From positions 236,339 to 300,338 of the forward strand of contig LCIO01000001.1 of the NCBI GenBank assembly GCA_001001115.1: 64,000 nt of DNA, read 5' to 3'. The stretch comes from Candidatus Wolfebacteria bacterium GW2011_GWA1_44_24 (GTDB lineage Bacteria > Patescibacteriota > Minisyncoccia > UBA6257 > UBA9933). Positions 1 through 64,000 of the stretch are shown here, piece by piece. Under the pieces are notes generated by a model. It made no database searches and was not told the origin of the DNA. It saw only the letters and a list, made by a program, of their open reading frames with translations. How positions within the stretch are numbered: the first letter of the stretch is position 1; every line of letters starts with the position of its first letter. The position numbers and the translations under genes were made by a program.

Positions 1-963
1 GTAAGTCCGATGCTGCCAAGTCTGGGCCGAAAAAGAAATGTCAAAAACCCGCGAACCGGGAATAGATTTTACAAACGCCGTATCTTTGAAATAAACCATC
101 GTGCCGACTGCCAGCAATAAAACAACCACTCCCCCGAAAAACCATTTGCGCAGATTTTTCCTGCCGTACACGAAATAAGCCGTTCCCGCGACAATTGCCG
201 CCAATAATCCCACAAACGCGCCGCGAGTCGCCGCCAGCCAGAAAAAGACAAAAAACAAAATCATAAAAAACATCAAAATAATTCCTTTTAATGTTTTTAA
301 TTTTTCCCAATAAAAAATAATTCCGCGGGAATTTTTATCTGACTCGCGCCGGTCAGCGCCGAATAAAAGATAGCAGGCGTAAAACAAAGAAAAAACAAGA
401 TACGTCGCCACATAAGCCGGATTGCCGATGGAACCGGAAAACCTGAAACCACTGCCGCCGAACGCTCCGCCGATAAAACCCGACATTTTCAATCCGGCCG
501 CCGCTCCGTAAAGAATCATCAATGCCGCGGCGGCAATCAAGACCCAAAACAATTTCAGCCAATCTTTTTCTTCTCGAAAAACAACCGCCAGGAGCAGAAA
601 GAAAACGTAAAGATGGATTATCTGGATTCCTCCTTCGCCGCGCTCAAAATTGGACCAAAAGGAATTCGACGGATTAACGCCGAAAAATCCCGATAAAATA
701 AAAATAAGGACAAAAATCGAAACGGCGATGACCAGTGGGGATTTTAATTTAGCCGATAAACGGCTGCCCATGACCGACAATTTATCCTGCAGCAATAATC
801 CCAATAAAAAGAAAATGAGGGCTAAATCAACTGCGGCCCTGAAAAAAACATATTTGCCCACAATAAAAGGAAAAAGAGTGGAGGCGGTGACAATAGCCGT
901 CGAAAACGGCGCCAGATAAAGGAAAAATTTGGAAATTTTAAAAAAATTCAAATTATTATTCAC
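1..963 (-). CDS. Polytopic membrane protein, 5' part only; possibly O-antigen ligase/polymerase-like. Putative GTG start near 963; the gene runs off the left edge of the window.
   Basis: Continuous minus-strand frame with no stop from ~963 to 1 (absent from ORF track because no stop in window). Translation is highly hydrophobic with many predicted TM helices (…LFPFIVGKYVFFRAAVDLALIFFLLGLL…SIGNPAYVATYLVF…). Confidence 0.4.
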   Translation of the reverse strand, partial: MNNNLNFFKISKFFLYLAPFSTAIVTASTLFPFIVGKYVFFRAAVDLALIFFLLGLLLQDKLSVMGSRLSAKLKSPLVIAVSIFVLIFILSGFFGVNPSNSFWSNFERGEGGIQIIHLYVFFLLLAVVFREEKDWLKLFWVLIAAAALMILYGAAAGLKMSGFIGGAFGGSGFRFSGSIGNPAYVATYLVFSLFYACYLLFGADRRESDKNSRGIIFYWEKLKTLKGIILMFFMILFFVFFWLAATRGAFVGLLAAIVAGTAYFVYGRKNLRKWFFGGVVVLLLAVGTMVYFKDTAFVKSIPGSRVFDISFSAQTWQHRTY

Positions 964-1018
964 AAGATTTATTTCATCTTATCACCAAGTCTTCCAGAGC
1001 GCAAATACTTTTGAAAAC

Positions 1019-1050
1019 TAAATCGCCCCCGCGATGCGGGGGCGATTTTT
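1019..1050. terminator. Bidirectional rho-independent terminator
   Basis: Perfect GC-rich hairpin AAATCGCCCCCGC-GAT-GCGGGGGCGATTTTT with an A-run before and a T-run after. It sits between the end of the large minus-strand surface gene (1092) and the next gene. Confidence 0.6.
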
Positions 1051-1091
1051 CCGATTATGCGCTATCGGGAAACTCAATTCAGAATGTCAGA

Positions 1092-4000
1092 TTAAGTCTT
1101 CAGCGTCACAATTTCCACCGTTGGCGTTCCTTCAGTGTAAAGGCCTGTGATGGTGTCGTTAAGATCGCCATCAAGGTTGGCGTCATAGCCGCCAAGATCG
1201 CTTTCCTTTACATAGAACAAGATATTGCCAAGAGCGTTGACGGATATTTGAACAGTATTGTTGTTTTCAGCCGCAACGTTTGTCTTAACAATCAAGTACC
1301 TCCAAGAACCGCCATCAATCTTGCGATTGGATTCGGAAACAGTCTCTATGTCGCCGAACGGCAATGTTGAAGAGCTCAAGCTGGTCCACAAACTGGAAGT
1401 GCCATAGCTGACATCGGCGCTGGCGCTGCCGGCTCCCATACTGGAAGCGTAAAGCTTCCAAGTGGTGGTTGCCACCGAACTGGTGGCGCTGCCGCCGTTA
1501 GCAAAAGTGATTGTGCCGGTAGCAAAGTAAATCGGATTGTTACCGTTATTGGTAACTTTGAACACTCCGACTGTTTGTCCAGCTGACAATCCAAGCGTAG
1601 TCGCCGTAGTCGGCGAAACACCGGAAACCGTGACTTTTTGAGGCACGATATAGGTGATGCCGGTTGATGTCGCCGTACCCGACTTGGTTCCGGTTGTTAA
1701 GCCGGTAACCGAGCCTTTTACCGCTATGTCGTCAGTCGTTGAAGCAACCATAAACCTGAAGTTGTCTCCAAGTTTGGACGCCGCACCGGAAACATCGGCT
1801 TTAACATAAATGTTAACGCCGGTTGTCGGCACTGGAGCGGAAAGCAAGTTGTCAACGGCGGTAAAGGTCTTTGAACAAGAGCTTACGCCGCACAAATCAA
1901 ATTGCGCCGCTGTGGCAAACGGACTGGCTGAAGGACTACCCTCGTACAATTTAATGTTCGCGAGAGTGGTGGTCGCCAGCGCCGCGCCGGTCGATGTCGC
2001 CGTAATCTTCAACGAAGTGATTTTTTGCGGTTCAAAGAGAGAAGTCAGTTTGAACGCAAAATATGTTCCGCCGGAAGTGCCGATGGACGCCACCTGATTA
2101 ACCGAAGGCGAAGCGCCCGAGCCGGAAACCACCGACAAGAGAAGCTGGCCGGAGCTAACCAAAGTCATTATCTGTCCGCTGCCGGCGAATGTAATGTCTC
2201 CGCCGCTCAAAGTATTGCCAGTGGTAACGCCAGTCGCCGTAATCGCGCTCGTTGAAGAAGCGATTGCATACGAACTGGTCGCATTATTGGGAATACCGGA
2301 CAAAATATTGGCTTTGAAATGCAATGTAGTCGGCGAAGTTCGAGTCACCAAAAGCGGATTGCTCAAATTAAACGTCACCGCATTGCTGGACAACGATTCG
2401 GTTGAAGCGGTTGTCGCAAGAGATGAAGTTTCGTCGCCTTTATACAGCGCATAGCCCTTAATGAAGTTGGCCGGCGAAGAACTGCTATTAGCCTGAGTCA
2501 CGACAATCTTGGTGACATTGACATCTTCGCCGCTTGATTGGGCGTTCAGCTCAATGATGGCAAATTCATAACCATTGGTGCCGGCAACAATCGATTGCGC
2601 AAGCGGAGTTGACAAAGTGGTTGCCGACAAAGCCGCCGCCTTGACCGAAATGGCGTTGCCATCGGTGGCGGTTGCTCCCGGGTCAACCAAATCGTTGGTT
2701 ACCAATCTCTTAACCTGCGTCAGGTCAAAAGATTTAACCGTGTAAGTGCTGGCCGCGGTCGCAGTGGTCGAAATTGAACCCTTAACCGTGATAGTGCTGT
2801 CTGTTCCGGCTGTTAATATCGGATAAGAGGACAATGTGAAAGTGCTGGCGCTTGCCACGCCGATGCTTGAAGCCGCGGTGCTGTAAACGGTTACGCCGTT
2901 GACTTCCACTTTAACCGTGCCAGTCAAAACAATGCCTGTTCCGCTGGTGGCGATGTAGAAGCTGATTTGGCGAAGTTCCATATTTTCACCGTTCGGTTTG
3001 GCCATATATTTAGCCAAAATAACGTCGGTTGAACCCGGAGTCACCGAACTGGTCGGAGAATCCGTGGCTCGGCTGAATGTCAGCGAACCCGAACCGATTG
3101 TCTGGATATTGAATCCATTGCCAATCGGAAAGGCTGTGTCATTCGTGCCGGCGCCCGGTATCACTGATACCATGGTGGTAGCGCCGCGAAGGTCAATGTC
3201 GTAGTTGTTATAAACCGCGAAATTGACTGTTCGGCTGGCGCCGTTGATGATTTTCGCTTTAACGATGAAATCCTTCGAAGTTCCCTTGTCAATATTGACG
3301 GGACTGGCCGAAAGATTAAATGTGACGTATTTACCAACCTGTTGAGCCGTGGCAAGCACGGTGGTGCCGTCCTGGGCAAGGAGTTGGACGTCTTTAACAT
3401 CGGTATCAGCCGCGCTGCCATAATTGTACAACATCAAAGTGTACAATTTTATCGCTTCATTGCTTGAAGATTCCGTAATGCGGAATCGGGTAATTTCCTG
3501 AACATTATTGGGGTCAACATTTAATGTTGAAGAACCCGTGGAAGTCAGCGCGTCAAGGGTTGTTGAAGCCAATGAAGTGCCGCCATTGACAACGCTCATC
3601 GCGTTGCCGTTGATCGGGAAAACGCCGTTAACCGCCGAAGCGTCGGAAACGATAGCCGAAGCCGAAGCAAGGCTGAAGCTTACGGTGCCGTTATAATCAC
3701 CGGTTACTAAATTGAACCGAACCGTGGCGGTTTCAGTTTTACCGGCTGAAACAGCAATCGGATCAGTTGACATCGTAATCAACACCGTATTATCGGCGTT
3801 AATTGAAGTAACCACGGTGCCGTGACGGACGCCGCTGGAATCAACCACGTCAACGCCGTTCATTTTGGTGTTGGCCAAGAAACCGCTCTTGGTTACCGTA
3901 ATAGCGGTAATTTTTGCGTCTTGGGAAGCGGTTAAATTAACTTTCAACGCTTTGTTGAAAGCCGTGCCCGAACCAATAGTCGCTGAAGCCGGGTTATCCG

Positions 4001-4499
4001 AGGCCAAAGCCAAAGTCAAACCGGTTCCTGGAGTTGTCGGAGTTGTTGGAGTTGTTGGAGTTGTCGGCGTAGTTACGGCCAATGAAGCCAAATAAGCGCG
4101 GGTTTTGGGACCGAAATATCCGGCAGCCGGAGAAACTCCGGCGCTGGCCTGATATTCACCCAAAGCCGCTCTGGTCAAAGAACCAAAAAAGCCGGTGGCG
4201 CCAACCGCTGCCAAAGCCGCTGCCGCTGATCCTTTATTGACGGATATCAGATAATTCTGCAGGGACTTAACATCGTCTCCCTTGCTGCCGACCGTCAAAT
4301 CGGTGGCAATCGAAGGAATTGAAGTCGCTGGCGCTTGAACCGCCAACTGCGCCTGCAAAGCCTGAATCTGAGCCAGCAAGGCCGTGATTTGCGCCTGCAA
4401 ATCGACGGTTGTCTGACCCATAGCGCCAACAGGAATCATGGTCGCTATCATGGTGATGGCAACCAGGGTTGTTGAAAATTTGTTTAATGTATTACTCAT
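1092..4499 (-). CDS. Very large (1135 aa) cell-surface protein with N-terminal signal/TM, coiled-coil, peptidoglycan-binding (PG_binding_1-like) domain, (TPT)n linker and a long Thr/Ser/Ala-rich repetitive Ig-like region
   Basis: ORF track 1135 aa. N-terminus is MSNTLNKFSTTLVAITMIATMIPVGA. The motif LQNYLISV…FGSLTRAALGEYQ…GYFGPKTRAYL matches the PG-binding domain 1 pattern. TPTTPTTPTTPTTP linker and low-complexity T/S/A/V/G-rich β-strand-like repeats. Terminator downstream. Confidence 0.75.
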   Translation of the reverse strand: MSNTLNKFSTTLVAITMIATMIPVGAMGQTTVDLQAQITALLAQIQALQAQLAVQAPATSIPSIATDLTVGSKGDDVKSLQNYLISVNKGSAAAALAAVGATGFFGSLTRAALGEYQASAGVSPAAGYFGPKTRAYLASLAVTTPTTPTTPTTPTTPGTGLTLALASDNPASATIGSGTAFNKALKVNLTASQDAKITAITVTKSGFLANTKMNGVDVVDSSGVRHGTVVTSINADNTVLITMSTDPIAVSAGKTETATVRFNLVTGDYNGTVSFSLASASAIVSDASAVNGVFPINGNAMSVVNGGTSLASTTLDALTSTGSSTLNVDPNNVQEITRFRITESSSNEAIKLYTLMLYNYGSAADTDVKDVQLLAQDGTTVLATAQQVGKYVTFNLSASPVNIDKGTSKDFIVKAKIINGASRTVNFAVYNNYDIDLRGATTMVSVIPGAGTNDTAFPIGNGFNIQTIGSGSLTFSRATDSPTSSVTPGSTDVILAKYMAKPNGENMELRQISFYIATSGTGIVLTGTVKVEVNGVTVYSTAASSIGVASASTFTLSSYPILTAGTDSTITVKGSISTTATAASTYTVKSFDLTQVKRLVTNDLVDPGATATDGNAISVKAAALSATTLSTPLAQSIVAGTNGYEFAIIELNAQSSGEDVNVTKIVVTQANSSSSPANFIKGYALYKGDETSSLATTASTESLSSNAVTFNLSNPLLVTRTSPTTLHFKANILSGIPNNATSSYAIASSTSAITATGVTTGNTLSGGDITFAGSGQIMTLVSSGQLLLSVVSGSGASPSVNQVASIGTSGGTYFAFKLTSLFEPQKITSLKITATSTGAALATTTLANIKLYEGSPSASPFATAAQFDLCGVSSCSKTFTAVDNLLSAPVPTTGVNIYVKADVSGAASKLGDNFRFMVASTTDDIAVKGSVTGLTTGTKSGTATSTGITYIVPQKVTVSGVSPTTATTLGLSAGQTVGVFKVTNNGNNPIYFATGTITFANGGSATSSVATTTWKLYASSMGAGSASADVSYGTSSLWTSLSSSTLPFGDIETVSESNRKIDGGSWRYLIVKTNVAAENNNTVQISVNALGNILFYVKESDLGGYDANLDGDLNDTITGLYTEGTPTVEIVTLKT

Positions 4500-4888
4500 T
4501 TTTTATTTTTAAGTTAGGAGTCGATTTTTACTTCAAAAAGTGAGGTTTTTGAGAATAAAAATGACAATAAAATTTTATGATTTAAATGTTTTTGTTTCTG
4601 GAAAGTTATCGCTTTCATCAACCGACCCGCTGTCTGGCCATGTGAGGTTAGGCAGCAGCTTAATAAAAGAATAACCTGTATAGCAAATAAAAAACTCACT
4701 TTCAAAAAGTGAGACTGATGCCAAAAACCAAAGCTAACGCCAAAAGCTTGATTGCGATTCAGCCTCACTTCTGAATCTTTATATCTGTTGATAATAACCG
4801 CTGGTTATCCCTTTGACAATAGCCTGACTGTGGATAACCGCTTCTTCACCTCTATAATATTTCTAACGAATAAGGAGGCTGTTTGTTT

Positions 4889-5632
4889 CTACGGCCGCCA
4901 CCTGGAAGCCGCAAAAATGACAACGATAGACGCTATAAAAATAATGATGTTTTTCAAAGCCCCTTGCCGGTTAAGGGTTCCGTTTAAATGATGGATAGCC
5001 GACTCTTTCATGACCAAAACCATCGCCAAAAGCAAAGCGCTTGAATTCAAAAAACCCAAAGGCAGAAGAGCGACGGCCCAAAAAAATTGAAGATTCAAGA
5101 AAGTAAAACCAGCGGCCAATAAATTTACTTTCGCCGCCGTTTGTCCCAAATTCAGCGCGAAACGAAACGCTTCGTGCCAAAGCAAAAATATTGCCAGACC
5201 GGCCAATAGATATTTCAACGCAAAAAAATTTGATTTATCGGAAAGAAAAAACGCGACAAAAACCAAAAACATCAAAGAATTGTTGAAAAGATGATAGAGC
5301 GGCTGGCGATGGACGAAAATCAGATTTTTAATTCCAAGCAGAAGAAAAAATAAAAAAGATAAAATCAAAACAACAGCTAATCGCAACGGCCATTGTTCGT
5401 TGAACGGATAAAAAACGAAAAGCAAAGAAACAACGAGGAGGATTAGAAAAGAAGAAAGCATCGGCCGGGTTTTGGAAAACGGCTGGAAATAAAAATAAGC
5501 GGCCGCGACAATGAAAATAACGGTCAACGGCCAGCCGGCGGCCGCCAAAAATACGAACAAGCCGAAAATCGCGGCCTTAAGCGCCGATCGTGATGTGTTC
5601 CCCCTTAAAACCAAGCTTAATTTTTTTGGCAT
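4889..5632 (-). CDS. Integral membrane protein, unknown function. Start trimmed to an internal Met to reduce overlap with clpB.
   Basis: ORF 4889..5674 is highly hydrophobic with 6-8 predicted TM helices. Overlaps the clpB 3' end, so MPKKLS at 5632 was chosen as start; the start is uncertain. Confidence 0.5.
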
Positions 5633-8216
5633 CTTTAAGTTCGCCTTTAATAATCCGATTGGCCAATTCGTCAAGAATCAATTTTTGAATCATCCGCTTG
5701 ATCGGCCTCGCGCCGTAATCCGGGTCAAAACCGGCTTCCGCAATATGCCGTCTTAAGGAATTGTCGACAGTGACTTCAAATCCCCGGTTGGCCAATTTTT
5801 CCTTCAGCATTCCGAGTTGAAGGTCGATGATTTTTTCAATTTCTTTTTTCCCCAAAGGATTAAAAATGATGATTTCATCCAAACGATTCAAAAATTCCGG
5901 ACGGAAAGTTTCTTTAAGCGATTCTTCCACCCGTTCTTTGAATTCATCGGTTTTGTTCTTTTGCTCGTCAACGTCTATTCTGGTGCTAAAACCCAATTTG
6001 GAAATTTCCCGGAAATACTCGCTGCCGACGTTTGAAGTCAGAACGATAATGGAATTTTTGAAATTGATTATTTTGCCCTTGCCGTCGGTCAATCGACCGT
6101 TATCCAAAACCTGAAGTAAAAGGTTAAAAACTTCAGGATGGGCTTTTTCGATTTCATCGAATAAAATCAGGCTGTATGGCCGATGACGGACGGTTTCGGT
6201 TAATTGCCCGCCTTCTTCGTGTCCCACATAGCCGGGCGGCGAGCCGATAAGCCGCGCCACGCTGTGGCGTTCCATATATTCGGACATATCGATTCTAATC
6301 AGGGCTTTTTCGTCGTTAAACATGAATTCCGCCAAAGCCCGCACCAGCTCGGTTTTGCCCACGCCGGTCGGACCCAAAAACATAAAAGAGCCGAAAGGTT
6401 TGTCTTCGGGGGCCAAGCCCGCGCGCGCCCGGCGAAGAGCGCTGGAGATGGCTTTAATCGCTTTTTCCTGGCCGATGACTCTTCCGGAAAGAACTTCCTC
6501 TATTTTGGAAAGTTTTTCCGCTTCAGACTCAAGCATTCTCGAAACCGGAATGCCGGTCCAGCGGGAAACCACGGCCGCAATGTCTTCTTCGTCAACTTTT
6601 TCTTTTATAAAATGCTGTTCCGCGCCTTTTTTTATTTTCCCCCTTCCTCTTTCAACATATTTTTTTTCAAAAGCTTTCAACTCTTTTTCCGCCTGAGGCA
6701 ATTCGCCATAGACGATTTTCGCCACTTTCTCCAAATTTCCTTCCCGCTCGGCCAGTTCCGCTTCTTGGCGCAAATTTTCCACCTTCTTTCTCAAATTATG
6801 AAATTCTTCGAAGGTGATTTTTTCTCCGTGCCACTTGGCGGAAAGTCCGTCGTTTTTCTCTTTCAATTTACGCAATTCTTTTTCAATTTCTTTCAGCCGC
6901 TTGTCTTTTTTATTTTCAGAAAGCAGAGCCTGGCGTTCAATTTCCAAACGAGTTATTTCTCTTCTCGTTTTGTCGATTTCTTTCGGCAAACTTTCGGTTT
7001 CCAGCCGCCGGCCGGCCGCGGCCTCGTCAATCAAATCAATGGCTTTGTCCGGCAAAAACCGGTCGGTAATGTAACGAGCCGAAAGATTGACGGCCGAAAC
7101 AATCGCCTCGTCGGAAATTCTGATGCCGTGATGAAGCTCGTATTTTTCTTTAAGCCCGCGCAAAATCGCGACGCTGTCGTTAATCGAAGGTTCATCAACC
7201 ATAACCGGCGAAAATCGCCTCTCCAAAGCCGCGTCTTTTTCAATGTGGCGCTGATATTCCCTGATGGTGGTGGCGCCGATAGCCCTCAATTCTCCCCGAG
7301 CCAAAGCGGGTTTAAGCAAATTGGAAGCGTCAATCGCTCCTTCGGCCGCGCCGGCGCCGACAATCATATGAATTTCATCGATAAAAAGAATGAGCTTCCC
7401 GCTCGATTGCTGGATTTCTTTGATAAACGCTTTGAGCCGGTCTTCGAATTCCCCCCGAAATTTCGTGCCGGCGATTAAAGACCCCAAATCAAGCATGATG
7501 ATTTCTTTGTTCTTCAGCGGTTCCGGCACGTCGCCCGAAGCAATCCGCTGAGCCAATCCTTCAACCACCGCTGTTTTGCCCACGCCGGGTTCGCCGATTA
7601 AGACCGGATTATTTTTGGTGCGCCGGCTTAAAATCTGAATCAAGCGCCGAAGCTCTTCTCCCCGGCCGATGACCGGGTCAAGTTTTCCGGCTCTGGCTGA
7701 ATTCGTCAGATTAACGGCGTATTTTTCCAACACCTGAAATTTTGATTCCGGCGTCTCATCGGTAATCCGCATTGAACCGCGAAGTTGGGCTAAAACCCTA
7801 ATCGCCGTTTCCCGGCGCAAACCAAAGTTTTCCAGAATCCGGCTGGCGCTAGAACCGCTTTCCAAAATCGCCAGAAGCAAATGTTCGCAAGAAATAAATT
7901 CGTCTTTCTGGTGGCCGGCGATTTTCGCCCCCCGATCCAAAACCTGCATCAATTCCTGGGAAAGATAAAGCTGGCCGACATTAGAACCGCCGAAAATTTT
8001 CGGCTGTTTCTTCAATTCTTCATCAAGCGCCTGAGCCAGAGATTCAAGATTGACGCCGGCCCTTATCAGAAGCGGCCTGACAAGAGATTGTTCATCGGAA
8101 ATCAAAGAGATTAAAAGATGGATAATCTTAAGTTCGCCGTGATTTTCTCGGGCCGCCAAATCCTGGGCATTTTGAAGGGCCTCCTGGGCCTTGATTGTAA
8201 AACGATGAAAATTCAT
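5577..8216 (-). CDS. clpB: ATP-dependent chaperone ClpB (Hsp100, two AAA+ modules)
   Basis: 879 aa. N-domain [18 protein letters not shown]. Two Walker A motifs ([15 protein letters not shown] and [15 protein letters not shown]). Long middle coiled-coil typical of ClpB. Confidence 0.93.
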
Positions 8217-8261
8217 AAATTTTGGTATATTATAATAAAAAAATTAAAAAATTCAACGGGT

Positions 8262-9434
8262 ATGAAAAAAATCTATTTTGATTGCGCCGCTACTACACCG
8301 ATTGATTCGACGGTCAAAAAGGCGATGCTGCCTTATTTTTCCGAAAAATTCGGCAATCCCAGTTCGCTTCATTCTTTCGGACAGGAAGTAATGGCCGCAA
8401 TTGATGACTCAAGGGAAAAAATCGCTCGCTCCATCGGCGCGAATTTTCACGAAATAATTTTTACCGGTTCGGCGACTGAAGCGAATAATCTGGCGTTGCG
8501 CGGCGCAATGAAATTTTTTAATAATCAAAAAATTTCACCCTTAAGGATAATTATTTCTGCGATTGAACACGAATCAATTTTAGAAACCGCTCGAAGTCTT
8601 GAAAAAGAAGGAATAGAAATAATTTATCTGCCGGTTAATAAACAAGGAATTGTTGATTTGAAAAAACTAAAAGATTCCCTCAATGAACGCACGATTTTAA
8701 TTTCCATAATGTACGCCAACAATGAAATCGGAACAATCCAGCCAATCGCTGAAATTGCGAAAATAATCAGTGAATTTAAAAAAGGAGAAAAAATTTCTTT
8801 CCCCTACCCGCTATTTCACACCGACGCCGTTCAGGCCTTCCAATTTTTGAATTGCGATGTCGAAAAATTGAGCGTTGATCTGATGACTTTGTCGGGGCAT
8901 AAAATTTACGGACCAAAAGGAGTCGGCGCGCTATTTATGAAACATATTCCAAATTCTGAATTCCAGATTTTAAATTCCATCATTACCGGTGGCGGACAGG
9001 AATTCGGTTTGCGTTCCGGCACGGAAAACGTGCCCGCCATTGTCGGTTTTGCCAAAGCCGCGGAATTGGCGGTCAAAAACCGCAAAAAAGAATCTGAAAA
9101 AATCGGCCAATTAACGAATTATTTCTGGCAAAAAATCAAAAAAATCTTTCCAAAAACGGAAATAAACGGCAGCAGAAATCGCCTGCCAAATATCTTAAAC
9201 GTCTATTTTTCCAACCGTCGCGCTGAAGATTTGTTAATAAAACTTGATTTGGCCGGCGTTGCGGTTTCTTCCGGCAGCGCTTGTTCAAGCCGCTCGACAA
9301 AACTTTCTTACGTCCTCAAAGCCGTCGGCTGCGATGACAAAAGAATAAAAAGCAGTTTGCGTTTCAGTTTTGGAAAATTCACGACCAAAAAGGAAATTGA
9401 TGAAGTGATAAAAATAATGGAAAATATTTTATAA
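8262..9434 (+). CDS. iscS: Cysteine desulfurase (NifS/IscS family, class V aminotransferase)
   Basis: Start moved to MKKIYFDCAATTP (the ORF-track 5' extension overlaps clpB). Motifs FGNPSSLHSFG, SGHKIYGPKGVGALF (PLP-lysine), SSGSACSS (active-site Cys loop). Confidence 0.85.
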   Translation: MKKIYFDCAATTPIDSTVKKAMLPYFSEKFGNPSSLHSFGQEVMAAIDDSREKIARSIGANFHEIIFTGSATEANNLALRGAMKFFNNQKISPLRIIISAIEHESILETARSLEKEGIEIIYLPVNKQGIVDLKKLKDSLNERTILISIMYANNEIGTIQPIAEIAKIISEFKKGEKISFPYPLFHTDAVQAFQFLNCDVEKLSVDLMTLSGHKIYGPKGVGALFMKHIPNSEFQILNSIITGGGQEFGLRSGTENVPAIVGFAKAAELAVKNRKKESEKIGQLTNYFWQKIKKIFPKTEINGSRNRLPNILNVYFSNRRAEDLLIKLDLAGVAVSSGSACSSRSTKLSYVLKAVGCDDKRIKSSLRFSFGKFTTKKEIDEVIKIMENIL

Positions 9435-10244
9435 GCCAAATGCCAGCAAACTATTTTTAACGGTTTGCTCGCTGATTTTTTCCAGTGACAACCCCTTAAT
9501 TTCCGCCAATTTCTTGGCGGTTTCAATAATATGCGCCGGTTCATTTCTCTGTCCCCGATACGACGCCGGCGCCACATAAGGCGCGTCGGTTTCCAAAAGA
9601 ATTTTTTCCAAAGGAATATATCTGATTATTTCGTCAAAATCGCGATTAAAAGTAATCAAACCGCCGAAGGTGAAATAAAATCCCATTGCCAGCAATTTTT
9701 TGGCATCATCCAAGGTGCCGGTGAAAAAATGAATAACGCCGGGTTTTAAATTCTGAACTTCGGATTTTAAAATTTCAATTGAATCATCAAACGCCTGCCG
9801 GCAATGAATCATCAACGGCTTATCGATTTCATTCGCCAATTTAATGTGTTTTATAAAAACTTCTTTTTGTTTGATTTTTGATTTTTCATCTTTAATTCTA
9901 TAATAATCCAATCCGCATTCTCCGATTGCCACCACTTTTTCATTTTTTGCCAATTCCAGATAATAATTTTTGTCAAAATCTTCCCCCCTGGTTTTATATT
10001 GGATTTTCTCGCCGGCTTCCAATCTATCAACTTCTGTCTCAAAAAGGTGGGCTGGATGAAGACCGACAGCCGCGTAAACGCCTTTCTCGTAATTCTGGGC
10101 GATTTCTACGGCGCGCTTGGAAGTTGTTGACTGCGAACCGACATTAACGAGCCAGATATTATTTTTTAAAGCCTTGTCGATAACTTCCCGCCAATCGTTT
10201 TTAAAAGCATTGAAGTTTACGTGGGTATGAGCGTCAAATAACAT
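9429..10244 (-). CDS. tatD: TatD-family metal-dependent DNase/hydrolase
   Basis: MLFDAHTHVNF…GLHP…ECGLDYY…HCR…ETDAPY motifs typical of TatD. Confidence 0.85.
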   Translation of the reverse strand: MLFDAHTHVNFNAFKNDWREVIDKALKNNIWLVNVGSQSTTSKRAVEIAQNYEKGVYAAVGLHPAHLFETEVDRLEAGEKIQYKTRGEDFDKNYYLELAKNEKVVAIGECGLDYYRIKDEKSKIKQKEVFIKHIKLANEIDKPLMIHCRQAFDDSIEILKSEVQNLKPGVIHFFTGTLDDAKKLLAMGFYFTFGGLITFNRDFDEIIRYIPLEKILLETDAPYVAPASYRGQRNEPAHIIETAKKLAEIKGLSLEKISEQTVKNSLLAFGL

Positions 10245-10247
10245 AGA

Positions 10248-11363
10248 TTATTCAACAATTTCAAGAATTTCAAAATCAACATCGGCAATGCCATTCCCGT
10301 CATAATTAAGAAGAAAAATCGGCCGAATATAAACGGCGCCTGGATACATTTTACCCGGGTCGCCGGAACTCGGTTTACGCCCCCCGGCCGGCGTTCCATG
10401 CCCCTTAAAATAACCGGTAAAAATATCATAACCGGCTCCGGCAACCAAGGCGATGCCGTCAGCGGCAAAATAGTGCTGACTGGTATATGTATTATCCCCG
10501 GATTCATTAAGATAAGTTGTTTTATCCGAAGCTATTCCCGCTATGCCGCAATAAACAGAAGAAGGATTTTGAATTTGGCGAATTTTGCAAGAAATTTTAT
10601 ACAACGCGTTCGAATCAAAAGGAATATTTTCCTGCCACTCATACCACACAAATTGATTTGCGTTCAAATAATCTCCCTCGCTGTCGGCTCCCAACAAAAC
10701 CGTTCCCGACCCGATATTTTTATACCAACCCGGTTGGCCGGCCTTATTAACAACAACGGGGAAATCATTAAATGAAAAATTGGTTTTGCGATTAGGAGTT
10801 AAAAACAAATCGGTGCCAAGTTCATAAGCAATGGAATCGCCGCCGTCTCGCGAGACCCGAGAAAGATACTTCGTTGATTCCAACCATGCCGTCAATTCCC
10901 AACTCCCTCCCGCGACATAACTATAATAAAGATTGTTTTCCGCAATATTTATCGGGTCAACCGGTAAAACCGACAGCAAGGAGCCGATACTTAAAGAAGT
11001 TAAATCCACCGGAACCCATCCAAAACCATTGGTTTTACGATAATTATCCGGAGTTGAACAAGCATAATCCCAACCAAAAGGCAAAACAGGCAGATTTGAA
11101 TTAACGCAAGTCGGCGAAGTATCGGGGATTGAGACATAAACAATTGAAGAAGAGCCGAAATTGGCGCCGCCCTGAGAAAGATAAATGTTCAAAGCGGAAT
11201 TTAAAGAGTTAAGCTCCGATAATCTTTTTGAATCTCTGGTGTTTTTTAAAAGCTCTGAAGGATTTAAAACCAAAACTGTCGTTGTTGATAAAATCGCCAA
11301 AATGCCGATAACGATAAGAAGTTCGAGAAGCGTAAAAGATTTTTCGCCGTTGAATTGTTTCAT
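10248..11363 (-). CDS. Large type IV pilin/pseudopilin-like protein (prepilin-type N-terminal cleavage/methylation domain)
   Basis: N-terminus KSFTLLELLIVIGILAILSTTTV is the class III signal/N-methylation motif (G/FTLxE). 371 aa with a large C-terminal globular part. Confidence 0.75.
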   Translation of the reverse strand: MKQFNGEKSFTLLELLIVIGILAILSTTTVLVLNPSELLKNTRDSKRLSELNSLNSALNIYLSQGGANFGSSSIVYVSIPDTSPTCVNSNLPVLPFGWDYACSTPDNYRKTNGFGWVPVDLTSLSIGSLLSVLPVDPINIAENNLYYSYVAGGSWELTAWLESTKYLSRVSRDGGDSIAYELGTDLFLTPNRKTNFSFNDFPVVVNKAGQPGWYKNIGSGTVLLGADSEGDYLNANQFVWYEWQENIPFDSNALYKISCKIRQIQNPSSVYCGIAGIASDKTTYLNESGDNTYTSQHYFAADGIALVAGAGYDIFTGYFKGHGTPAGGRKPSSGDPGKMYPGAVYIRPIFLLNYDGNGIADVDFEILEIVE

Positions 11364-11368
11364 TATTT

Positions 11369-12832
11369 TTAACTAATTCGCGGAAATAAATTTTCACCCT
11401 TGCTGACTTTAATGATTTTTCCGGAATGTTTGACGCTTTTAATAATTTTTCCCGAAGTCTCGGGGAGAAACGGTTCCAGCAATAAAGCGACATTTTTTAA
11501 AAGCCCGATTAAATTAAAAATGATTTCTGCTTTGTGTTTCTCGTCTTTAATTTTCCACGGCTCGGTTTTATTGATGTAATTGTCGCCAAAACTAATCAAT
11601 TTCCAGATTGCCGCCAGCGCCTCGTTAAATTTAAATTCTTCAAGTTCGTCATTAACTTGTTTTTTGATCTGTTTTATTTCTTTTGCGATAGCGGGATTAA
11701 GCCGCATTTTTTCGGCAATCAACGGCGTCTTGCCCGCCAAAGTCAAAATGCGGGCGCAAAAATTGCCCAAACCGTTGGCCAATTCGCCGTTATAACGGAA
11801 AATAAATTTTTCCTCGCTGAAATCGCCGTCTTCATAAGCCGGAATTTCCCGCAAAAGATAGTAACGCACCGCTTCGTTTCCGTATTTCTTTATCAAATCA
11901 AAGGGGTTAACCACGTTACCGAGCGATTTTGACATTTTTTGGCCGCCGGAAGTGATGAAGCCGTGAACATAAATTTTTTGGGGCAATGGCAGTTTCGCCG
12001 ACAAAAGCATCGCCGGCCAATAAAGAACGTGGAATTTCAAATTGTCCTTGCCGATAATGTGAAGGTCGGCCGGCCAGAATTTTTTGAAATTTTTCGGATT
12101 TTTGCCCCCGAAACCCAAAGCCGAAATGTAGTTTGTCAAAGCGTCGGCCCAAACATAAATAACCTGAGAATCGTCGTCCGGCGTTGAAATGCCCCAGGGC
12201 AAATTTCTCTTGGGCCGCGAAAAGCTGATGTCTTCTATATCCTGCTTCAAAAAAGCCAGCGCTTCGTTTTTTCTGGCCAACGGAATTATCATCAATTCGT
12301 TCTTTTTTATTTTTGATTCTATCGCTTTGGCGTATTTTGAAAGCCGGAAAAAATAGTTTTCCTCCTCCACCGTTTCCGGTTCCGTCAGATGTTCCGGGCA
12401 TTTGCCGTTAATCAAATCTTTCTCCGTTTTATACGCTTCGCAGCCGACGCAATACAATCCTTTGTATTTTTTTTTATAAATGTCTCCGGCTTTAACCATC
12501 GCCAGCCACATTTTCCGCGCGCCGGGCCAGTGTTTTTTCTTATCCGTGGTCCTGATAAAAGCGTCGTAAGAAATGTTCAGCGATTTATCCAATTCTTTGA
12601 ATTCCAAAGCGTTCCGGTCAACCAATTCTTGCGGCAAAATTCCTTGTTCGCGGGCGGTCTTGAAAATTTTTGAGCCGTATTCATCCGTGCCGGTCAAAAA
12701 AAAGACATCGCTTCTTTTCAAGCGATGATAACGAGCCAAAACATCGGCCCTAACAAACTGCATGGCATGGCCCAAATGAGGAGAAGCGTTAACATAACCG
12801 ATGGCGGTGGTAAGATAAAATTTCTTCGCCAT
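11369..12832 (-). CDS. metG: Methionyl-tRNA synthetase
   Basis: Class I aaRS HIGH (PHLGHAM) and KMSKS (KMSKSLGN) motifs; zinc knuckle CVGCEAY…CPEH. Confidence 0.92.
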   Translation of the reverse strand: MAKKFYLTTAIGYVNASPHLGHAMQFVRADVLARYHRLKRSDVFFLTGTDEYGSKIFKTAREQGILPQELVDRNALEFKELDKSLNISYDAFIRTTDKKKHWPGARKMWLAMVKAGDIYKKKYKGLYCVGCEAYKTEKDLINGKCPEHLTEPETVEEENYFFRLSKYAKAIESKIKKNELMIIPLARKNEALAFLKQDIEDISFSRPKRNLPWGISTPDDDSQVIYVWADALTNYISALGFGGKNPKNFKKFWPADLHIIGKDNLKFHVLYWPAMLLSAKLPLPQKIYVHGFITSGGQKMSKSLGNVVNPFDLIKKYGNEAVRYYLLREIPAYEDGDFSEEKFIFRYNGELANGLGNFCARILTLAGKTPLIAEKMRLNPAIAKEIKQIKKQVNDELEEFKFNEALAAIWKLISFGDNYINKTEPWKIKDEKHKAEIIFNLIGLLKNVALLLEPFLPETSGKIIKSVKHSGKIIKVSKGENLFPRIS

Positions 12833-12841
12833 ATAGCGCGA

Positions 12842-13852
12842 TTATTCTTTAACCGATTTTTTTTGGATTGCCCAATCTTCAATAATTTCCTGGATTACGA
12901 CCGCCGCCGGCACCGCCAGAATTATCCCCGCGAAGCCGAAGAGTTGAGCTCCGGCGAGCAAAGAAATCACCACCACCACGGGATGAAGTCCGGTGGTGTA
13001 TCTCATCACCAAAGGCACCAGCAAATGATTTTCCACCTGCTGAATAATCACGAAAAGCGCCGCTACGGAAAATCCTAGCGTCAAAGATTGCGATATGACA
13101 AGCAGAAACGAAATAATACCGACAAGAACCGGTCCGACATAAGGAACCATTTCCAGAATGCCCGCCAAAATTCCCAATATCAAGCTGTATTTAACTCCCA
13201 AAATCAAAAGTCCGAAAAAAACCGCCAAGCCGATAATCAAACTTAAAATCAGCTGTCCCTGAAGCCACAAACCGATTTTGCGCCGCGCCCGAAAATAAAT
13301 TTTCATCACGTATTCCTCTTGGGCAGAAGGTAAAACCGCCCTTAAAAATTTTTCAACGCCATATTTGCTGGCGGACAAATAAAAAGACAAAACAAAAACC
13401 GCCGTCAAAAACACAGCGCTCCCAAAAATGGCGGAAATAACGCCGATAAAAGAAATGCCGCCCGAAAGCAAAGTGTTGGCGAAATTGCCAAGATACACTC
13501 CTATGTTTTTAATGAAATCTAAAGAGTTGAAAACTTGAACGGCGGGCAGTTTCAATTGATACTTAGAAAGAATATCTGAAAGATTTTTGAATTCCATAAT
13601 CGCCGCCGGAACAATAGCATAAAGAAGCAAAGTCAGAACCGCCGCGCCGGTGAGAAAAATAAGAATCGTCCCTAAAATTCTGGGAATTTTTTTCCGTTCC
13701 AAAAAACTGATAGGGGCATCAAGGGCCGAGGAAATCACCAGCGCCAAAGCCAAAATTATCAAAACATCGCGCAAAAGATAAAGCGCGACGCCGAAAACTA
13801 TCATCAGAAGAATCTTCCAAAGCGATGTCCAGGAAATTTCCAGCTTATTCAT
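12842..13852 (-). CDS. AI-2E family (PerM-like) transporter
   Basis: 336 aa, ~8 TM helices, with a conserved …EMVPYVGPVL… segment typical of the AI-2E/UPF0118 family. Confidence 0.65.
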   Translation of the reverse strand: MNKLEISWTSLWKILLMIVFGVALYLLRDVLIILALALVISSALDAPISFLERKKIPRILGTILIFLTGAAVLTLLLYAIVPAAIMEFKNLSDILSKYQLKLPAVQVFNSLDFIKNIGVYLGNFANTLLSGGISFIGVISAIFGSAVFLTAVFVLSFYLSASKYGVEKFLRAVLPSAQEEYVMKIYFRARRKIGLWLQGQLILSLIIGLAVFFGLLILGVKYSLILGILAGILEMVPYVGPVLVGIISFLLVISQSLTLGFSVAALFVIIQQVENHLLVPLVMRYTTGLHPVVVVISLLAGAQLFGFAGIILAVPAAVVIQEIIEDWAIQKKSVKE

Positions 13853-13864
13853 AATATCACGATA

Positions 13865-15133
13865 TCACAATGTTAAAATTTTTTCAAACCGGTTTTTATC
13901 CTTGAACGGCCCGATAATCGCCAGATTTAATTTATTGTTCTGAAAAATATCTTTGGCCACCGCCATTATTTCTTCGGCTTTGACGGCTTGAATTTTTTGC
14001 GCCAGTTCGTCCGGACCAATGAGTTTTTTGGTCAAGATTTCCTGACCGCCGTAAAAACTCGCCAGTTCATCGGATGTTTCAAGCGAAAGCATTAAATTGC
14101 CGAGCAAATGGTCTTTTGATTTTTGTAGTTCTTTTTCATCAACTGCTTTTTGGCTCAATTTTCTAAATTCTTCAAGAATAGCTTTAATTACCTCCTCTAT
14201 TCTTTTATTATCAACGCCGGCAAAAACAGCTAAATAACCGTGGTCGGTAAATAAATCAGCCTCAGCCCGGATATAATAGGCCGCGCCCATCTCGTCCCTA
14301 ATTTTTTGAAAAAGACGAGAACTCATGCCGCTGCCCAAAATATTAACCAACACTTGAAACGCATACTTTCTTTTATCAAAAATATCATACGCTCTGACGC
14401 CCAAAACCAAATGCGCCTGATCTGATTCTTTATATTTTAATAAAATCTGAGGATTTTCCTGAAATTCTTTGGTTTTAATTTTTGGAATTTTTTTGTTTGT
14501 TTTTATGCCAGAAAAAAAACTTTTAATTTTTCCGACTGCTTCATCATCGAATTTGCCAGAAACAACCGCGATTGTTGACGAAGCCAAATAATGATTTTTT
14601 TTATATTTTAAAAAGTCTTCACGGTTTAGTTCTTTAATAATTTCCTTGCTTCCGGCAATATCCCAGCCGGCCGGCTGGTCGCCGTAAAGAAGGTTTAAAA
14701 ATAATTGTTGAACCCGCCTCATCGGCAAATCTTCGTACATATTTATTTCTTCCACAATAACTCCTCTTTCTTTATTTATTTCGTTCTGGTCGAAAACCGG
14801 ATTGAGATACATATCGGAAATAATATCTAAAATTTTATCAAAATGTTTCGGTTGAGCTTTGGCATAATAACCCGTATATTCTTGACTGGTAAAAGCGTTA
14901 TAAGAAGCCCCTAAGCTATCAAGTTCCGAAGCGATATCTATGGCGCGCGGCCTCTTTTTCGTTCCCTTAAAGCACATATGCTCCAAAAAATGGGAAATGC
15001 CGTTGATTTCTTTGGTTTCATATTTTGAACCGGCTTCAACCAAAACCAAAACCGTTGTTGAAAGACTGTCCGGCTTCGGAACAATAATAATCCGCAATCC
15101 GTTTTCTAATGTGATTTTATTGAATTTTTCCAT
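13865..15133 (-). CDS. M16-family (pitrilysin/insulinase-like) zinc peptidase
   Basis: HxxEH inverted zinc motif (GISHFLEHMCFKGT) near the N-terminus; 422 aa, two-domain M16 size. Confidence 0.8.
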   Translation of the reverse strand: MEKFNKITLENGLRIIIVPKPDSLSTTVLVLVEAGSKYETKEINGISHFLEHMCFKGTKKRPRAIDIASELDSLGASYNAFTSQEYTGYYAKAQPKHFDKILDIISDMYLNPVFDQNEINKERGVIVEEINMYEDLPMRRVQQLFLNLLYGDQPAGWDIAGSKEIIKELNREDFLKYKKNHYLASSTIAVVSGKFDDEAVGKIKSFFSGIKTNKKIPKIKTKEFQENPQILLKYKESDQAHLVLGVRAYDIFDKRKYAFQVLVNILGSGMSSRLFQKIRDEMGAAYYIRAEADLFTDHGYLAVFAGVDNKRIEEVIKAILEEFRKLSQKAVDEKELQKSKDHLLGNLMLSLETSDELASFYGGQEILTKKLIGPDELAQKIQAVKAEEIMAVAKDIFQNNKLNLAIIGPFKDKNRFEKILTL

Positions 15134-16427
15134 TTAACCAATCTATTAATCCGCTGATTTTTATTCTTTCTTGTTTCGTGGTATCGCGGTCGCGAACGGT
15201 AAGCGTATTGTCTTCCAGCGTTCGAAAATCAACCGTTAGACAATACGGCGTGCCGATTTCATCCTGCGAATAATAACGCTTGCCGATGTTGCCACGGTCG
15301 TCGTAAGCAACCATAAATTTTTTGCGCAAATCGTCGTAAATTTTTTTTGCCGAATTAACCAATTCCGGCTTGTTGGCCAAAAGCGGGAAAACCGCCGCCT
15401 TATAAGGAGCCAATTTCGCGTCTAGTTTCAAATAAATCCTTTCCCCTTCTTCCCGATAAGCGTCAATGAGTAAAAACAAAATAGAACGGTCGACTCCGGC
15501 TGAAGTTTCAATGTCCCAGGGAATATATTTCTCGTCGGTTTCCGGATCGCGATAACCCATATCAACGCCGGAAAATTTCTGGTGCCGCGACAAATCCCAA
15601 TCTCCGCGGTTATGAATGCCCATAAATTCCTGCCAGCCCCAGGGCGCGTTATATTCGATGTCAGTCGCGTCAATGGCGTAATGGGCGCGTTCGGTTTTTG
15701 CATGGTCGCGAAAACGCAGATTTTCCTTTCTCATTCCCAACGATAGATACCAATCCATCCTGTTATTTTTCCAGTATTCAAACCATTTTTCGCCCTCTTT
15801 TTCATCCGGCCTGATGTAAAACTGCACTTCCATTTGCTCGAATTCCCGCGAACGGAAAGTAAAATTGCCCGGCGTAATTTCATTGCGGAAAGCCTTGCCG
15901 ATTTGAGCGACGCCGAAAGGAATTTTCACCCTTGTCGAATCAAGAACATTTTTGAAATTAACATGAACGCCATTGGTGATTTCGCCACGAAGAAAAATTT
16001 CCGATTGTTCGCCTTCTACCACTCCCAAATACGCCTTGACCAGCAAATTAAATTGCCGCGGTTCAGTCCAGTCCGCTTTTTTGTCTTTGTGGATTTTTTC
16101 ATGATTTTTAATTTCTTCTTCCTTATCGGCCCGAATCCGCTGATGACAAATTTTACATTCAACCAATGGGTCGGCGAACGCTTTCAAATGGCCCGAAGCT
16201 TCCCAAGCTTTCGGATTCATCATAATCGCCGCATCGATGCCGACGATATCATCGCGGCGTTCCACCATATTTTCCCACCACAAATCCTTCAAATTTTTTT
16301 TAAGCAAGGCGCCGACCGGGCCGTAATCCCAGGTGCCGGCCAAACCGCCGTAAATTTCCGAGCCGGGAAAAATAAATCCCCGGCGCTTAGCCAAAGAAAC
16401 GATTTTATCCGTCAGATTATTTGTCAT
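15117..16427 (-). CDS. glyQS: Glycyl-tRNA synthetase (class II, dimeric GlyRS type)
   Basis: N-terminus RRGFIFPGSEIYGGLAGTWDYGPVG is diagnostic of α2-type GlyRS; 436 aa. Confidence 0.88.
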   Translation of the reverse strand: MTNNLTDKIVSLAKRRGFIFPGSEIYGGLAGTWDYGPVGALLKKNLKDLWWENMVERRDDIVGIDAAIMMNPKAWEASGHLKAFADPLVECKICHQRIRADKEEEIKNHEKIHKDKKADWTEPRQFNLLVKAYLGVVEGEQSEIFLRGEITNGVHVNFKNVLDSTRVKIPFGVAQIGKAFRNEITPGNFTFRSREFEQMEVQFYIRPDEKEGEKWFEYWKNNRMDWYLSLGMRKENLRFRDHAKTERAHYAIDATDIEYNAPWGWQEFMGIHNRGDWDLSRHQKFSGVDMGYRDPETDEKYIPWDIETSAGVDRSILFLLIDAYREEGERIYLKLDAKLAPYKAAVFPLLANKPELVNSAKKIYDDLRKKFMVAYDDRGNIGKRYYSQDEIGTPYCLTVDFRTLEDNTLTVRDRDTTKQERIKISGLIDWLNGKIQ

Positions 16428-18166
16428 TGGATTACTTGAGTATAATTCAAATCCAAACCGCTGTCTTTCAACGATTTGGTGCTAAGGGCTTCGGCGGCAA
16501 CATTCAATTCGACACCGGTAAATTCGTCAACGGCGGCGGCAATGGTCTGGCTGAGCAACGGAATTTCTTTTCCGACTTGAGTGATATTAGGCAAAACTTC
16601 TATTTGAAAAATCGCTTCAATTGGTTTTCCGATAATGCCTTTGGCGGCCGAAATTCTATCAATAGACCAATTAATCTCGCTTGTTCTTTCATTATAAATC
16701 GGCTGGGATGCGACGCTACTTTTAACAATATCTGTCAGCCGCGCCCCTGAAAGCAAACTAGCTTTAATATTTACATCCTTAACGTCTGTGGCGTAATTTT
16801 TAACGAGCCAATGAATGGTGAAATTAAGCGGCTGGTTGACTCTCGGCGGCAAAACGCCTTTATTGACAATACCCGACGGATCGCGGAAATAAACAGCGGG
16901 TTCAACGCTGATTTGTCCTCCAACTTTCGTTTCCAAACCGCTCAAGCCAATGGTTTTGTCGGCCGAAACGTAATAAGGCACAGTAGGCGAAGAAATTTCA
17001 GCTACGACTTTCAAAACAAAATTTTTATCGGACAACTTTTTAATGGGATAAAATTGTTTTGTTTTGATTTCGAACTCAGTGCCGGCGCTTGAACCGGCCG
17101 GCACCTGCCGAAGATTCGAAACATTGGCCGCGTTCCAGACTAAAATATTATTTCGAGAATTAAAAGAACCGCCGGTTTTCAAGGTCGGAAAATCAAATAT
17201 TTCTCCGTTCAACTGAGCGGTAATGACCGCATCGCTTAAAACAACATCGCTGTTATTTTGGTAAACAATCCGATATTTTAATAAATCTCCCGGCCAGGCG
17301 ATATAATTTTCCGTTTCATTCAAGATAATTTTCAGAGAAAGAGGCGAGGGCGCGATGTAAACGCTGGCGGCTTTTTCGGCAATCGCATACTTTTGGCCCC
17401 GATACGCCGTCTCAATTTGCGATTTGATTTCAAAAAACGACTGTTCAGGTCCGATGATTCTGCCTTTTAGGGAAATCTTAGCCTGGGCATTTTTCTCCAG
17501 CTCGCCGATTTCCAAAATATTGCCGGACAATTTCGGATTCGATTCTTTCAAGACAAAATTTTTCGGAAAAATAAAATTCAGTCGGGCACCGGAAAAATTG
17601 TTTTCCGAAATATTGGCGTAATTGACGATAATTTCAAATTCTTCGTTGTTTAAAACTTTTTCCGGAGCCGACAAATCAAGTTTTACGGCCGATTCCCGAA
17701 CCGACACTTCAACATTTTGTTTTTTCTCAAAACGAGCTTTTAAGGTTGAAACATAACCGACTGAAATATTAAAATTTTTCACACTGCCTTCTCCGGCGAC
17801 AATCAAAATCTGAAATTTATCTTTGAAAATCGCGTCCGGTTCCAAATCGTCGATTTTTTTGGAAAATACGCGTTTCTCTCCGCTTTCGCCCAAAATTATC
17901 GCGGATTCTGGCAAAAAAACGGAAAGATTGACGTCTTGAAGAGTATTCTTTGAACTATTGTCAAAATCAACCGACAAATCAAAAGGAACGCCGACCATCG
18001 CATTGGCCGGAACGGAAACCGAAAGATTAATTTCCCGTTCAGTGGAAAAATATTGATAAAGATAATAACCGCTGAAAGCAATCAATATTAAAACAAACGG
18101 CGTTAAAATCCAGAATAAAATCCGGCTGAAGCGGCTGATTTTGGAAATGATTATTCTTTCGGACAT
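16424..18166 (-). CDS. Hypothetical secreted/membrane-anchored protein (N-terminal TM, large β-rich ectodomain)
   Basis: 580 aa. Single N-terminal TM (ILFWILTPFVLILIAFSGYYLY), remainder hydrophilic and β-strand-rich. No recognisable catalytic motif. Confidence 0.5.
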   Translation of the reverse strand: MSERIIISKISRFSRILFWILTPFVLILIAFSGYYLYQYFSTEREINLSVSVPANAMVGVPFDLSVDFDNSSKNTLQDVNLSVFLPESAIILGESGEKRVFSKKIDDLEPDAIFKDKFQILIVAGEGSVKNFNISVGYVSTLKARFEKKQNVEVSVRESAVKLDLSAPEKVLNNEEFEIIVNYANISENNFSGARLNFIFPKNFVLKESNPKLSGNILEIGELEKNAQAKISLKGRIIGPEQSFFEIKSQIETAYRGQKYAIAEKAASVYIAPSPLSLKIILNETENYIAWPGDLLKYRIVYQNNSDVVLSDAVITAQLNGEIFDFPTLKTGGSFNSRNNILVWNAANVSNLRQVPAGSSAGTEFEIKTKQFYPIKKLSDKNFVLKVVAEISSPTVPYYVSADKTIGLSGLETKVGGQISVEPAVYFRDPSGIVNKGVLPPRVNQPLNFTIHWLVKNYATDVKDVNIKASLLSGARLTDIVKSSVASQPIYNERTSEINWSIDRISAAKGIIGKPIEAIFQIEVLPNITQVGKEIPLLSQTIAAAVDEFTGVELNVAAEALSTKSLKDSGLDLNYTQVIQ

Positions 18167-18721
18167 TTATATCAATACTATCTCTTTTTTGGGAATTTTT
18201 ATAGCGCACTTGGCGCAAAAGAAAATATAGTCTTCCGGAGAGAAAAAATTTATTTCTTTCCCGCGGCAAAAAACGCAAGCCGCGTGAGCCGGGTCAAAGC
18301 CCAAAATTTTGATGATTAACCGATAAATGGCTTTTTCTTTTTTTTGATAAATAAGCCAATTGGCGACAATCTCTTTCATTGCCAGCCATAATTTGCGGTC
18401 CGGCTGAAGATCAAAAGTCATTTCCTTGAAAAATTTGATAAAATTCAAAAGCCTGAAAAAAACCGCTGGATTTTCCTTAAAATTGGCCGAATTAGCGATA
18501 GTTAAAGCGTCGACTATCTGAAAGCCGTTTTTTTCCACCAGCCGGACTTGAATAAAATTAAGCGGCTCCAGGTGTCCGTTTAATTTTGAGGTGATTCTTT
18601 TGACGCTTTTGGCTTTAGCGGTTATTTTCCCCAAATCCTCGGTGTATAAAATTATTCTCGCGTCCAAATCGCCGCTGTCTTCCTTGTCCAGTACCAGCGC
18701 TTCGGTAAAGTATTCTACCAT
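18167..18721 (-). CDS. recO: DNA repair protein RecO
   Basis: Start at internal MVEYFTEALVL (OB-fold N-terminus). C-terminal zinc finger CVFCRGK…CAKC typical of RecO. Confidence 0.7.
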   Translation of the reverse strand: MVEYFTEALVLDKEDSGDLDARIILYTEDLGKITAKAKSVKRITSKLNGHLEPLNFIQVRLVEKNGFQIVDALTIANSANFKENPAVFFRLLNFIKFFKEMTFDLQPDRKLWLAMKEIVANWLIYQKKEKAIYRLIIKILGFDPAHAACVFCRGKEINFFSPEDYIFFCAKCAIKIPKKEIVLI

Positions 18722-18985
18722 AACGCGAATTTTAGCAGATCGAAAGAGTGATTTCCATTCCAATTTTACATAAGCTTGACAAAATAAAACCACTGGTTAT
18801 AATTCCTTAAAATCAATCGCGAATTATATAGCCCCGAAAGGGGTTTTTTGATTGGGATTTATAAATAAATTATAAAAATTACGAGTGTTGTTTACATTTT
18901 CCAGCAGATTGCCTTTCAGAACCAGAATATTTTTGTTCCAGCGACAAAAATTTCTTCCCCCTCGGCGCGCTGGCTCCGACTATTG

Positions 18986-19064
18986 ATGTAAAGATTTTTG
19001 AAACCTAAACGGAAGCGCAGTCCGCCAGCTGGCGGACGTGAGCGGGTTGAAAAAACTTTACATT
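18986..19064. other. Conserved hairpin element, copy 1: ~55-nt core GAAACCTAAACGGAAGCGCAGTCCGCCAGCTGGCGGACGTGAGCGGGTTGAA flanked by an inverted repeat (TGTAAAGATTTTTG / AAAAAACTTTACA)
   Basis: Near-identical core (1 nt difference, in the inner hairpin loop) is present at 24769-24822. Internal perfect hairpin GTCCGCC-AGCT-GGCGGAC. The outer stems differ in sequence between copies but are self-complementary in each. Confidence 0.6.
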
Positions 19065-19098
19065 TTCCGTTGCAGAGTAAACAACGCTTGAAAATCTT

Positions 19099-19563
19099 AT
19101 GAATAAATACAATAAATATCTGGCGGCTCTCTTGGTTGTGATGAGTTTTAACGTTCTTCAAACCAATGTTTTCCAGCCAAAAATAGCCGTTATTAACGAA
19201 AATTATTCGCTAGACGACTCTTTAACGGCCCAAAATCGGCCTGTTTTGACGCTTGAGAATCAAAAAGTTGCCAAGCCAAAAATCTTAAAAGTTTGGTTAA
19301 CCGCTTATTCCAGCACGCCCGAGCAAACCGATGAAACGCCGTTTATCACGGCTTCTGGAAGTTATGTCAGGAACGGCGTTGTGGCGGCCAATTTCCTGCC
19401 AATGGGAGCTAAAATCCGCATTCCAGAAGTTTTCGGCAGCCAAATTTTCGTCGTTGAAGACCGAATGCATCCCAGATATCAGAACTATATTGATATCTGG
19501 TTTCCCGATGCCGAACAAGCCAAAAATTTCGGCAAAAAAATAAGTAAAATAGAAATCCTATAA
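19099..19563 (+). CDS. 3D-domain (MltA/YabE-like) cell-wall-binding protein, secreted
   Basis: Signal peptide/TM (LAALLVVMSF). C-terminal …WLTAYSS…ETPFITASG…GVVAANFLPMGAKIRIP…IFVVEDRMHPRYQNYIDIW matches the 3D domain (conserved D residues). Confidence 0.75.
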   Translation: MNKYNKYLAALLVVMSFNVLQTNVFQPKIAVINENYSLDDSLTAQNRPVLTLENQKVAKPKILKVWLTAYSSTPEQTDETPFITASGSYVRNGVVAANFLPMGAKIRIPEVFGSQIFVVEDRMHPRYQNYIDIWFPDAEQAKNFGKKISKIEIL

Positions 19564-20106
19564 AGACAAAGAGAAAATCGGGAGATCGACCCTAATCGCT
19601 TCTCCTTTGTTCTCTTTGTGGGGAACCATTAAATGCCCCTGATTTTTGGCAAGCTCGTACAACTCTTTGGTAATTTTAACGTCGTTAAGACAATAATTTT
19701 TTAATTCTTCCATTCTGCCTTCGCGATATAAAACCGGCGCCTCAAGGCTCAAACCGTTCTTGCCAAAACCCAAATTGGTTTTCGCCAGAATATCCAAACC
19801 GACTCGCCGGCCAAGCAAGATTTCAATCTCATCCAGAATATCAATCCGCGGGATGGAAAAAATGTCGAAATTAAAGTGTTTTTTCAAAACCGGCAAATCA
19901 AAACGGGAGATGGCGAAACCGACGAGCAAACCGGCATTTCTCAAAATTTCGCCGGCTTCTTTGATTTCGTTCTCATGAAAATGAAAAAATTTGTCTTGGC
20001 CATACGAATAAAGACCGACCAAAGAAATTTCTAATGCGTCGAAATTATCATGACCGACTTCAATGAAAGTATTTTTGGTTTCGATGTCTAATACAATGGT
20101 ATCCAT
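19558..20106 (-). CDS. DEDD-family 3'-5' exonuclease (DnaQ/PolB-exonuclease-like)
   Basis: Start at MDTIVLDIETKNT (Exo I motif DxE). The upstream ORF-track extension is low-complexity. Exo III-like YCLNDVKITKELY. Confidence 0.65.
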   Translation of the reverse strand: MDTIVLDIETKNTFIEVGHDNFDALEISLVGLYSYGQDKFFHFHENEIKEAGEILRNAGLLVGFAISRFDLPVLKKHFNFDIFSIPRIDILDEIEILLGRRVGLDILAKTNLGFGKNGLSLEAPVLYREGRMEELKNYCLNDVKITKELYELAKNQGHLMVPHKENKGEAIRVDLPIFSLSL

Positions 20107-20107
20107 T

Positions 20108-20581
20108 TTACACGTGTCGGTCCGCCACCTTGGAAGCCGCGTAGCTGTTCGGCTTAGTGCGAGCCTCAAAATTATAAGCCCTAACCATTCCCACCACTTC
20201 ATTAATCATTGATTTTGTTTCGCCGTTTTCGCCGACATCAATATGAATTTCAAAATCAAAATGCGGCGCGTCGAAACTTTTCAAACTTGCCAGGACTTTT
20301 TGCGCCGCTTCAAGTGAAAACATCACTTCTTGGATTATCCGGTCGCGCAAAGTATGAAATTTATCCAATTCAATCCGGCGCCAAAAATAACGGCCGCCAT
20401 TCCCCACCCGATGGACAACCACCGCGGTGATAAAATCAACCGGCAAGCCCTCTTTAGCCTCGGAATCAGAACCAATGATAATTTTATAATGCCGCTTTTC
20501 GTCATCTTTCATAAAACGGATGATTTCGGAAACGGTTTGTTCAATATTTAATTTTAAGCCAAACGGCGTGTTGAAATTCAT
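20108..20581 (-). CDS. Hypothetical RNase H-like fold protein (DUF458/YkuK-like)
   Basis: 157 aa. Pattern …KIIIGSDSE…FITAVVVHRVGNGGRYF… resembles the YkuK/DUF458 family; assignment is tentative. Confidence 0.4.
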   Translation of the reverse strand: MNFNTPFGLKLNIEQTVSEIIRFMKDDEKRHYKIIIGSDSEAKEGLPVDFITAVVVHRVGNGGRYFWRRIELDKFHTLRDRIIQEVMFSLEAAQKVLASLKSFDAPHFDFEIHIDVGENGETKSMINEVVGMVRAYNFEARTKPNSYAASKVADRHV

Positions 20582-20583
20582 AT

Positions 20584-21573
20584 TTATTTTTGTATCGTTT
20601 TTTTTATTTTATTCAATAAATTTTTGTCTTCTTTCAATTTTTGAGTCGCGGCATCCATTCCCACCCCCAGTTTCTCTCCTTCAAAACTATAGGTATTGCC
20701 GCTCTTGCCGACTGTTCCCTGCTTCAAAGCGACATTCAAAATATCGGCGGCGTAAGAAATTCCCTCGCCATACATTATGTCAAATTCCGCGATTTTAAAA
20801 GGTGGCGCCACTTTGTTTTTGGCCACCTTGGCTTTAACGCGATTGCCGACCACTTCTTCTCCTTTTTTAATTTGCGCAATGCGCCGAATATCAATCCTTA
20901 CCGATGCGTAAAACTTCAACGCCCGGCCGCCTGGAGTCGTGGTCGGCTCGCCGTATCCCATCATCCCGATTTTGTCTCGAAGTTGATTTATAAAAATTAT
21001 TAAAGTGTTTGATTTTGAAGAAATAGCCGTGAGTTTTCTTAACGCTTGACTCATCATTCTTGCCTGAAGTCCGATAAACTGCGCCCCCATTTCTCCTTCA
21101 ATCTCGATTTTTGGAGTAAGAGCCGCCACCGAATCAACAACAATCACGTCAATAATTCCCGAACGCACCAAGCTTTCCAGGATATTAAGCGCTTCCTCGC
21201 CGCTGTCCGGCTGGGAAATAATCAAATCATTAATTTTTACGCCTAATTTTTTGGCGTATTCCGGGTCAAGCGCGTGTTCGGCGTCAATAAAAGCGGCTTT
21301 GCCTCCCTGTTTTTGCGCTTCAGCGACAGCATGAAGCGCGAGAGTGGTTTTACCGCTCGATTCCGGGCCAAAAATTTCAATAATTCTTCCTCTCGGAAAA
21401 CCTCCCACTCCTAAAGCCAAATCCAACGAAAAAGAACCCGTTGGAACAACGGCGACATCGACTTTTTTAACATCGCCCAATTTCATCACCGCCCCTTCGC
21501 CAAACTTTTCTTGAAGCGACTCCAGCAATTTTTCCAAATCTTGTTTTTCTTCCGCGGTTTTTTGTTTTGTCAT
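20584..21573 (-). CDS. recA: Recombinase RecA
   Basis: Walker [15 protein letters not shown]1/L2 loops, C-terminal …NKIKKTIQK; 329 aa. Confidence 0.95.
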
Positions 21574-22211
21574 TATGGTTGATAAATAATTCGCCTGGTC
21601 TCTTTTACTTCTTTTCCTAAAAATCTTTTAACCTTGAATTCAATTGAATTGGCGCCGGGGTTAAGCTCGATTTCTTTTTCAAATTGACCGTTGGCACTAA
21701 CAAAAATTTCTTCGCTATTAATCATCAATTTATCCCGATAATCCCCCAACTCGCCGCTTAATTTAAAATTCGGCTCTCTGACAATCAAATTGTCGCCGGC
21801 CGGATTTAAAATTTCCATTTTCGGAATGCCCAATAAGCTGTTAATCCGCCAAACCAGAAAAAGTATAACAAAGACAAAAATAATTGCAATCGCAATTCTC
21901 TTGATTTTTCTCGGCTTAACGGCAAAACGATTAAAAGGCAGCCGATCATCAAGATTCATTCCGGCGATGATTTCGTCTTTGTAAGCTTGCCACGTTCCTT
22001 CGCCGTCGATTCTCAAGACTTCGGAAATTTTCATCAAATAACCCCGCAAATAAGCAAGCGGAGGAAATTTTTTGAAATCGCCCTCAATAAAAGCACTTAA
22101 GTGGCGCTTGGAAATGCCGGTTAATTCCGACAGCCGCTCAATGGTCAAGCCGCGGATTTCCATGGCTTCGCCCAAAAACTCCTTAAAAGATTTTTGCTTA
22201 TCGTTAGTCAT
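21573..22211 (-). CDS. RodZ-like cytoskeletal protein (N-terminal Cro/C1 HTH, single TM, C-terminal domain)
   Basis: [30 protein letters not shown], a TM segment ([16 protein letters not shown]), and co-location with ftsK/recA. Confidence 0.6.
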
Positions 22212-24312
22212 AATAAACTTCTCTCGGTTTGGCTCCTTCGCCGGGCCCGATAATTCCCTTGGCTTCCATTATATCCAGAAGCCGGGCGGCCCGGGCATAA
22301 CCGATTTTAAGCCGGCGCTGAAGAAGCGAAGCCGACGCCTTTTTCGCGGCTTTAACCGTTTCCACCGCCTCGTCATACAACTCGTCTTCTTCGCCGGATT
22401 CGGCGTATTCGTCAAAAATATTCGATAAATTATCGCTATTAGCTACGCCGTTTTCAAAATTTAAATCCTTTGGTTCTTCTGTGTCAGCGGAAAAATTTTT
22501 ATTGTTTTCCCTAATGAAATTGGTTACTTTGCTTATTTCCTCTTCAGAAAGATAAGCCCCCTGGATTCTTTTCGGCTTTGATAATTCCGATGAAGTAAAG
22601 AGCATGTCTCCGCCGCCCAAAAGCTTTTCCGCTCCGGCTGAATCCAAAATAGTCCGGGAATCAACTTGAGAAGCGACTTGAAGGGCCATTCTGGAAGTGA
22701 TATTGGCCTTAATCAAACCGGTGATGACTTCAACCGACGGCCGCTGAGTGGAAACAATCAGGTGAATGCCCGTAGCTCTGGCCATCTGAGCCAATCTGAC
22801 AATCGCACCCTCGATTTCCCGGCCGTAAGTCGCCATCAAATCAGCCAATTCGTCGATCACCAGTAAAATATAAGAAAGCGGTTCATCCGGATGCTTTTTA
22901 TTATAACTTTGAACGTCGCGCGAACCGGCCCCCAAAAGCGTTTCGTAGCGCTTATCCATTTCTTCAATCAGCCAGCGAAAAACGCCGGCGGTTTTTTTGG
23001 TTTGAGTGATGACCGGCGCGATCAAATGAGGCAGGCCGTCATACGCGGAAAGTTCCACCCTCTTCGGGTCAATTAAAATCATTTTCAAAGTTTCGGGCGA
23101 ATTTTTATAAAGCAAGGAGATTAAAAGGGAATGGATGGCGATTGATTTTCCCGAACCGGTTGAACCGGCAATGAGCAAATGCGGCATTTTTTCAATATCC
23201 GCGAAAATCGGTTCTCCCGAAACATCGCGGCCCAAAATAAAACCAAGGAGTCCGGAGTCCGCGAATTCCGGATAATTCATCAAACTTCCCAGCCGAACTA
23301 TGGCCGCCACCTTATTCGGCACTTCAATGCCAACCAATGATTTCCCGGGAATCGGCGCTTCAATCCTAATGGGATGAGCGGCCAAAGCCAAAGACAAATC
23401 TTGATTCAAAGCCATGATTCGCGACAATTTAATGCCTTCGGCCGGCTTAAGGGTATAACGGGTAACTTTCGGGCCGATGTTAATTTCTCCCATTTCCACC
23501 GGAATGCCGAATCCCTCCAACGTCCTTTTGATGATATTGGCGCTGGCGCGCAAATCTCCAGAAGTCGGTTTTTCAATGGACGACTTAAGAAGTTCTAACG
23601 GAGGAAAAACATAATTGCCCGACGCCCGGCGTTTAGGAAGAGACATTTTTTTGAATCCTATCGCGGCCGCGATTTTTTCCTTAATTGGTTCCTGTTTATC
23701 CTCTGTTTTCGGCTCTTCAACTGCCGCAATTTCATTCGTCGGCGCTGGAGCCGGCTCGCTGACTTTCAACGGCGCCAGAGTCAAAACAGGTTCTTTGTCT
23801 TTTTTCATTCTCATTTTGAGAGGTAAATTAAGAGTAACCAGTAAAGAAGCAATATTAATAACGCCGACAATAACCAGCGAAGCCATATAACCAAAAAGAT
23901 ATTCCAGGGAACCGATTCCGGCGCCGACAATTCCACTCTTGGAAGGAAGAACAATGTCAATCAGACCCAAGCCGGCAAAAACGAAAACCACGGCGCCCAG
24001 AAAAGTAATCTGATAAATCCGGCGCCGTTCGGAAATCAAAAACACGCCCGCCATAATCAAAAAAGTCAAAGGTAAGAGATAATATCCCCAGCCGAAAAGC
24101 CATTTAAAAATATCGTAAAAAAAATTGCCGACCGGACCGGCGTTTTGAAAACTCGCCAAAAACAAAATCGCGGCCGCGCCGAAAAAAATCACCGCCCAAA
24201 CGCTTTTCTTGGTCTCTGGATGAAGCCGAAATTCTTCCGATTCGCCCGACATCAAAGATTTAACGCCGAATGCTTTTTTGCTTTTTCTTTTGCGCGACAT
24301 CTTTTGCTTCAA
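22204..24312 (-). CDS. ftsK: DNA translocase FtsK/SpoIIIE
   Basis: N-terminal 4-5 TM helices. Motor domain with Walker A GSTGSGKS and Walker B LLVIDELADL. C-terminal γ winged-helix (…LYDEAVETV…IMEAKGIIG). Confidence 0.92.
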   Translation of the reverse strand: MKQKMSRKRKSKKAFGVKSLMSGESEEFRLHPETKKSVWAVIFFGAAAILFLASFQNAGPVGNFFYDIFKWLFGWGYYLLPLTFLIMAGVFLISERRRIYQITFLGAVVFVFAGLGLIDIVLPSKSGIVGAGIGSLEYLFGYMASLVIVGVINIASLLVTLNLPLKMRMKKDKEPVLTLAPLKVSEPAPAPTNEIAAVEEPKTEDKQEPIKEKIAAAIGFKKMSLPKRRASGNYVFPPLELLKSSIEKPTSGDLRASANIIKRTLEGFGIPVEMGEINIGPKVTRYTLKPAEGIKLSRIMALNQDLSLALAAHPIRIEAPIPGKSLVGIEVPNKVAAIVRLGSLMNYPEFADSGLLGFILGRDVSGEPIFADIEKMPHLLIAGSTGSGKSIAIHSLLISLLYKNSPETLKMILIDPKRVELSAYDGLPHLIAPVITQTKKTAGVFRWLIEEMDKRYETLLGAGSRDVQSYNKKHPDEPLSYILLVIDELADLMATYGREIEGAIVRLAQMARATGIHLIVSTQRPSVEVITGLIKANITSRMALQVASQVDSRTILDSAGAEKLLGGGDMLFTSSELSKPKRIQGAYLSEEEISKVTNFIRENNKNFSADTEEPKDLNFENGVANSDNLSNIFDEYAESGEEDELYDEAVETVKAAKKASASLLQRRLKIGYARAARLLDIMEAKGIIGPGEGAKPREVYYD

Positions 24313-24343
24313 TTAAACACCAAATTTTGGTAAAATTCAATCA

Positions 24344-25789
24344 ATGAAAATGAATCCGAAAATATTTAAAGCTTACGATATCCGCGGCAAATACCCGCGC
24401 GAAATAAACGAAAATATTGTAATGGAAATAGTGGATAAATTTTTACCCCGCAAGTTAAAAATTAAAATTATTATCGGCCGCGACGCTCGTTTAAGTTCGC
24501 CGAATTTATACAAAGCGGCAATCAAACGATTAAAAATTCAATCCGCCGACTGGCGGAGGAAATTAAAAATTGTCCCGGCGGGATTGATTACCACACCGAT
24601 GCTTTCTTTTTTGGTCAATTATCTGAAAGCTGATTTCGGCATAATGATTACCGCCAGCCATAACCCAAAAGAATACAATGGTTTGAAAATCGTCGGCAAA
24701 AACGCCATGCCGATAAGCGGAAAAGATGTTTTACAATTATTATAAACAACAAATACAAAATTGTTTCTGAAACCTAAACGGAAGCGCAGTCCGCCAACTG
24801 GCGGACGTGAGCGGGTTGAAGAAACAATTTTGTATTCGTTGTTGACGATGGCTGTTATGAATTATATAAAAATTTACGCTGATTTTCTTAAAAAATTTTT
24901 ACGACCTCGACAAAAATTGAAGGTGGTTTTTGATTGTTCCAATGGCGTTGCCGGCCCGATAATTAAACAGCTGACAACCGACAGCCAACAACTGAAAACT
25001 TTTTTGATTAATGAAAAATCCGATGGCAATTTTCCGGCTCATGGGCCGAATCCGCTTAAACCCAACGCGTTAAAACAACTCCAAAATGAAGTCAAAAAAC
25101 ACAAAGCTACTCTCGGAATAATTTTTGACGCCGACGGCGACAGAGTATTTTTCATCGATAATCGCGGCCGCTTTGTTGACCCGGACGTGATTTCTCGATT
25201 GTTAATTTGGCACCTTAAGCCAAAAAAAGTTGTTATCGATGTCCGGACGGGATGGCTCGTAAGAAAATTCAAAATTAAAAATTCAAAATTAAAAATTCAC
25301 GAATCAAGCGTTGGGCATTATTTCATAAAAAAATTAATGCGCAAAACTAATGCGGATTTAGGCGTCGAACGTTCGGGGCATTATTATTTCGGACCAAACA
25401 TTCATAATCAAAAAAATCTTTATTTTGATTCGGGAATCCTTGCCGCCATTGAAACAATCAATGCGGTTTCAAAATTGCCGTATTCTTTGGCGGATTTCAG
25501 CGATTTATTTCCGCCGCTTTATCGCTCCGGCGAAATCAACATAAAAATCGGCCAGCCGCAAAATATAATAAAAAAAATTGAAAAAAAATTGAAAAATCAA
25601 GCAATAAAAACTTCTCGCCTTGACGGCTTAACGATGGAATTCAATCCTTCGGCAAGCCCGGGAAAAGCCTGGCGGTTTAATCTGCGGCCGTCAAACACCG
25701 AACCGCTGGTCAGATTAAATATTGAAGCAACCGATAAACGATTTCTTGACAATTTTCTTAAAAAGATTTATTCTTTAATTAGCAATTAG
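24344..25789 (+). pseudogene. manB: Phosphomannomutase/phosphoglucomutase (α-D-phosphohexomutase) interrupted in frame by a ~98-nt hairpin element that introduces a single TAA stop (24743-24745). ORF-track pieces: 24344..24745 and 24761..25789.
   Basis: Fragment 1 has KAYDIRG and the active-site TASHNP…YNGLKIV. Fragment 2 has KVVFDCSNGVAGP (Mg loop region), GIIFDADGDR, …GVERSGHYYF (sugar-binding). Both fragments are in the same frame (24761-24344=417=3×139) and are separated only by the TAA plus the element translation. Confidence 0.75.
24747..24844. other. Conserved hairpin element, copy 2, inserted inside the PMM/PGM gene: same core as copy 1, flanked by a different inverted repeat (CAACAAATACAAAATTGTTTC / GAAACAATTTTGTATTCGTTG)
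   Basis: Core identical to 19000-19052 except CAGCTG→CAACTG. Flanking 21-nt near-perfect inverted repeat. The insert keeps the host gene frame but is preceded by an in-frame TAA. Confidence 0.65.
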
Positions 25790-25815
25790 CGACAACTAAA
25801 AAGGGGGTGAGGTGA

Positions 25816-26394
25816 TTGGCAAAGCTCATAATCTTGGATTTCGACGGGGTTTTGGTTAAAAGTGGAAAGATGGAAAAGTGCTGGCGGAAATTTTCGGAAG
25901 AACTTACCCTGAAAAAAACACCGCGTTTTTTGCTGGAATTTTGCGACATCTTCGATTTCCTGGCAAAGCCGGCTCCGGAATTAAAACCTGAGGCCAAACG
26001 CTTTATTCGGGAACGAGATTCGAAATCGGAGCTCCTGGCTCTTATTACCGACCGCAGCTTGTTCTTTATTTCCTCGTTCTTTTCCAAGAGCAAAGAAATT
26101 TCGCCGACTGATTTTGAATTTATCCAAGTCCGAGAAAGTTTTCTCAACCAATTTTCGCCCTGGATAAAATTCATCGGCGAGCCCAAAACAAAACCGCAAA
26201 TTTTTGTTTCCGCTCAAACAAAACCCGCTCCGGAAGTTCTGAAAAACAAAGAGTTAAAACGCTTCTTGGATGAAAGAAATATTAAACAAGAAGAGGTTCT
26301 TATTATTGACGACCTCTTTGAAATGAGAAAAGCGGCGCGGGAAATGGGCTTTCCGGCGCTGGCGCCGAAATTATTTTTCCAAACCGAACCCTGA
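25816..26394 (+). CDS. HAD-superfamily hydrolase
   Basis: TTG start 4 nt after a strong SD (AAAGGGGGTGAGGTGA). Motif I LIILDFDGVLV. Motif IV-like …EEVLIIDD. Confidence 0.6.
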   Translation: MAKLIILDFDGVLVKSGKMEKCWRKFSEELTLKKTPRFLLEFCDIFDFLAKPAPELKPEAKRFIRERDSKSELLALITDRSLFFISSFFSKSKEISPTDFEFIQVRESFLNQFSPWIKFIGEPKTKPQIFVSAQTKPAPEVLKNKELKRFLDERNIKQEEVLIIDDLFEMRKAAREMGFPALAPKLFFQTEP

Positions 26395-26428
26395 TGCTTA
26401 AATCATCAAAAAGGGTCCGGTTTTTTTA

Positions 26429-26785
26429 TTAAAGCAAATTAAAAAAATGCGGCCAAAAAACTAGCAAACCGATAATAACTGCTCCAAAACTGGCCACTAA
26501 AACTATCGCGGCCATCAAATCCTTTATAAGCCGCACCTGCTCGTTATATTTTGGCTGAAGGAAATCCAACAATCGCTCAATGACGACATTAACCAATTCC
26601 AAAGTCAGCACCGTGAAAATTGCCGTCATCAAAACCGCTTTTTCGGTCCGACTGGTCGGAAAATAAAGCATTGCCGCGACAACCAGCGCGGCAACGATAA
26701 TCATTATCTTAAAATTCCGCTCGTGAATAAGGGTTTCTTTCAAGCCGTTAAAAGCGTATTTGAAGCTATCGCGCAATTTTCTCAT
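26429..26785 (-). CDS. dgkA: Diacylglycerol kinase / undecaprenol kinase (DgkA family)
   Basis: 118 aa, 3 TM helices, with …RNFKIM…EKAVLMTAIFTVLTLELVNVVIE… matching the DgkA signature region. Confidence 0.75.
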   Translation of the reverse strand: MRKLRDSFKYAFNGLKETLIHERNFKIMIIVAALVVAAMLYFPTSRTEKAVLMTAIFTVLTLELVNVVIERLLDFLQPKYNEQVRLIKDLMAAIVLVASFGAVIIGLLVFWPHFFNLL

Positions 26786-27602
26786 CTTTATTTAAATTAT
26801 AAAAGTTTTCAAAAACTTTTGCCACTAAAATCGGGCCGGCGCCGCCTGGCGTAGGCGTATAAAATGACAATTGATCTCCGATATTTGATAATTGACCGCT
26901 ATCTAAATCGCCGGAAATTTTATTGTTTTCATCAAAAGAATATCCGAAATCAATTATTCCGGCATCTTGTTTCAATATTTCCGGTTTTATCAAACCGGCC
27001 TGACCAACGCCAGAAATTATCAAATCGTAATTTTTCAAGTCGGATAAATCGCTGTTTTTTTTAAAAATTTTCAGCTCCTTGACTTGGTTCATTAACCAAA
27101 CGGCAACCGGTTTGCCGATTAAAAAACCGGCGCCAACAACTGCGACCTTAACATCTGACAACCGACATTTGACCTCTGACAATATTTCTTCAACTGTTTC
27201 GATTGCCGGCGGCAAAACCGGATTTCGGCCAACATAAAACGCGCCAAGCGCCCGCTCGCCCAAAACATCAATATCTTTTTCCCGCGGAATAACGTTCAAT
27301 ATATAATGCTTATTAATATGTTCCGGCAAAGGCAACTGCACAATCACGCCGCCAACCTTTTTTAAAAGCGCGATTTTTAAAACTTCTTTTCGCAACTCGT
27401 CGTTTTTTAAATCTGACGAGGATTTATAAATTCGAAAATCAATACCCAACTCTTTGGCGACATTTTCTTTTTGTTTTAAAAAACTTTCCGATTGCTGATT
27501 ATCGCCCGCTAAAACCGCCGCCAAAATTTTCTCCGGTTTAGGCCGGGTTTTCAATTCGTCAATGATATTTTGAGCTATTTTTTTACCGTCAATAATCTTC
27601 AT
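26766..27602 (-). CDS. folD: Bifunctional methylene-THF dehydrogenase/methenyl-THF cyclohydrolase FolD
   Basis: IIDGKKIA, VQLPLP, VVGAGFLIGKP, TPTPGGAGP motifs. Confidence 0.9.
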   Translation of the reverse strand: MKIIDGKKIAQNIIDELKTRPKPEKILAAVLAGDNQQSESFLKQKENVAKELGIDFRIYKSSSDLKNDELRKEVLKIALLKKVGGVIVQLPLPEHINKHYILNVIPREKDIDVLGERALGAFYVGRNPVLPPAIETVEEILSEVKCRLSDVKVAVVGAGFLIGKPVAVWLMNQVKELKIFKKNSDLSDLKNYDLIISGVGQAGLIKPEILKQDAGIIDFGYSFDENNKISGDLDSGQLSNIGDQLSFYTPTPGGAGPILVAKVFENFYNLNKDEKIAR

Positions 27603-27603
27603 T

Positions 27604-27996
27604 TTAAATATTTTTATAATGCTTTATTACATAATCTTTTCTACAAATTGTCAAGGCAATTAAATCTATTTGCCAACCCTTCTTGTCGTCAATCAATTCT
27701 AATCGATGATTGGCGTACAAAGAAGCGGTTCTTTGAAGTTTTGCCAATTTAACACTCGTCAGCTGATTTTCGGCCGAAATTTGATTGTAATTTTCGTTAA
27801 CGGTGTGTAATTTTTCCACACCACGAACGGTTTTTACTTCTACAAACACCAGGGTTTTATCCGGCGCCTTGGCAATTATATCCAATTCTCCCCATTTTTG
27901 CCTAAAATTGCGTTCAATTATCTTATATTTATTCTCCATAAGATATCTACAAGCTATATTTTCACCAAACTGGCCGATTTCTGATTTATAAGTCAT
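27604..27996 (-). CDS. yraN: YraN/UPF0102-family endonuclease
   Basis: GENIACRYL…GELDIIA…LVFVEVKT (PD-(D/E)xK-like UPF0102 signature). Confidence 0.75.
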   Translation of the reverse strand: MTYKSEIGQFGENIACRYLMENKYKIIERNFRQKWGELDIIAKAPDKTLVFVEVKTVRGVEKLHTVNENYNQISAENQLTSVKLAKLQRTASLYANHRLELIDDKKGWQIDLIALTICRKDYVIKHYKNI

Positions 27997-28099
27997 TTAA
28001 TCAATTATACAATAATAAAGTGAATATGCCACACCGTAATCAATGTAAAACGTTTTCACATGCTAAACAAAAAACAAATTTGCCACAAAATGATTAAAA

Positions 28100-28115
28100 A
28101 TGTTTCACGGCAAAC
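28100..28115. promoter_or_regulatory. parS-like centromere site TGTTTCACGGCAAACA (14/16 to consensus TGTTTCACGTGAAACA), embedded in a cluster of 4 further TGTTTCAC half-sites (≈28047-28225)
   Basis: Direct read of sequence. Half-sites: cgTTTTCACat (28051), gTGTTTCACac (28179), aTGTTTCACac (28198), TGTTTTACAc (28210). No parAB in window. Confidence 0.5.
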
Positions 28116-28228
28116 ATTAAAAAACGCTATGATTAAAAAACCCACATTTCATGCGGGTTTTTAAAAATGGCCGTTTCCAGTGTTTCACACTTTTTACAAT
28201 GTTTCACACTGTTTTACACTTTTTGTCA

Positions 28229-28258
28229 AGAAAAAAGCCCGAAATTGAATCTCGGGCT
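28229..28258 (-). terminator. Rho-independent terminator downstream of galT
   Basis: Hairpin AGCCCGA-aattgaatc-TCGGGCT followed (on the minus strand) by TTTTTT. A second hairpin+T-run lies at ~28137-28162. Confidence 0.65.
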
Positions 28259-28282
28259 TTATAATTTTACATCATTTACATT

Positions 28283-29317
28283 TTAGGCTTTTCTTAAAAC
28301 TTCTGCCGCTTCTTCTGGAAGCACATTGTTAATATGGAAACCCGTGGCGATTTCAAATGAACTATAGAGCCGAATTCTCGGGATTATTTCGATGTGCCAG
28401 TGAAAATCTTCCCGAAGGGTCTGCCACTTTGACCAACAAGCATTCTGGTTAGGGGCGGTATAGACAACCATTGTGTAAGAAACGCCGTCTTCTTCGCCGG
28501 TAACCACCGCGTTGAGTTTCATAATCGCGGTTTTAAGCATAGCGGCGAATTCCAGGTCAAAAAACGATTCTTCAAAAAACGGTTCATGACGCTTCGGCAA
28601 TACAAGCATTTCATACGGCACCCTGCTCCATGGCGGCGCTAAAAGGATATGACTCCTGCTCTCCATTATTATCCTTTCGCCGTTTTTCTCTTCCACTCCG
28701 AGAATATCGCACAAAAGACACCTGTTTTTCGAATTAAAATGCTTTTTCAGATGCCAGAGTTTTTCTTTCATCGCCGACGATATTACCGGCGAACCGACCA
28801 CTACCGCGTGGGGATGGGTTATTTTTACCCGCGTCCCGCTGCCGTAGTTTTTATAAACCAGGACTTGCCGGATATTCCCGTCTTTTTTAAGGTCGCTGAT
28901 TCTTTCCCCGAATACGCCTAGAATTTCCTTGATTTTTTCCGCCGGCATATTGGGCCAGGTATCATCGTGGCGCGATGACTCGACGATAATCTCATTGGCG
29001 CCCGTAGCGGAAATAAAATCGTAAATATCCATGCCGAGCCGTTTTTGTTTTTCTACCCGAAAAATCGGATTTTTATCCGGCACCACCCGGATCCGCCAGC
29101 CTGGTTGATTGGGCCAACCGTTATCGCGGCGCGCCGTTATTTCCGAAGGTGTCAATTTTTCATTGCCTTCGCAAAACGGACAAGGCTCGATACCGCATTT
29201 GCCATCTCCTTTGTGATGAATCGTATATTTGCCGCTAAGAGGATTTTTTATGAGATGCGATTCTTCCAGCAAGCTTTTTGTTTCTGACAACATCTTTTCC
29301 TTACTATTCAGTTCCAT
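28283..29317 (-). CDS. galT: Galactose-1-phosphate uridylyltransferase (GalT, HIT superfamily)
   Basis: CPFCEGNE zinc/active-site motif; HxHxQ-like VVYTAPNQ…HWHIEIIP. 344 aa. Confidence 0.8.
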   Translation of the reverse strand: MELNSKEKMLSETKSLLEESHLIKNPLSGKYTIHHKGDGKCGIEPCPFCEGNEKLTPSEITARRDNGWPNQPGWRIRVVPDKNPIFRVEKQKRLGMDIYDFISATGANEIIVESSRHDDTWPNMPAEKIKEILGVFGERISDLKKDGNIRQVLVYKNYGSGTRVKITHPHAVVVGSPVISSAMKEKLWHLKKHFNSKNRCLLCDILGVEEKNGERIIMESRSHILLAPPWSRVPYEMLVLPKRHEPFFEESFFDLEFAAMLKTAIMKLNAVVTGEEDGVSYTMVVYTAPNQNACWSKWQTLREDFHWHIEIIPRIRLYSSFEIATGFHINNVLPEEAAEVLRKA

Positions 29318-29415
29318 ATAAATAACCTCCCTTTTAAGTTGTTAAGCGTTCATGCCCGTTTTGGCTCACGTTGAACGGATTATAACAAAAATTTCCAGAT
29401 AAGAAAACTTTCCTG

Positions 29416-29487
29416 TGGGCGATGCAGGGATTGAGCCTGCGGCCTTCTCGGTGTAAACGAGACGCTCTGCCACTGAGCTAATCGCCC
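29416..29487 (-). tRNA. tRNA-Val (anticodon TAC)
   Basis: Minus-strand cloverleaf GGGCGAT-TA-GCTCAGTGGCAGAGC-G-TCTCG-TTTACAC-CGAGA-…-GCAGG-CTCAATC-CCTGC-ATCGCCC-A. CCA not encoded. Confidence 0.85.
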
Positions 29488-29491
29488 GACA

Positions 29492-30067
29492 TTACATCCT
29501 TTTTATCATCCTTCTGACAATATTCTCAAAAATAACGATAACAACAATGAAGCCGATTATCAAGAAAGCGGCGGTTTTCAGGTCTTGACGCAAAACATTT
29601 GTTTTGTAAGCGAAAACATACCCCAAAGAAACAAAAGTAATGGACCAAATAAGTCCGGCCAGCCAGCTGTATCTCAGCAACTCCTTAAGCGGAATTTTTA
29701 CATAGCCGCTGGCCACCAAAACAAGCTTGTTAAAACTCCAGGCGAATTTTGAAATAAAAACATACAAGCCGTCGTTAATTTTCAATTTTTCCAAAAAAGC
29801 GCCGGCTTTTTCCAGATGAATGAACAGAAATTTTTTTCTTTTTGATTCGGCAAGTTTCCAGCCGATTGACCAATAGATTAAATCGTGGACAATCGAGGCT
29901 GCAAAAGCTACAATTATAACATCAAGAATATCAAGGTAGCCATTGCGGCTCAGAACTCCGGCCAAAAGCAAAATCACTTCTCCCTCAATCAAAACGGCGA
30001 GAAAAATAATTACATACGAGATAAAGCGATGAGTTTCGGAAAAATTAACGAGCAATGATTCAACCAT
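29492..30067 (-). CDS. DedA/SNARE-associated family membrane protein
   Basis: Start at MVESLL. The ORF-track N-terminal extension is the translation of repeat module M1. DedA signature …VLSRNGYLDILDVIIVAFAASIVHDLIYW…. Confidence 0.7.
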   Translation of the reverse strand: MVESLLVNFSETHRFISYVIIFLAVLIEGEVILLLAGVLSRNGYLDILDVIIVAFAASIVHDLIYWSIGWKLAESKRKKFLFIHLEKAGAFLEKLKINDGLYVFISKFAWSFNKLVLVASGYVKIPLKELLRYSWLAGLIWSITFVSLGYVFAYKTNVLRQDLKTAAFLIIGFIVVIVIFENIVRRMIKRM

Positions 30068-30074
30068 AAAAAGT

Positions 30075-30204
30075 GTGCAGTATTCTTGAATTAGTCCGAA
30101 CGCATTTCGTCCTGAGCTTGTCGAAGGGTGAGGAAGTCCCACCGCGAAAATTCGGAAAGGCGGCGGAGCCGCACCGCTGACAATTTCAAGTTTTTCTTTG
30201 GCGG
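30075..30204. repeat. Intergenic modular repeat, copy A (modules M1 GGTGCAGTATTCTTGAATTAGTCCGAACRCATTTCG … M2 GCGGAGCCGCACCGCTGACAATTTCAAGTTTTTCTTTGGCGGC)
   Basis: Same two end modules at 51518-51656 with a different GC-rich middle. M2 also occurs at 52812-52852. Confidence 0.7.
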
Positions 30205-31029
30205 CTACTTTATCTTTTTAACTTTAATCCCATGTTTATGCAAGAGTTTAATCCCATCATCATTTCCATAAGGATGCAAATAATAAACTTCCGAAATATG
30301 TTTTTTCAAAATTTCTTGAGAGCAAAGAATACATGGCGGAATAAGAATATAAAGTTTTGTCTTTTTCAAATCAACACCTTTAGATTCTGCTTTTTTGATA
30401 ACAATATGCTCGGCATGTATGTCTTTGCTCTCAATGTTGTCCGACTCGGCAATAATCTTTCCTTGCAAAGTAATAAGCGCGGAAATTTTTCCAATAGATG
30501 CCTTGCTATGGTCAGCCAAAAAATACAAGCGTCGAACAATTGGATTTTTAATTTTGGAATAATCGCGCTGTGCCAATATCTGTTTGGCAAGAAAACTCGT
30601 GCTGGAGCAGCGCACGTCTTTCTCAAGGAAAACTACTTTAATATTTGGAAATTTGTCGTTAATCAAACGAGCGCGGTATTTTCTATACTTCATCGTCTCT
30701 TTCGAGAAAACGTAGTTTCGCGGTTTGATAATTTCCAAATATTTTTCGTAGTGAGACGGCTTATCGAGAATCAAAACAAAATCAACAAATTCAAGTGCCG
30801 CGACAATTTCAGCACGACGTTTTTCACTAACGATGGGGCGATTAAATCCCTTCCGAACCCTAACTGTTTTGTCCGCTTGGACGATTACGACGAGGGGTCT
30901 GCCGACTTCGCTACATTTCCGCAAATAGCGGAGGTGGCCAGCATGGAACAAATCAAAAACGCCACCGACGAGCGTTGCTGTATGTGGCTTGAGCGTCTTT
31001 TTGAGCTTTGTAAGGGTAATAATTTTCAT
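30205..31029 (-). CDS. Fusion protein: N-terminal cytidylyltransferase-fold nucleotidyltransferase (archaeal RibL/FAD-synthase-like, HxGH motif) + C-terminal CMP/dCMP-type zinc deaminase domain (HAE…PCxxC)
   Basis: N-terminus GGVFDLFHAGHLRYL plus …NRPIVSEKRRAEIVAALEFVDFV (compare RibL …RKPIIPEEQRREMVEALKPVD). C-terminus HAEHIVI…LIPPCILCSQ. Preceded by module M4 TTTTGGGGGAAGAAAATTTTTT directly 5' of the ATG. Confidence 0.6.
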   Translation of the reverse strand: MKIITLTKLKKTLKPHTATLVGGVFDLFHAGHLRYLRKCSEVGRPLVVIVQADKTVRVRKGFNRPIVSEKRRAEIVAALEFVDFVLILDKPSHYEKYLEIIKPRNYVFSKETMKYRKYRARLINDKFPNIKVVFLEKDVRCSSTSFLAKQILAQRDYSKIKNPIVRRLYFLADHSKASIGKISALITLQGKIIAESDNIESKDIHAEHIVIKKAESKGVDLKKTKLYILIPPCILCSQEILKKHISEVYYLHPYGNDDGIKLLHKHGIKVKKIK

Positions 31030-31034
31030 TCATT

Positions 31035-31155
31035 ATTTAAAAAATTTTCTTCCCCCAAAATGCAAAATCGCCAATTCGTTTTTGCCCCCAAAATTGAATA
31101 CCGATTGGTCGCCGAGCGAAGCGAGGCGAACCTTTCAAACTTGCGAATTCCTTTC
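31035..31155. repeat. Intergenic modular repeat, copy E (module M4 AAAAAATTTTCTTCCCCCAAAAT + tRNA-proximal module …CAAACTTGCGAATTCCTTTC) in the 3' trailer of tRNA-Leu
   Basis: M4 is identical to 53641-53663. tRNA-proximal part resembles 53741-53760. Confidence 0.6.
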
Positions 31156-31240
31156 TGGTGCCGAGGGTGGGATTTGAACCCACACGCCTTGCGGCGCCAG
31201 CTCCTAAAGCTGGTGCGTCTGCCAATTTCGCCACCTCGGC
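31156..31240 (-). tRNA. tRNA-Leu (anticodon TAG), CCA encoded
   Basis: GCCGAGG-TG-GCGAAATTGGCAGACGC-ACCAGC-TTTAGGA-GCTGG-long variable arm-GGGTTCAAATCCCACCCTCGGCACCA. Confidence 0.85.
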
Positions 31241-31247
31241 AAAAAGA

Positions 31248-31276
31248 TTGACTTTCAATTTAGATTATGTTATAAA
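31248..31276 (+). promoter_or_regulatory. σ70-like promoter for the SPFH gene (TTGACT-17 nt-TATAAA)
   Basis: TTGACTttcaatttagattatgtTATAAA ~90 nt upstream of the SD AGGAGG and ATG at 31370. Confidence 0.5.
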
Positions 31277-31369
31277 TCTAATCAAGTTCTTTCACATAAA
31301 TAATATGGCGGAATTGAGATAAAAACAACTTAACTGGCCCCGCTAAACAAGGGCAAACAAGGAGGAAAT

Positions 31370-32626
31370 ATGGATATGGGAAAAAAAGAGTCGTTGCTGA
31401 AAGCGCTTAAAGGCTTCTGGCTCGCGCTTAAAGGATTCTGGCTCGCAATGGGCATAATCTGCTTAATCCTGTTTTCCGCCGATATCTGGTTATCCGGATA
31501 TTCAAATTCCACGACATTTCTTGGCGCGGAATGGAAATGGAATTGGGGGTTGGCGGCATTTTTAGCCCAATTGTTTTATGTCGTTGTAAGTTTCCGGATA
31601 GTCGGACCGACAGAACTCGGAGCGGTGCTTTTCTTCGGAAAACCTCTATATAACGTGAAGTCCGGGCTAAACCTCGTTCCGTTCCTTGTGTGTCGGTTAG
31701 TAAAGAATACAAGGAATATTATCGAGATTGAGCTTCCTACTAGGCCTGAACTAATATTCAGGTCGGAATTAGAAAAAGAAGAGGTTGTTCCAAAGGATCT
31801 TCTGGACAATGGATACAAACCTCCAATCAGGGTTCAATTTGGCGCGCCGGGAATTGAATTGAGCACAAAAGAACTCGAGTCTCAGCTCAACGATCCCAAT
31901 ATCATGGAAGATGAACGCAAAAGATTGGAGAGAATCAAAAAACTCTATGAGACTTTAAATAGGTTTATAGCAAACGAAAATATCCAAAACGATCCGCTAA
32001 ATGTCCGCATGACTGCGGAAACTCCTCTCACGGTTCGATTGAAAATCAAAAGCCTTGTTAGGTTTTTGATAACGTTCGATTCACTAGAGAAAGCAAAAGG
32101 CCAAATCCAAGATATCGCGGTAGCGATGCTTAACCGCGAATTTTCAAAAATCACTCCCGCGGTGGCTCAAGCTCATCTCGGAACGTTTAGTGAGCTCATC
32201 AAAGAGGAAATCGCCGAAAGAATAGAGAGCAATAAGGGTGATGGCGGCATAGAGATTGTGACTGTGCTTTTGCGTCCTTTTGGCTACAGTCACAAACTTA
32301 ACGCATCTCTTCAATCATTTGCCGAAGCGCGAGCGAAAAAGCGGGCAACGGTTATTGATGCCGAAGCTCAGAAAGAGAAAGATACGCTTGAAGGCGAAGG
32401 AAAAGGTGCCGCTGAAAAAGCTATTATTGATGGAAGGACTGAGGGGTTTAAAGGAATGATGGAAAAACTCGGAGTTTCTGCTCAAGAGGTGCTTGGAGCT
32501 GAAATCGCCAGAGAATTCGCTGTCAATCCCGGCCAAAAAACGGTTATCGTCGGTCAAAAAGGCTTTGCTGATGTTCTTGGCATTGCCGCTGCGATAGGCG
32601 AGACTTTCAAGGAGGGAGGAAAATGA
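31370..32626 (+). CDS. SPFH/band-7 (stomatin/flotillin/HflK-like) membrane-scaffold protein
   Basis: Strong SD (CAAGGAGGAAAT). N-terminal TM. SPFH core …VVSFRIVGPTELGAVLFFGK…NLVPFLVCRLVKNTRNIIEIELP… Long C-terminal coiled-coil/Ala-rich region. N-terminal tandem duplication LKALKGFWLALKGFWLA. Confidence 0.75.
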   Translation: MDMGKKESLLKALKGFWLALKGFWLAMGIICLILFSADIWLSGYSNSTTFLGAEWKWNWGLAAFLAQLFYVVVSFRIVGPTELGAVLFFGKPLYNVKSGLNLVPFLVCRLVKNTRNIIEIELPTRPELIFRSELEKEEVVPKDLLDNGYKPPIRVQFGAPGIELSTKELESQLNDPNIMEDERKRLERIKKLYETLNRFIANENIQNDPLNVRMTAETPLTVRLKIKSLVRFLITFDSLEKAKGQIQDIAVAMLNREFSKITPAVAQAHLGTFSELIKEEIAERIESNKGDGGIEIVTVLLRPFGYSHKLNASLQSFAEARAKKRATVIDAEAQKEKDTLEGEGKGAAEKAIIDGRTEGFKGMMEKLGVSAQEVLGAEIAREFAVNPGQKTVIVGQKGFADVLGIAAAIGETFKEGGK

Positions 32627-33132
32627 GACTGGAGTTAATAATCTTTTTCATCTTTCTTGCAAGCGCGATTGTACTTTTCGCGTGGAAAAAAATAGAAAAA
32701 GAGGTTGAGAAGCCACAAGAGAAAAAACCCGGAGGGCCACAGCCGCCATCACCTAGCCGGAAAAAAATCCACTTAGCTAATGGCGTTGGGCTGGCCATAA
32801 TAATCCTCGCCGCAGTTATCATCTACAAGATGGTCGGAGAGGAATGGTTTCAGCCGCGGACGGCAACGGCAATCCACAAAGTCTGGGTTTTAGACCAGAC
32901 TGTGACGGTGTCATCAAATGAGTGGGTAAATTTACCCATAAAGTTTGACGGCAAGGAGTATAAGTTTGCTCCGGACACGACATCGGCAGAGATTGAATTC
33001 GTTGCCGACGGCCGTTACGGAATCGCCGACAGCCGCACCCAGTTTGACTTCGGAGAAATCCGAAAGTCGCTGAAGGCTAGAGCAATAAAGGAAAAAGCGG
33101 TGGTTTATATGTATACCGCTAATCCTTCCTGA
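32623..33132 (+). CDS. Membrane protein translationally coupled to the SPFH gene (possible NfeD-like partner)
   Basis: ATGA overlap with upstream stop. Two hydrophobic segments separated by a Pro/Lys-rich linker. β-rich C-terminal domain. NfeD assignment is by gene context only. Confidence 0.45.
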   Translation: MRLELIIFFIFLASAIVLFAWKKIEKEVEKPQEKKPGGPQPPSPSRKKIHLANGVGLAIIILAAVIIYKMVGEEWFQPRTATAIHKVWVLDQTVTVSSNEWVNLPIKFDGKEYKFAPDTTSAEIEFVADGRYGIADSRTQFDFGEIRKSLKARAIKEKAVVYMYTANPS

Positions 33133-33149
33133 GAAGGTGATTTATTCAA

Positions 33150-33185
33150 AGCCGCGCAAGGATTTATCCAAGCGCGGCTGTTTTA
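33150..33185 (+). terminator. Rho-independent terminator
   Basis: AGCCGCGCAAGG-atttatcc-AAGCGCGGCT followed by GTTTTATTTT. Confidence 0.6.
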
Positions 33186-33250
33186 TTTTAAAATTATTTG
33201 TTATTATGAATATATTGATATTGGTTGAATTTAATTTATAATTTAATTGA

Positions 33251-33670
33251 ATGATTAAATCATTTTCCGGAAATAAATTTTTATATTTGATTGCGATATT
33301 TATCATTTTTTTAAACATTCTGTTTTTTATCGGTATTAATAATATATCAGCGGCGGAGCCTCCTCCCGGCGGCACAACATACACCACTCCCTCTAAAAGC
33401 GGCGGTTTATACGACCCCTTGGGGGGACAAACCATCACCAGTTTAATCCAAAATCTTATCGGGTTTCTCATTAAAATCGGCGCGCCTATCGTGGCTTTGA
33501 TGGTTTTATACGGCGGTTTTTTGATATTGACCGCCGGCGACAAACCCGAGCAGATTACCAAGGGAAAAAACACCATTCTTTACGCGGCTATTGGCTATAC
33601 AATTATCTTGTGTTCTTGGGGCGTTATTTATATAATTCAACAAGTACTGGGAGCGAAATTAATAAAATGA
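33251..33670 (+). CDS. Small secreted two-TM-helix protein, subfamily B (…YGGFLILTAG…); first gene of the tandem array
   Basis: Promoter TTGATA-16-TATAAT upstream. Signal peptide/anchor then AEPPPGG…, TM1 IGAPIVALMVLYGGFLILTAG, loop DKPEQITKGKN, TM2 TILYAAIGYTIILCSWGVIYII. Paralog of 35319..35708 (-). Confidence 0.7.
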   Translation: MIKSFSGNKFLYLIAIFIIFLNILFFIGINNISAAEPPPGGTTYTTPSKSGGLYDPLGGQTITSLIQNLIGFLIKIGAPIVALMVLYGGFLILTAGDKPEQITKGKNTILYAAIGYTIILCSWGVIYIIQQVLGAKLIK

Positions 33671-33999
33671 AAATCTTAAACAAAATTTCATTATTTTCAA
33701 CAATTTTTTATTTAATGGGCATTTTCCCATTAATTGGTTTTGCTCAAGAATCTCCCGTTAAAAGCATTGATGATGTAATGAATGTTTTAAAAAGCATTGT
33801 TAATGTGATGTACACGGCTTTCTTTATTGTGGCGATTATGTTTATAATCCTTGCGGCTTTTAATTATTTAACCGCCCAAGACGATCCGGAAAAAATCAAA
33901 AGCGCCACTCGCCAGATAATGTGGGCGGCGGTGGCGATAGCGGTGGCTTTAATTTCGGTAGGATTTAATAAAATTGTAGAAAGTTTTATAAAACCATAA
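33667..33999 (+). CDS. Small secreted two-TM-helix protein, subfamily A (…LAAF(N/T)YLTAQxDPEKIK…), array gene 2
   Basis: ATGA-coupled to gene 1. Signal peptide …PLIGFA|QE. TM1 …MYTAFFIVAIMFIILAAFNYLTAQDDPEKIKSATRQIMWAAVAIAVALISVGF. 56-nt stretch identical to gene 3. Confidence 0.7.
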   Translation: MKILNKISLFSTIFYLMGIFPLIGFAQESPVKSIDDVMNVLKSIVNVMYTAFFIVAIMFIILAAFNYLTAQDDPEKIKSATRQIMWAAVAIAVALISVGFNKIVESFIKP

Positions 34000-34461
34000 A
34001 TGTTTTTGAATATAAAAAAAATCTTTATTTTATTATTGATATTGGGAATTATTTTCCCGATTTTTTCATTTGCTGCGTTTCCTGTGGGAGAAGTTGCTGG
34101 GCCTGGAGGAAAATTACCAGAAGGCGCGGGAATTAAAGAAGTTTCTGATTTAGTTGGCATTCTTACAAAAGTTCTTGCGTGGATATATACAATTCTTTTT
34201 ATTATTGCGATTATATTCATCCTCATTGCCGCTTTCACTTATTTAACCGCTCAAGCGGACCCGGAAAAAATCAAAACTGCCACTCGCCAGATAATGTGGG
34301 CGGCGGTGGCGATAGCGGTGGCTTTAATTTCGGTGAGTATTAATGTGATAATAAGCAATTTTATAAGCCCAAGCGATAGTGGAGTTTTAGTAAATCCTAG
34401 CGGACAAAGTCCTTATTATTTAGATGTAGATCTTGGAATTTTCAATAAACCGCGAAAATAA
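34000..34461 (+). CDS. Small secreted two-TM-helix protein, subfamily A, array gene 3 (longest; extra C-terminal tail)
   Basis: Start codon immediately after the gene 2 stop. Signal peptide …IFSFA|AFPV. Conserved core IAAFTYLTAQADPEKIKTATRQIMWAAVAIAVALISV. Confidence 0.7.
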   Translation: MFLNIKKIFILLLILGIIFPIFSFAAFPVGEVAGPGGKLPEGAGIKEVSDLVGILTKVLAWIYTILFIIAIIFILIAAFTYLTAQADPEKIKTATRQIMWAAVAIAVALISVSINVIISNFISPSDSGVLVNPSGQSPYYLDVDLGIFNKPRK

Positions 34462-34467
34462 ATAAAG

Positions 34468-34836
34468 ATGAAAAAAGTTTTAATTTTATCAATATTTTTA
34501 TCAATATTTATTGCAAATAATTCTTTTGCCATAACTGCCGGAACAATTCCTTCAGCCGAGCAATTGGGCGTTTCTAACGCCCCGAAAATTGAAAAAGTTG
34601 ACACATTAGTTAATATTATTAGAAATATCGTAAAGTGGACATATATAATTTTCTTTATCGTGGCCGTATTTTTTATAATTTTAGCGGCTTTCACTTATTT
34701 AACCGCTCAAGCGGACCCAGAAAAAATCAAAACTGCCAATAAACAAATTCTTTACGCGGTTATCGCCATTGTTATCGCTCTTTTAGCCATCGGCTTTGAT
34801 ACGATAATAAAATCATTTCTGCAAAGCGGCGCTTGA
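34468..34836 (+). CDS. Small secreted two-TM-helix protein, subfamily A, array gene 4
   Basis: Signal peptide …NNSFA|ITAG. Core NIVKWTYIIFFIVAVFFIILAAFTYLTAQADPEKIKTANKQILYAVIAIVIALLAIGFDTII. Confidence 0.7.
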   Translation: MKKVLILSIFLSIFIANNSFAITAGTIPSAEQLGVSNAPKIEKVDTLVNIIRNIVKWTYIIFFIVAVFFIILAAFTYLTAQADPEKIKTANKQILYAVIAIVIALLAIGFDTIIKSFLQSGA

Positions 34837-34904
34837 TTGCTTTTTAGCTTGAATGTTTTAATATATTAATATGTATTGAAAAGGTCGCAAATGCTTATTT
34901 AATT

Positions 34905-35258
34905 ATGAAAACAAAAATTTTTATTATTGCCGCGGGATTATTGGCAGTTTCGGCAATCGCGGGAAATGTCGCTTTAGCGATTCAAATTCCGGGTATCAGT
35001 CAGGTCGGCCCCACATCGGTGACCGGAACAGTGGATGTGATTAAAAATATTGTTAAGTGGGTTTATATTCTATTCTTCATCATCGCCGTTCTTTTCATTA
35101 TTTTGGCGGCTTTCAATTATTTGACTGCCCAGGGCGACGAAGAAAAAGTCAAAACCGCGAAAAATCAGATTATTTACGCGGTAGTGGCGATTGTCGTGGC
35201 TTTGCTGGCCGTCAGTTTTGACACCATTATCAGCAATTTCCTGCAAAGCGGTCAATAA
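34905..35258 (+). CDS. Small secreted two-TM-helix protein, subfamily A, array gene 5
   Basis: Signal peptide …NVALA|IQIP. Core NIVKWVYILFFIIAVLFIILAAFNYLTAQGDEEKVKTAKNQIIYAVVAIVVALLAVSFDTII. Confidence 0.7.
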   Translation: MKTKIFIIAAGLLAVSAIAGNVALAIQIPGISQVGPTSVTGTVDVIKNIVKWVYILFFIIAVLFIILAAFNYLTAQGDEEKVKTAKNQIIYAVVAIVVALLAVSFDTIISNFLQSGQ

Positions 35259-35278
35259 ATTCTCAAAATTTTCCAAAC

Positions 35279-35316
35279 AAAAAACCCCGTTAGAATTTTC
35301 TATCGGGGTTTTTGTT
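35279..35316. terminator. Bidirectional terminator between convergent array genes
   Basis: AAAAACCCCG-ttagaattttctat-CGGGGTTTTT (A-run/T-run flanked). Confidence 0.5.
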
Positions 35317-35318
35317 TA

Positions 35319-35708
35319 TCAGCAGAATTTTCCCGCCTTTCCCCATTCCCAGGGCTTGAAGCTGCCTCCTCCTAAAATTTCTATAACTTCCCTAATAATC
35401 AGCCAGGCGCCCACGGCGATTAAAACGCCGATAATCGCCGATTGGATGATTTTCCGGCCTTGGGCCGCCCGTTCGGCCGATTCTCCGGCGGTCAATATTA
35501 CAAATCCGCCGTAAACAATGAAAATCACCGTAACGGGAATGGCGATGTTGTAAAGAGCGAAATTAATGACATTTTCAGCCAAAGTTTTCAGATGGCAAAA
35601 ATTGCACGCCGGTTCTCCGGCGCCGCCGCACGGCACAAGACCGGCGGCTTGAACAGCCATAACAGAAAACACGAAACAGAAAATGGAAAATAGAATTATT
35701 TTTTTCAT
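35319..35708 (-). CDS. Small secreted two-TM-helix protein, subfamily B (…YGGFVILTAG…), convergent with the array
   Basis: Signal peptide …AVQA|AGLVPCGG. Cys-rich N-terminus (CGGAGEPACNFC). TM1 IAIPVTVIFIVYGGFVILTAGESAERAAQGRK, TM2 IIQSAIIGVLIAVGAWLII. Paralog of 33251..33670. Confidence 0.7.
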   Translation of the reverse strand: MKKIILFSIFCFVFSVMAVQAAGLVPCGGAGEPACNFCHLKTLAENVINFALYNIAIPVTVIFIVYGGFVILTAGESAERAAQGRKIIQSAIIGVLIAVGAWLIIREVIEILGGGSFKPWEWGKAGKFC

Positions 35709-36998
35709 TTAAAGATTATTTATCTCGTTTTCGGCCTGTTCCAGCGCTTTTTCCGGCGACAATCTTCCGTTTAACACAGATTCTACCATATTGGAAAAAA
35801 TTTGTTTAACCGCGTTGTTGTCCGGCTGAAACCAGGATTTGGCGGTCAGAGTTTGATTAACAAATACTCCCAAGTCCGGGTCGTTTTGATATTTTTTGAA
35901 TAAATCTCTTAACGCCGGCGGCCGCTTTGACGCCAGAAGATACTGTTCGGCGATTTGATTATTGGCGGCAACGGAGATTATAAAATCCCACGCCAAAGCC
36001 GCGTTTTTGCTTTGATTAGAAACTGCCAAGCCCCAATAATCGGCGTAATTTACCGGCTTTTCTTTATTAAACTGAAGCATCGGCGCAACCGCCAAATTCA
36101 AAAAAGGATTTTTTGATTTAATAACCGGAATTGCCGAAGCATAATTCAAAATCGCGGCGGTTGTTTCCTGGCTGAAATTATCCAAAGAAGGCCGGAGGTT
36201 GTCGTTCCAGGTGTAATAAACGCTGGAAGGATTGCCGAATTGAAGATAAAAATTCAGGGCCTCAAGGCCGCCGGTTCTGGAAAAATTCGCTTGGCCGTTT
36301 TTATCGATCATTTCGGCGCCGAACTGAAACATCAATAAACTCAATAAATCGCCGGCCTTGTCAACGCTTTTTTCCGAACCGCCGATTGCCAAAGCCGCTT
36401 TGGCGATTTTGCCGCCGGAACCGATTTCTCTGAGCCGCGGAATCAGATATTTGAATTCATCCCAAGTTTTCGGCGCCACTGCCGCGCCTTTGACGTCAAA
36501 ATAATCTTTATTGTAAATCAGCGCGAGGGTATCAACATAAAGAGGCAAAGCGTAAATTCTGGCGGCGCTTGTAAAATCCTGCTCCGCCACTTGAGGGAAC
36601 AATTGGCGAAATCGGGCTAAAGAAATTTGCGTTTCAGCTGCCGGAAAAATTTTATTGTAATGTTTCGGCAGCCAACTATTGCGAAACATAAAAATATCCG
36701 GACCTTGACCGCTGGCCAAGGCGTCAACCAGAGAATCTTCAAAACTGTTTTCCGGAAATTGAGCGTAAGTTATTCTGACGCTCGGATTAATCTGGGAATA
36801 AGCGTCTATGGTTTGCCTCATTATCGTTTCATCTTCAATGCCCCAGAAAACGATTTCCGTTTGTTTTCCGCCGTAAAGGCCGCCGCCGGTTCCCGATTGC
36901 CTTAATCCCGGAAGGACGCCCAAAAGAATCAAAACGAAAAATAAAACCGCTGATCCGGCAATGCCAATAATAATTATTTGATTGCGGGTGAAATTCAT
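35709..36998 (-). CDS. ABC transporter extracellular solute-binding protein (family 1, sugar/oligosaccharide type)
   Basis: N-terminal TM anchor. 429 aa with SBP_bac_1-like composition (…IVFWG…DIFMF…W…). Confidence 0.6.
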
Positions 36999-39448
36999 AA
37001 AACAACTATTCCCGCCACCTTGTCTCCTTCTTTTAATCTCATTATTTTGACTCCGGAAGTGGCGCGGCCGCTGATTCTGACGCTGGAAATTTTTGTTCTG
37101 ATAATTTGGCCCTTAGCGGAAAGCGCCAATAATTCTTCTTCATCGCCGATAATCCGGGCGCTAACGACTTTTCCGGTTTTGCTTGTGACTTTGGCGGTTT
37201 TAATTCCCGAACCGCCGCGGCTTTGAACTTTATATTCTTTAAGCGCTGTTTGTTTGGCAAATCCGTTTTCCATCACCACTAATAGCCGCTGGTCGCTGGT
37301 TGCTGGTTGCTGGTCTTTTTTAATTATATCAATTCCAGCCACAAAATCACCGCCTTTCAACCTAATGGCCTTGACGCCGGCCGCTGTCCGGCCCGTTGGC
37401 CGCAATTGGCTTTCTTTGAATCTGATTGCCTGACCAAAAACGGTGGTTAAAATAATTTCGTCTTTCCCGGAAGAAAGCTTTGCCCACTTCAATTCGTCTC
37501 CCTTGGAAAGATTAATGGCAATGATGCCGCTTCGCCTGACATTGGAAAAATCTTCCAAAGATGTTTTTTTGATTATTCCGTTTTTCGTCGTCATTACCAA
37601 ATAGTTATCGGTTATTGATTGTTTGTTCTCGATTGAAGCGTAAGAAACTATGGCGCTGATGTTTTCCCCAGCCGGAATTTCCAAAAAATTCTGAATCAAT
37701 TTTCCTTTGGCCGTCCGGGAACCAACCGGGATTTCATAAACTTTGGTCTGAAACGCTTTCCCTTTGTCGGTGAAAAATAAAATATTGTCGTGGGTATCGG
37801 CGGAAATAAAATGGCTCAATAAATCTTCTTCCGCCACTTCTCCGCCAATCAACCCCTTGCCGCCGCGGCGCTGAGCCTTAAAAGTCGTCGGGGGAATTCT
37901 TTTAATATAGCCCGCGGCCGAGAGAGAAATAACCGCTTCTTCCTGCGGAATCAAATCTTCTTCTTTGAATTCTTTGAGTCCGGCAACGACAACTTTGGTC
38001 CGACGTTCATCGCCGTATTTTTTTTTCAGTTCCAAAAGTTCGTCTTTGATGACTTTTAATATCTTTTGCGGGCTTTTAAGAAGCGTCTCAAGGCCGGCAA
38101 TGAGTTTTCTTTTTTCTTTAAGTTCGTCTTCGATTTTTTGCCGTTCCAAAGCCGCCAAAGTCCTTAATTTCATTTCTAAAATCGCGGCGGCCTGGATATC
38201 GGTGAGTTTGAAATTTTTCACCAATTTTTGGTGGGCTTCTTCGCTGTCTTTTGATTTTTTGATGGTTTCGATAATTTTGTCGATTACCGAAAGCGCTTTA
38301 CTCAATCCTTCCAGAATATGAGCTCTTTCCTTGGCTTTTTTAAGGTCAAATTCCGCCCGCCTTTTCACCACTTCTCGGCGATGTTCGACATAAGCCAAAA
38401 GGATATCTTTAAGCGAAAAAAGCTGGGGCTGAATGCCCGCCGAAAGCGCTATCATGTTAAAATGAAAATCTTTTTGAAGGTCGGTATATTTATATAATTG
38501 ATTGAGGATTTTTTGCGCCAAAGCGTCGTTTTTGAGTTCAATAACGATTCGCAGGCCTTCGCGGTCGCTCTCGTCGCGGATATCGCGGATTCCTTCAATT
38601 CTTTTCTCTTGCGCCAGTCCGGCGATTTTTATAATCAGCTCGGATTTGTTCACCTGGTAGGGGATTTCCGTTATGACAATATCAAGCTGATTTTTGGCTC
38701 GCTCGACAATTTCCGCCTTGGCCCGAACAGTAACGGGGCCGCGGCCGGAAGCATAAACTTCGCCAATCGATTTTTTATCGTAGATAATTCCTCCGGTGGG
38801 AAAATCCGGACCCTGGACAAATCGCAATAAATCTTCAACAGCCGCTTTGGGGTTTTCAATCAGATGGATGACGGCGTCAACGATTTCATTCAGATTATGA
38901 GGCGGAATATTGGTGGCCATTCCCACGGCAATTCCCGAAACGCCGTTTAACAAAAGATTAGGAAGTCTTCCCGGCAAAACTTTCGGCTCGTTGCGGCTAA
39001 CGTCGTAATTGGGTTGCCAATCAACGGTTTCTTTCTCAATATCAAACAAGAGTTCTTCGCTAATTTTTGACAACCGCGCTTCGGTATATCTCATTGCCGC
39101 GGCCGCGTCGCCGTCAACGCTGCCAAAATTGCCCTGGCCGTCGATTAAAGGATAACGCAAGGAAAAATCCTGGGCCATTCTGACCAAGGCGTCGTAAATC
39201 GACATATCGCCGTGCGGATGATATCGGGCCATTGTCTGGCCGATAACATTGGCCGATTTTCTGAATTTGACATTTGCGGTCAAACCGTCATCCCACATTG
39301 CCCAGAGAATCCGCCTTTGAACCGGCTTCAATCCGTCCCGAACGTCGGGCAAGGCGCGGGAAACAATTACCGACATCGCATAATCAAGATACGACTCGCG
39401 AAGTTCATCGGTGATTTCCCGTTTTTCAATTTTTTCTGTTTTATCCAT
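36995..39448 (-). CDS. gyrA: DNA gyrase subunit A
   Basis: …[29 protein letters not shown]…, active-site Tyr region (AAAMRYTE), C-terminal β-pinwheel repeats. 817 aa. Confidence 0.93.
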
Positions 39449-39468
39449 AAAAAATCGCTTAGAAAGTC

Positions 39469-39747
39469 TTATTCTATAGTAATTGTTCTTTCTCCCATTG
39501 CGCCGTAAAGCAAATTTCCGAATTTTTCTTTAACCTGAATCGCAATTGCCTTGAGGCCAGTCTTAAAAATACGCCAAAAACCGATTTCCGCCTTATCCGA
39601 ATGATTGCCGACCGCTTCAATTGAATATCTCAAATAAATCAGCCAAAAACCGATGACAATAACCGCTGAAACAGCGCTCATTATAAACAGCCAGCGTTTT
39701 TTAACGCTCTCGTCGGCGGCCTGAATTTTTTTAAAAAAATTTTTCAA
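39469..39747 (-). CDS. Small hypothetical membrane protein
   Basis: 92 aa with one TM ([22 protein letters not shown]). Weak support. Confidence 0.35.
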
Positions 39748-40367
39748 GGTTTTAGGGTAACAATCTTTGTTTTTTTAATTTCCGCCAAATCTTTCTTTTT
39801 AATCGTTAATTTCTCCTGCGGCTCGATTTTTTGATGATTAATTTCCTCCAAAAAAATTTTCAAATCATCAGCCGGCCTTTTCAAACCGGAAATTTTATAA
39901 AAAGAAGGAATTACGATTTTCGGCTCAATCTGTTTAATCAATTTAACGGCCGACTTTTGTTCCAAAAAAGGCTTGCCGCCGGCCGGAATGAATAAAATGT
40001 CTATTTCTTCAAAATGCTCGTCGATTTCCAATTCAGGTATTTGGCTTATATGCCCCAAAAAGGCCAAGCGCAAAGATTCAACTTCGAGCAAAAAAACCGT
40101 TTTGAAAAATTTTTCCGAAGATTCTTTCAATAAATTGAAGCCGGCGATATTTATTCCTTTGATATTATATTCGCCGGGGCCGATAATCTGGCCGACTGAT
40201 TCGTCGTCCGGCTGGTTAATCGGCAAAGGCGTCAAGGTTTTGAGCAAAACATCAAACTTAAAACGCGGCGTTGCCAATCCGCTCGAAGCATGGGGCGGGT
40301 CGGTCAATACAGTCGTTTCGCCGCTCATCACCTTAAAACAACCTTCGCCGTAAAAAGAAATTGTCAT
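39744..40367 (-). CDS. Metallo-β-lactamase-fold hydrolase (UPF0173-like)
   Basis: 207 aa. …ISFYGEGCFKV…VLTDP… and …FLGHISQ… fit the MBL fold pattern; assignment tentative. Confidence 0.5.
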   Translation of the reverse strand: MTISFYGEGCFKVMSGETTVLTDPPHASSGLATPRFKFDVLLKTLTPLPINQPDDESVGQIIGPGEYNIKGINIAGFNLLKESSEKFFKTVFLLEVESLRLAFLGHISQIPELEIDEHFEEIDILFIPAGGKPFLEQKSAVKLIKQIEPKIVIPSFYKISGLKRPADDLKIFLEEINHQKIEPQEKLTIKKKDLAEIKKTKIVTLKP

Positions 40368-40443
40368 GAATATTTTATAGTTTATATTGTATCAAAAAAG
40401 GTATTGATTTTCAACCGGCTTTGTTATAACATTCCTTACTGTT

Positions 40444-41535
40444 ATGAATTCAAAAGCAATCAACCCCGCTCTTCTGCCTCAAATCATCAAAACCGAGCCG
40501 GACTTAATTTCCTTCCTTAAAGAAGGGGATTTGGTGGAAACCAGAATTTTAACTAAAGCGCCAAAGGCGGTTTATTTTGATTTGAATAAATTCGGCACCG
40601 GCATTGTTTACGGCAACGAACTCATGAATTCCAGGGATATTCTGAAAAACTTGGCCGAAGGCGAAACAATAAGCGCCAAAGTGATTTCCTCCGACAACGA
40701 AGAAGGATTTATCGAGCTTTCATTAGCCGGCGCCTACAAGCAAAAAGAATGGCAAGTTTTGAAAGAAACGATGGAAAATGACGAAATTCTAAGTGTTAAA
40801 ATAAGCGGCGCCAATACCGGCGGCTTAACGACTGAGATCAGCGGCATCAAAGCTTTTTTGCCCGTTTCCCAACTAAGCAATAAAAATTATCCAAGAGTCG
40901 AATCAAACAATCGGCAAGACATCGTAAAAGAACTGGGAAAAATGGTCGGCCAGGAATTAAAGGTTAAAATCATCGACCTTAATTCCCGCACCAATAAATT
41001 GATTCTTTCCGAAAAAGAAGCGGCTGAAGAAGACACAAAAAAGCTTCTGGCCAATTACAAAGTTGGCGATATGGTTGACGCGATTGTTTCCGGGGTGACA
41101 AATTTCGGCGTTTTTGTCCGTTTCATCGACCAGCCGGCAATCGAAGGAATGATTCATATTTCGGAACTGGACTGGAGAATAATCGACCATCCCAAAGAAG
41201 TCGTAAAAATTGACGAAACCATCAAGGCAAAAATTGTTGAAATCAAAGACAGCCAGGTTTTTCTCTCTCTTAAATCTTTAAAATCCGATCCTTGGCAAGG
41301 TATCGAAGAAAAATTAAAAAAAGGGGAGGAGATAAGCGGCGTTGTTTATAAATGCAATCCTATAGGCGCTTTGATAAATTTGAACAACGGTCTTCAGGGA
41401 TTGATTCATGTTTCCGAATTCGGCTCAACCGAAGAAATGAAAAAACAACTGGAAATCAACAAAGAATATCAGTTCGTCATTGACGCGGTCAAGCCGGAAG
41501 AAAAAAGAATTATCTTAAAAATCGCTAAAAAATAG
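40444..41535 (+). CDS. rpsA: S1 RNA-binding domain protein (ribosomal protein S1-like, four S1 repeats)
   Basis: Promoter TTGATT-15-TATAAC upstream. Four ~70-aa S1 repeats (…GDLVETRILTK…, …ILSVKISGANTGGL…, …GDMVDAIVSGVTNFGVFVRF…, …EISGVVYKCNPIGALINL…). Confidence 0.75.
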   Translation: MNSKAINPALLPQIIKTEPDLISFLKEGDLVETRILTKAPKAVYFDLNKFGTGIVYGNELMNSRDILKNLAEGETISAKVISSDNEEGFIELSLAGAYKQKEWQVLKETMENDEILSVKISGANTGGLTTEISGIKAFLPVSQLSNKNYPRVESNNRQDIVKELGKMVGQELKVKIIDLNSRTNKLILSEKEAAEEDTKKLLANYKVGDMVDAIVSGVTNFGVFVRFIDQPAIEGMIHISELDWRIIDHPKEVVKIDETIKAKIVEIKDSQVFLSLKSLKSDPWQGIEEKLKKGEEISGVVYKCNPIGALINLNNGLQGLIHVSEFGSTEEMKKQLEINKEYQFVIDAVKPEEKRIILKIAKK

Positions 41536-41749
41536 TTATCCCCAATGGGTATTGATTTTTTTACAATAAAATGTTAAGCTTTTAAAAGTATTGAGGAGCG
41601 GGAAAAGTGTAATCTTTATATTTTTCCAGCTCTTTAATAGTTAGTTTTGTTTGTAGGAATAAAAAGAAGGGAGGAAAAAGAACCAAGAAGGAATGGGGGT
41701 GTGTTGGAATAAAAACCTGAAGCAAAGAAAGGAAGGAGGAGAAAAAGAT

Positions 41750-42181
41750 ATGGAAAACGCGGACAGACACGGACGGGGGAGGAAATGCATTATATGTCTC
41801 AAGCCCTTCAAAAAGGGGGAAGATTCCATTTCGGGAGCGCATTCGGACCGCTGCTACACGGAATTAGGGATAGTTTTGGAGATAAAAACGATCTCCAACC
41901 AGATTATTAACCTCCTCAGCGAGAAAGGCGTGATAATCAACGCCGCCATCAAAACAAACATCATGGAAGCGGTACGCTTCGATGGGGTAAAGAAAGCGGC
42001 AAAGGCCCTCATCTCATTCCTGAAAAAAAACTTCGGGAAAATAAAAGCGTTGCCGTTCGCCGAGTACGTTCGCTTCGTCGTCAAAGAAACGGAAGAGCTG
42101 GCGGACATCCTCGGCCTTCGTCGCTCGCCCTTCGCTGTCTTTATCGCCACTTCAAACAAAGAAATGCGCGCCAGTCCGTGA
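41750..42181 (+). CDS. Hypothetical protein with N-terminal CxxC, preceded by a long purine-rich leader
   Basis: SD AAGGAGGAG then ATG at 41750. CIICLKPF…SDRCY. No family recognised. Confidence 0.4.
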   Translation: MENADRHGRGRKCIICLKPFKKGEDSISGAHSDRCYTELGIVLEIKTISNQIINLLSEKGVIINAAIKTNIMEAVRFDGVKKAAKALISFLKKNFGKIKALPFAEYVRFVVKETEELADILGLRRSPFAVFIATSNKEMRASP

Positions 42182-42236
42182 AGTCCGCGGGCGCGCTGAT
42201 AAAAGAGGACGCCTCCCCTCTTTTATCTCTTCAAGA

Positions 42237-42268
42237 GCCGCAAGGTCTTTCTGACTTGCGGCTTTTTT
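42237..42268 (+). terminator. Rho-independent terminator
   Basis: GCCGCAAG-gtctttctga-CTTGCGGC followed by TTTTTT. Confidence 0.7.
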
Positions 42269-42270
42269 AT

Positions 42271-42304
42271 TTCAAAATTGACAGTAAATTTGTTATAATA
42301 TAAT
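42271..42304 (+). promoter_or_regulatory. ftsH promoter (TTCAAA -35, extended -10 TGTTATAAT); short or no leader
   Basis: …TTCAAAattgacagtaaattTGTTATAATataatctctggaATG. The ATG at 42312 lies <15 nt from the predicted TSS and has no SD. Confidence 0.45.
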
Positions 42305-42311
42305 CTCTGGA

Positions 42312-44150
42312 ATGATGAATAATTTATCAAAAAATATTTTGTGGGCGGTGATGACTCTTCTAATAATCGCTTTTGTTTTTTCTTTGCTCTATTCGGGACA
42401 AAAAACGCCGGCGGTTCTAACTTTGGACCAATTGGCGACAAAAATCAATTCCGGTGAAGTTTCAAAAATTGTTGTCAGCGGCAATGATTTAAAGATTGAA
42501 TTAAAAACCGCTGAAAAAGCGGTTTCTAAAAAAGAAGCTGAAACCAGTTTGACCGAAACTCTTAAAAATTACGGCGTTGAGCCGCTGGCGCTTCAAAAAG
42601 TCGGCTTTGAAATTCAGGAAGAATCGGGATTGCGATTTTGGCTTTCAATTCTAATCCCGTCGCTTCTGCCCCTGATTATTATCGGCGTTTTCTTCTGGCT
42701 GATGTTCCGCCAGGCAAAAACCGGAATGAGCCAGGCCTTCACTTTCGGCAAAGCCAATATCAAGCTTTTTTCTCAATTTAAAGACCGGATCACCTTCGAA
42801 GACGTGGCTGGACTCAAAGAAGCCAAACAAGAATTGATGGAAGTGGTTGATTTTCTGAAAAATCCCAAAAAATATCTGGAAATCGGCGCCAAAATTCCGC
42901 GAGGCGTTTTATTGTACGGCGCGCCGGGTACCGGGAAAACGCTTTTGGCGCGCGCCGTTGCCGGCGAAGCCAATGTTCCGTTTTTCCATATCTCCGGTTC
43001 GGAATTTGTGGAAATGTTTGTCGGTGTGGGAGCTTCGCGCGTCCGCGATCTTTTTGACACCGCCAAAAAAGCCGGCCGGTCAATAATCTTTATCGATGAA
43101 ATTGACGCGGTGGGACGGGAACGCGGCGCCGGACTCGGCGGCGGGCATGACGAAAGGGAACAAACCTTAAATCAAATTTTGGTGGAGATGGACGGCTTTG
43201 AAAAAAACGACGCCCGGATAGTTATCGCGGCCACCAATCGTCCGGATGTTTTGGACCCGGCGTTGCTTCGGCCGGGCCGGTTTGACCGCCGGGTAATTCT
43301 TGATTTGCCGGATATCAACGACCGCGAAGAAATTTTAAAAATCCATTCTCTCGGTAAAATGCTGGTAAAAGATATCAGTTTGCGGAGAGTGGCGGAACGC
43401 ACGCCGGGATTTTCCGGAGCTGATTTGGCGAATTTAATGAATGAAGCGGCTATTTCAGCGGCTCGTCAAAATAAACTCTCCATCAGCCAGCAGGATATTT
43501 TTGATTCCGTCGAGAAAGTTCTGCTCGGACCCGAACGCCGCTCCAGAATTCTATCCAAAAAAGAAAAAGAAATTACCGCTTATCACGAAGCCGGACACGC
43601 TTTGGTGGCGGCGGGCTTAAAAAATGCCGACCCGGTTCATAAAGTATCAATCGTCGCCCGAGGCCGAGCCGGCGGCTACACCATGAAGTTGCCGATTGAG
43701 GAAACTTATTTGCGCACCAAATCCCAGTTTATGGCGGATCTCGCCACTATGCTTGGCGGGTATGTTTCCGAAAAAATCGTTTTCAGCGATATTTCCACCG
43801 GCGCTTCTAATGATTTGCAATCCGCTTCTTCTTTAGCGAGAAAACTGGTGACTAAATTCGGGATGAGCGAAAAATTGGGACCGATAACTTTCGGCAAAAC
43901 CGACGAATTGGTTTTTTTAGGCCGGGAAATCGCCATGGAAAAAAATTATTCCGAAAAAGTGGCGGCGGAAATAGATAAAGAAATAAAAGAAATCATTGAA
44001 AAGGCTCGTCAAGCGGCAAAAAGAATTATTGTTTCCAAGCGGAAATCCCTGGAAAAACTCGCTAAAACTTTGATGGAGAAAGAAACGCTTGAACGGGAAG
44101 AGTTTGAAAGCTTGATAAAAAGTTTTAAATTAAGAACAATAACTGTATAG
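42312..44150 (+). CDS. ftsH: ATP-dependent zinc metalloprotease FtsH
   Basis: Two N-terminal TM helices. AAA Walker [22 protein letters not shown], zinc motif HEAGHALV. 612 aa. Confidence 0.95.
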
Positions 44151-44165
44151 ATAAAACCGTTAAAC

Positions 44166-44239
44166 GCGCCTGTAGCTCAGTTGGTCAGAGCGCCGAGCTT
44201 ATACCTCGGTGGTCCTTGGTTCGAATCCAAGCAGGCGCA
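44166..44239 (+). tRNA. tRNA-Ile (anticodon TAT; decodes AUA)
   Basis: GCGCCTG-TA-GCTCAGTTGGTCAGAGC-G-CCGAG-CTTATAC-CTCGG-TGGTC-CTTGG-TTCGAAT-CCAAG-CAGGCGC-A. Confidence 0.8.
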
Positions 44240-44243
44240 CCGC

Positions 44244-45494
44244 ATGAAATTCATCGCCGACCTTCACATCCACTCCAAATATTCCCGCGCCACTTCTCCA
44301 AACATGGTTTTGGAAGAACTGGACCGCTGGGCTGACGACAAAGGCATTTTGGTTATGGGAACCGGAGATTTCACCCATCCGAAATGGTTTAAGGAGATTA
44401 AAGAAAAATTAGAACCGGCCGAACCCGGGCTTTTTAAGTTGAAGCCACAATACAAGAAAAAAACCTTCAAAGAAACTCTGGCTGAAACGCGATTTTTGTT
44501 AAGCGTGGAAATTTCCGGTATTTACAAAAAAAATGGAAAAGTTCGCAGAATCCATAATTTAATTTTTAGCCCGAATATTAAAATAGCGGAAGAAATAAAC
44601 AGTCAGTTGGGTAAAATCGGCAATTTAAAATCCGACGGCCGGCCGATTCTGGGACTTGATTCCGAAAGGTTGGCTGAAATCATTTTTAACATCAACTCCG
44701 AAGCGGCAATTATCCCGGCTCACGCCTGGACGCCGTGGTTCAGTATTTTCGGCTCAATGTCCGGTTTTGATTCCATTGAAGAATGTTTTGGCAAATACGC
44801 TGATAAAATTTTTGCCATTGAAACCGGCTTGAGCAGCGACCCGGCAATGAACTGGCAGCTTTCAAAACTGGACAATATTGCTCTGATTTCCAATTCCGAT
44901 TCTCACAGCTTGGAAAAAATCGGCCGCGAAGCCAACATATTCGACACAAAATTGTCTTATAAGGGAATAATAGATGCGATAAAAAGCGGCGCGCCAAAAT
45001 TTGTCGCCACCATCGAATTTTTCCCGGAAGAAGGCAAATATCATTATGACGGCCACAGAAACTGCGATGTCATTTTCCATCCCGACGAAACAGCCAAACA
45101 CAACGGCATTTGTCCGGTCTGTAAAAAACCGCTGGTCATCGGCGTAATGAATCGCGTCGCCAAACTAGCGGACAAAAAAAACCTAAAAATAGAAATTGAA
45201 AATAATATCCGTAAATATGATGATTTTACGCCTTACTATAACTTGGTGGCGTTGAGAACCATTATCGCCGAAGCTTTTGCTGTTGGTCCGACTTCCAAAA
45301 AAGTAAAAGCCGAATACGAAAAATTGGTAAAAATATTCGGCAATGAACTTAAAATCCTTATGGAAACTGATTATGACGATTTAAAATCCGCCGCCGGCGT
45401 CAAAATCGCCGAAGGAGTAAAAAGAGTCAAGGAGGGCAAATTAAAAATCCGTCCCGGCTATGACGGCGAATACGGAGAAGTCAAAATTTTTTAA
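44244..45494 (+). CDS. PHP-domain nuclease, endonuclease Q (EndoQ)-like, with C-terminal zinc ribbon
   Basis: Start trimmed to MKFIADLHIHSKYS (the ORF-track start lies inside the tRNA). Motifs shared with archaeal EndoQ: DLHIHS.YS, GTGD, IHNLIFSP, AHAWTPW, SNSDSHS, GKYHYDGHRNC, CPVCKK, and C-terminal …IRPGYDGEYGEVKIF. Confidence 0.7.
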   Translation: MKFIADLHIHSKYSRATSPNMVLEELDRWADDKGILVMGTGDFTHPKWFKEIKEKLEPAEPGLFKLKPQYKKKTFKETLAETRFLLSVEISGIYKKNGKVRRIHNLIFSPNIKIAEEINSQLGKIGNLKSDGRPILGLDSERLAEIIFNINSEAAIIPAHAWTPWFSIFGSMSGFDSIEECFGKYADKIFAIETGLSSDPAMNWQLSKLDNIALISNSDSHSLEKIGREANIFDTKLSYKGIIDAIKSGAPKFVATIEFFPEEGKYHYDGHRNCDVIFHPDETAKHNGICPVCKKPLVIGVMNRVAKLADKKNLKIEIENNIRKYDDFTPYYNLVALRTIIAEAFAVGPTSKKVKAEYEKLVKIFGNELKILMETDYDDLKSAAGVKIAEGVKRVKEGKLKIRPGYDGEYGEVKIF

Positions 45495-47203
45495 ATTTCA
45501 ATCACCACCGGCAAAATCATCGGACGGCGATTTGTTTTATTGTACAAAAACTGCCCGATTTGGTCTCTTATCATCGCCTTAATATAATCAGCGTCAATCT
45601 GCTGGGAAGGAACGCGAGTTACCATTGATTTGATTCTTTTTCTGATTTCTTCAACAAGCTCCTTATTCTCTTTCAAATAAATAAATCCGCGGGAAATAAT
45701 ATCGGGATTTTTCAAAAACCTGCTGGTATGGCGGTCTAATGTCGTGATTATCACAACCATTCCCTCCTGCGCCAACACTCGGCGATCCCTTAAAACAACC
45801 TCTCCCACATCGCCCACTCCCAACCCGTCAACCATAACGTAATATGACGGCACCATTTCTTCGGAAATCCGCGCCGCATCTTTTGATAATAATAATACTT
45901 GACCGTTGTCAACAATCGGCGTTTCTTCCGGCCTTAATTTCAGCGCCTCTTGTGCCAATTGAGCATTGCGCCAACGCATAAAATAATATCCGTGAACCGG
46001 AGTATAAAATTTCGGCTTCACCATTTTCATCACAATTTTAAGATCTTCCTGAGGCGCGTGCCCGCTGGAATGGATATCAACCATCCTTGAGTGATAAATT
46101 ATTCCGCCTTGCCTGGCGATGTCATCTAAAAGAATTTGGACGCTTCTTTCGTTCCCGGGAATAACCGACGAAGATAAAAGCACGATGTCTCCTTTCTTAA
46201 TCTGCACTTGCTTGTGGTCGCCGTTAATAATGCGCATTAAACTAGCATTGGATTCTCCCTGAGCGCCGGTGCATAAAAGCACAATTTTATCATCTTTATA
46301 TTTATTAATTTCGTTGAGCGGAATAATGGTTTCTTTTTTAATTTTCATAAAACCGAGATTCTGGGCGATTTGAATGTTATTTTTCATTGAAAATCCGCTG
46401 ACGAAAATCTTCCTGTTATATTTTTCGGCGATTTTAATTATTTCCGAAAGCCTGTCTAAAAGCGAAGCGAATGTGGCAACAATAATTCTTCCGTCGGCTT
46501 TTTTGAATATCTTTTCTATTTCCGCTTCCACAATGCGTTCAGAAAGAGAATGTCCCTCTTTGTCGGCTCCGGTTGACTCAAGCAAAAGAGTGTGGATTTT
46601 TTGCTTTCCGATTTTTTCCCAAGTATCCAGATTTTGAGGGTTTCCTTCAACATCATAATCAACCCTAAAATCTCCGGGATGGACCATTTTCCCGACGGGC
46701 GTGTCTAAAATTACGCCGATGCTGTCGGGGATTGTATGAGCGGTGCTAAAAAATTCTACCCTGAAATTCTCCGATATTTGCTTGATTTCGCCGTCTTTCA
46801 CTATTTCAAATTCAAGTTTTGGCGCGTTTGGAAAATCTTCCTGGCGGCGATTTATCATTGCCCTATTAAGCGCTGTCGTATATATCAGAGGATTGCCGAT
46901 TTTATTCATTATATAAGGAATAGCGCCGATGTGGTCCAAATGGCCGTGCGTGACAATCAGCCCTTTGATATTTTTTTTCTTGGCCTCCAGATAAGAAATA
47001 TTGGGAATGATAAAATCTATCCCGGGAGTCGTTTCTTCAGGAAATTGAAGGCCGGCGTCAATAACGACAATTTCATTTCCGTATTCGAAAAACATCATAT
47101 TGCGCCCGACTTCTTCAAGCCCGCCTAAAGCGACAAATCTAACAACCCCTTCCTTTGGATGAGTTTTTATAAATTCTTTTTTAATTGTTCGTTTAATGGG
47201 CAT
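45491..47203 (-). CDS. rnj: Ribonuclease J (β-CASP metallo-β-lactamase RNase)
   Basis: Start trimmed to MPIKRT (the ORF-track extension overlaps tRNA-Leu). …VVRFVALGGLEEVGRNMMFFEYGNEIVVIDAG…, HxHxDH (THGHLDHIG), β-CASP region. Confidence 0.85.
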   Translation of the reverse strand: MPIKRTIKKEFIKTHPKEGVVRFVALGGLEEVGRNMMFFEYGNEIVVIDAGLQFPEETTPGIDFIIPNISYLEAKKKNIKGLIVTHGHLDHIGAIPYIMNKIGNPLIYTTALNRAMINRRQEDFPNAPKLEFEIVKDGEIKQISENFRVEFFSTAHTIPDSIGVILDTPVGKMVHPGDFRVDYDVEGNPQNLDTWEKIGKQKIHTLLLESTGADKEGHSLSERIVEAEIEKIFKKADGRIIVATFASLLDRLSEIIKIAEKYNRKIFVSGFSMKNNIQIAQNLGFMKIKKETIIPLNEINKYKDDKIVLLCTGAQGESNASLMRIINGDHKQVQIKKGDIVLLSSSVIPGNERSVQILLDDIARQGGIIYHSRMVDIHSSGHAPQEDLKIVMKMVKPKFYTPVHGYYFMRWRNAQLAQEALKLRPEETPIVDNGQVLLLSKDAARISEEMVPSYYVMVDGLGVGDVGEVVLRDRRVLAQEGMVVIITTLDRHTSRFLKNPDIISRGFIYLKENKELVEEIRKRIKSMVTRVPSQQIDADYIKAMIRDQIGQFLYNKTNRRPMILPVVIEI

Positions 47204-47217
47204 TTTTTTATTTTTTG

Positions 47218-47300
47218 TGGGCGCGGAGGGATTTGAACCCTCAAGGACAAAGTCCATACGCTCCTGAAGCGTACGCGTATGCCAATTCCGCCACGCGCCC
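47218..47300 (-). tRNA. tRNA-Leu (anticodon CAG)
   Basis: GGGCGCG-TG-GCGGAATTGGCAT…-TACGC-TTCAGGA-GCGTA-long variable arm-GAGGG-TTCAAAT-CCCTC-CGCGCCC-A. Confidence 0.8.
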
Positions 47301-47312
47301 GCAAAATCTGCT

Positions 47313-48950
47313 TTATTTAAACACTCTTGCTGTCTTAATATACCATTGAGCGATATTTTTAAAACGCTCCTCGGGAGAAGAAATCGACGATTCTTCCACT
47401 CCCGAAAGCGTCTTCTTGCTGACATAAAGATAATCCGGCGAATAAAGGAAAACTGCCGGATGGTCCTGCTCAATCAACGATTGAAGACTCATGAATTCGG
47501 ACTGCCTTTTTGTTTCGTCAAAATCCTTCCTGATCGATTCAATCAGACTGTCCGCAATTTTATTCTCGTAAAGCGCCAAATTCAGGCCGGGATAAAATCT
47601 TTCCGAAGAATGCCAGAAAGAAAAAAGGTCTGGGCTTTTGCCCAAAATATTGCCGAAAAGAATCATCTGATAATTTCTATTTTTAATGATATTGTTGTTA
47701 ATCTCGGCCAAAGAAAGAACTGAAATGTTCAGTTTAACTCCGATCTTCAGCCATTGGTCGCGAATAAGTTCCGCGGTTTTGATTAAGAAAGGCATTTCCG
47801 GAACCGTCAAATTAAATTCCAGTTTAACCGTATTTTTTTCTATCTCTTTTGTCCGGACGTTCTCCTTATTATTCCATTTCCAGCCGGTATTTTCAAGAAT
47901 GGCGTTGGCTTTATCAAAAGAAGAAGATTCTGAACCAAGTCCGGAAGGCCCGCCAATCAACGGTCCGGAAACCGGCGTTGCTTGCCGTTTTAAGACTTTG
48001 TCGATAATTTCATTTTTGTCAACGGCCGTATTCAGCGCCAATCTCACATTTTTATCCTTTAGGGCTGGCTGGGCGTTGATATTGAAAAAGACGGCATAAT
48101 ATTTCAGCGTCTTAAAAAAAGAAATTTTATGGGTAAAAGCGATTTTAGACAAATCATCGGGGTTTGTCAAACCAAAACCGTCGATGGCGCCGAGATTAAA
48201 AGCGTTGACCATTTCTTCTTCGTTGGTAAAAAAAACAAATTCGATTTCTCCCAAGTAAGGCGCTGGCCCGAAATAATTTTTACTTTGCTCTAAAACATAA
48301 GAGGTAATATAACCGTCAGAGCGTTTGCTCAAATTTTTGAACCGAAAAGGACCGCTGCCGACCGGCTCAAAATTATAATTGGAGAGTCGCAAATTGGCGG
48401 CCGGAATATCGGCAAAAATGTGTTTGGGAATTGGTTTAAGACCCAAAACGGTGTCGTTGAAAAAAGAGTAAGAGGCGGGAAGATTAAATTCCACTTCCCG
48501 TTCGCTGACCCTTGAAATTTTAACGCCTTGCCAATTGGAAAAAAGAGGAGAGCGGACATCCGAATTCTGAATGGTTTCCACCGTAAAAATAACATCGTCG
48601 GAAGTTATCGGCCGGCTGTCCTGCCAGAAAATTCCGTCTTTCAAGCGATAACGCCAGCTTTTGCCGTCTTCGCTGATTTTATAAGTGTCAATCATTCCGG
48701 AAAAATCGCCGAAAAGCAATTCAACCAAATCCTTATCTGCGCTTGAAACCGTCAAAACCGGATTGATAAAACTCGGCTGGCCAAGAACACCTTCCCTGTG
48801 TTCGCCGCCGGAAACCGCCACAATTTTTGTGTTTTCCTTGATATAATTCGCCGCCAGCAAGGAAAAAGAAAGCAAAAATACGAACAGCGCTCCGCTGAAA
48901 ATAAAAATTTCCTTGCGCGAAAAAAACTTGAATAATTGTTTAATAAACAT
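47313..48950 (-). CDS. ABC transporter substrate-binding protein, family 5 (oligopeptide/dipeptide OppA/DppA-like)
   Basis: N-terminal anchor. 545 aa. …GGEHREGVLGQPSFINP… and overall family-5 SBP architecture. Confidence 0.65.
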   Translation of the reverse strand: MFIKQLFKFFSRKEIFIFSGALFVFLLSFSLLAANYIKENTKIVAVSGGEHREGVLGQPSFINPVLTVSSADKDLVELLFGDFSGMIDTYKISEDGKSWRYRLKDGIFWQDSRPITSDDVIFTVETIQNSDVRSPLFSNWQGVKISRVSEREVEFNLPASYSFFNDTVLGLKPIPKHIFADIPAANLRLSNYNFEPVGSGPFRFKNLSKRSDGYITSYVLEQSKNYFGPAPYLGEIEFVFFTNEEEMVNAFNLGAIDGFGLTNPDDLSKIAFTHKISFFKTLKYYAVFFNINAQPALKDKNVRLALNTAVDKNEIIDKVLKRQATPVSGPLIGGPSGLGSESSSFDKANAILENTGWKWNNKENVRTKEIEKNTVKLEFNLTVPEMPFLIKTAELIRDQWLKIGVKLNISVLSLAEINNNIIKNRNYQMILFGNILGKSPDLFSFWHSSERFYPGLNLALYENKIADSLIESIRKDFDETKRQSEFMSLQSLIEQDHPAVFLYSPDYLYVSKKTLSGVEESSISSPEERFKNIAQWYIKTARVFK

Positions 48951-48996
48951 TAAATCTGTCCGGGCCTGCTTGGTCGGATTGCCGGATTTACAAAAA

Positions 48997-49209
48997 CTAT
49001 CTAAGCAGGCTGAATAAAGATAATCCCATTAAGATGACGACCAAAACAATGGTTGCGCCGAAAATTATCCGTTCCAACCCGCGGCGAGTCTGGTAAAACC
49101 CCCCTTCGGACCCGCCAAAAACTCCGGAAAGTCCGGAAGAGCGTTCTTGCAATAAAATTAAAACAATCAAAACAACGGAAACAATAATTTGAATGACGGA
49201 GATAAGCAT
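48997..49209 (-). CDS. secG: Preprotein translocase subunit SecG
   Basis: 70 aa, two TM helices, with the characteristic LLQ…SGLSGVFGGS…G motif. Confidence 0.8.
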   Translation of the reverse strand: MLISVIQIIVSVVLIVLILLQERSSGLSGVFGGSEGGFYQTRRGLERIIFGATIVLVVILMGLSLFSLLR

Positions 49210-49619
49210 TATTTATGGAATCTTTTCGCCAAAAAATCGGAAATGAGGTGAACCGCGCTAATAATCAACGTGGCGTATAATAAAGACAATATGCCGTTAA
49301 TTTTAACGCTTTCGGAATAAAAGTCAAGAAAATAAAGAATGGCGGCGTTGATGAAAATCAGTCCCGCCCCCAGAGTAACAATAATAAAAGGGCTGAAGAT
49401 GAGTTTTAAAACCGGCTTGATGAAGATATTAATGGCGGTAAAAATCACCACCGTTGTCAAAAATTGAACCGATAAAAAACCGGCGGTAATTTCAAAACCT
49501 TTAATAAAATAAGCAGCCAGCCAAAGAGACAAAAAATTGGAAAGAAAAAGAAAAATTAGCTTAAAAATCAATCTCATAATTATCCACAGCTTCTGTTTGG
49601 AATATCCGGGATTATCCAT
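49209..49619 (-). CDS. Small 4-TM membrane protein (phage-holin-4-like/YvlD-type fold?)
   Basis: Hydrophobic 4-helix protein. Start uncertain; trimmed to avoid overlap with the divergent gene. Confidence 0.4.
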   Translation of the reverse strand: MDNPGYSKQKLWIIMRLIFKLIFLFLSNFLSLWLAAYFIKGFEITAGFLSVQFLTTVVIFTAINIFIKPVLKLIFSPFIIVTLGAGLIFINAAILYFLDFYSESVKINGILSLLYATLIISAVHLISDFLAKRFHK

Positions 49620-49670
49620 TATACTATAAAATAGTAATCCAAAGGTCGATAAATATTTTATCACAAAGAA

Positions 49671-50348
49671 ATGATAATTCAAAATTTAGCGGATGCCACA
49701 ATTAGTTCACTTCTGAACACTTGGGGCGGTGTCATCGGTTTTATTCCGTCGTTGATCGGCGCGTTGATTATTTTAATCATCGGCTTGATTGTCGCGGCCG
49801 GTTTGAAATCGCTGGTAGAAAGAATTCTTAGCGCCGTCAAATTGGACAACTTGCTTCGCCGATTGGAGGTGGAAAGTTATTTCCAGCGCGCGGGAATGTC
49901 GTTGAATTCAGGCAAATTTTTCGGCTCATTAGTTTACTGGTTTTTCGTGATTGTTTTTGTTCTAGCGGCAGCCGATACGGTTGGCCTAAGAGGGCTTTCT
50001 CAGTTTCTGGGAGAAGTCGTCGCTTACATTCCAAACATTATCGTTGCCGCATTGATAATGCTGGTAACGGCATTGGTGGCTAGCGCTCTAAGAACCGCGG
50101 TCAGCTCATCGGTGATGAGCGCCAAGCTTCACGCTTCCAAATTTTTGGGAACATTGGTTTGGTGGGCGGTGGTGGTTTTCGGCTTTATCAGCGCTTTGAT
50201 ACAGCTGGGAATCGCGCCCATGCTTCTCAACACCCTGATTACCGGCTTGGTTGCGATGTTGGCCTTAGCCGGCGGCATTGCTTTCGGTTTAGGAGGCAAA
50301 GATTACGCGGCTTATCTTTTAAACAAATTAAAAGAGCGCGTTGAATAA
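49671..50348 (+). CDS. Membrane protein with conserved TM-helix repeats (MscS-related N-terminal-like)
   Basis: 225 aa, 5-6 TM helices with repeated …LVxxxxxALxxxV… pattern. Terminator immediately downstream. Confidence 0.45.
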   Translation: MIIQNLADATISSLLNTWGGVIGFIPSLIGALIILIIGLIVAAGLKSLVERILSAVKLDNLLRRLEVESYFQRAGMSLNSGKFFGSLVYWFFVIVFVLAAADTVGLRGLSQFLGEVVAYIPNIIVAALIMLVTALVASALRTAVSSSVMSAKLHASKFLGTLVWWAVVVFGFISALIQLGIAPMLLNTLITGLVAMLALAGGIAFGLGGKDYAAYLLNKLKERVE

Positions 50349-50366
50349 AAAATTCATAGATTATTC

Positions 50367-50399
50367 AAAAACCCCCGCATTGCGGGGGTTTTTGTTTTC
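50367..50399. terminator. Bidirectional rho-independent terminator
   Basis: AAAAACCCCCGC-att-GCGGGGGTTTTTGTTTT. Confidence 0.75.
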
Positions 50400-50443
50400 T
50401 TATTTACTATCCTATTTTACGATCGTTAAATAGGATAGTAAAC

Positions 50444-50779
50444 TTATTTCCCTCTGCCTTCGTATTTTTCAAAAATCGTCCAAAAACTGAGGTTTTTTTC
50501 TCCCTGATTATAAACCTTGTGGAAATCGCCGGCAGGCACAAGCACCATATCCCCGGTTTTGACTTGAATTTTGCGGCTGGCCGCCTCCATCAATCCTTCG
50601 CCGTCAATAAAAACGTAAACCTCATCGGCATCGACATGGGAATGACCGGTGGTGGCTTTTTGCGGCTCAAGCTCGGTCAAAGAAACCGTTAAATGATTCA
50701 GGTCAGATAAATCGTAAACTTTATAAATCTCGTTGTCTCTTATAAGCTTGGCCGATTGTTTATACTCCTTAATATCCAT
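50444..50779 (-). CDS. Cupin-domain protein
   Basis: 111 aa. G(x)5HxH…E…G / …PxGxxHxxxN-like two-motif cupin pattern (TTGHSHVDADEVYVFIDGEG…GDMVLVPAGDFHKVYN). Confidence 0.65.
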   Translation of the reverse strand: MDIKEYKQSAKLIRDNEIYKVYDLSDLNHLTVSLTELEPQKATTGHSHVDADEVYVFIDGEGLMEAASRKIQVKTGDMVLVPAGDFHKVYNQGEKNLSFWTIFEKYEGRGK

Positions 50780-50828
50780 ATATCCATAGAATAATAAATT
50801 ATGGCGATAATTTCAATTGTAAAAAATA

Positions 50829-50862
50829 AAAAAAGCCCCGAGCAATAAACTGCAAGGGGCTC
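50829..50862 (-). terminator. Terminator at the left edge of the higher-GC island
   Basis: On the minus strand: AGCCCC-ttgcagtttattgctc-GGGGCTTTTTTT. Confidence 0.5.
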
Positions 50863-50883
50863 GATGATTAACAAGCGCTGTCG

Positions 50884-51369
50884 CTAACTCGCTATGCGCT
50901 TGTAGAGGAAAAACGGCATAAGCCGGAGAATTAACTCTCGGCTCCACCATTTTACCCAGGAACGGGTGCGCGGTTGCGTCGAGTCCGAACAGAACCACCC
51001 GTCGTTGGGGAACGGAAGCGCACAGACCCGAAGCGCAATCCGCGCTCCAGCTTCTTTAATTGCTTCCCGCATATCTCTCTTGCACCGCCAAAGATGCGGT
51101 TCAGCGGCAACGACCCAGAGCTCTCCGAATCCTTTCTTTATTGCCCACTGGACAGCTCCTCGCGCAACACGGAGAGTCGGCGGCGGATTGCCGGGTTCCT
51201 CCTTGATATATTCCACCGAAATAGCATCCCCAACACAAACATCGCTTTGAGTGTACACCGTAGCGTCAAGGTTATACGCTTTTGTCGAGCAAATTGTAGT
51301 GATGAGCCGATTAGAACGGATGGTTTTTGGGACTCCAAATCCAAATGCAACAATGCCTGTGTTTTTCAA
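50884..51369 (-). CDS. Hypothetical protein, markedly higher GC than surroundings
   Basis: TTG start with strong SD (ATAGGAGGTGAAGA). 161 aa, no recognised motif. Local GC ≈55-60% versus ≈35-40% for neighbours. Confidence 0.5.
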   Translation of the reverse strand: MKNTGIVAFGFGVPKTIRSNRLITTICSTKAYNLDATVYTQSDVCVGDAISVEYIKEEPGNPPPTLRVARGAVQWAIKKGFGELWVVAAEPHLWRCKRDMREAIKEAGARIALRVCALPFPNDGWFCSDSTQPRTRSWVKWWSRELILRLMPFFLYKRIAS

Positions 51370-51517
51370 TCTTCACCTCCTATATTTGAAGTTGTAAAAA
51401 GAGCTGATTTCTAACTAAATTAAATATAACATAGATTATTTTATTTGTAAAGAGTGAGAAAAAATTTACTGATTTGCTTTGTCCGCCGATGGCCTAAATC
51501 TTCTAAAAAGAAAATTT

Positions 51518-51656
51518 GGTGCAGTATTCTTGAATTAGTCCGAACACATTTCGCCGCCTGCGGCGGCAAAGATTCGCCTGCCTGAATTGGTGCGGCTCGC
51601 CCCGCCGAGCGGGGCTCGCCGCGTTCTTTGACAATTTCAAGTTTTTCTTTGGCGAC
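51518..51656. repeat. Intergenic modular repeat, copy B (M1 … GC-rich palindromic middle … M2)
   Basis: M1 and M2 ends are shared with copy A. Middle contains CCGCCTGCGGCGG and CGCCCCGCCGAGCGGGGCTCGCCGCG palindromes. Confidence 0.7.
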
Positions 51657-51710
51657 AAATTCATTCTCGGAAAAGAAAAAAGCGGCTTTGTCATTCATGA
51701 CAGGGTGCCG

Positions 51711-52571
51711 CTAAACCCTCTGTTTAAGTTCTTTTCGAACATACAGTGTTGGTCGCCAAGGGTGGCACATAAAAATAGAGCCGAAGCTGACGGCTTTCGC
51801 GCCGAGACTTCTGACTTTTTCGAGATCGTCGAAATCCCACACGCTTGGTCCGATTACAGGAATTGTTGTCAGCTCGGTAAGTTTCTTGACCAAACCCCAT
51901 GTGAATGGCTGAGCAATTTTTCCAGATACACCACCACCCCCAAGGATTTCAAGAGGGCTTCGGCGATTTGGGAAAGCTACTGCCCAGGGAATGCTGTTGA
52001 TTGAAATGGCTTCGACAAGATTCTCAGCCCCTTTCACGATTTGCGAAATATCGTGAGTGACAGACACTTTAAGAATCAACGGCAGACGAGAATTGGTCTT
52101 GACCGCTTCGCAACTTGCAATGACTCTCGCTGTGTCTTGCAAGACGTAAGTTTCAGCGTTCGGACATGAAGCGTTGATTTCCAACCCAGCTAAGTCAAAG
52201 CCGTTCAGCATCCCTGCCATTTCCGCTAATTCTTCCGGTTCTCCGAAAATCGAAACAATCAGAGGAATTTTTGTTGAATTGAGTGATGGGCCGATTTTCT
52301 TACACCACCAATCAATCCCTGGGTTTGACAGCCCGACTGCGTTGACAACCCCGCCACGGACTAATCGCAGGCAACGAAATGGATTATACCATCGCAGATT
52401 TCCTTCCGTTGGCCGAAGTGTCAATGTTTTGGTTACCGAAGTAAAGAGTGTTGGGTCAAGAAGCCCGATCCAACGCCAAGGTTGTTCCCATAGCCAACCC
52501 TTTCCGTCGAAACTCAATGCACCACTTGCGGTCATGTATTCAAAGGTATGACCATTGGAAAACCTTATCAT
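51711..52571 (-). CDS. Dihydroorotate dehydrogenase-family flavoprotein (class-1 DHOD/PyrD-like TIM barrel), higher GC
   Basis: SD AAAAAGGAGGTGAATAACC-ATG. Motifs YMTASGA (NASG-like), TKTLTLRPTEGN, VNAVGLSNPG, LEINASCPN, GGGGVSG, IPVIGPSV(GG). Confidence 0.6.
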   Translation of the reverse strand: MIRFSNGHTFEYMTASGALSFDGKGWLWEQPWRWIGLLDPTLFTSVTKTLTLRPTEGNLRWYNPFRCLRLVRGGVVNAVGLSNPGIDWWCKKIGPSLNSTKIPLIVSIFGEPEELAEMAGMLNGFDLAGLEINASCPNAETYVLQDTARVIASCEAVKTNSRLPLILKVSVTHDISQIVKGAENLVEAISINSIPWAVAFPNRRSPLEILGGGGVSGKIAQPFTWGLVKKLTELTTIPVIGPSVWDFDDLEKVRSLGAKAVSFGSIFMCHPWRPTLYVRKELKQRV

Positions 52572-52714
52572 GGTTATTCACCTCCTTTTTGTGTTGTAAG
52601 GTACAAAATAAGTTAGATTTTCCCAACCTATTGCCAAACAGATATTACACCTCAAAAAATAAAAAATCAAACAAAAAACAGAAATTCCCCAGAATTTCTG
52701 TAACAAATAATATG

Positions 52715-52852
52715 AAAAAATTTTCTTTTACCCAAAATTCAAAATATGGTTTCCTCCAGAGGTGGGCAGGCGAGCCGATGTTTTTCTCTGGGTTCTTTTG
52801 CGGTTTTGAGCGGAGCCGCACCGCTGACAATTTCAAGTTTTTCTTTGGCGGC
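52715..52852. repeat. Intergenic modular repeat, copy C (M4-like + M3 GAGCCGATGTTTTTCTCYGGGTTCTTTTGCGGTTTTGAGCGG + M2)
   Basis: M3 is shared with 53670-53718. M2 is identical to copy A. Confidence 0.7.
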
Positions 52853-52905
52853 ATTTAATTATGAATTCTCAAAACAAGAATAACGCTATGACTACAAATC
52901 AACAA

Positions 52906-53634
52906 CTACTTGCTTACATCGTAAGCAACGCGGACATTAGACCCCTCGGGTTTTATTTTTCTGATTGTTATTCCGCGAATATCTGCAAGATTGTTTACAT
53001 GTGTCCCGCCACAAGGAACGCCGAAGTCTCCATACATCACAACGCGAGCAGGTTTTCCCTCTAGCAGATATTCAGGGACATGATGGCAAACTTCGTGCAT
53101 CTTTTCCTTCGGCATAAAAATAAGTTTGGTTGGGCGATTTTCACCAATAAATTTATTGCACAAATTTTCAATGTCGGTTTTCAATTTTTCCTTATCCAGT
53201 TCGCCAAGACTTCCGGCGTATTCAACATAAGGACCTTCTGGAAAATGATAGCCCTTGCCGGGCACCCAATTAAGTTTCAAGGCAGTAACCGCCATGTCAA
53301 CAACATGACCGGCAGAGTTAATACGACTGTTGAGTGCGCGGCGTGTTTCATCAACTACACACTTGACGGTTTCTCCGGTTTGAAAAGTTACGGAATCAAA
53401 TTTTCCGATGTGCTTCACTACTCCCTCAACAAAGCGCACTTCTTCAACGGAAAATTTTCCAGAAGGTCTTTCGATTACGCCCTTGTCGTATGGCTGACCG
53501 CCACCTTGCGGATAGAAAACAGTTTGATCCAAAAGAACAATATCCTTACCGTTTTCTTGCGTTACCTCCAAAACCTTTGCTTCAGTAGCAAGGAGATTGA
53601 AATCTTCCAAATAAAGCAGTTTCGTTGGTTGCAT
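52906..53634 (-). CDS. alaX: AlaX-like alanyl-tRNA editing protein (Ser/Gly-tRNA(Ala) deacylase; Thr/Ala-RS second additional domain)
   Basis: Zinc-binding HxxxH (…AGHVVDMAV…) and CxxxH (…PCGGTH…) motifs. 242 aa. M4 module directly upstream of ATG. Confidence 0.75.
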   Translation of the reverse strand: MQPTKLLYLEDFNLLATEAKVLEVTQENGKDIVLLDQTVFYPQGGGQPYDKGVIERPSGKFSVEEVRFVEGVVKHIGKFDSVTFQTGETVKCVVDETRRALNSRINSAGHVVDMAVTALKLNWVPGKGYHFPEGPYVEYAGSLGELDKEKLKTDIENLCNKFIGENRPTKLIFMPKEKMHEVCHHVPEYLLEGKPARVVMYGDFGVPCGGTHVNNLADIRGITIRKIKPEGSNVRVAYDVSK

Positions 53635-53640
53635 AGGATT

Positions 53641-53760
53641 AAAAAATTTTCTTCCCCCAAAATTAAAATATGGTTCGAGCCGATGTTTTTCTCCGGGTTC
53701 TTTTGCGGTTTTGAGCGGCGCGGCTTCGCCGCCTTTCCGATCAAACTTGCAATTTCCTAC
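53641..53760. repeat. Intergenic modular repeat, copy D (M4 + M3 + inverted M2-like segment) abutting the tRNA-Arg 3' end
   Basis: M4 identical to 31039-31061. M3 matches 52772-52812. Segment CCGATCGGAAAGGCGGCGAAGCCGCG is the reverse complement of part of copy A. Confidence 0.65.
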
Positions 53761-53761
53761 A

Positions 53762-53836
53762 TGGTGCCCCCGCGAGGAATCGAACCTCGATTTTAGCCTT
53801 CGGAGGGCTATGTTCTATCCATTGAACTACGGAGAC
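53762..53836 (-). tRNA. tRNA-Arg (anticodon CCG), CCA encoded
   Basis: GTCTCCG-TA-GTTCAATGGATAGAAC-A-TAGCC-CTCCGAA-GGCTA-AAAT-CGAGG-TTCGATT-CCTCG-CGGGGGC-ACCA. Acceptor stem has two G·U pairs. Confidence 0.7.
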
Positions 53837-53838
53837 AG

Positions 53839-54096
53839 CTATTTTATAAAATTTTTATCAATTTTACGATAAAATTTAATTCTTTCGTTTGTATTATTTT
53901 TTAAAGTATATTCTCGAAATCTTGCTTCTGAACGAAAATTAAAATATTCTTCTCCCAATAAAACGAGTGGCCGTCGGTCTCTCGTCGCCACAACAAATCC
54001 TTTATTATGACGCTCTAATCTTTGTTTTAAATTATCAGTATGCCCGACATAATACTTGCCGTCAATTAGAGACTTTAATAAATAAACATAATACAT
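53839..54096 (-). CDS. Small GIY-YIG nuclease-domain protein (YhbQ/UPF0213-like)
   Basis: YYVYLLKS…GKYYVGHTDNL…R…HN (GIY-YIG core). 85 aa. Confidence 0.7.
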   Translation of the reverse strand: MYYVYLLKSLIDGKYYVGHTDNLKQRLERHNKGFVVATRDRRPLVLLGEEYFNFRSEARFREYTLKNNTNERIKFYRKIDKNFIK

Positions 54097-54145
54097 GACT
54101 CCTTCGGTCTCCGACTCTTCGAGTCGTTAGACTCGGAGAGAGGGA

Positions 54146-54175
54146 GGCATTGTATCCATTCAACTACGAGGACAA
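54146..54175 (-). pseudogene. Degenerate duplicate of the 5' ~30 nt of tRNA-Arg(CCG)
   Basis: GGCATTGTATCCATTCAACTACGAGGACAAA versus the tRNA 5' region GGCTATGTTCTATCCATTGAACTACGGAGACAG (~85% identity over the D-arm/acceptor). Confidence 0.5.
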
Positions 54176-54679
54176 AAACATTAATTTAATATAAACCACA
54201 TCGCTCGGCGCGGGCGAGTAAGAAATTTTTTCCTCCACTTTTTTAAAAGCGTCTTTGATTTTTTTCGCCAATTGTTTAGCCAATTGATTTTCCGTTGAAG
54301 TAACAATCAAGTTTCTTTTGTCTTTCTTAATTTCAATCAGGCGGTGCTGGGAATCGCGAGCGTAAGCTCGACGGCCAAAAGCCTCTATTAAATGGACGAG
54401 TTCTTTTAAAAACTTGTCGGGGATGTTTAAAATGACGATTTCTCCTTCAAACTGCTTGTTTTTTATCATCTTGCAGGCCGGACAAAGCAAAAATTTTATC
54501 GCCAGATTCTCGGCAAGGTTCTTATAATGGCGAAGATTGTGGTGCCAAGATTTTTTATAGTAAACCGCGTTGCAGTTTTTACAGAAAACCAGTCCAGTTT
54601 TCCCGCGGACAAATTCATGCTCCTCGGTACGCGGCGCGTAAAATTCAATGGCTTCGGTTTTAACGATATTTTTTTTCAT
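54164..54679 (-). CDS. Hypothetical zinc-ribbon protein (two CxxC pairs)
   Basis: CKNCNAVYY…CPACKM. 171 aa with Lys-rich C-terminus. No confident family. Confidence 0.4.
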   Translation of the reverse strand: MKKNIVKTEAIEFYAPRTEEHEFVRGKTGLVFCKNCNAVYYKKSWHHNLRHYKNLAENLAIKFLLCPACKMIKNKQFEGEIVILNIPDKFLKELVHLIEAFGRRAYARDSQHRLIEIKKDKRNLIVTSTENQLAKQLAKKIKDAFKKVEEKISYSPAPSDVVYIKLMFLSS

Positions 54680-55803
54680 CAGTAAACTAAGTTATATATT
54701 AACCCCGAAATAAAAACAAGAATCAAAAAATAAACGATAACCGGGTTGATTTTGCGTAAAAATCCAACCGCCGGCGCGGCTTTGAAACTTTTTTGCCACA
54801 TCAAAATCACTAAAATTCCTTCCAAGCCGACAAAAACGCCGCCGGTCAGCGCCACCATCTCCAAAAAATTCTGAAAACCCAAAAAATAAAGAATTAAAGG
54901 AGAAAACGCCGCGACTAAGCCGGATAAAATATGCGGAAAATTCAAATCGTGTTCCAAACTTTTTTTGATGTCGCGGCCGATAACGATGTAGGTACTCCAC
55001 AAAGAAATTATCCCCAAAACGCCCAAAACTCCGATAATTAAAAGAGGAGTTTGGCCCAACAAACCGGAAATGGAATCTTCGGAAACTATTTTTGACAAGC
55101 CTAAAATTCCAAAAATAAACAATGTGAAAACCGCGGCCGGCGCGACGCTCCCGACAATAATCGATTTTTTTGCCAAAAGAGGCGAGAGACTGTTGTTTCG
55201 GAAATAGCCGAGCAACGCCGGAATAGCCACCCTGCCGGCCAAAGAAAATAGAATGACTCCGTACGGCAGAAAAGCGTTATTAAAATTAAAAAGCGGCGCA
55301 GTAAATATTTTTCCCAAATTTTCCGCGCCAAAAAGAAAAACTATCAAAACGATTAAGGCCGTGCCGAGAAAAATCAGAAGCTCGGAAATCGCCAATTTAT
55401 TAATTCCCAAAAAAATCGCGGCTGAGCCGAAAAACCAAAAAATCAACAGTTTGTGAATATCGCTTGCTCCCGGCAAAATCAAATTAATAAAACTGATGGA
55501 GAGAATCAAATAAACGGTGAGAGAAAAAATCGCTCCCAAAATCGTCATCAGCATTCCGGACCAAAAACCAATATCGCCGAAATAGATTCTCGCGTAGCCG
55601 GCAAAACGATGATTTTCCGAAGTTCGTAAAATAATATCCGCGTACATTAAATGAATCAGAATGGAAACCAAGCCGAAAAAAAATAAATAAAATAAACCCA
55701 AGCCAATGCCGGATTTTTGAAAAACATAAGGCAGGGCAAACATTCCGGCGCCGATAATCGTTTCAGCCAGTAAGCCGGCCGGCAGAATAAAATTCTTATA
55801 CAT
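54679..55803 (-). CDS. Amino-acid permease-like transporter (Trp/Tyr-permease/amino-acid transporter fold)
   Basis: 374 aa, ~11 TM helices. N-terminal GAGMFALPYVF motif typical of aromatic amino-acid permeases. Confidence 0.55.
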   Translation of the reverse strand: MYKNFILPAGLLAETIIGAGMFALPYVFQKSGIGLGLFYLFFFGLVSILIHLMYADIILRTSENHRFAGYARIYFGDIGFWSGMLMTILGAIFSLTVYLILSISFINLILPGASDIHKLLIFWFFGSAAIFLGINKLAISELLIFLGTALIVLIVFLFGAENLGKIFTAPLFNFNNAFLPYGVILFSLAGRVAIPALLGYFRNNSLSPLLAKKSIIVGSVAPAAVFTLFIFGILGLSKIVSEDSISGLLGQTPLLIIGVLGVLGIISLWSTYIVIGRDIKKSLEHDLNFPHILSGLVAAFSPLILYFLGFQNFLEMVALTGGVFVGLEGILVILMWQKSFKAAPAVGFLRKINPVIVYFLILVFISGLIYNLVY

Positions 55804-55809
55804 ATATAA

Positions 55810-56055
55810 TTAAACGGCGTAAATTTTGTCTCCCTCTCTCACCTTTTCGCCGACCTTAATCCCAACCTCCTGTCCTTTTTTGGCGCTTTCAATGTCTTTG
55901 TGGTCGTACTGTATCGATTCAATGGTTTGGGTGAAATCCGTGTGAGCGCCCTTTAAATGGACGGTTTCTCCGATTTTTACCGCCTGATTGAATTTCGCGA
56001 TTGCCACGCCCAGATGGCCGTAATAATGAGTGATTTCACCGATTGGTTTTTCCAT
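55810..56055 (-). CDS. Small β-barrel protein (EF-Tu domain-2-like)
   Basis: 81 aa. …GHLGVAIAKFNQAVKIGETVHLKG…GQEVGIKVGEKVREGDKIY resembles translation-factor domain II; tentative. Confidence 0.35.
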   Translation of the reverse strand: MEKPIGEITHYYGHLGVAIAKFNQAVKIGETVHLKGAHTDFTQTIESIQYDHKDIESAKKGQEVGIKVGEKVREGDKIYAV

Positions 56056-56097
56056 AAAGCGTTCGCTAATTAGCGATTACTTCGCGACCTTTAGTTT

Positions 56098-56691
56098 TCA
56101 GTGATTGTGGTTGTTTTCTTTTTCTTTTTTAATTATATCCGCCAGTTTATCCAAAAGCGTTTTGGGGTCAGCAGCAAAAACAATTTTTCCCTCCATTTCT
56201 TTGGCCCGGTGGGATTTTTCAATCAAAGTTTTGAAAAGTTCGTCTGTTTCCCATTCCCCCTGCAAAATGCCAATGGGCTTTTTGTCTTCAAAAGTAATGG
56301 TGAATTCATTTAACGTGCCCATCCGGCCGCAGCCGAAAATCACGGCGTCGGCCGATCTCACCAAAAGCAAATTTCTGCCCGAATAATTAAAGCCGGTATA
56401 AATGATTAAATCATGATAATCGGTGGGCAGCTGAAAATCTTTAATGTGTTCTTTTTCGGTGGCAGCCGGAGACAAACCAACCACGATGCCTCCCTCAGCT
56501 TTGGCGCCTTTGGCGGCCCAGTAAGGGAAGCCGGTAGTGGCGCCGGTTACCAAAACTGCGTCATGCCGGACAATTTCTTTTCCCAATTCTTCGGCAATAT
56601 TAAAAGCCGTTTGTCCGCAATGGCCGGTTTCCGCCGCGCCGGAAACGCAGATTTTATATTTATAAGTTGTATGACAAATATTATTATCCAT
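56098..56691 (-). CDS. LOG/TIGR00725-family Rossmann-fold nucleotide-binding protein
   Basis: …ICVSGAAETGHCG… (GxGxxG-like), …AVLVTGATTG…, PGGxGTxxE-like GCGRMGTLNE. Confidence 0.6.
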   Translation of the reverse strand: MDNNICHTTYKYKICVSGAAETGHCGQTAFNIAEELGKEIVRHDAVLVTGATTGFPYWAAKGAKAEGGIVVGLSPAATEKEHIKDFQLPTDYHDLIIYTGFNYSGRNLLLVRSADAVIFGCGRMGTLNEFTITFEDKKPIGILQGEWETDELFKTLIEKSHRAKEMEGKIVFAADPKTLLDKLADIIKKEKENNHNH

Positions 56692-56699
56692 CCAAAAAA

Positions 56700-58067
56700 T
56701 TATAACACAACCGCGTCTCCCATTGAAGGCACAATCGCCTCAACCGCCAAGTCGTCCATAATTTTGCCAGCCAAAGGCAAAGACTGGTCTTCTTCTCCCT
56801 GGACCACAAAAACTTTTTTTAATGATTTTTCGGCCGACCTCAGCCACTTCAACAGTTTTAAACTGTCGGCGTGAGCCGAATAACCTCCGATATTTTCTTT
56901 CCGGCAATTAACCGAAACTTCTTCGCCAAAAATTTTCACTTTTTTCTCTCCGTCCAAAATCCGCCGGCCCAAAGAATCTTTTGACTGATAACCGATGAAT
57001 AAAATGGCGCTTTTGTGGTCGGGCAAATAACGAAATTCATGATGAAGAATTCTGCCGCCCTGAGACATTCCGCTGCCGGCGATAATGATTTTCGGCGGCG
57101 GCACGCCGTTGATTTCTTTTGACTGTTCGGTGGTTAAAGAGAATTTTAATCCCGGAAAGTCAAAAATGGCGTCTCCTTTGCGCATCAAAGCCAGGGATTC
57201 CTTGTCGAAATAATCCGAATCTTGGGAATATTTCTTATAAATCGCGGTAAGTTTAATGGCCAGCGGACTGTCGATAAAAATCGGAACTCGCGGAATACGG
57301 CCGTTTTCCACAAGTTCATTAAGTTCATAAAGCAAGTCCTGCGTCCGTTCCATGGCAAAAGCCGGAATCATCAACGTTCCGCCGGCCTCTATCGTATCTT
57401 CGATCACGTCTTCTAAAATGTCTTTTCTTCTTTCCAAATCTTCGTGGACTCTATTGCCGTAAGTTGATTCAATAACCGCGTAATCGACAGCCGGAAGATT
57501 TTCTGTGTCTCTGACAATCGGAGTGGCAACATTGCCCAAGTCGCCGGAAAAAGCGATTTTTTTGCCGTCAACGGCAACAACGATGAAGCTTGAGCCAAGA
57601 ATATGGCCGGCGTCAAAAAATTCTATCTCAATCCCGCCCTGGGCAGAGCCAATTCGAAATTTTTGGCGATACCTGATTGTTTTCCAAAGCTCCATTGTTT
57701 TATTGATGTCTTCAAGAGAGTAAAGCGCTGGCATCTTTTTTTCTTCGGCTTCCTTATTCAAAAGATGCTCGGAATCAATCAAAAGATGTTCGGCAAAATT
57801 TTTGGTCGGCGCCGTAGAAAAAATTTCTCCTCTGAAGCCGTCTTTATAAAGTTTCGGCAAACGACCGGTGTGGTCTATATGAGCGTGAGTAATCAAAACC
57901 GCGTCAATGATTTTCGGATCATAGGGAAACGGCTCGAAATTGTGACGCTCGCAAAAACTCGAACCCTGAAAAAGCCCGCAATCGATCAAAATTTTCGCGT
58001 TTTCGCTTTCCAATAAATAATTGGCGCCGGTTACCGTCCGGGCCGCGCCGTAAAAAGTCAGTTTCAT
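56700..58067 (-). CDS. β-CASP metallo-β-lactamase RNA-processing nuclease (CPSF73/RNase J-like family)
   Basis: MKLTFYGAARTVTGANYLLE…ILIDCGLFQG…, HxHxDH (THAHIDHTG), β-CASP and C-terminal His motifs. 455 aa. Confidence 0.75.
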   Translation of the reverse strand: MKLTFYGAARTVTGANYLLESENAKILIDCGLFQGSSFCERHNFEPFPYDPKIIDAVLITHAHIDHTGRLPKLYKDGFRGEIFSTAPTKNFAEHLLIDSEHLLNKEAEEKKMPALYSLEDINKTMELWKTIRYRQKFRIGSAQGGIEIEFFDAGHILGSSFIVVAVDGKKIAFSGDLGNVATPIVRDTENLPAVDYAVIESTYGNRVHEDLERRKDILEDVIEDTIEAGGTLMIPAFAMERTQDLLYELNELVENGRIPRVPIFIDSPLAIKLTAIYKKYSQDSDYFDKESLALMRKGDAIFDFPGLKFSLTTEQSKEINGVPPPKIIIAGSGMSQGGRILHHEFRYLPDHKSAILFIGYQSKDSLGRRILDGEKKVKIFGEEVSVNCRKENIGGYSAHADSLKLLKWLRSAEKSLKKVFVVQGEEDQSLPLAGKIMDDLAVEAIVPSMGDAVVL

Positions 58068-58519
58068 AAATAAATTATTCTTTCATTTTCCCTTTTCCCG
58101 TGTTCAAATTTTATCTTAATTATATTTTTGGGTAAATACCTTTTAACTACTTCCGGCCATTCAATCAAAACAATGTTCTGCGGATTGTTTAAAATTTCTT
58201 TTAATCCCAATTCCAGCAGTTCTTTGGGTTTGTGAAGGCGATAATAATCAATATGATAAATATTTTTAAATCTTAAATTTTTGATCTTAAATCTTTTTGC
58301 CAGTACAAAAGTCGGACTGGTTATTTTTTTTCTGATTCCCGCGCCCCTCATAAATCCTTGGACAAAAGTTGTTTTGCCCGTTCCCAAATGGCCGCTTAAA
58401 GCCAAAACCAGAGCAGCTTTGCCGGAAAATTTCGTTTTAAGGATTTCTCGGGCCAGTAAGGCGGCGAATTTTTTAGTCTTAATGAAACCGTTGGATTCTA
58501 TCGAGCTATATTTAACCAT
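58064..58519 (-). CDS. tsaE: tRNA threonylcarbamoyladenosine biosynthesis ATPase TsaE (YjeE)
   Basis: Walker A LSGHLGTGKTTFVQGF. ~150 aa. …HIDYYRL… motif. Confidence 0.8.
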   Translation of the reverse strand: MVKYSSIESNGFIKTKKFAALLAREILKTKFSGKAALVLALSGHLGTGKTTFVQGFMRGAGIRKKITSPTFVLAKRFKIKNLRFKNIYHIDYYRLHKPKELLELGLKEILNNPQNIVLIEWPEVVKRYLPKNIIKIKFEHGKRENERIIYL

Positions 58520-59499
58520 TTATAAGTCTCTTCTGTTGCCATCCTGCCGATCGGCGTTCTCTGAAGAAAACCGATTTTTATCAAATAGGGCTCGTAAACT
58601 TCTTCAATAACTCCTTTTTCTTCGCCCAAGGCCGCGGTCAAGGCGTTGACTCCCACCGGTCCACCCCCAAATTTCTCAATTATCATTTTCAAAAGATGGC
58701 GGTCGTAGGATTCCAGTCCCATTTCGTCAATTTCCAAAATTTTAAAAGTTTCCGAGACAATCTCTTTGTCAATAATTTTTAAATTTCTCATCTCGGCAAA
58801 ATCTCTTGAACGCTTAAGCAAACGGTTAGCCAAGCGGGGAGTGAAGCGCGACGCCCTAGCAATGGCTGAAACCGCTTCCGAAGCGATTTCAAAACCAAGG
58901 ATTTTGGCCGAGCGCTCGACAATCGCTTCGATGTCTTGTTTTTCATAATAATCAAATCTGAAAATCGCGCCAAAACGCGAACGCAAAGGAGGAGAAATTA
59001 AATTAACCCGGGTGGTGGCGCAAATCAGAGTAAAATAAGGCAAGTCCAGGGAAATCGCCCTTGCCGAAGGGCCCTTGCCGAGAGTCAAATGAATTTTCCT
59101 CTCGTCAATGGCTGAATAAAATAATTCTTCAACGGGCCTCGGTACCCGATGAGCTTCATCAATAAACAAAATGTCTTTTTCTTCCAAGTTGGATAAAATG
59201 GCCGCCAAATCGCCGATTCGGCTTAAACTCGGCCCCGAGACAACCCGCAAATTACTTTTGCTCTCTGCGGCGATTAAATGAGCCAGAGTGGTTTTCCCCA
59301 GTCCCGGCTGGCCGTAGAATAACAAATGATCGAATGGTTCGTTTCTTTTATTAGCGGCCTCCAAAATTATTTTCAGGCCTTTTTTAATTCTTTTCTGGCC
59401 GATATAATCATTCCAAGAAAAAGGCCTCAATACAGCATCGAGAGATTGGTCATCTTTCGGTTTTTGATTCCTTGTTTTCTTAATATTGACTTTTTTCAT
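58498..59499 (-). CDS. ruvB: Holliday-junction branch-migration helicase RuvB
   Basis: Walker A GQPGLGKTTLAHLIA, Walker B LFIDEAHR, sensor motifs, C-terminal winged helix. 333 aa. Confidence 0.93.
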   Translation of the reverse strand: MKKVNIKKTRNQKPKDDQSLDAVLRPFSWNDYIGQKRIKKGLKIILEAANKRNEPFDHLLFYGQPGLGKTTLAHLIAAESKSNLRVVSGPSLSRIGDLAAILSNLEEKDILFIDEAHRVPRPVEELFYSAIDERKIHLTLGKGPSARAISLDLPYFTLICATTRVNLISPPLRSRFGAIFRFDYYEKQDIEAIVERSAKILGFEIASEAVSAIARASRFTPRLANRLLKRSRDFAEMRNLKIIDKEIVSETFKILEIDEMGLESYDRHLLKMIIEKFGGGPVGVNALTAALGEEKGVIEEVYEPYLIKIGFLQRTPIGRMATEETYKWLNIAR

Positions 59500-59525
59500 A
59501 AAGTATGCTATGTTGTTGATAACCG

Positions 59526-59672
59526 TCTGACCCTGTGGGCAAATTAGGAATTGTTTTTAGTTTTCGGACGATTCGGCTCCGGCTGGGTCTATCCTCGGAA
59601 CAATTCTTGACCTTGCGGGATTTATCTCCCGCGAGACTTTAACCAATGTGCCCACAGAGTCAGGCGGTTTTT
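59526..59672 (+). ncRNA. Candidate structured small RNA (~145 nt) closed by a 15-bp outer stem and followed by T7; class unknown
   Basis: Outer stem CTGACCCTGTGGGCA / TGCCCACAGAGTCAG. Inner stem GGAATTGTT / AACAATTC. Hairpin CTTGCGGGA-tttatc-TCCCGCGAG. 3' GGCGGTTTTTTA. Lies between the pilB stop and the ruvB start. No SRP RNA helix-8 motif seen. Confidence 0.4.
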
Positions 59673-61399
59673 TATTGCCACGCTATCGATCCGGTCGCCG
59701 ATTCCACTTCCTCAAAAGAAGTGAAGCCGGAAATTATTTTCAAAATACCATCCTGCTGCATAGTTACCATTTCCTGATTCAGGGCGAATCTTTCAATCGC
59801 TGATTCCGGAGCTCCGGCCAAAATCAAATCCTCCAACTCTTTACGAGAGGAAAGGTCGCGATGAGCCGGATTAATAAGCAATTTTTCATACTCCGGGTCG
59901 TTTAATAATAATTCATAAATTCCGATTCGGCCAAGATAACCGGAGTTATTACATTTTAAGCATCCTTTCGGCTGATAAATTTTAATTTCTTTGAAATTGT
60001 CCCGGCTGACTCTTCTCGGCAATTTATCAAAGAATTTCTCGATTTTGTTTTTAAGTTCGGGGTTGGTCTCTTGGGGACTTTTACAAAACCGGCACAAGCG
60101 GCGAACCAGTCTTTGGGCGATTATCAAATTCAGCGCCGGCCCGATGCTGGACGGCTTAACGCCCAAATCAAGCAGCCGAGGAACGACGCCCGAAGCCGAA
60201 TTGGCGTGAACCGTTGAAAAAACCAAATGTCCGGTCAGGGCGGCTTGAATACCGATTTCCGCTGTTTCTTTGTCGCGCATTTCGCCGACTAAAATAACGT
60301 CTGGGTCCTGACGCATTAAAGAACGTAAACCGTTGGCAAAAGTGTACCCCGCCCCTTCGTCAACCTGGGTCTGTTCAATCCCTTCCAAATGATACTCAAT
60401 CGGATCTTCAATGGCGATGATTTTTATGGTCGGGCTTTTTTTATATTTAAGGAAAGCGTAAAGGGTGGTGGTTTTGCCGGCGCCGGTCGGTCCGGCGTTT
60501 AAAATCATGCCGTTGGGCCTTTTCAATTCGGTTTTAATAATTTCTAAATCGTCTTCCCTGATCCCCAAATCCGACAGGGTTAAGTTGACGACTTCCGGGT
60601 CAAGCAAACGCATTACCGCCACTTCCCCGAATTCCGAAGGCGCGATCGCCACCCTGACTTCGATTTTTTTATCAGGGAAAGAAATGCTGAATCGGCCGTC
60701 TTGCGGTTTGTTGCGAATATTAATTTTCAGATCGGAAAGCAATTTGACGCGCGAAAGCAATCGGGAATAAAAATCGCGCCCAAAATTTTCAAACGCGTCG
60801 TGCAAAATGCCGTCAATTCTAATTCTTAATTTCACCCTATCTTCAAGCGGCTCAAAATGAACATCCGATGCCCGCAAGACAAGCGCGCCGAACAAAACAA
60901 TTTCAAAAATTTTGCCCAACTCATCATTAAGAAAATCAATTGAGCCAAGTGCTTCGGTAAAATTTTTAACCGAAACCAATTTCTCTTTAAGTTTTAAGAA
61001 TTTGTCCGTCTGAATTTCAATTTTGCCGGTGATTTGCTTTTGACGCTCGGAAATAAAGCGGTAAAAATCAAAAGCGCGGGAAAGGCCGCTTAAAGAAGCG
61101 GTAAAAAGCCGAATTTCAAACCCCTGGGACTTCAGTTTTTTAGTCAATTCTTTGACTAAAAACGAGTCGGGGTCCGCGGCCGCTATAAATAATTTTTTTT
61201 CTTTAATATCAACGGCAACAATTTGCGTCTTTTTGGCGATTTCCTTAGAAATCAATCCCAGCGCTTCAGTATTAATGGGTAAGGCCGACAAATCAATATA
61301 GGGATGGCCACTTTTTTGAGCTCTTCTTTGAGCGTCTCGCTCTTCGGCTTGGCGCCGCAAATTAGTCAATTTTTGCTGAAGATTAGAACCTGGCAACAT
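59672..61399 (-). CDS. pilB: Type IV pilus assembly / type II secretion ATPase PilB (GspE family)
   Basis: N-terminal T2SSE_N region. Walker A GPTGAGKTTT, Asp box, His box (…VHANSASG…), tetracysteine CxxC…CxxC. Start set at the internal Met (MLPGSNLQQKL); the ORF-track start at 61432 would overlap promoter-like TATATAATAT. Confidence 0.85.
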   Translation of the reverse strand: MLPGSNLQQKLTNLRRQAEERDAQRRAQKSGHPYIDLSALPINTEALGLISKEIAKKTQIVAVDIKEKKLFIAAADPDSFLVKELTKKLKSQGFEIRLFTASLSGLSRAFDFYRFISERQKQITGKIEIQTDKFLKLKEKLVSVKNFTEALGSIDFLNDELGKIFEIVLFGALVLRASDVHFEPLEDRVKLRIRIDGILHDAFENFGRDFYSRLLSRVKLLSDLKINIRNKPQDGRFSISFPDKKIEVRVAIAPSEFGEVAVMRLLDPEVVNLTLSDLGIREDDLEIIKTELKRPNGMILNAGPTGAGKTTTLYAFLKYKKSPTIKIIAIEDPIEYHLEGIEQTQVDEGAGYTFANGLRSLMRQDPDVILVGEMRDKETAEIGIQAALTGHLVFSTVHANSASGVVPRLLDLGVKPSSIGPALNLIIAQRLVRRLCRFCKSPQETNPELKNKIEKFFDKLPRRVSRDNFKEIKIYQPKGCLKCNNSGYLGRIGIYELLLNDPEYEKLLINPAHRDLSSRKELEDLILAGAPESAIERFALNQEMVTMQQDGILKIISGFTSFEEVESATGSIAWQ

Positions 61400-61432
61400 T
61401 GATAATATTATATAACAGAAATAGTTTTCCAC

Positions 61433-61530
61433 AACTAATTCACAGATTCTTGGTTTCGCGTCATTTGACTAAATCTATAATCAAAATAAAATAGGGATAA
61501 TCGTTTGCAAAATAAAAATTTAAAACAACC
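61433..61530 (+). promoter_or_regulatory. dnaA upstream region with DnaA-box-like TTTTCCACA
   Basis: …agTTTTCCACAactaattcacag… 8/9 match to TTATCCACA; AT-rich. Confidence 0.45.
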
Positions 61531-62886
61531 ATGAACTCCGAACAACTCTGGGAAACAACTTTATCGGAACTTGAACTCCAAATCTCGCGAGCCAACTTTC
61601 TGACTTGGCTTAAAAACAGCCGCTTGCTCGAAAAAAAAGACGGTGGAGAAGTTTTGATCGGCCTGGCGAATAATTTTGCCAAAGAATGGGTGGAAAATAA
61701 ATATCACAAGATGATTTTTGAGATACTTAAAAACCATGACGACTCCGTTAAAAAAATTGAATATACGGTTGTCGGCTCAAAAATATCTTTTTCGGAAAAA
61801 AATTTTTCAGAGAACAAAGAACGTCAACCAACTCTTCCGGAATTCAAAGTTGATCCCGAGACGGGACTGCACCCCCGATACGTTTTAAATTCGTTCGTTG
61901 TCGGCTCTTCCAACGAGCTAGCTTACGCGGCCAGTCTCGCGGTTGTTAAAAATGTAGGATCAAAATATAATCCGCTTTTTATTTATGGCGGCACCGGCCT
62001 CGGCAAAACCCACCTGATTCAGGCCATCGGCAATGAAATTAAAAAAATTTATAAAAATAAAGTTAAGGTTAAATATGTGCATTGCGAAAAATTCGTCAAT
62101 GAAGTGGTTAGCGGCATTCGCAATAAAAGAATGGAGGATATTAAAGATAGATATCGCAGTATTGATGTTTTAATTATTGACGACATTCAATTCATCGGCG
62201 GCAAAGAAAGAAGTGAGGAAGAATTTTTCCACACCTTCAACGTTTTGCATGAAAATAACAAACAAATCATTATTTCCTCCGACCGGCCGCCGGCCTCTTT
62301 GCCGACGCTTCACGAACGGCTGCGTTCGCGTTTTGAGGGCGGAATGGCCGCGGACATCACTTACCCGGACTTTGAAACGCGAATGGCTATTATTAAAACC
62401 AAGTTGGCGGAAATAAAAGGCGATTTGCCGGATAATATCTGCCAAATTATCGCTTCCCGGGTGCAAAGAAACATTAGAGAAATTGAGGGAATTTTGAATA
62501 AAATCTTGTTTTATGGAGAAACAAAACGCATCGGGTTGGATTCTAAAACAGTTGAAGAAATAATCGACAACACCATCAAGCGGGTGGATAAAAAGGTGAC
62601 TCCCAATCAAATAATTGGGGCGGTGGCTAATTTTTTTGAAGTTTTGCCCGAAGATATCTCTAACCACTCTCGCCGGAAAAAAGTGATTGAACCGAGGCAA
62701 ATTTCTATTTTCCTGCTTCGGGAAATATTGGGGATGTCTTATCCGGATATTGGGGAAAAAATAGGGAAAAGAGACCACACCACCGCCATTCACTCTTATG
62801 AGAAAATTTTAAGGGAAACCAACAAAAATCAACCGTTAAACCAAAAAATCGCGCTAATAAAAGAATTAATTTACGAAAATCAATAA
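61531..62886 (+). CDS. dnaA: Chromosomal replication initiator DnaA
   Basis: Walker A GGTGLGKTHL, Walker B LIIDDIQF, sensor/box VII, C-terminal DnaA-box-binding HTH (…VIEPRQISIFLLREILGMSYPDIGEKIGKRDHTTAIHSYEKI…). Confidence 0.95.
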   Translation: MNSEQLWETTLSELELQISRANFLTWLKNSRLLEKKDGGEVLIGLANNFAKEWVENKYHKMIFEILKNHDDSVKKIEYTVVGSKISFSEKNFSENKERQPTLPEFKVDPETGLHPRYVLNSFVVGSSNELAYAASLAVVKNVGSKYNPLFIYGGTGLGKTHLIQAIGNEIKKIYKNKVKVKYVHCEKFVNEVVSGIRNKRMEDIKDRYRSIDVLIIDDIQFIGGKERSEEEFFHTFNVLHENNKQIIISSDRPPASLPTLHERLRSRFEGGMAADITYPDFETRMAIIKTKLAEIKGDLPDNICQIIASRVQRNIREIEGILNKILFYGETKRIGLDSKTVEEIIDNTIKRVDKKVTPNQIIGAVANFFEVLPEDISNHSRRKKVIEPRQISIFLLREILGMSYPDIGEKIGKRDHTTAIHSYEKILRETNKNQPLNQKIALIKELIYENQ

Positions 62887-63039
62887 ACTTATTAACCCCC
62901 GCTTATTCACAAGCAGTCTGGGTTTAAAAATTAAAAACAGTTAATTTAGTAATGGACATTTTAAGTTTATCCACAAATTAACATCCCCCAACTAAAACTA
63001 CTAATTATTTATTTATATAGTTATTATATAATTGTTATT
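62887..63039. promoter_or_regulatory. oriC candidate in the dnaA-dnaN intergenic: perfect DnaA box TTATCCACA, a second TTATTCACA, and an AT-rich DNA-unwinding element
   Basis: …cgcTTATTCACAagc… ; …agtTTATCCACAaatt… ; then …ctaattatttatttatatagttattatataattgttatt immediately 5' of dnaN. Confidence 0.7.
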
Positions 63040-64000
63040 ATGAAATTTATTGTTCTTAATAAAAATCTTAAAGATGGGTTGCGGGCAATAGAGCGGATTG
63101 CCGAAGAAAATTCTAATCTGCCGATTTTAAAGAATTTTTTAATTGAATCGTTTGAAAATAAAATTAAACTGGCGGCGACCAATCTTGAACTGGGAATAAT
63201 TAGTTTTATTTCTGGGAAAATTATTGAAAACGGCGGATTAACAATACCGCTGAATTTATTTAATTCAATAATTAATAATCTTCAAGTTGAAAGAATTAAT
63301 TTGGAGTTAACTAAAAATAATAAATTATCAATAAAAACCGACAACTATCAGGCGGAAATTCAAGGAATTAAAAAAGAAGAATTCCCAATTATTCCAAAAA
63401 TAAAAAACGACGAATTTTATTTAAAAATTCAAAATTCGGAACTAAAAAACATTTTATCGTTAATTGTCGGCGCCGCGGCCCAAGAAAACAGGCCAGAACT
63501 CAACGGTATTTTATTGGACTACCAAACAACTTTATTAAAATTAGCCGCCACCGACACCTTCCGGCTTTCGGAAAAAACTATTTTCAACACCCAGTTTGAA
63601 TCAAATATAGATAAAAATTTTAAAATAATCATCCCCCTAAAAACAATCCAAGAAGTTATTCGGGGATTACAATTTAATGAAGAAGGAAAAACCGCTATTT
63701 TTTTTGACGCCAATCAAATTCTTTTCAAAACCGAAAACACGGAAATAATTTCTCGGCTGATTAACGGCGAGTATCCTGATTATCAGCAGATTATTCCCAA
63801 AAATTTTGAAACGGAAATATCCCTAAACAAAGATGAATTAATCGGCGCCCTTAAACTAGCCGGTGTTTTTACAGACCAACTCAACGAAATAAAATTTATT
63901 ATCAAAGAAGGCGCTAAAAACATAGAAGTATTTTCTTTTAATCAATCTCTGGGAGAAAACCGGTATTTGATTCCGGCAAAAATAAAAGGAGCGGCGGCGG
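63040..64000 (+). CDS. dnaN: DNA polymerase III β sliding clamp (dnaN), 3'-truncated by the window edge
   Basis: MKFIVLNKNLKDGLRAIERI…LKLAATNLELGI…; three-domain β-clamp pattern and position immediately after dnaA. Confidence 0.85.
   Translation, partial: MKFIVLNKNLKDGLRAIERIAEENSNLPILKNFLIESFENKIKLAATNLELGIISFISGKIIENGGLTIPLNLFNSIINNLQVERINLELTKNNKLSIKTDNYQAEIQGIKKEEFPIIPKIKNDEFYLKIQNSELKNILSLIVGAAAQENRPELNGILLDYQTTLLKLAATDTFRLSEKTIFNTQFESNIDKNFKIIIPLKTIQEVIRGLQFNEEGKTAIFFDANQILFKTENTEIISRLINGEYPDYQQIIPKNFETEISLNKDELIGALKLAGVFTDQLNEIKFIIKEGAKNIEVFSFNQSLGENRYLIPAKIKGAAA

Follow-up and report, generated by a model that had tools for sequence, protein, structure and literature searches.

Probable gene conversion between neighbouring VirB2-like pilin genes in a Candidatus Wolfebacteria array

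Introduction

Two adjacent pilin genes of a Candidatus Wolfebacteria genome, otherwise strongly diverged, have 56 nucleotides in common without a single mismatch, which raises the question of how such a tract came to reside in both. Arrays of VirB2-like pilin genes have been recognised only recently and are widespread in Patescibacteria, where 441 arrays of 2–11 genes have been described, with a within-array identity of 25% on average and 54% at most; a role in host adaptation has been suggested for them (PMC12102498). Ca. Southlakia epibionticum, the one genetically tractable case, has a series of pilins in its T4SS cluster that is essential (PMC10633639). Gene conversion within arrays is not mentioned in PMC12102498, and no report of it in Patescibacteria pilin arrays was found in the literature searched.

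Organization of the pilin array

Six paralogous VirB2-like (PF18895) pilin genes form a conserved chromosomal array within the window, the whole 64-kb stretch of DNA that was analysed. Five of the genes run head to tail on the plus strand with intergenic spacings of -4, 0, 6 and 68 nt: g1 (33251..33670; 139 aa; Pfam E 1.3e-11), a divergent subtype (...ILTAGD...); g2 (33667..33999; 110 aa; NCBI UU85_C0004G0037), whose start overlaps the g1 stop (ATGA); g3 (34000..34461; 153 aa), which begins right after the g2 stop and carries a 35-aa C-terminal tail; g4 (34468..34836; 122 aa); and g5 (34905..35258; 117 aa), the final gene of the plus-strand operon. The first-pass annotation had spoken of a five-gene array, a count that has to be raised by g6 (129 aa), which lies on the minus strand at 35319..35708 and is convergent to the operon. 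All six genes, g4 to g6 included, are assigned by Pfam to the T4SS_pilin family PF18895 with 29.6–47.4 bits against a gathering threshold of 26.6, the corresponding matches to PF04956 (TrbC) being weaker and under threshold, and an HMM scan of all ORFs in the 64-kb window yielded these six genes and no seventh copy. Every array gene is full-length and has its own start codon and signal peptide or signal helix, and g1–g5 look like one operon of complete genes. The single strong promoter-like site of the operon, just 5′ of g1 (TTGATA-16-TATAAT, 33215..33242, plus strand), matches the consensus at 11/12 positions and is a candidate operon promoter. After g5, a hairpin with a T-run (AAAAACCCCGTTAGAA/TTCTATCGGGGTTTTT; 35280..35313, plus strand) has weak, sub-threshold Rfam matches of the terminator type and resembles a terminator that would act bidirectionally, for g6 as well. 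Housekeeping genes flank the array, with an SPFH/Band_7 protein and a 169-aa hypothetical protein encoded upstream, and a solute-binding protein and gyrA downstream. Among the large ORFs and the array neighbours in the 64-kb window, no VirB4, VirB6, coupling-protein or other T4SS domain was found. The exact g3 protein is on record at NCBI as a hypothetical protein of Candidatus Wolfebacteria bacterium GW2011_GWA2_42_10.

An AlphaFold model of g3 comprises a leader helix (residues 3–23), a disordered segment, a helix (48–83), a loop (84–87), a second helix (88–122) and a disordered tail, with a pLDDT of 70–81 over the hairpin. The layout predicted by this model is that of a pilin, namely a signal or leader helix at the N terminus, followed by two hydrophobic helices with a short charged loop between them. 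A Foldseek search of the model against the PDB gave no match at E<=0.001, returning generic helical hairpins only, and a profile search of PDB sequences returned nothing.

A shared tract and a mosaic gene

Exactly two copies of the 56-mer (GCCACTCGCC...TTTCGGT) occur in the window, both on the plus strand: one in g2 at 33904..33959 (codons 80–98, ATRQIMWAAVAIAVALISV) and one in g3 at 34279..34334. A third copy was found neither in the window with up to three mismatches allowed nor in 100 shuffles, and the identity that the first-pass annotation had noted between array genes 2 and 3 is thereby established as exact and unique in the window. Its wider statement, that some 95 nt are more than 90% identical, also holds (89/95 between 33865–33959 and 34240–34334); the 39 nt 5′ of the exact tract contribute just 33/39 identities between g2 and g3, which is normal conservation of the YLTAQxDPEKIK motif. 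In g3, the exact tract is bordered by mismatches at 34277–34278 and 34335, so that its span is at most ~58 nt. A second segment of g3, referred to as patch B (34231..34282, plus strand), is identical at 51/52 positions to g4 (34687..34738, plus strand), in agreement with the mosaic continuation into gene 4 that had been claimed at first. Patch B and the 56-nt tract overlap by 4 nt (GCCA), and the resulting 104-nt stretch of g3 resembles g4 in its first part and is identical to g2 in its second. An A-rich loop block, CCGGAAAAAATCAAAA, is common to g2, g3 and g4, and both patches abut it. An ORF of 54 aa in an alternative frame overlaps the tract in g3.

At the protein level, the 56-nt tract corresponds to residues 94–112 of g3, within the predicted helix 88–122, and patch B to residues 78–95, which run from the last part of helix 1 through the loop into the beginning of helix 2. 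The paralogues differ most in the N-terminal mature segment and in the C-terminal tail, neither of which is touched by the exchanges; the exchanged segments sit in the conserved helix–loop–helix core, outside the variable and presumably exposed ends.

The excess of identity over chance was assessed by a GENECONV-style permutation of polymorphic sites across four core genes, i.e., six pairs. Between g2 and g3, 29 polymorphic sites in a row are concordant (p<=5e-5), and between g3 and g4, 11 in a row (p=4e-4); the remaining four pairs gave p>=0.04. Synonymous codons of g2 and g3 are identical at 16/16 positions within the tract as opposed to 25/40 outside (Fisher p=0.003), and those of g3 and g4 at 16/17 within patch B as opposed to 19/35 outside. 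Given the g2–g3 codon match rate of 24/61 over the same stretch in five other genomes, the probability of 16/16 is ~3e-7.

Donor, acceptor and timing

Orthologous arrays were compared from seven relatives, all represented by single MAG consensus sequences: H (Hainich groundwater, L012), N (GCA_039739135.1, L015), S (L016), A (L051), B (L052), C (L053) and D (L054). The related genomes share the same ordered array, each paralogue having its own orthologues, and in the relatives the array adjoins rpmH-rnpA-yidC near the origin. A codon alignment was cut into four segments and the nearest neighbour determined for each, W denoting the genome of the window. Ahead of the patches, W_g3 is closest to its orthologue H_g3 (63/96); in patch B, to W_g4 (47/48); in the 56-nt tract, where 54 comparable nucleotides mean that tree-based support rests on few sites, to W_g2 (54/54); and after the tract, again to its orthologues H_g3 (29/36) and S_g3 (28/36). 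Within the tract, H_g2 (48/54) and S_g2 (44/54) come next, and every g3 orthologue ranks behind them. In each of the four segments, W_g2 has g2 orthologues as its nearest neighbours, indicating that the donor was left unchanged. Over the same 54 nt, g2 and g3 of one genome agree at 35–43 positions in six other genomes, compared with all 54 in W. The Thr-Arg codons ACT CGC, which are g2-lineage characters, are present in W_g3, where g3 orthologues have ACC/CAT AAG/AAA, and an ATA Ile codon occurs in W_g2 and W_g3 only, among 15 sequences.

The incongruence between tract and flanks, the g2-lineage codons and the unchanged donor argue for a non-reciprocal transfer from g2 to g3 after the split from the sequenced relatives. 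On these sequence comparisons, a recent, non-reciprocal gene conversion from g2 to g3, accompanied by g3/g4 mosaicism, is considered the most probable origin of the tract, with a probability of about 0.85. The first-pass annotation had likewise proposed a conversion tract between g2 and g3 with a mosaic extension to gene 4, a proposal to which the orthologues add the incongruence expected of it and a donor that can be named. Which way patch B was exchanged is ambiguous, because few g4 orthologues cover the patch and H_g4 carries a lineage-specific patch of its own. Of three diagnostic residues, two suggest a transfer from g4 to g3: in the Tyr-to-Phe and Asn/Ser-to-Thr changes, W_g3 has states that look g4-derived. 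The Ala codon GCG is a clean match to neither lineage. Read along its length, g3 appears as a g3/g4/g2/g3 mosaic. A third, GC-richer donor was considered for the tract and rejected, since g2 orthologues share the composition of the tract and the HMM scan of the window finds six pilin genes only.

The same comparison bears on two other readings. If g3 were a recent duplicate of g2, the tract could be the last undiverged remnant of a gene whose remainder diverged fast under positive selection, and g2 and g3 are indeed adjacent and, over the core, resemble each other more than any other pair does (0.73). However, g2 and g3 form separate lineages in all seven relatives, so that the duplication predates these species; moreover, the flanks of W_g3 group with g3 orthologues, and outside the tract g2 and g3 have a synonymous divergence like that of other pairs. 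A recent duplication is therefore regarded as exceedingly improbable. The same low standing is given to selection at the nucleotide level, by which an RNA structure, a regulatory site or an overlapping element would keep the 56 nt identical. Such selection might be read into the composition of the tract (GC 0.59; GC3 0.67 vs 0.25–0.28 in the remainder of g2 and g3) and into the 54-aa ORF that overlaps its g3 copy. Yet g2 orthologues that encode the same peptide differ from W_g2 at 6–20/54 sites, mostly synonymously, and this variation under a retained peptide speaks against a constraint on the nucleotides themselves. The tract has no Rfam match and folds no better than shuffles (z = -1.16), neither compensatory pairs nor exact nucleotide conservation were seen across orthologues, and the high GC3 is native to the Ala/Val-rich helix in g2 orthologues.

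Assembly and the hybrid scaffold

Gene conversion from g2 to g3 presupposes that both copies are real, and the first-pass annotation had named an assembly collapse as a possible source of identical tracts. In such a case, the tract or its surrounding arrangement would stem from repeat collapse or from a chimeric short-read path. Assemblers do stumble at this site: N-gaps fall exactly on the g2 copy in two ANAN16 scaffolds (L001 5806–5905; L007 2909–2933), and in one scaffold the 375-bp loop that separates the copies is missing. A collapse, however, removes or swaps flanks and cannot make two identical 56-mers in different unique contexts. At least 24 contigs, assembled by different pipelines from many Rifle groundwater samples, carry the same locus and are 100% identical over at least 2.2 kb with the exception of scaffold_3806; more than 10 independent assemblies (IDBA, MEGAHIT k127 and k141, JGI) are 100% identical over 2.2 kb. 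The k-mers of 127 and 141 exceed the length of the repeat, the assemblies stem from different samples, and a 56-nt repeat fits inside single 150-nt reads. An artefactual origin of the tract is accordingly judged highly improbable.

The exception, scaffold_3806 from sample SAMN03202998 (Rifle; L057/L068), is without the 375 bp between the repeat copies and encodes an in-frame g2::g3 hybrid of 139 aa, the junction being the 56-mer itself. Its left flank (3209 nt) and its right flank (3058 nt) both match the window with 0 mismatches, and no SNP in them marks a separate haplotype. The hybrid protein is known from this one contig, and a reciprocal hybrid is not on record among 15 billion proteins. 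The product fits recombination between direct repeats, and it fits a de Bruijn loop-skip at low coverage equally well. That scaffold_3806 represents a real deletion allele, in which the g2 N-terminus is fused to the C-terminal tail of g3 and the 56-nt direct repeat is an active recombination substrate, is rather unlikely. Two further candidates for the hybrid were rejected: L063, with a 139-aa ORF before g4, merely starts inside g3, and P0017, a 42-aa protein that clustered with the hybrid, is just a C-terminal fragment of g3. In a collection of metagenome contigs that evidently does not include these Rifle samples, and so has no bearing on variants, neither a degenerate junction pattern nor the bare 56-mer had a match. 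Should scaffold_3806 be real, conversion followed by unequal recombination would reshuffle both the exposed ends of VirB2-like pilins and their copy number in natural CPR populations, with a bearing on how presumed epibionts adapt a surface organelle to their hosts.

Cassette variation and other arrays

By analogy with pilin and surface-protein systems, the first-pass annotation had taken the patchwork as the product of recombination between cassettes. In its full form, this reading holds that programmed, ongoing recombination of pilin "cassettes" generates antigenic or host-range variation of the type known from Neisseria pilE/pilS, Anaplasma msp2 and Borrelia vlsE. A tandem array with variable N- and C-terminal regions, mosaic patches from two different neighbours and a scaffold with a g2::g3 hybrid exactly across the repeat would suit such a system, and VirB2 arrays have been speculated to serve variation or host adaptation (PMC12102498). 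Against this stands the absence from the array of silent, truncated or promoterless copies, all genes having a start codon and a signal peptide and lying in one operon, as well as the individual conservation of the paralogues, which have orthologues in at least seven related genomes. The hybrid is confined to a single contig, its reciprocal is missing among the 15 billion proteins, and across many samples and assemblers the consensus sequences of at least 24 contigs agree completely, the ambiguous scaffold_3806 excepted. In W, L012, L015, L035 and L041, every tract falls within the conserved helix 1–loop–helix 2 core. Cassette-type antigenic variation is thus unsupported, since the tract resides in the conserved second helix, every copy is of full length and different species have retained the five-gene array; the analogy was dropped as improbable. 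A diversity-generating retroelement was also considered for the locus and rejected, the two repeats being identical and the scanned neighbours of the array containing no reverse transcriptase domain.

Gene conversion of the kind proposed for g2 and g3 is not confined to this locus. A scan of GTDB species genomes gave 34 further loci, nearly all of them arrays of 4–6 pilin genes, and exact runs of at least 40 nt were found in 4/326 within-array gene pairs: genes 7/8 (96 nt) and 4/5 (44 nt) of L041, genes 2/3 of L035, another Wolfebacteria (75 nt), and g2/g3 of the window (56 nt). These long exact tracts of Paceibacteria arrays (44–96 nt) lie between adjacent genes and in the helix–loop–helix core, adjacency being confounded with relatedness because adjacent genes are also the most similar pairs. 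In the H genome, a patch of its own, AVMFILFAAY, is common to g3, g4 and g5. Similar events have occurred independently in at least two other arrays.

Proposed mechanism and implications

In the proposed sequence of events, a short stretch of g2 would have been copied non-reciprocally into the adjacent g3 after the split from the sequenced relatives, overwriting the first two-thirds of the second transmembrane helix of g3, and a second exchange would have homogenised the 52 nt just 5′ of the tract between g3 and g4. The shared A-rich block CCGGAAAAAATCAAAA probably acted as the homology anchor. Candidate routes are RecA-mediated repair templated by the neighbouring paralogue and replication template switching at microhomology. 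Classical bacterial gene conversion, exemplified by tufA/tufB, proceeds by RecA-dependent repair, leaves contiguous tracts and is under strong restraint from mismatch repair (PMC5485169). Judged from the relatives, g2 and g3 were probably ~70% identical here before the event, a level that is low for classical RecA-dependent recombination and renders the mechanism uncertain; relaxed homeologous recombination or a template switch at the CCGGAAAAAATCAAAA microhomology is plausible.

The protein change in g3 amounts to ~3 conservative residues in helix 2 and three in the loop region, and the conservative nature of the ~3 helix 2 changes suggests that the event was neutral or near-neutral. All copies are presumably co-expressed, and the net effect would be a local homogenisation, or concerted evolution, of the helix–loop–helix core. 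From this locus, the idea that pilin copies would co-assemble and require compatible cores draws some indirect support.

The locus offers a clean, orthologue-controlled case in which adjacent copies would swap short core tracts and the distinguishing N- and C-terminal parts stay separate. It calls for caution with pilin trees and identity statistics for such arrays, since mosaic genes mislead them, and with short-read assemblies of such arrays, given the N-gaps and the one loop-skipped scaffold at exactly this repeat.

Comparison with known systems

The finding is a well-supported new example of interparalogue gene conversion, a known process in a known kind of array, and no new mechanism is invoked. 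In Neisseria pilE/pilS, short non-reciprocal tracts pass between pilin copies and give rise to mosaic genes. The pilin concerned is that of the type IV pilus and unrelated to VirB2; a single expressed locus is accompanied by 5′-truncated silent copies, the tracts fall in variable regions, and the process depends on a G4 element and RecA and produces population heterogeneity at high frequency. The Wolfebacteria array resembles pilE/pilS in its short non-reciprocal tracts and mosaic pilin genes, whereas the features that distinguish pilE/pilS were not seen in it, heterogeneity having been judged on consensus assemblies.

Tandem arrays of virB2 paralogues are also known from Anaplasma phagocytophilum and Bartonella (PMC3556328). 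As in the Wolfebacteria array, their products feature a signal peptide, two hydrophobic helices and a conserved core, with hypervariability near the mature N terminus and near the C terminus (PMC3556328). In contrast to the Wolfebacteria locus, these arrays belong to diderm intracellular pathogens that face adaptive immunity, and their copy number varies from 8 to 15 across strains (PMC3556328). Their proposed role in antigenic variation is a hypothesis, and exchange tracts are not documented in PMC3556328.

Close to the locus are the Patescibacteria VirB2-like arrays, which likewise consist of small tandem genes (five to six here) of the PF18895/PF04956 family with strongly diverged copies. 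The position of the array near the origin in the relatives matches what PMC12102498 describes for T4SS genes. The locus differs from the described arrays in that no virB4 or other T4SS gene lies in this 64-kb window, and the core amino acid identities of g2–g3 and g4–g5 are at the top of, or above, the 54% maximum given in PMC12102498.

With respect to the process itself, a close counterpart is concerted evolution by gene conversion, as described for tufA/tufB in Salmonella (PMC5485169) and for rRNA operons (PMC8022953). A contiguous non-reciprocal tract, an unchanged donor and the homogenisation of paralogues are common to these systems and to the proposed g2-to-g3 conversion. However, tuf and rrn copies, which show near-identity across ~1 kb or more, are converted by RecA-dependent repair, whereas the pilin partners are ~60–70% identical and share a tract of ~56 nt and an anchor block of roughly 16 nt, so that the enzymology may differ from that of tuf and rrn and involve template switching.

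Assemblies at the g2/g3 repeat and in g6

The 56-nt exact repeat shared by the VirB2-like pilin genes g2 and g3 disrupts short-read assemblies. In two scaffolds of the window locus, a run of Ns is located at the g2 copy of the tract (L001 5806-5905, at window 33904/33905) or inside it (L007 2909-2933, window about 33919-33943), one contig (L072) ends at the repeat at window 33972 and another (L061) starts there at window 33921, and the 42-aa protein record P0017 constitutes a g3 fragment whose first residue lies directly past the tract. The 14.3-kb ANAN16 scaffold_3806 (SAMN03202998) lacks 375 bp, in frame, between the two copies of the 56-nt tract, and its flanks are 100% identical to the window. 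Its product is a g2::g3 hybrid pilin of 139 aa, encoded at L068 2917-3336 (equivalent to L057 2075-2494) by window 33667-33959 joined to 34335-34461. The hybrid protein is present on this one contig only, which represents either a true deletion allele or an assembler loop-skip.

In the sixth pilin gene, g6, a single MEGAHIT contig (ERZ27254729 k141_775716) lacks two G's (window about 35462-35463; L061 about 1541), converting CCTTGGGCC into CCTTGCC and frameshifting g6 to 104 aa. The g6 variant in L004 and L056 is only apparent and corresponds to a 10-N scaffold gap.

Genes around and within the array

In related genomes (L012, L015, L053), two genes always stand on the 5′ side of the pilin array: an SPFH/Band_7 gene and, after it, one for a protein of 141-169 aa without family. 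This constant position suggests a functional link; in the window the pair is located at 31370-33132. For the 169-aa protein of the window (32623-33132), Pfam gives no match. The gene content of the array varies among relatives: a non-pilin, 163-aa lipoprotein-like gene resides between g3 and g4 in some of them (L051 874-1365; L054 1550-2041; L053 2397-2660), and the Hainich genome harbors a charged 100-aa ORF between g1 and g2 (L012 5357-5659).

The region around the array is rearranged between the window and its relatives. On the 3′ side, the relatives feature the origin-proximal genes rpmH-rnpA-yidC (L012 7663-8795; L014 2451-3717; L015 7713-8755), and the window (35709-39448 compared) features g6, then a gene for a solute-binding protein, then gyrA. 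The relatives carry gyrA, the solute-binding protein gene and g6 on the 5′ side of the Band_7 gene.

Elsewhere, the window encodes a T2SSE/MshEN ATPase of the kind found in type IV pilus or type II secretion systems (59672-61432, minus strand) and a 1135-aa protein with a peptidoglycan-binding domain as its only domain (1092-4499, minus strand). As far as tested, neither bears any relation to the VirB2-like array.

Comparison with other pilin arrays

A lineage-specific helix 1 patch encoding AVMFILFAAY is common to g3, g4 and g5 of the Hainich relative, with g4 and g5 matching exactly over 31 nt (L012 6701-6731 / 7261-7291); the patch is missing from the orthologues in the window genome and GCA_039739135.1. 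Two further Paceibacteria arrays contain exact tracts between adjacent paralogues, one of 75 nt in another Wolfebacteria genome (L035 3330-3404 / 3703-3777) and two, of 96 nt (5748-5843 / 6223-6318) and 44 nt (4569-4612 / 4971-5014), in L041. All three lie within the helix 1-loop-helix 2 core and appear to be independent conversion-like events.
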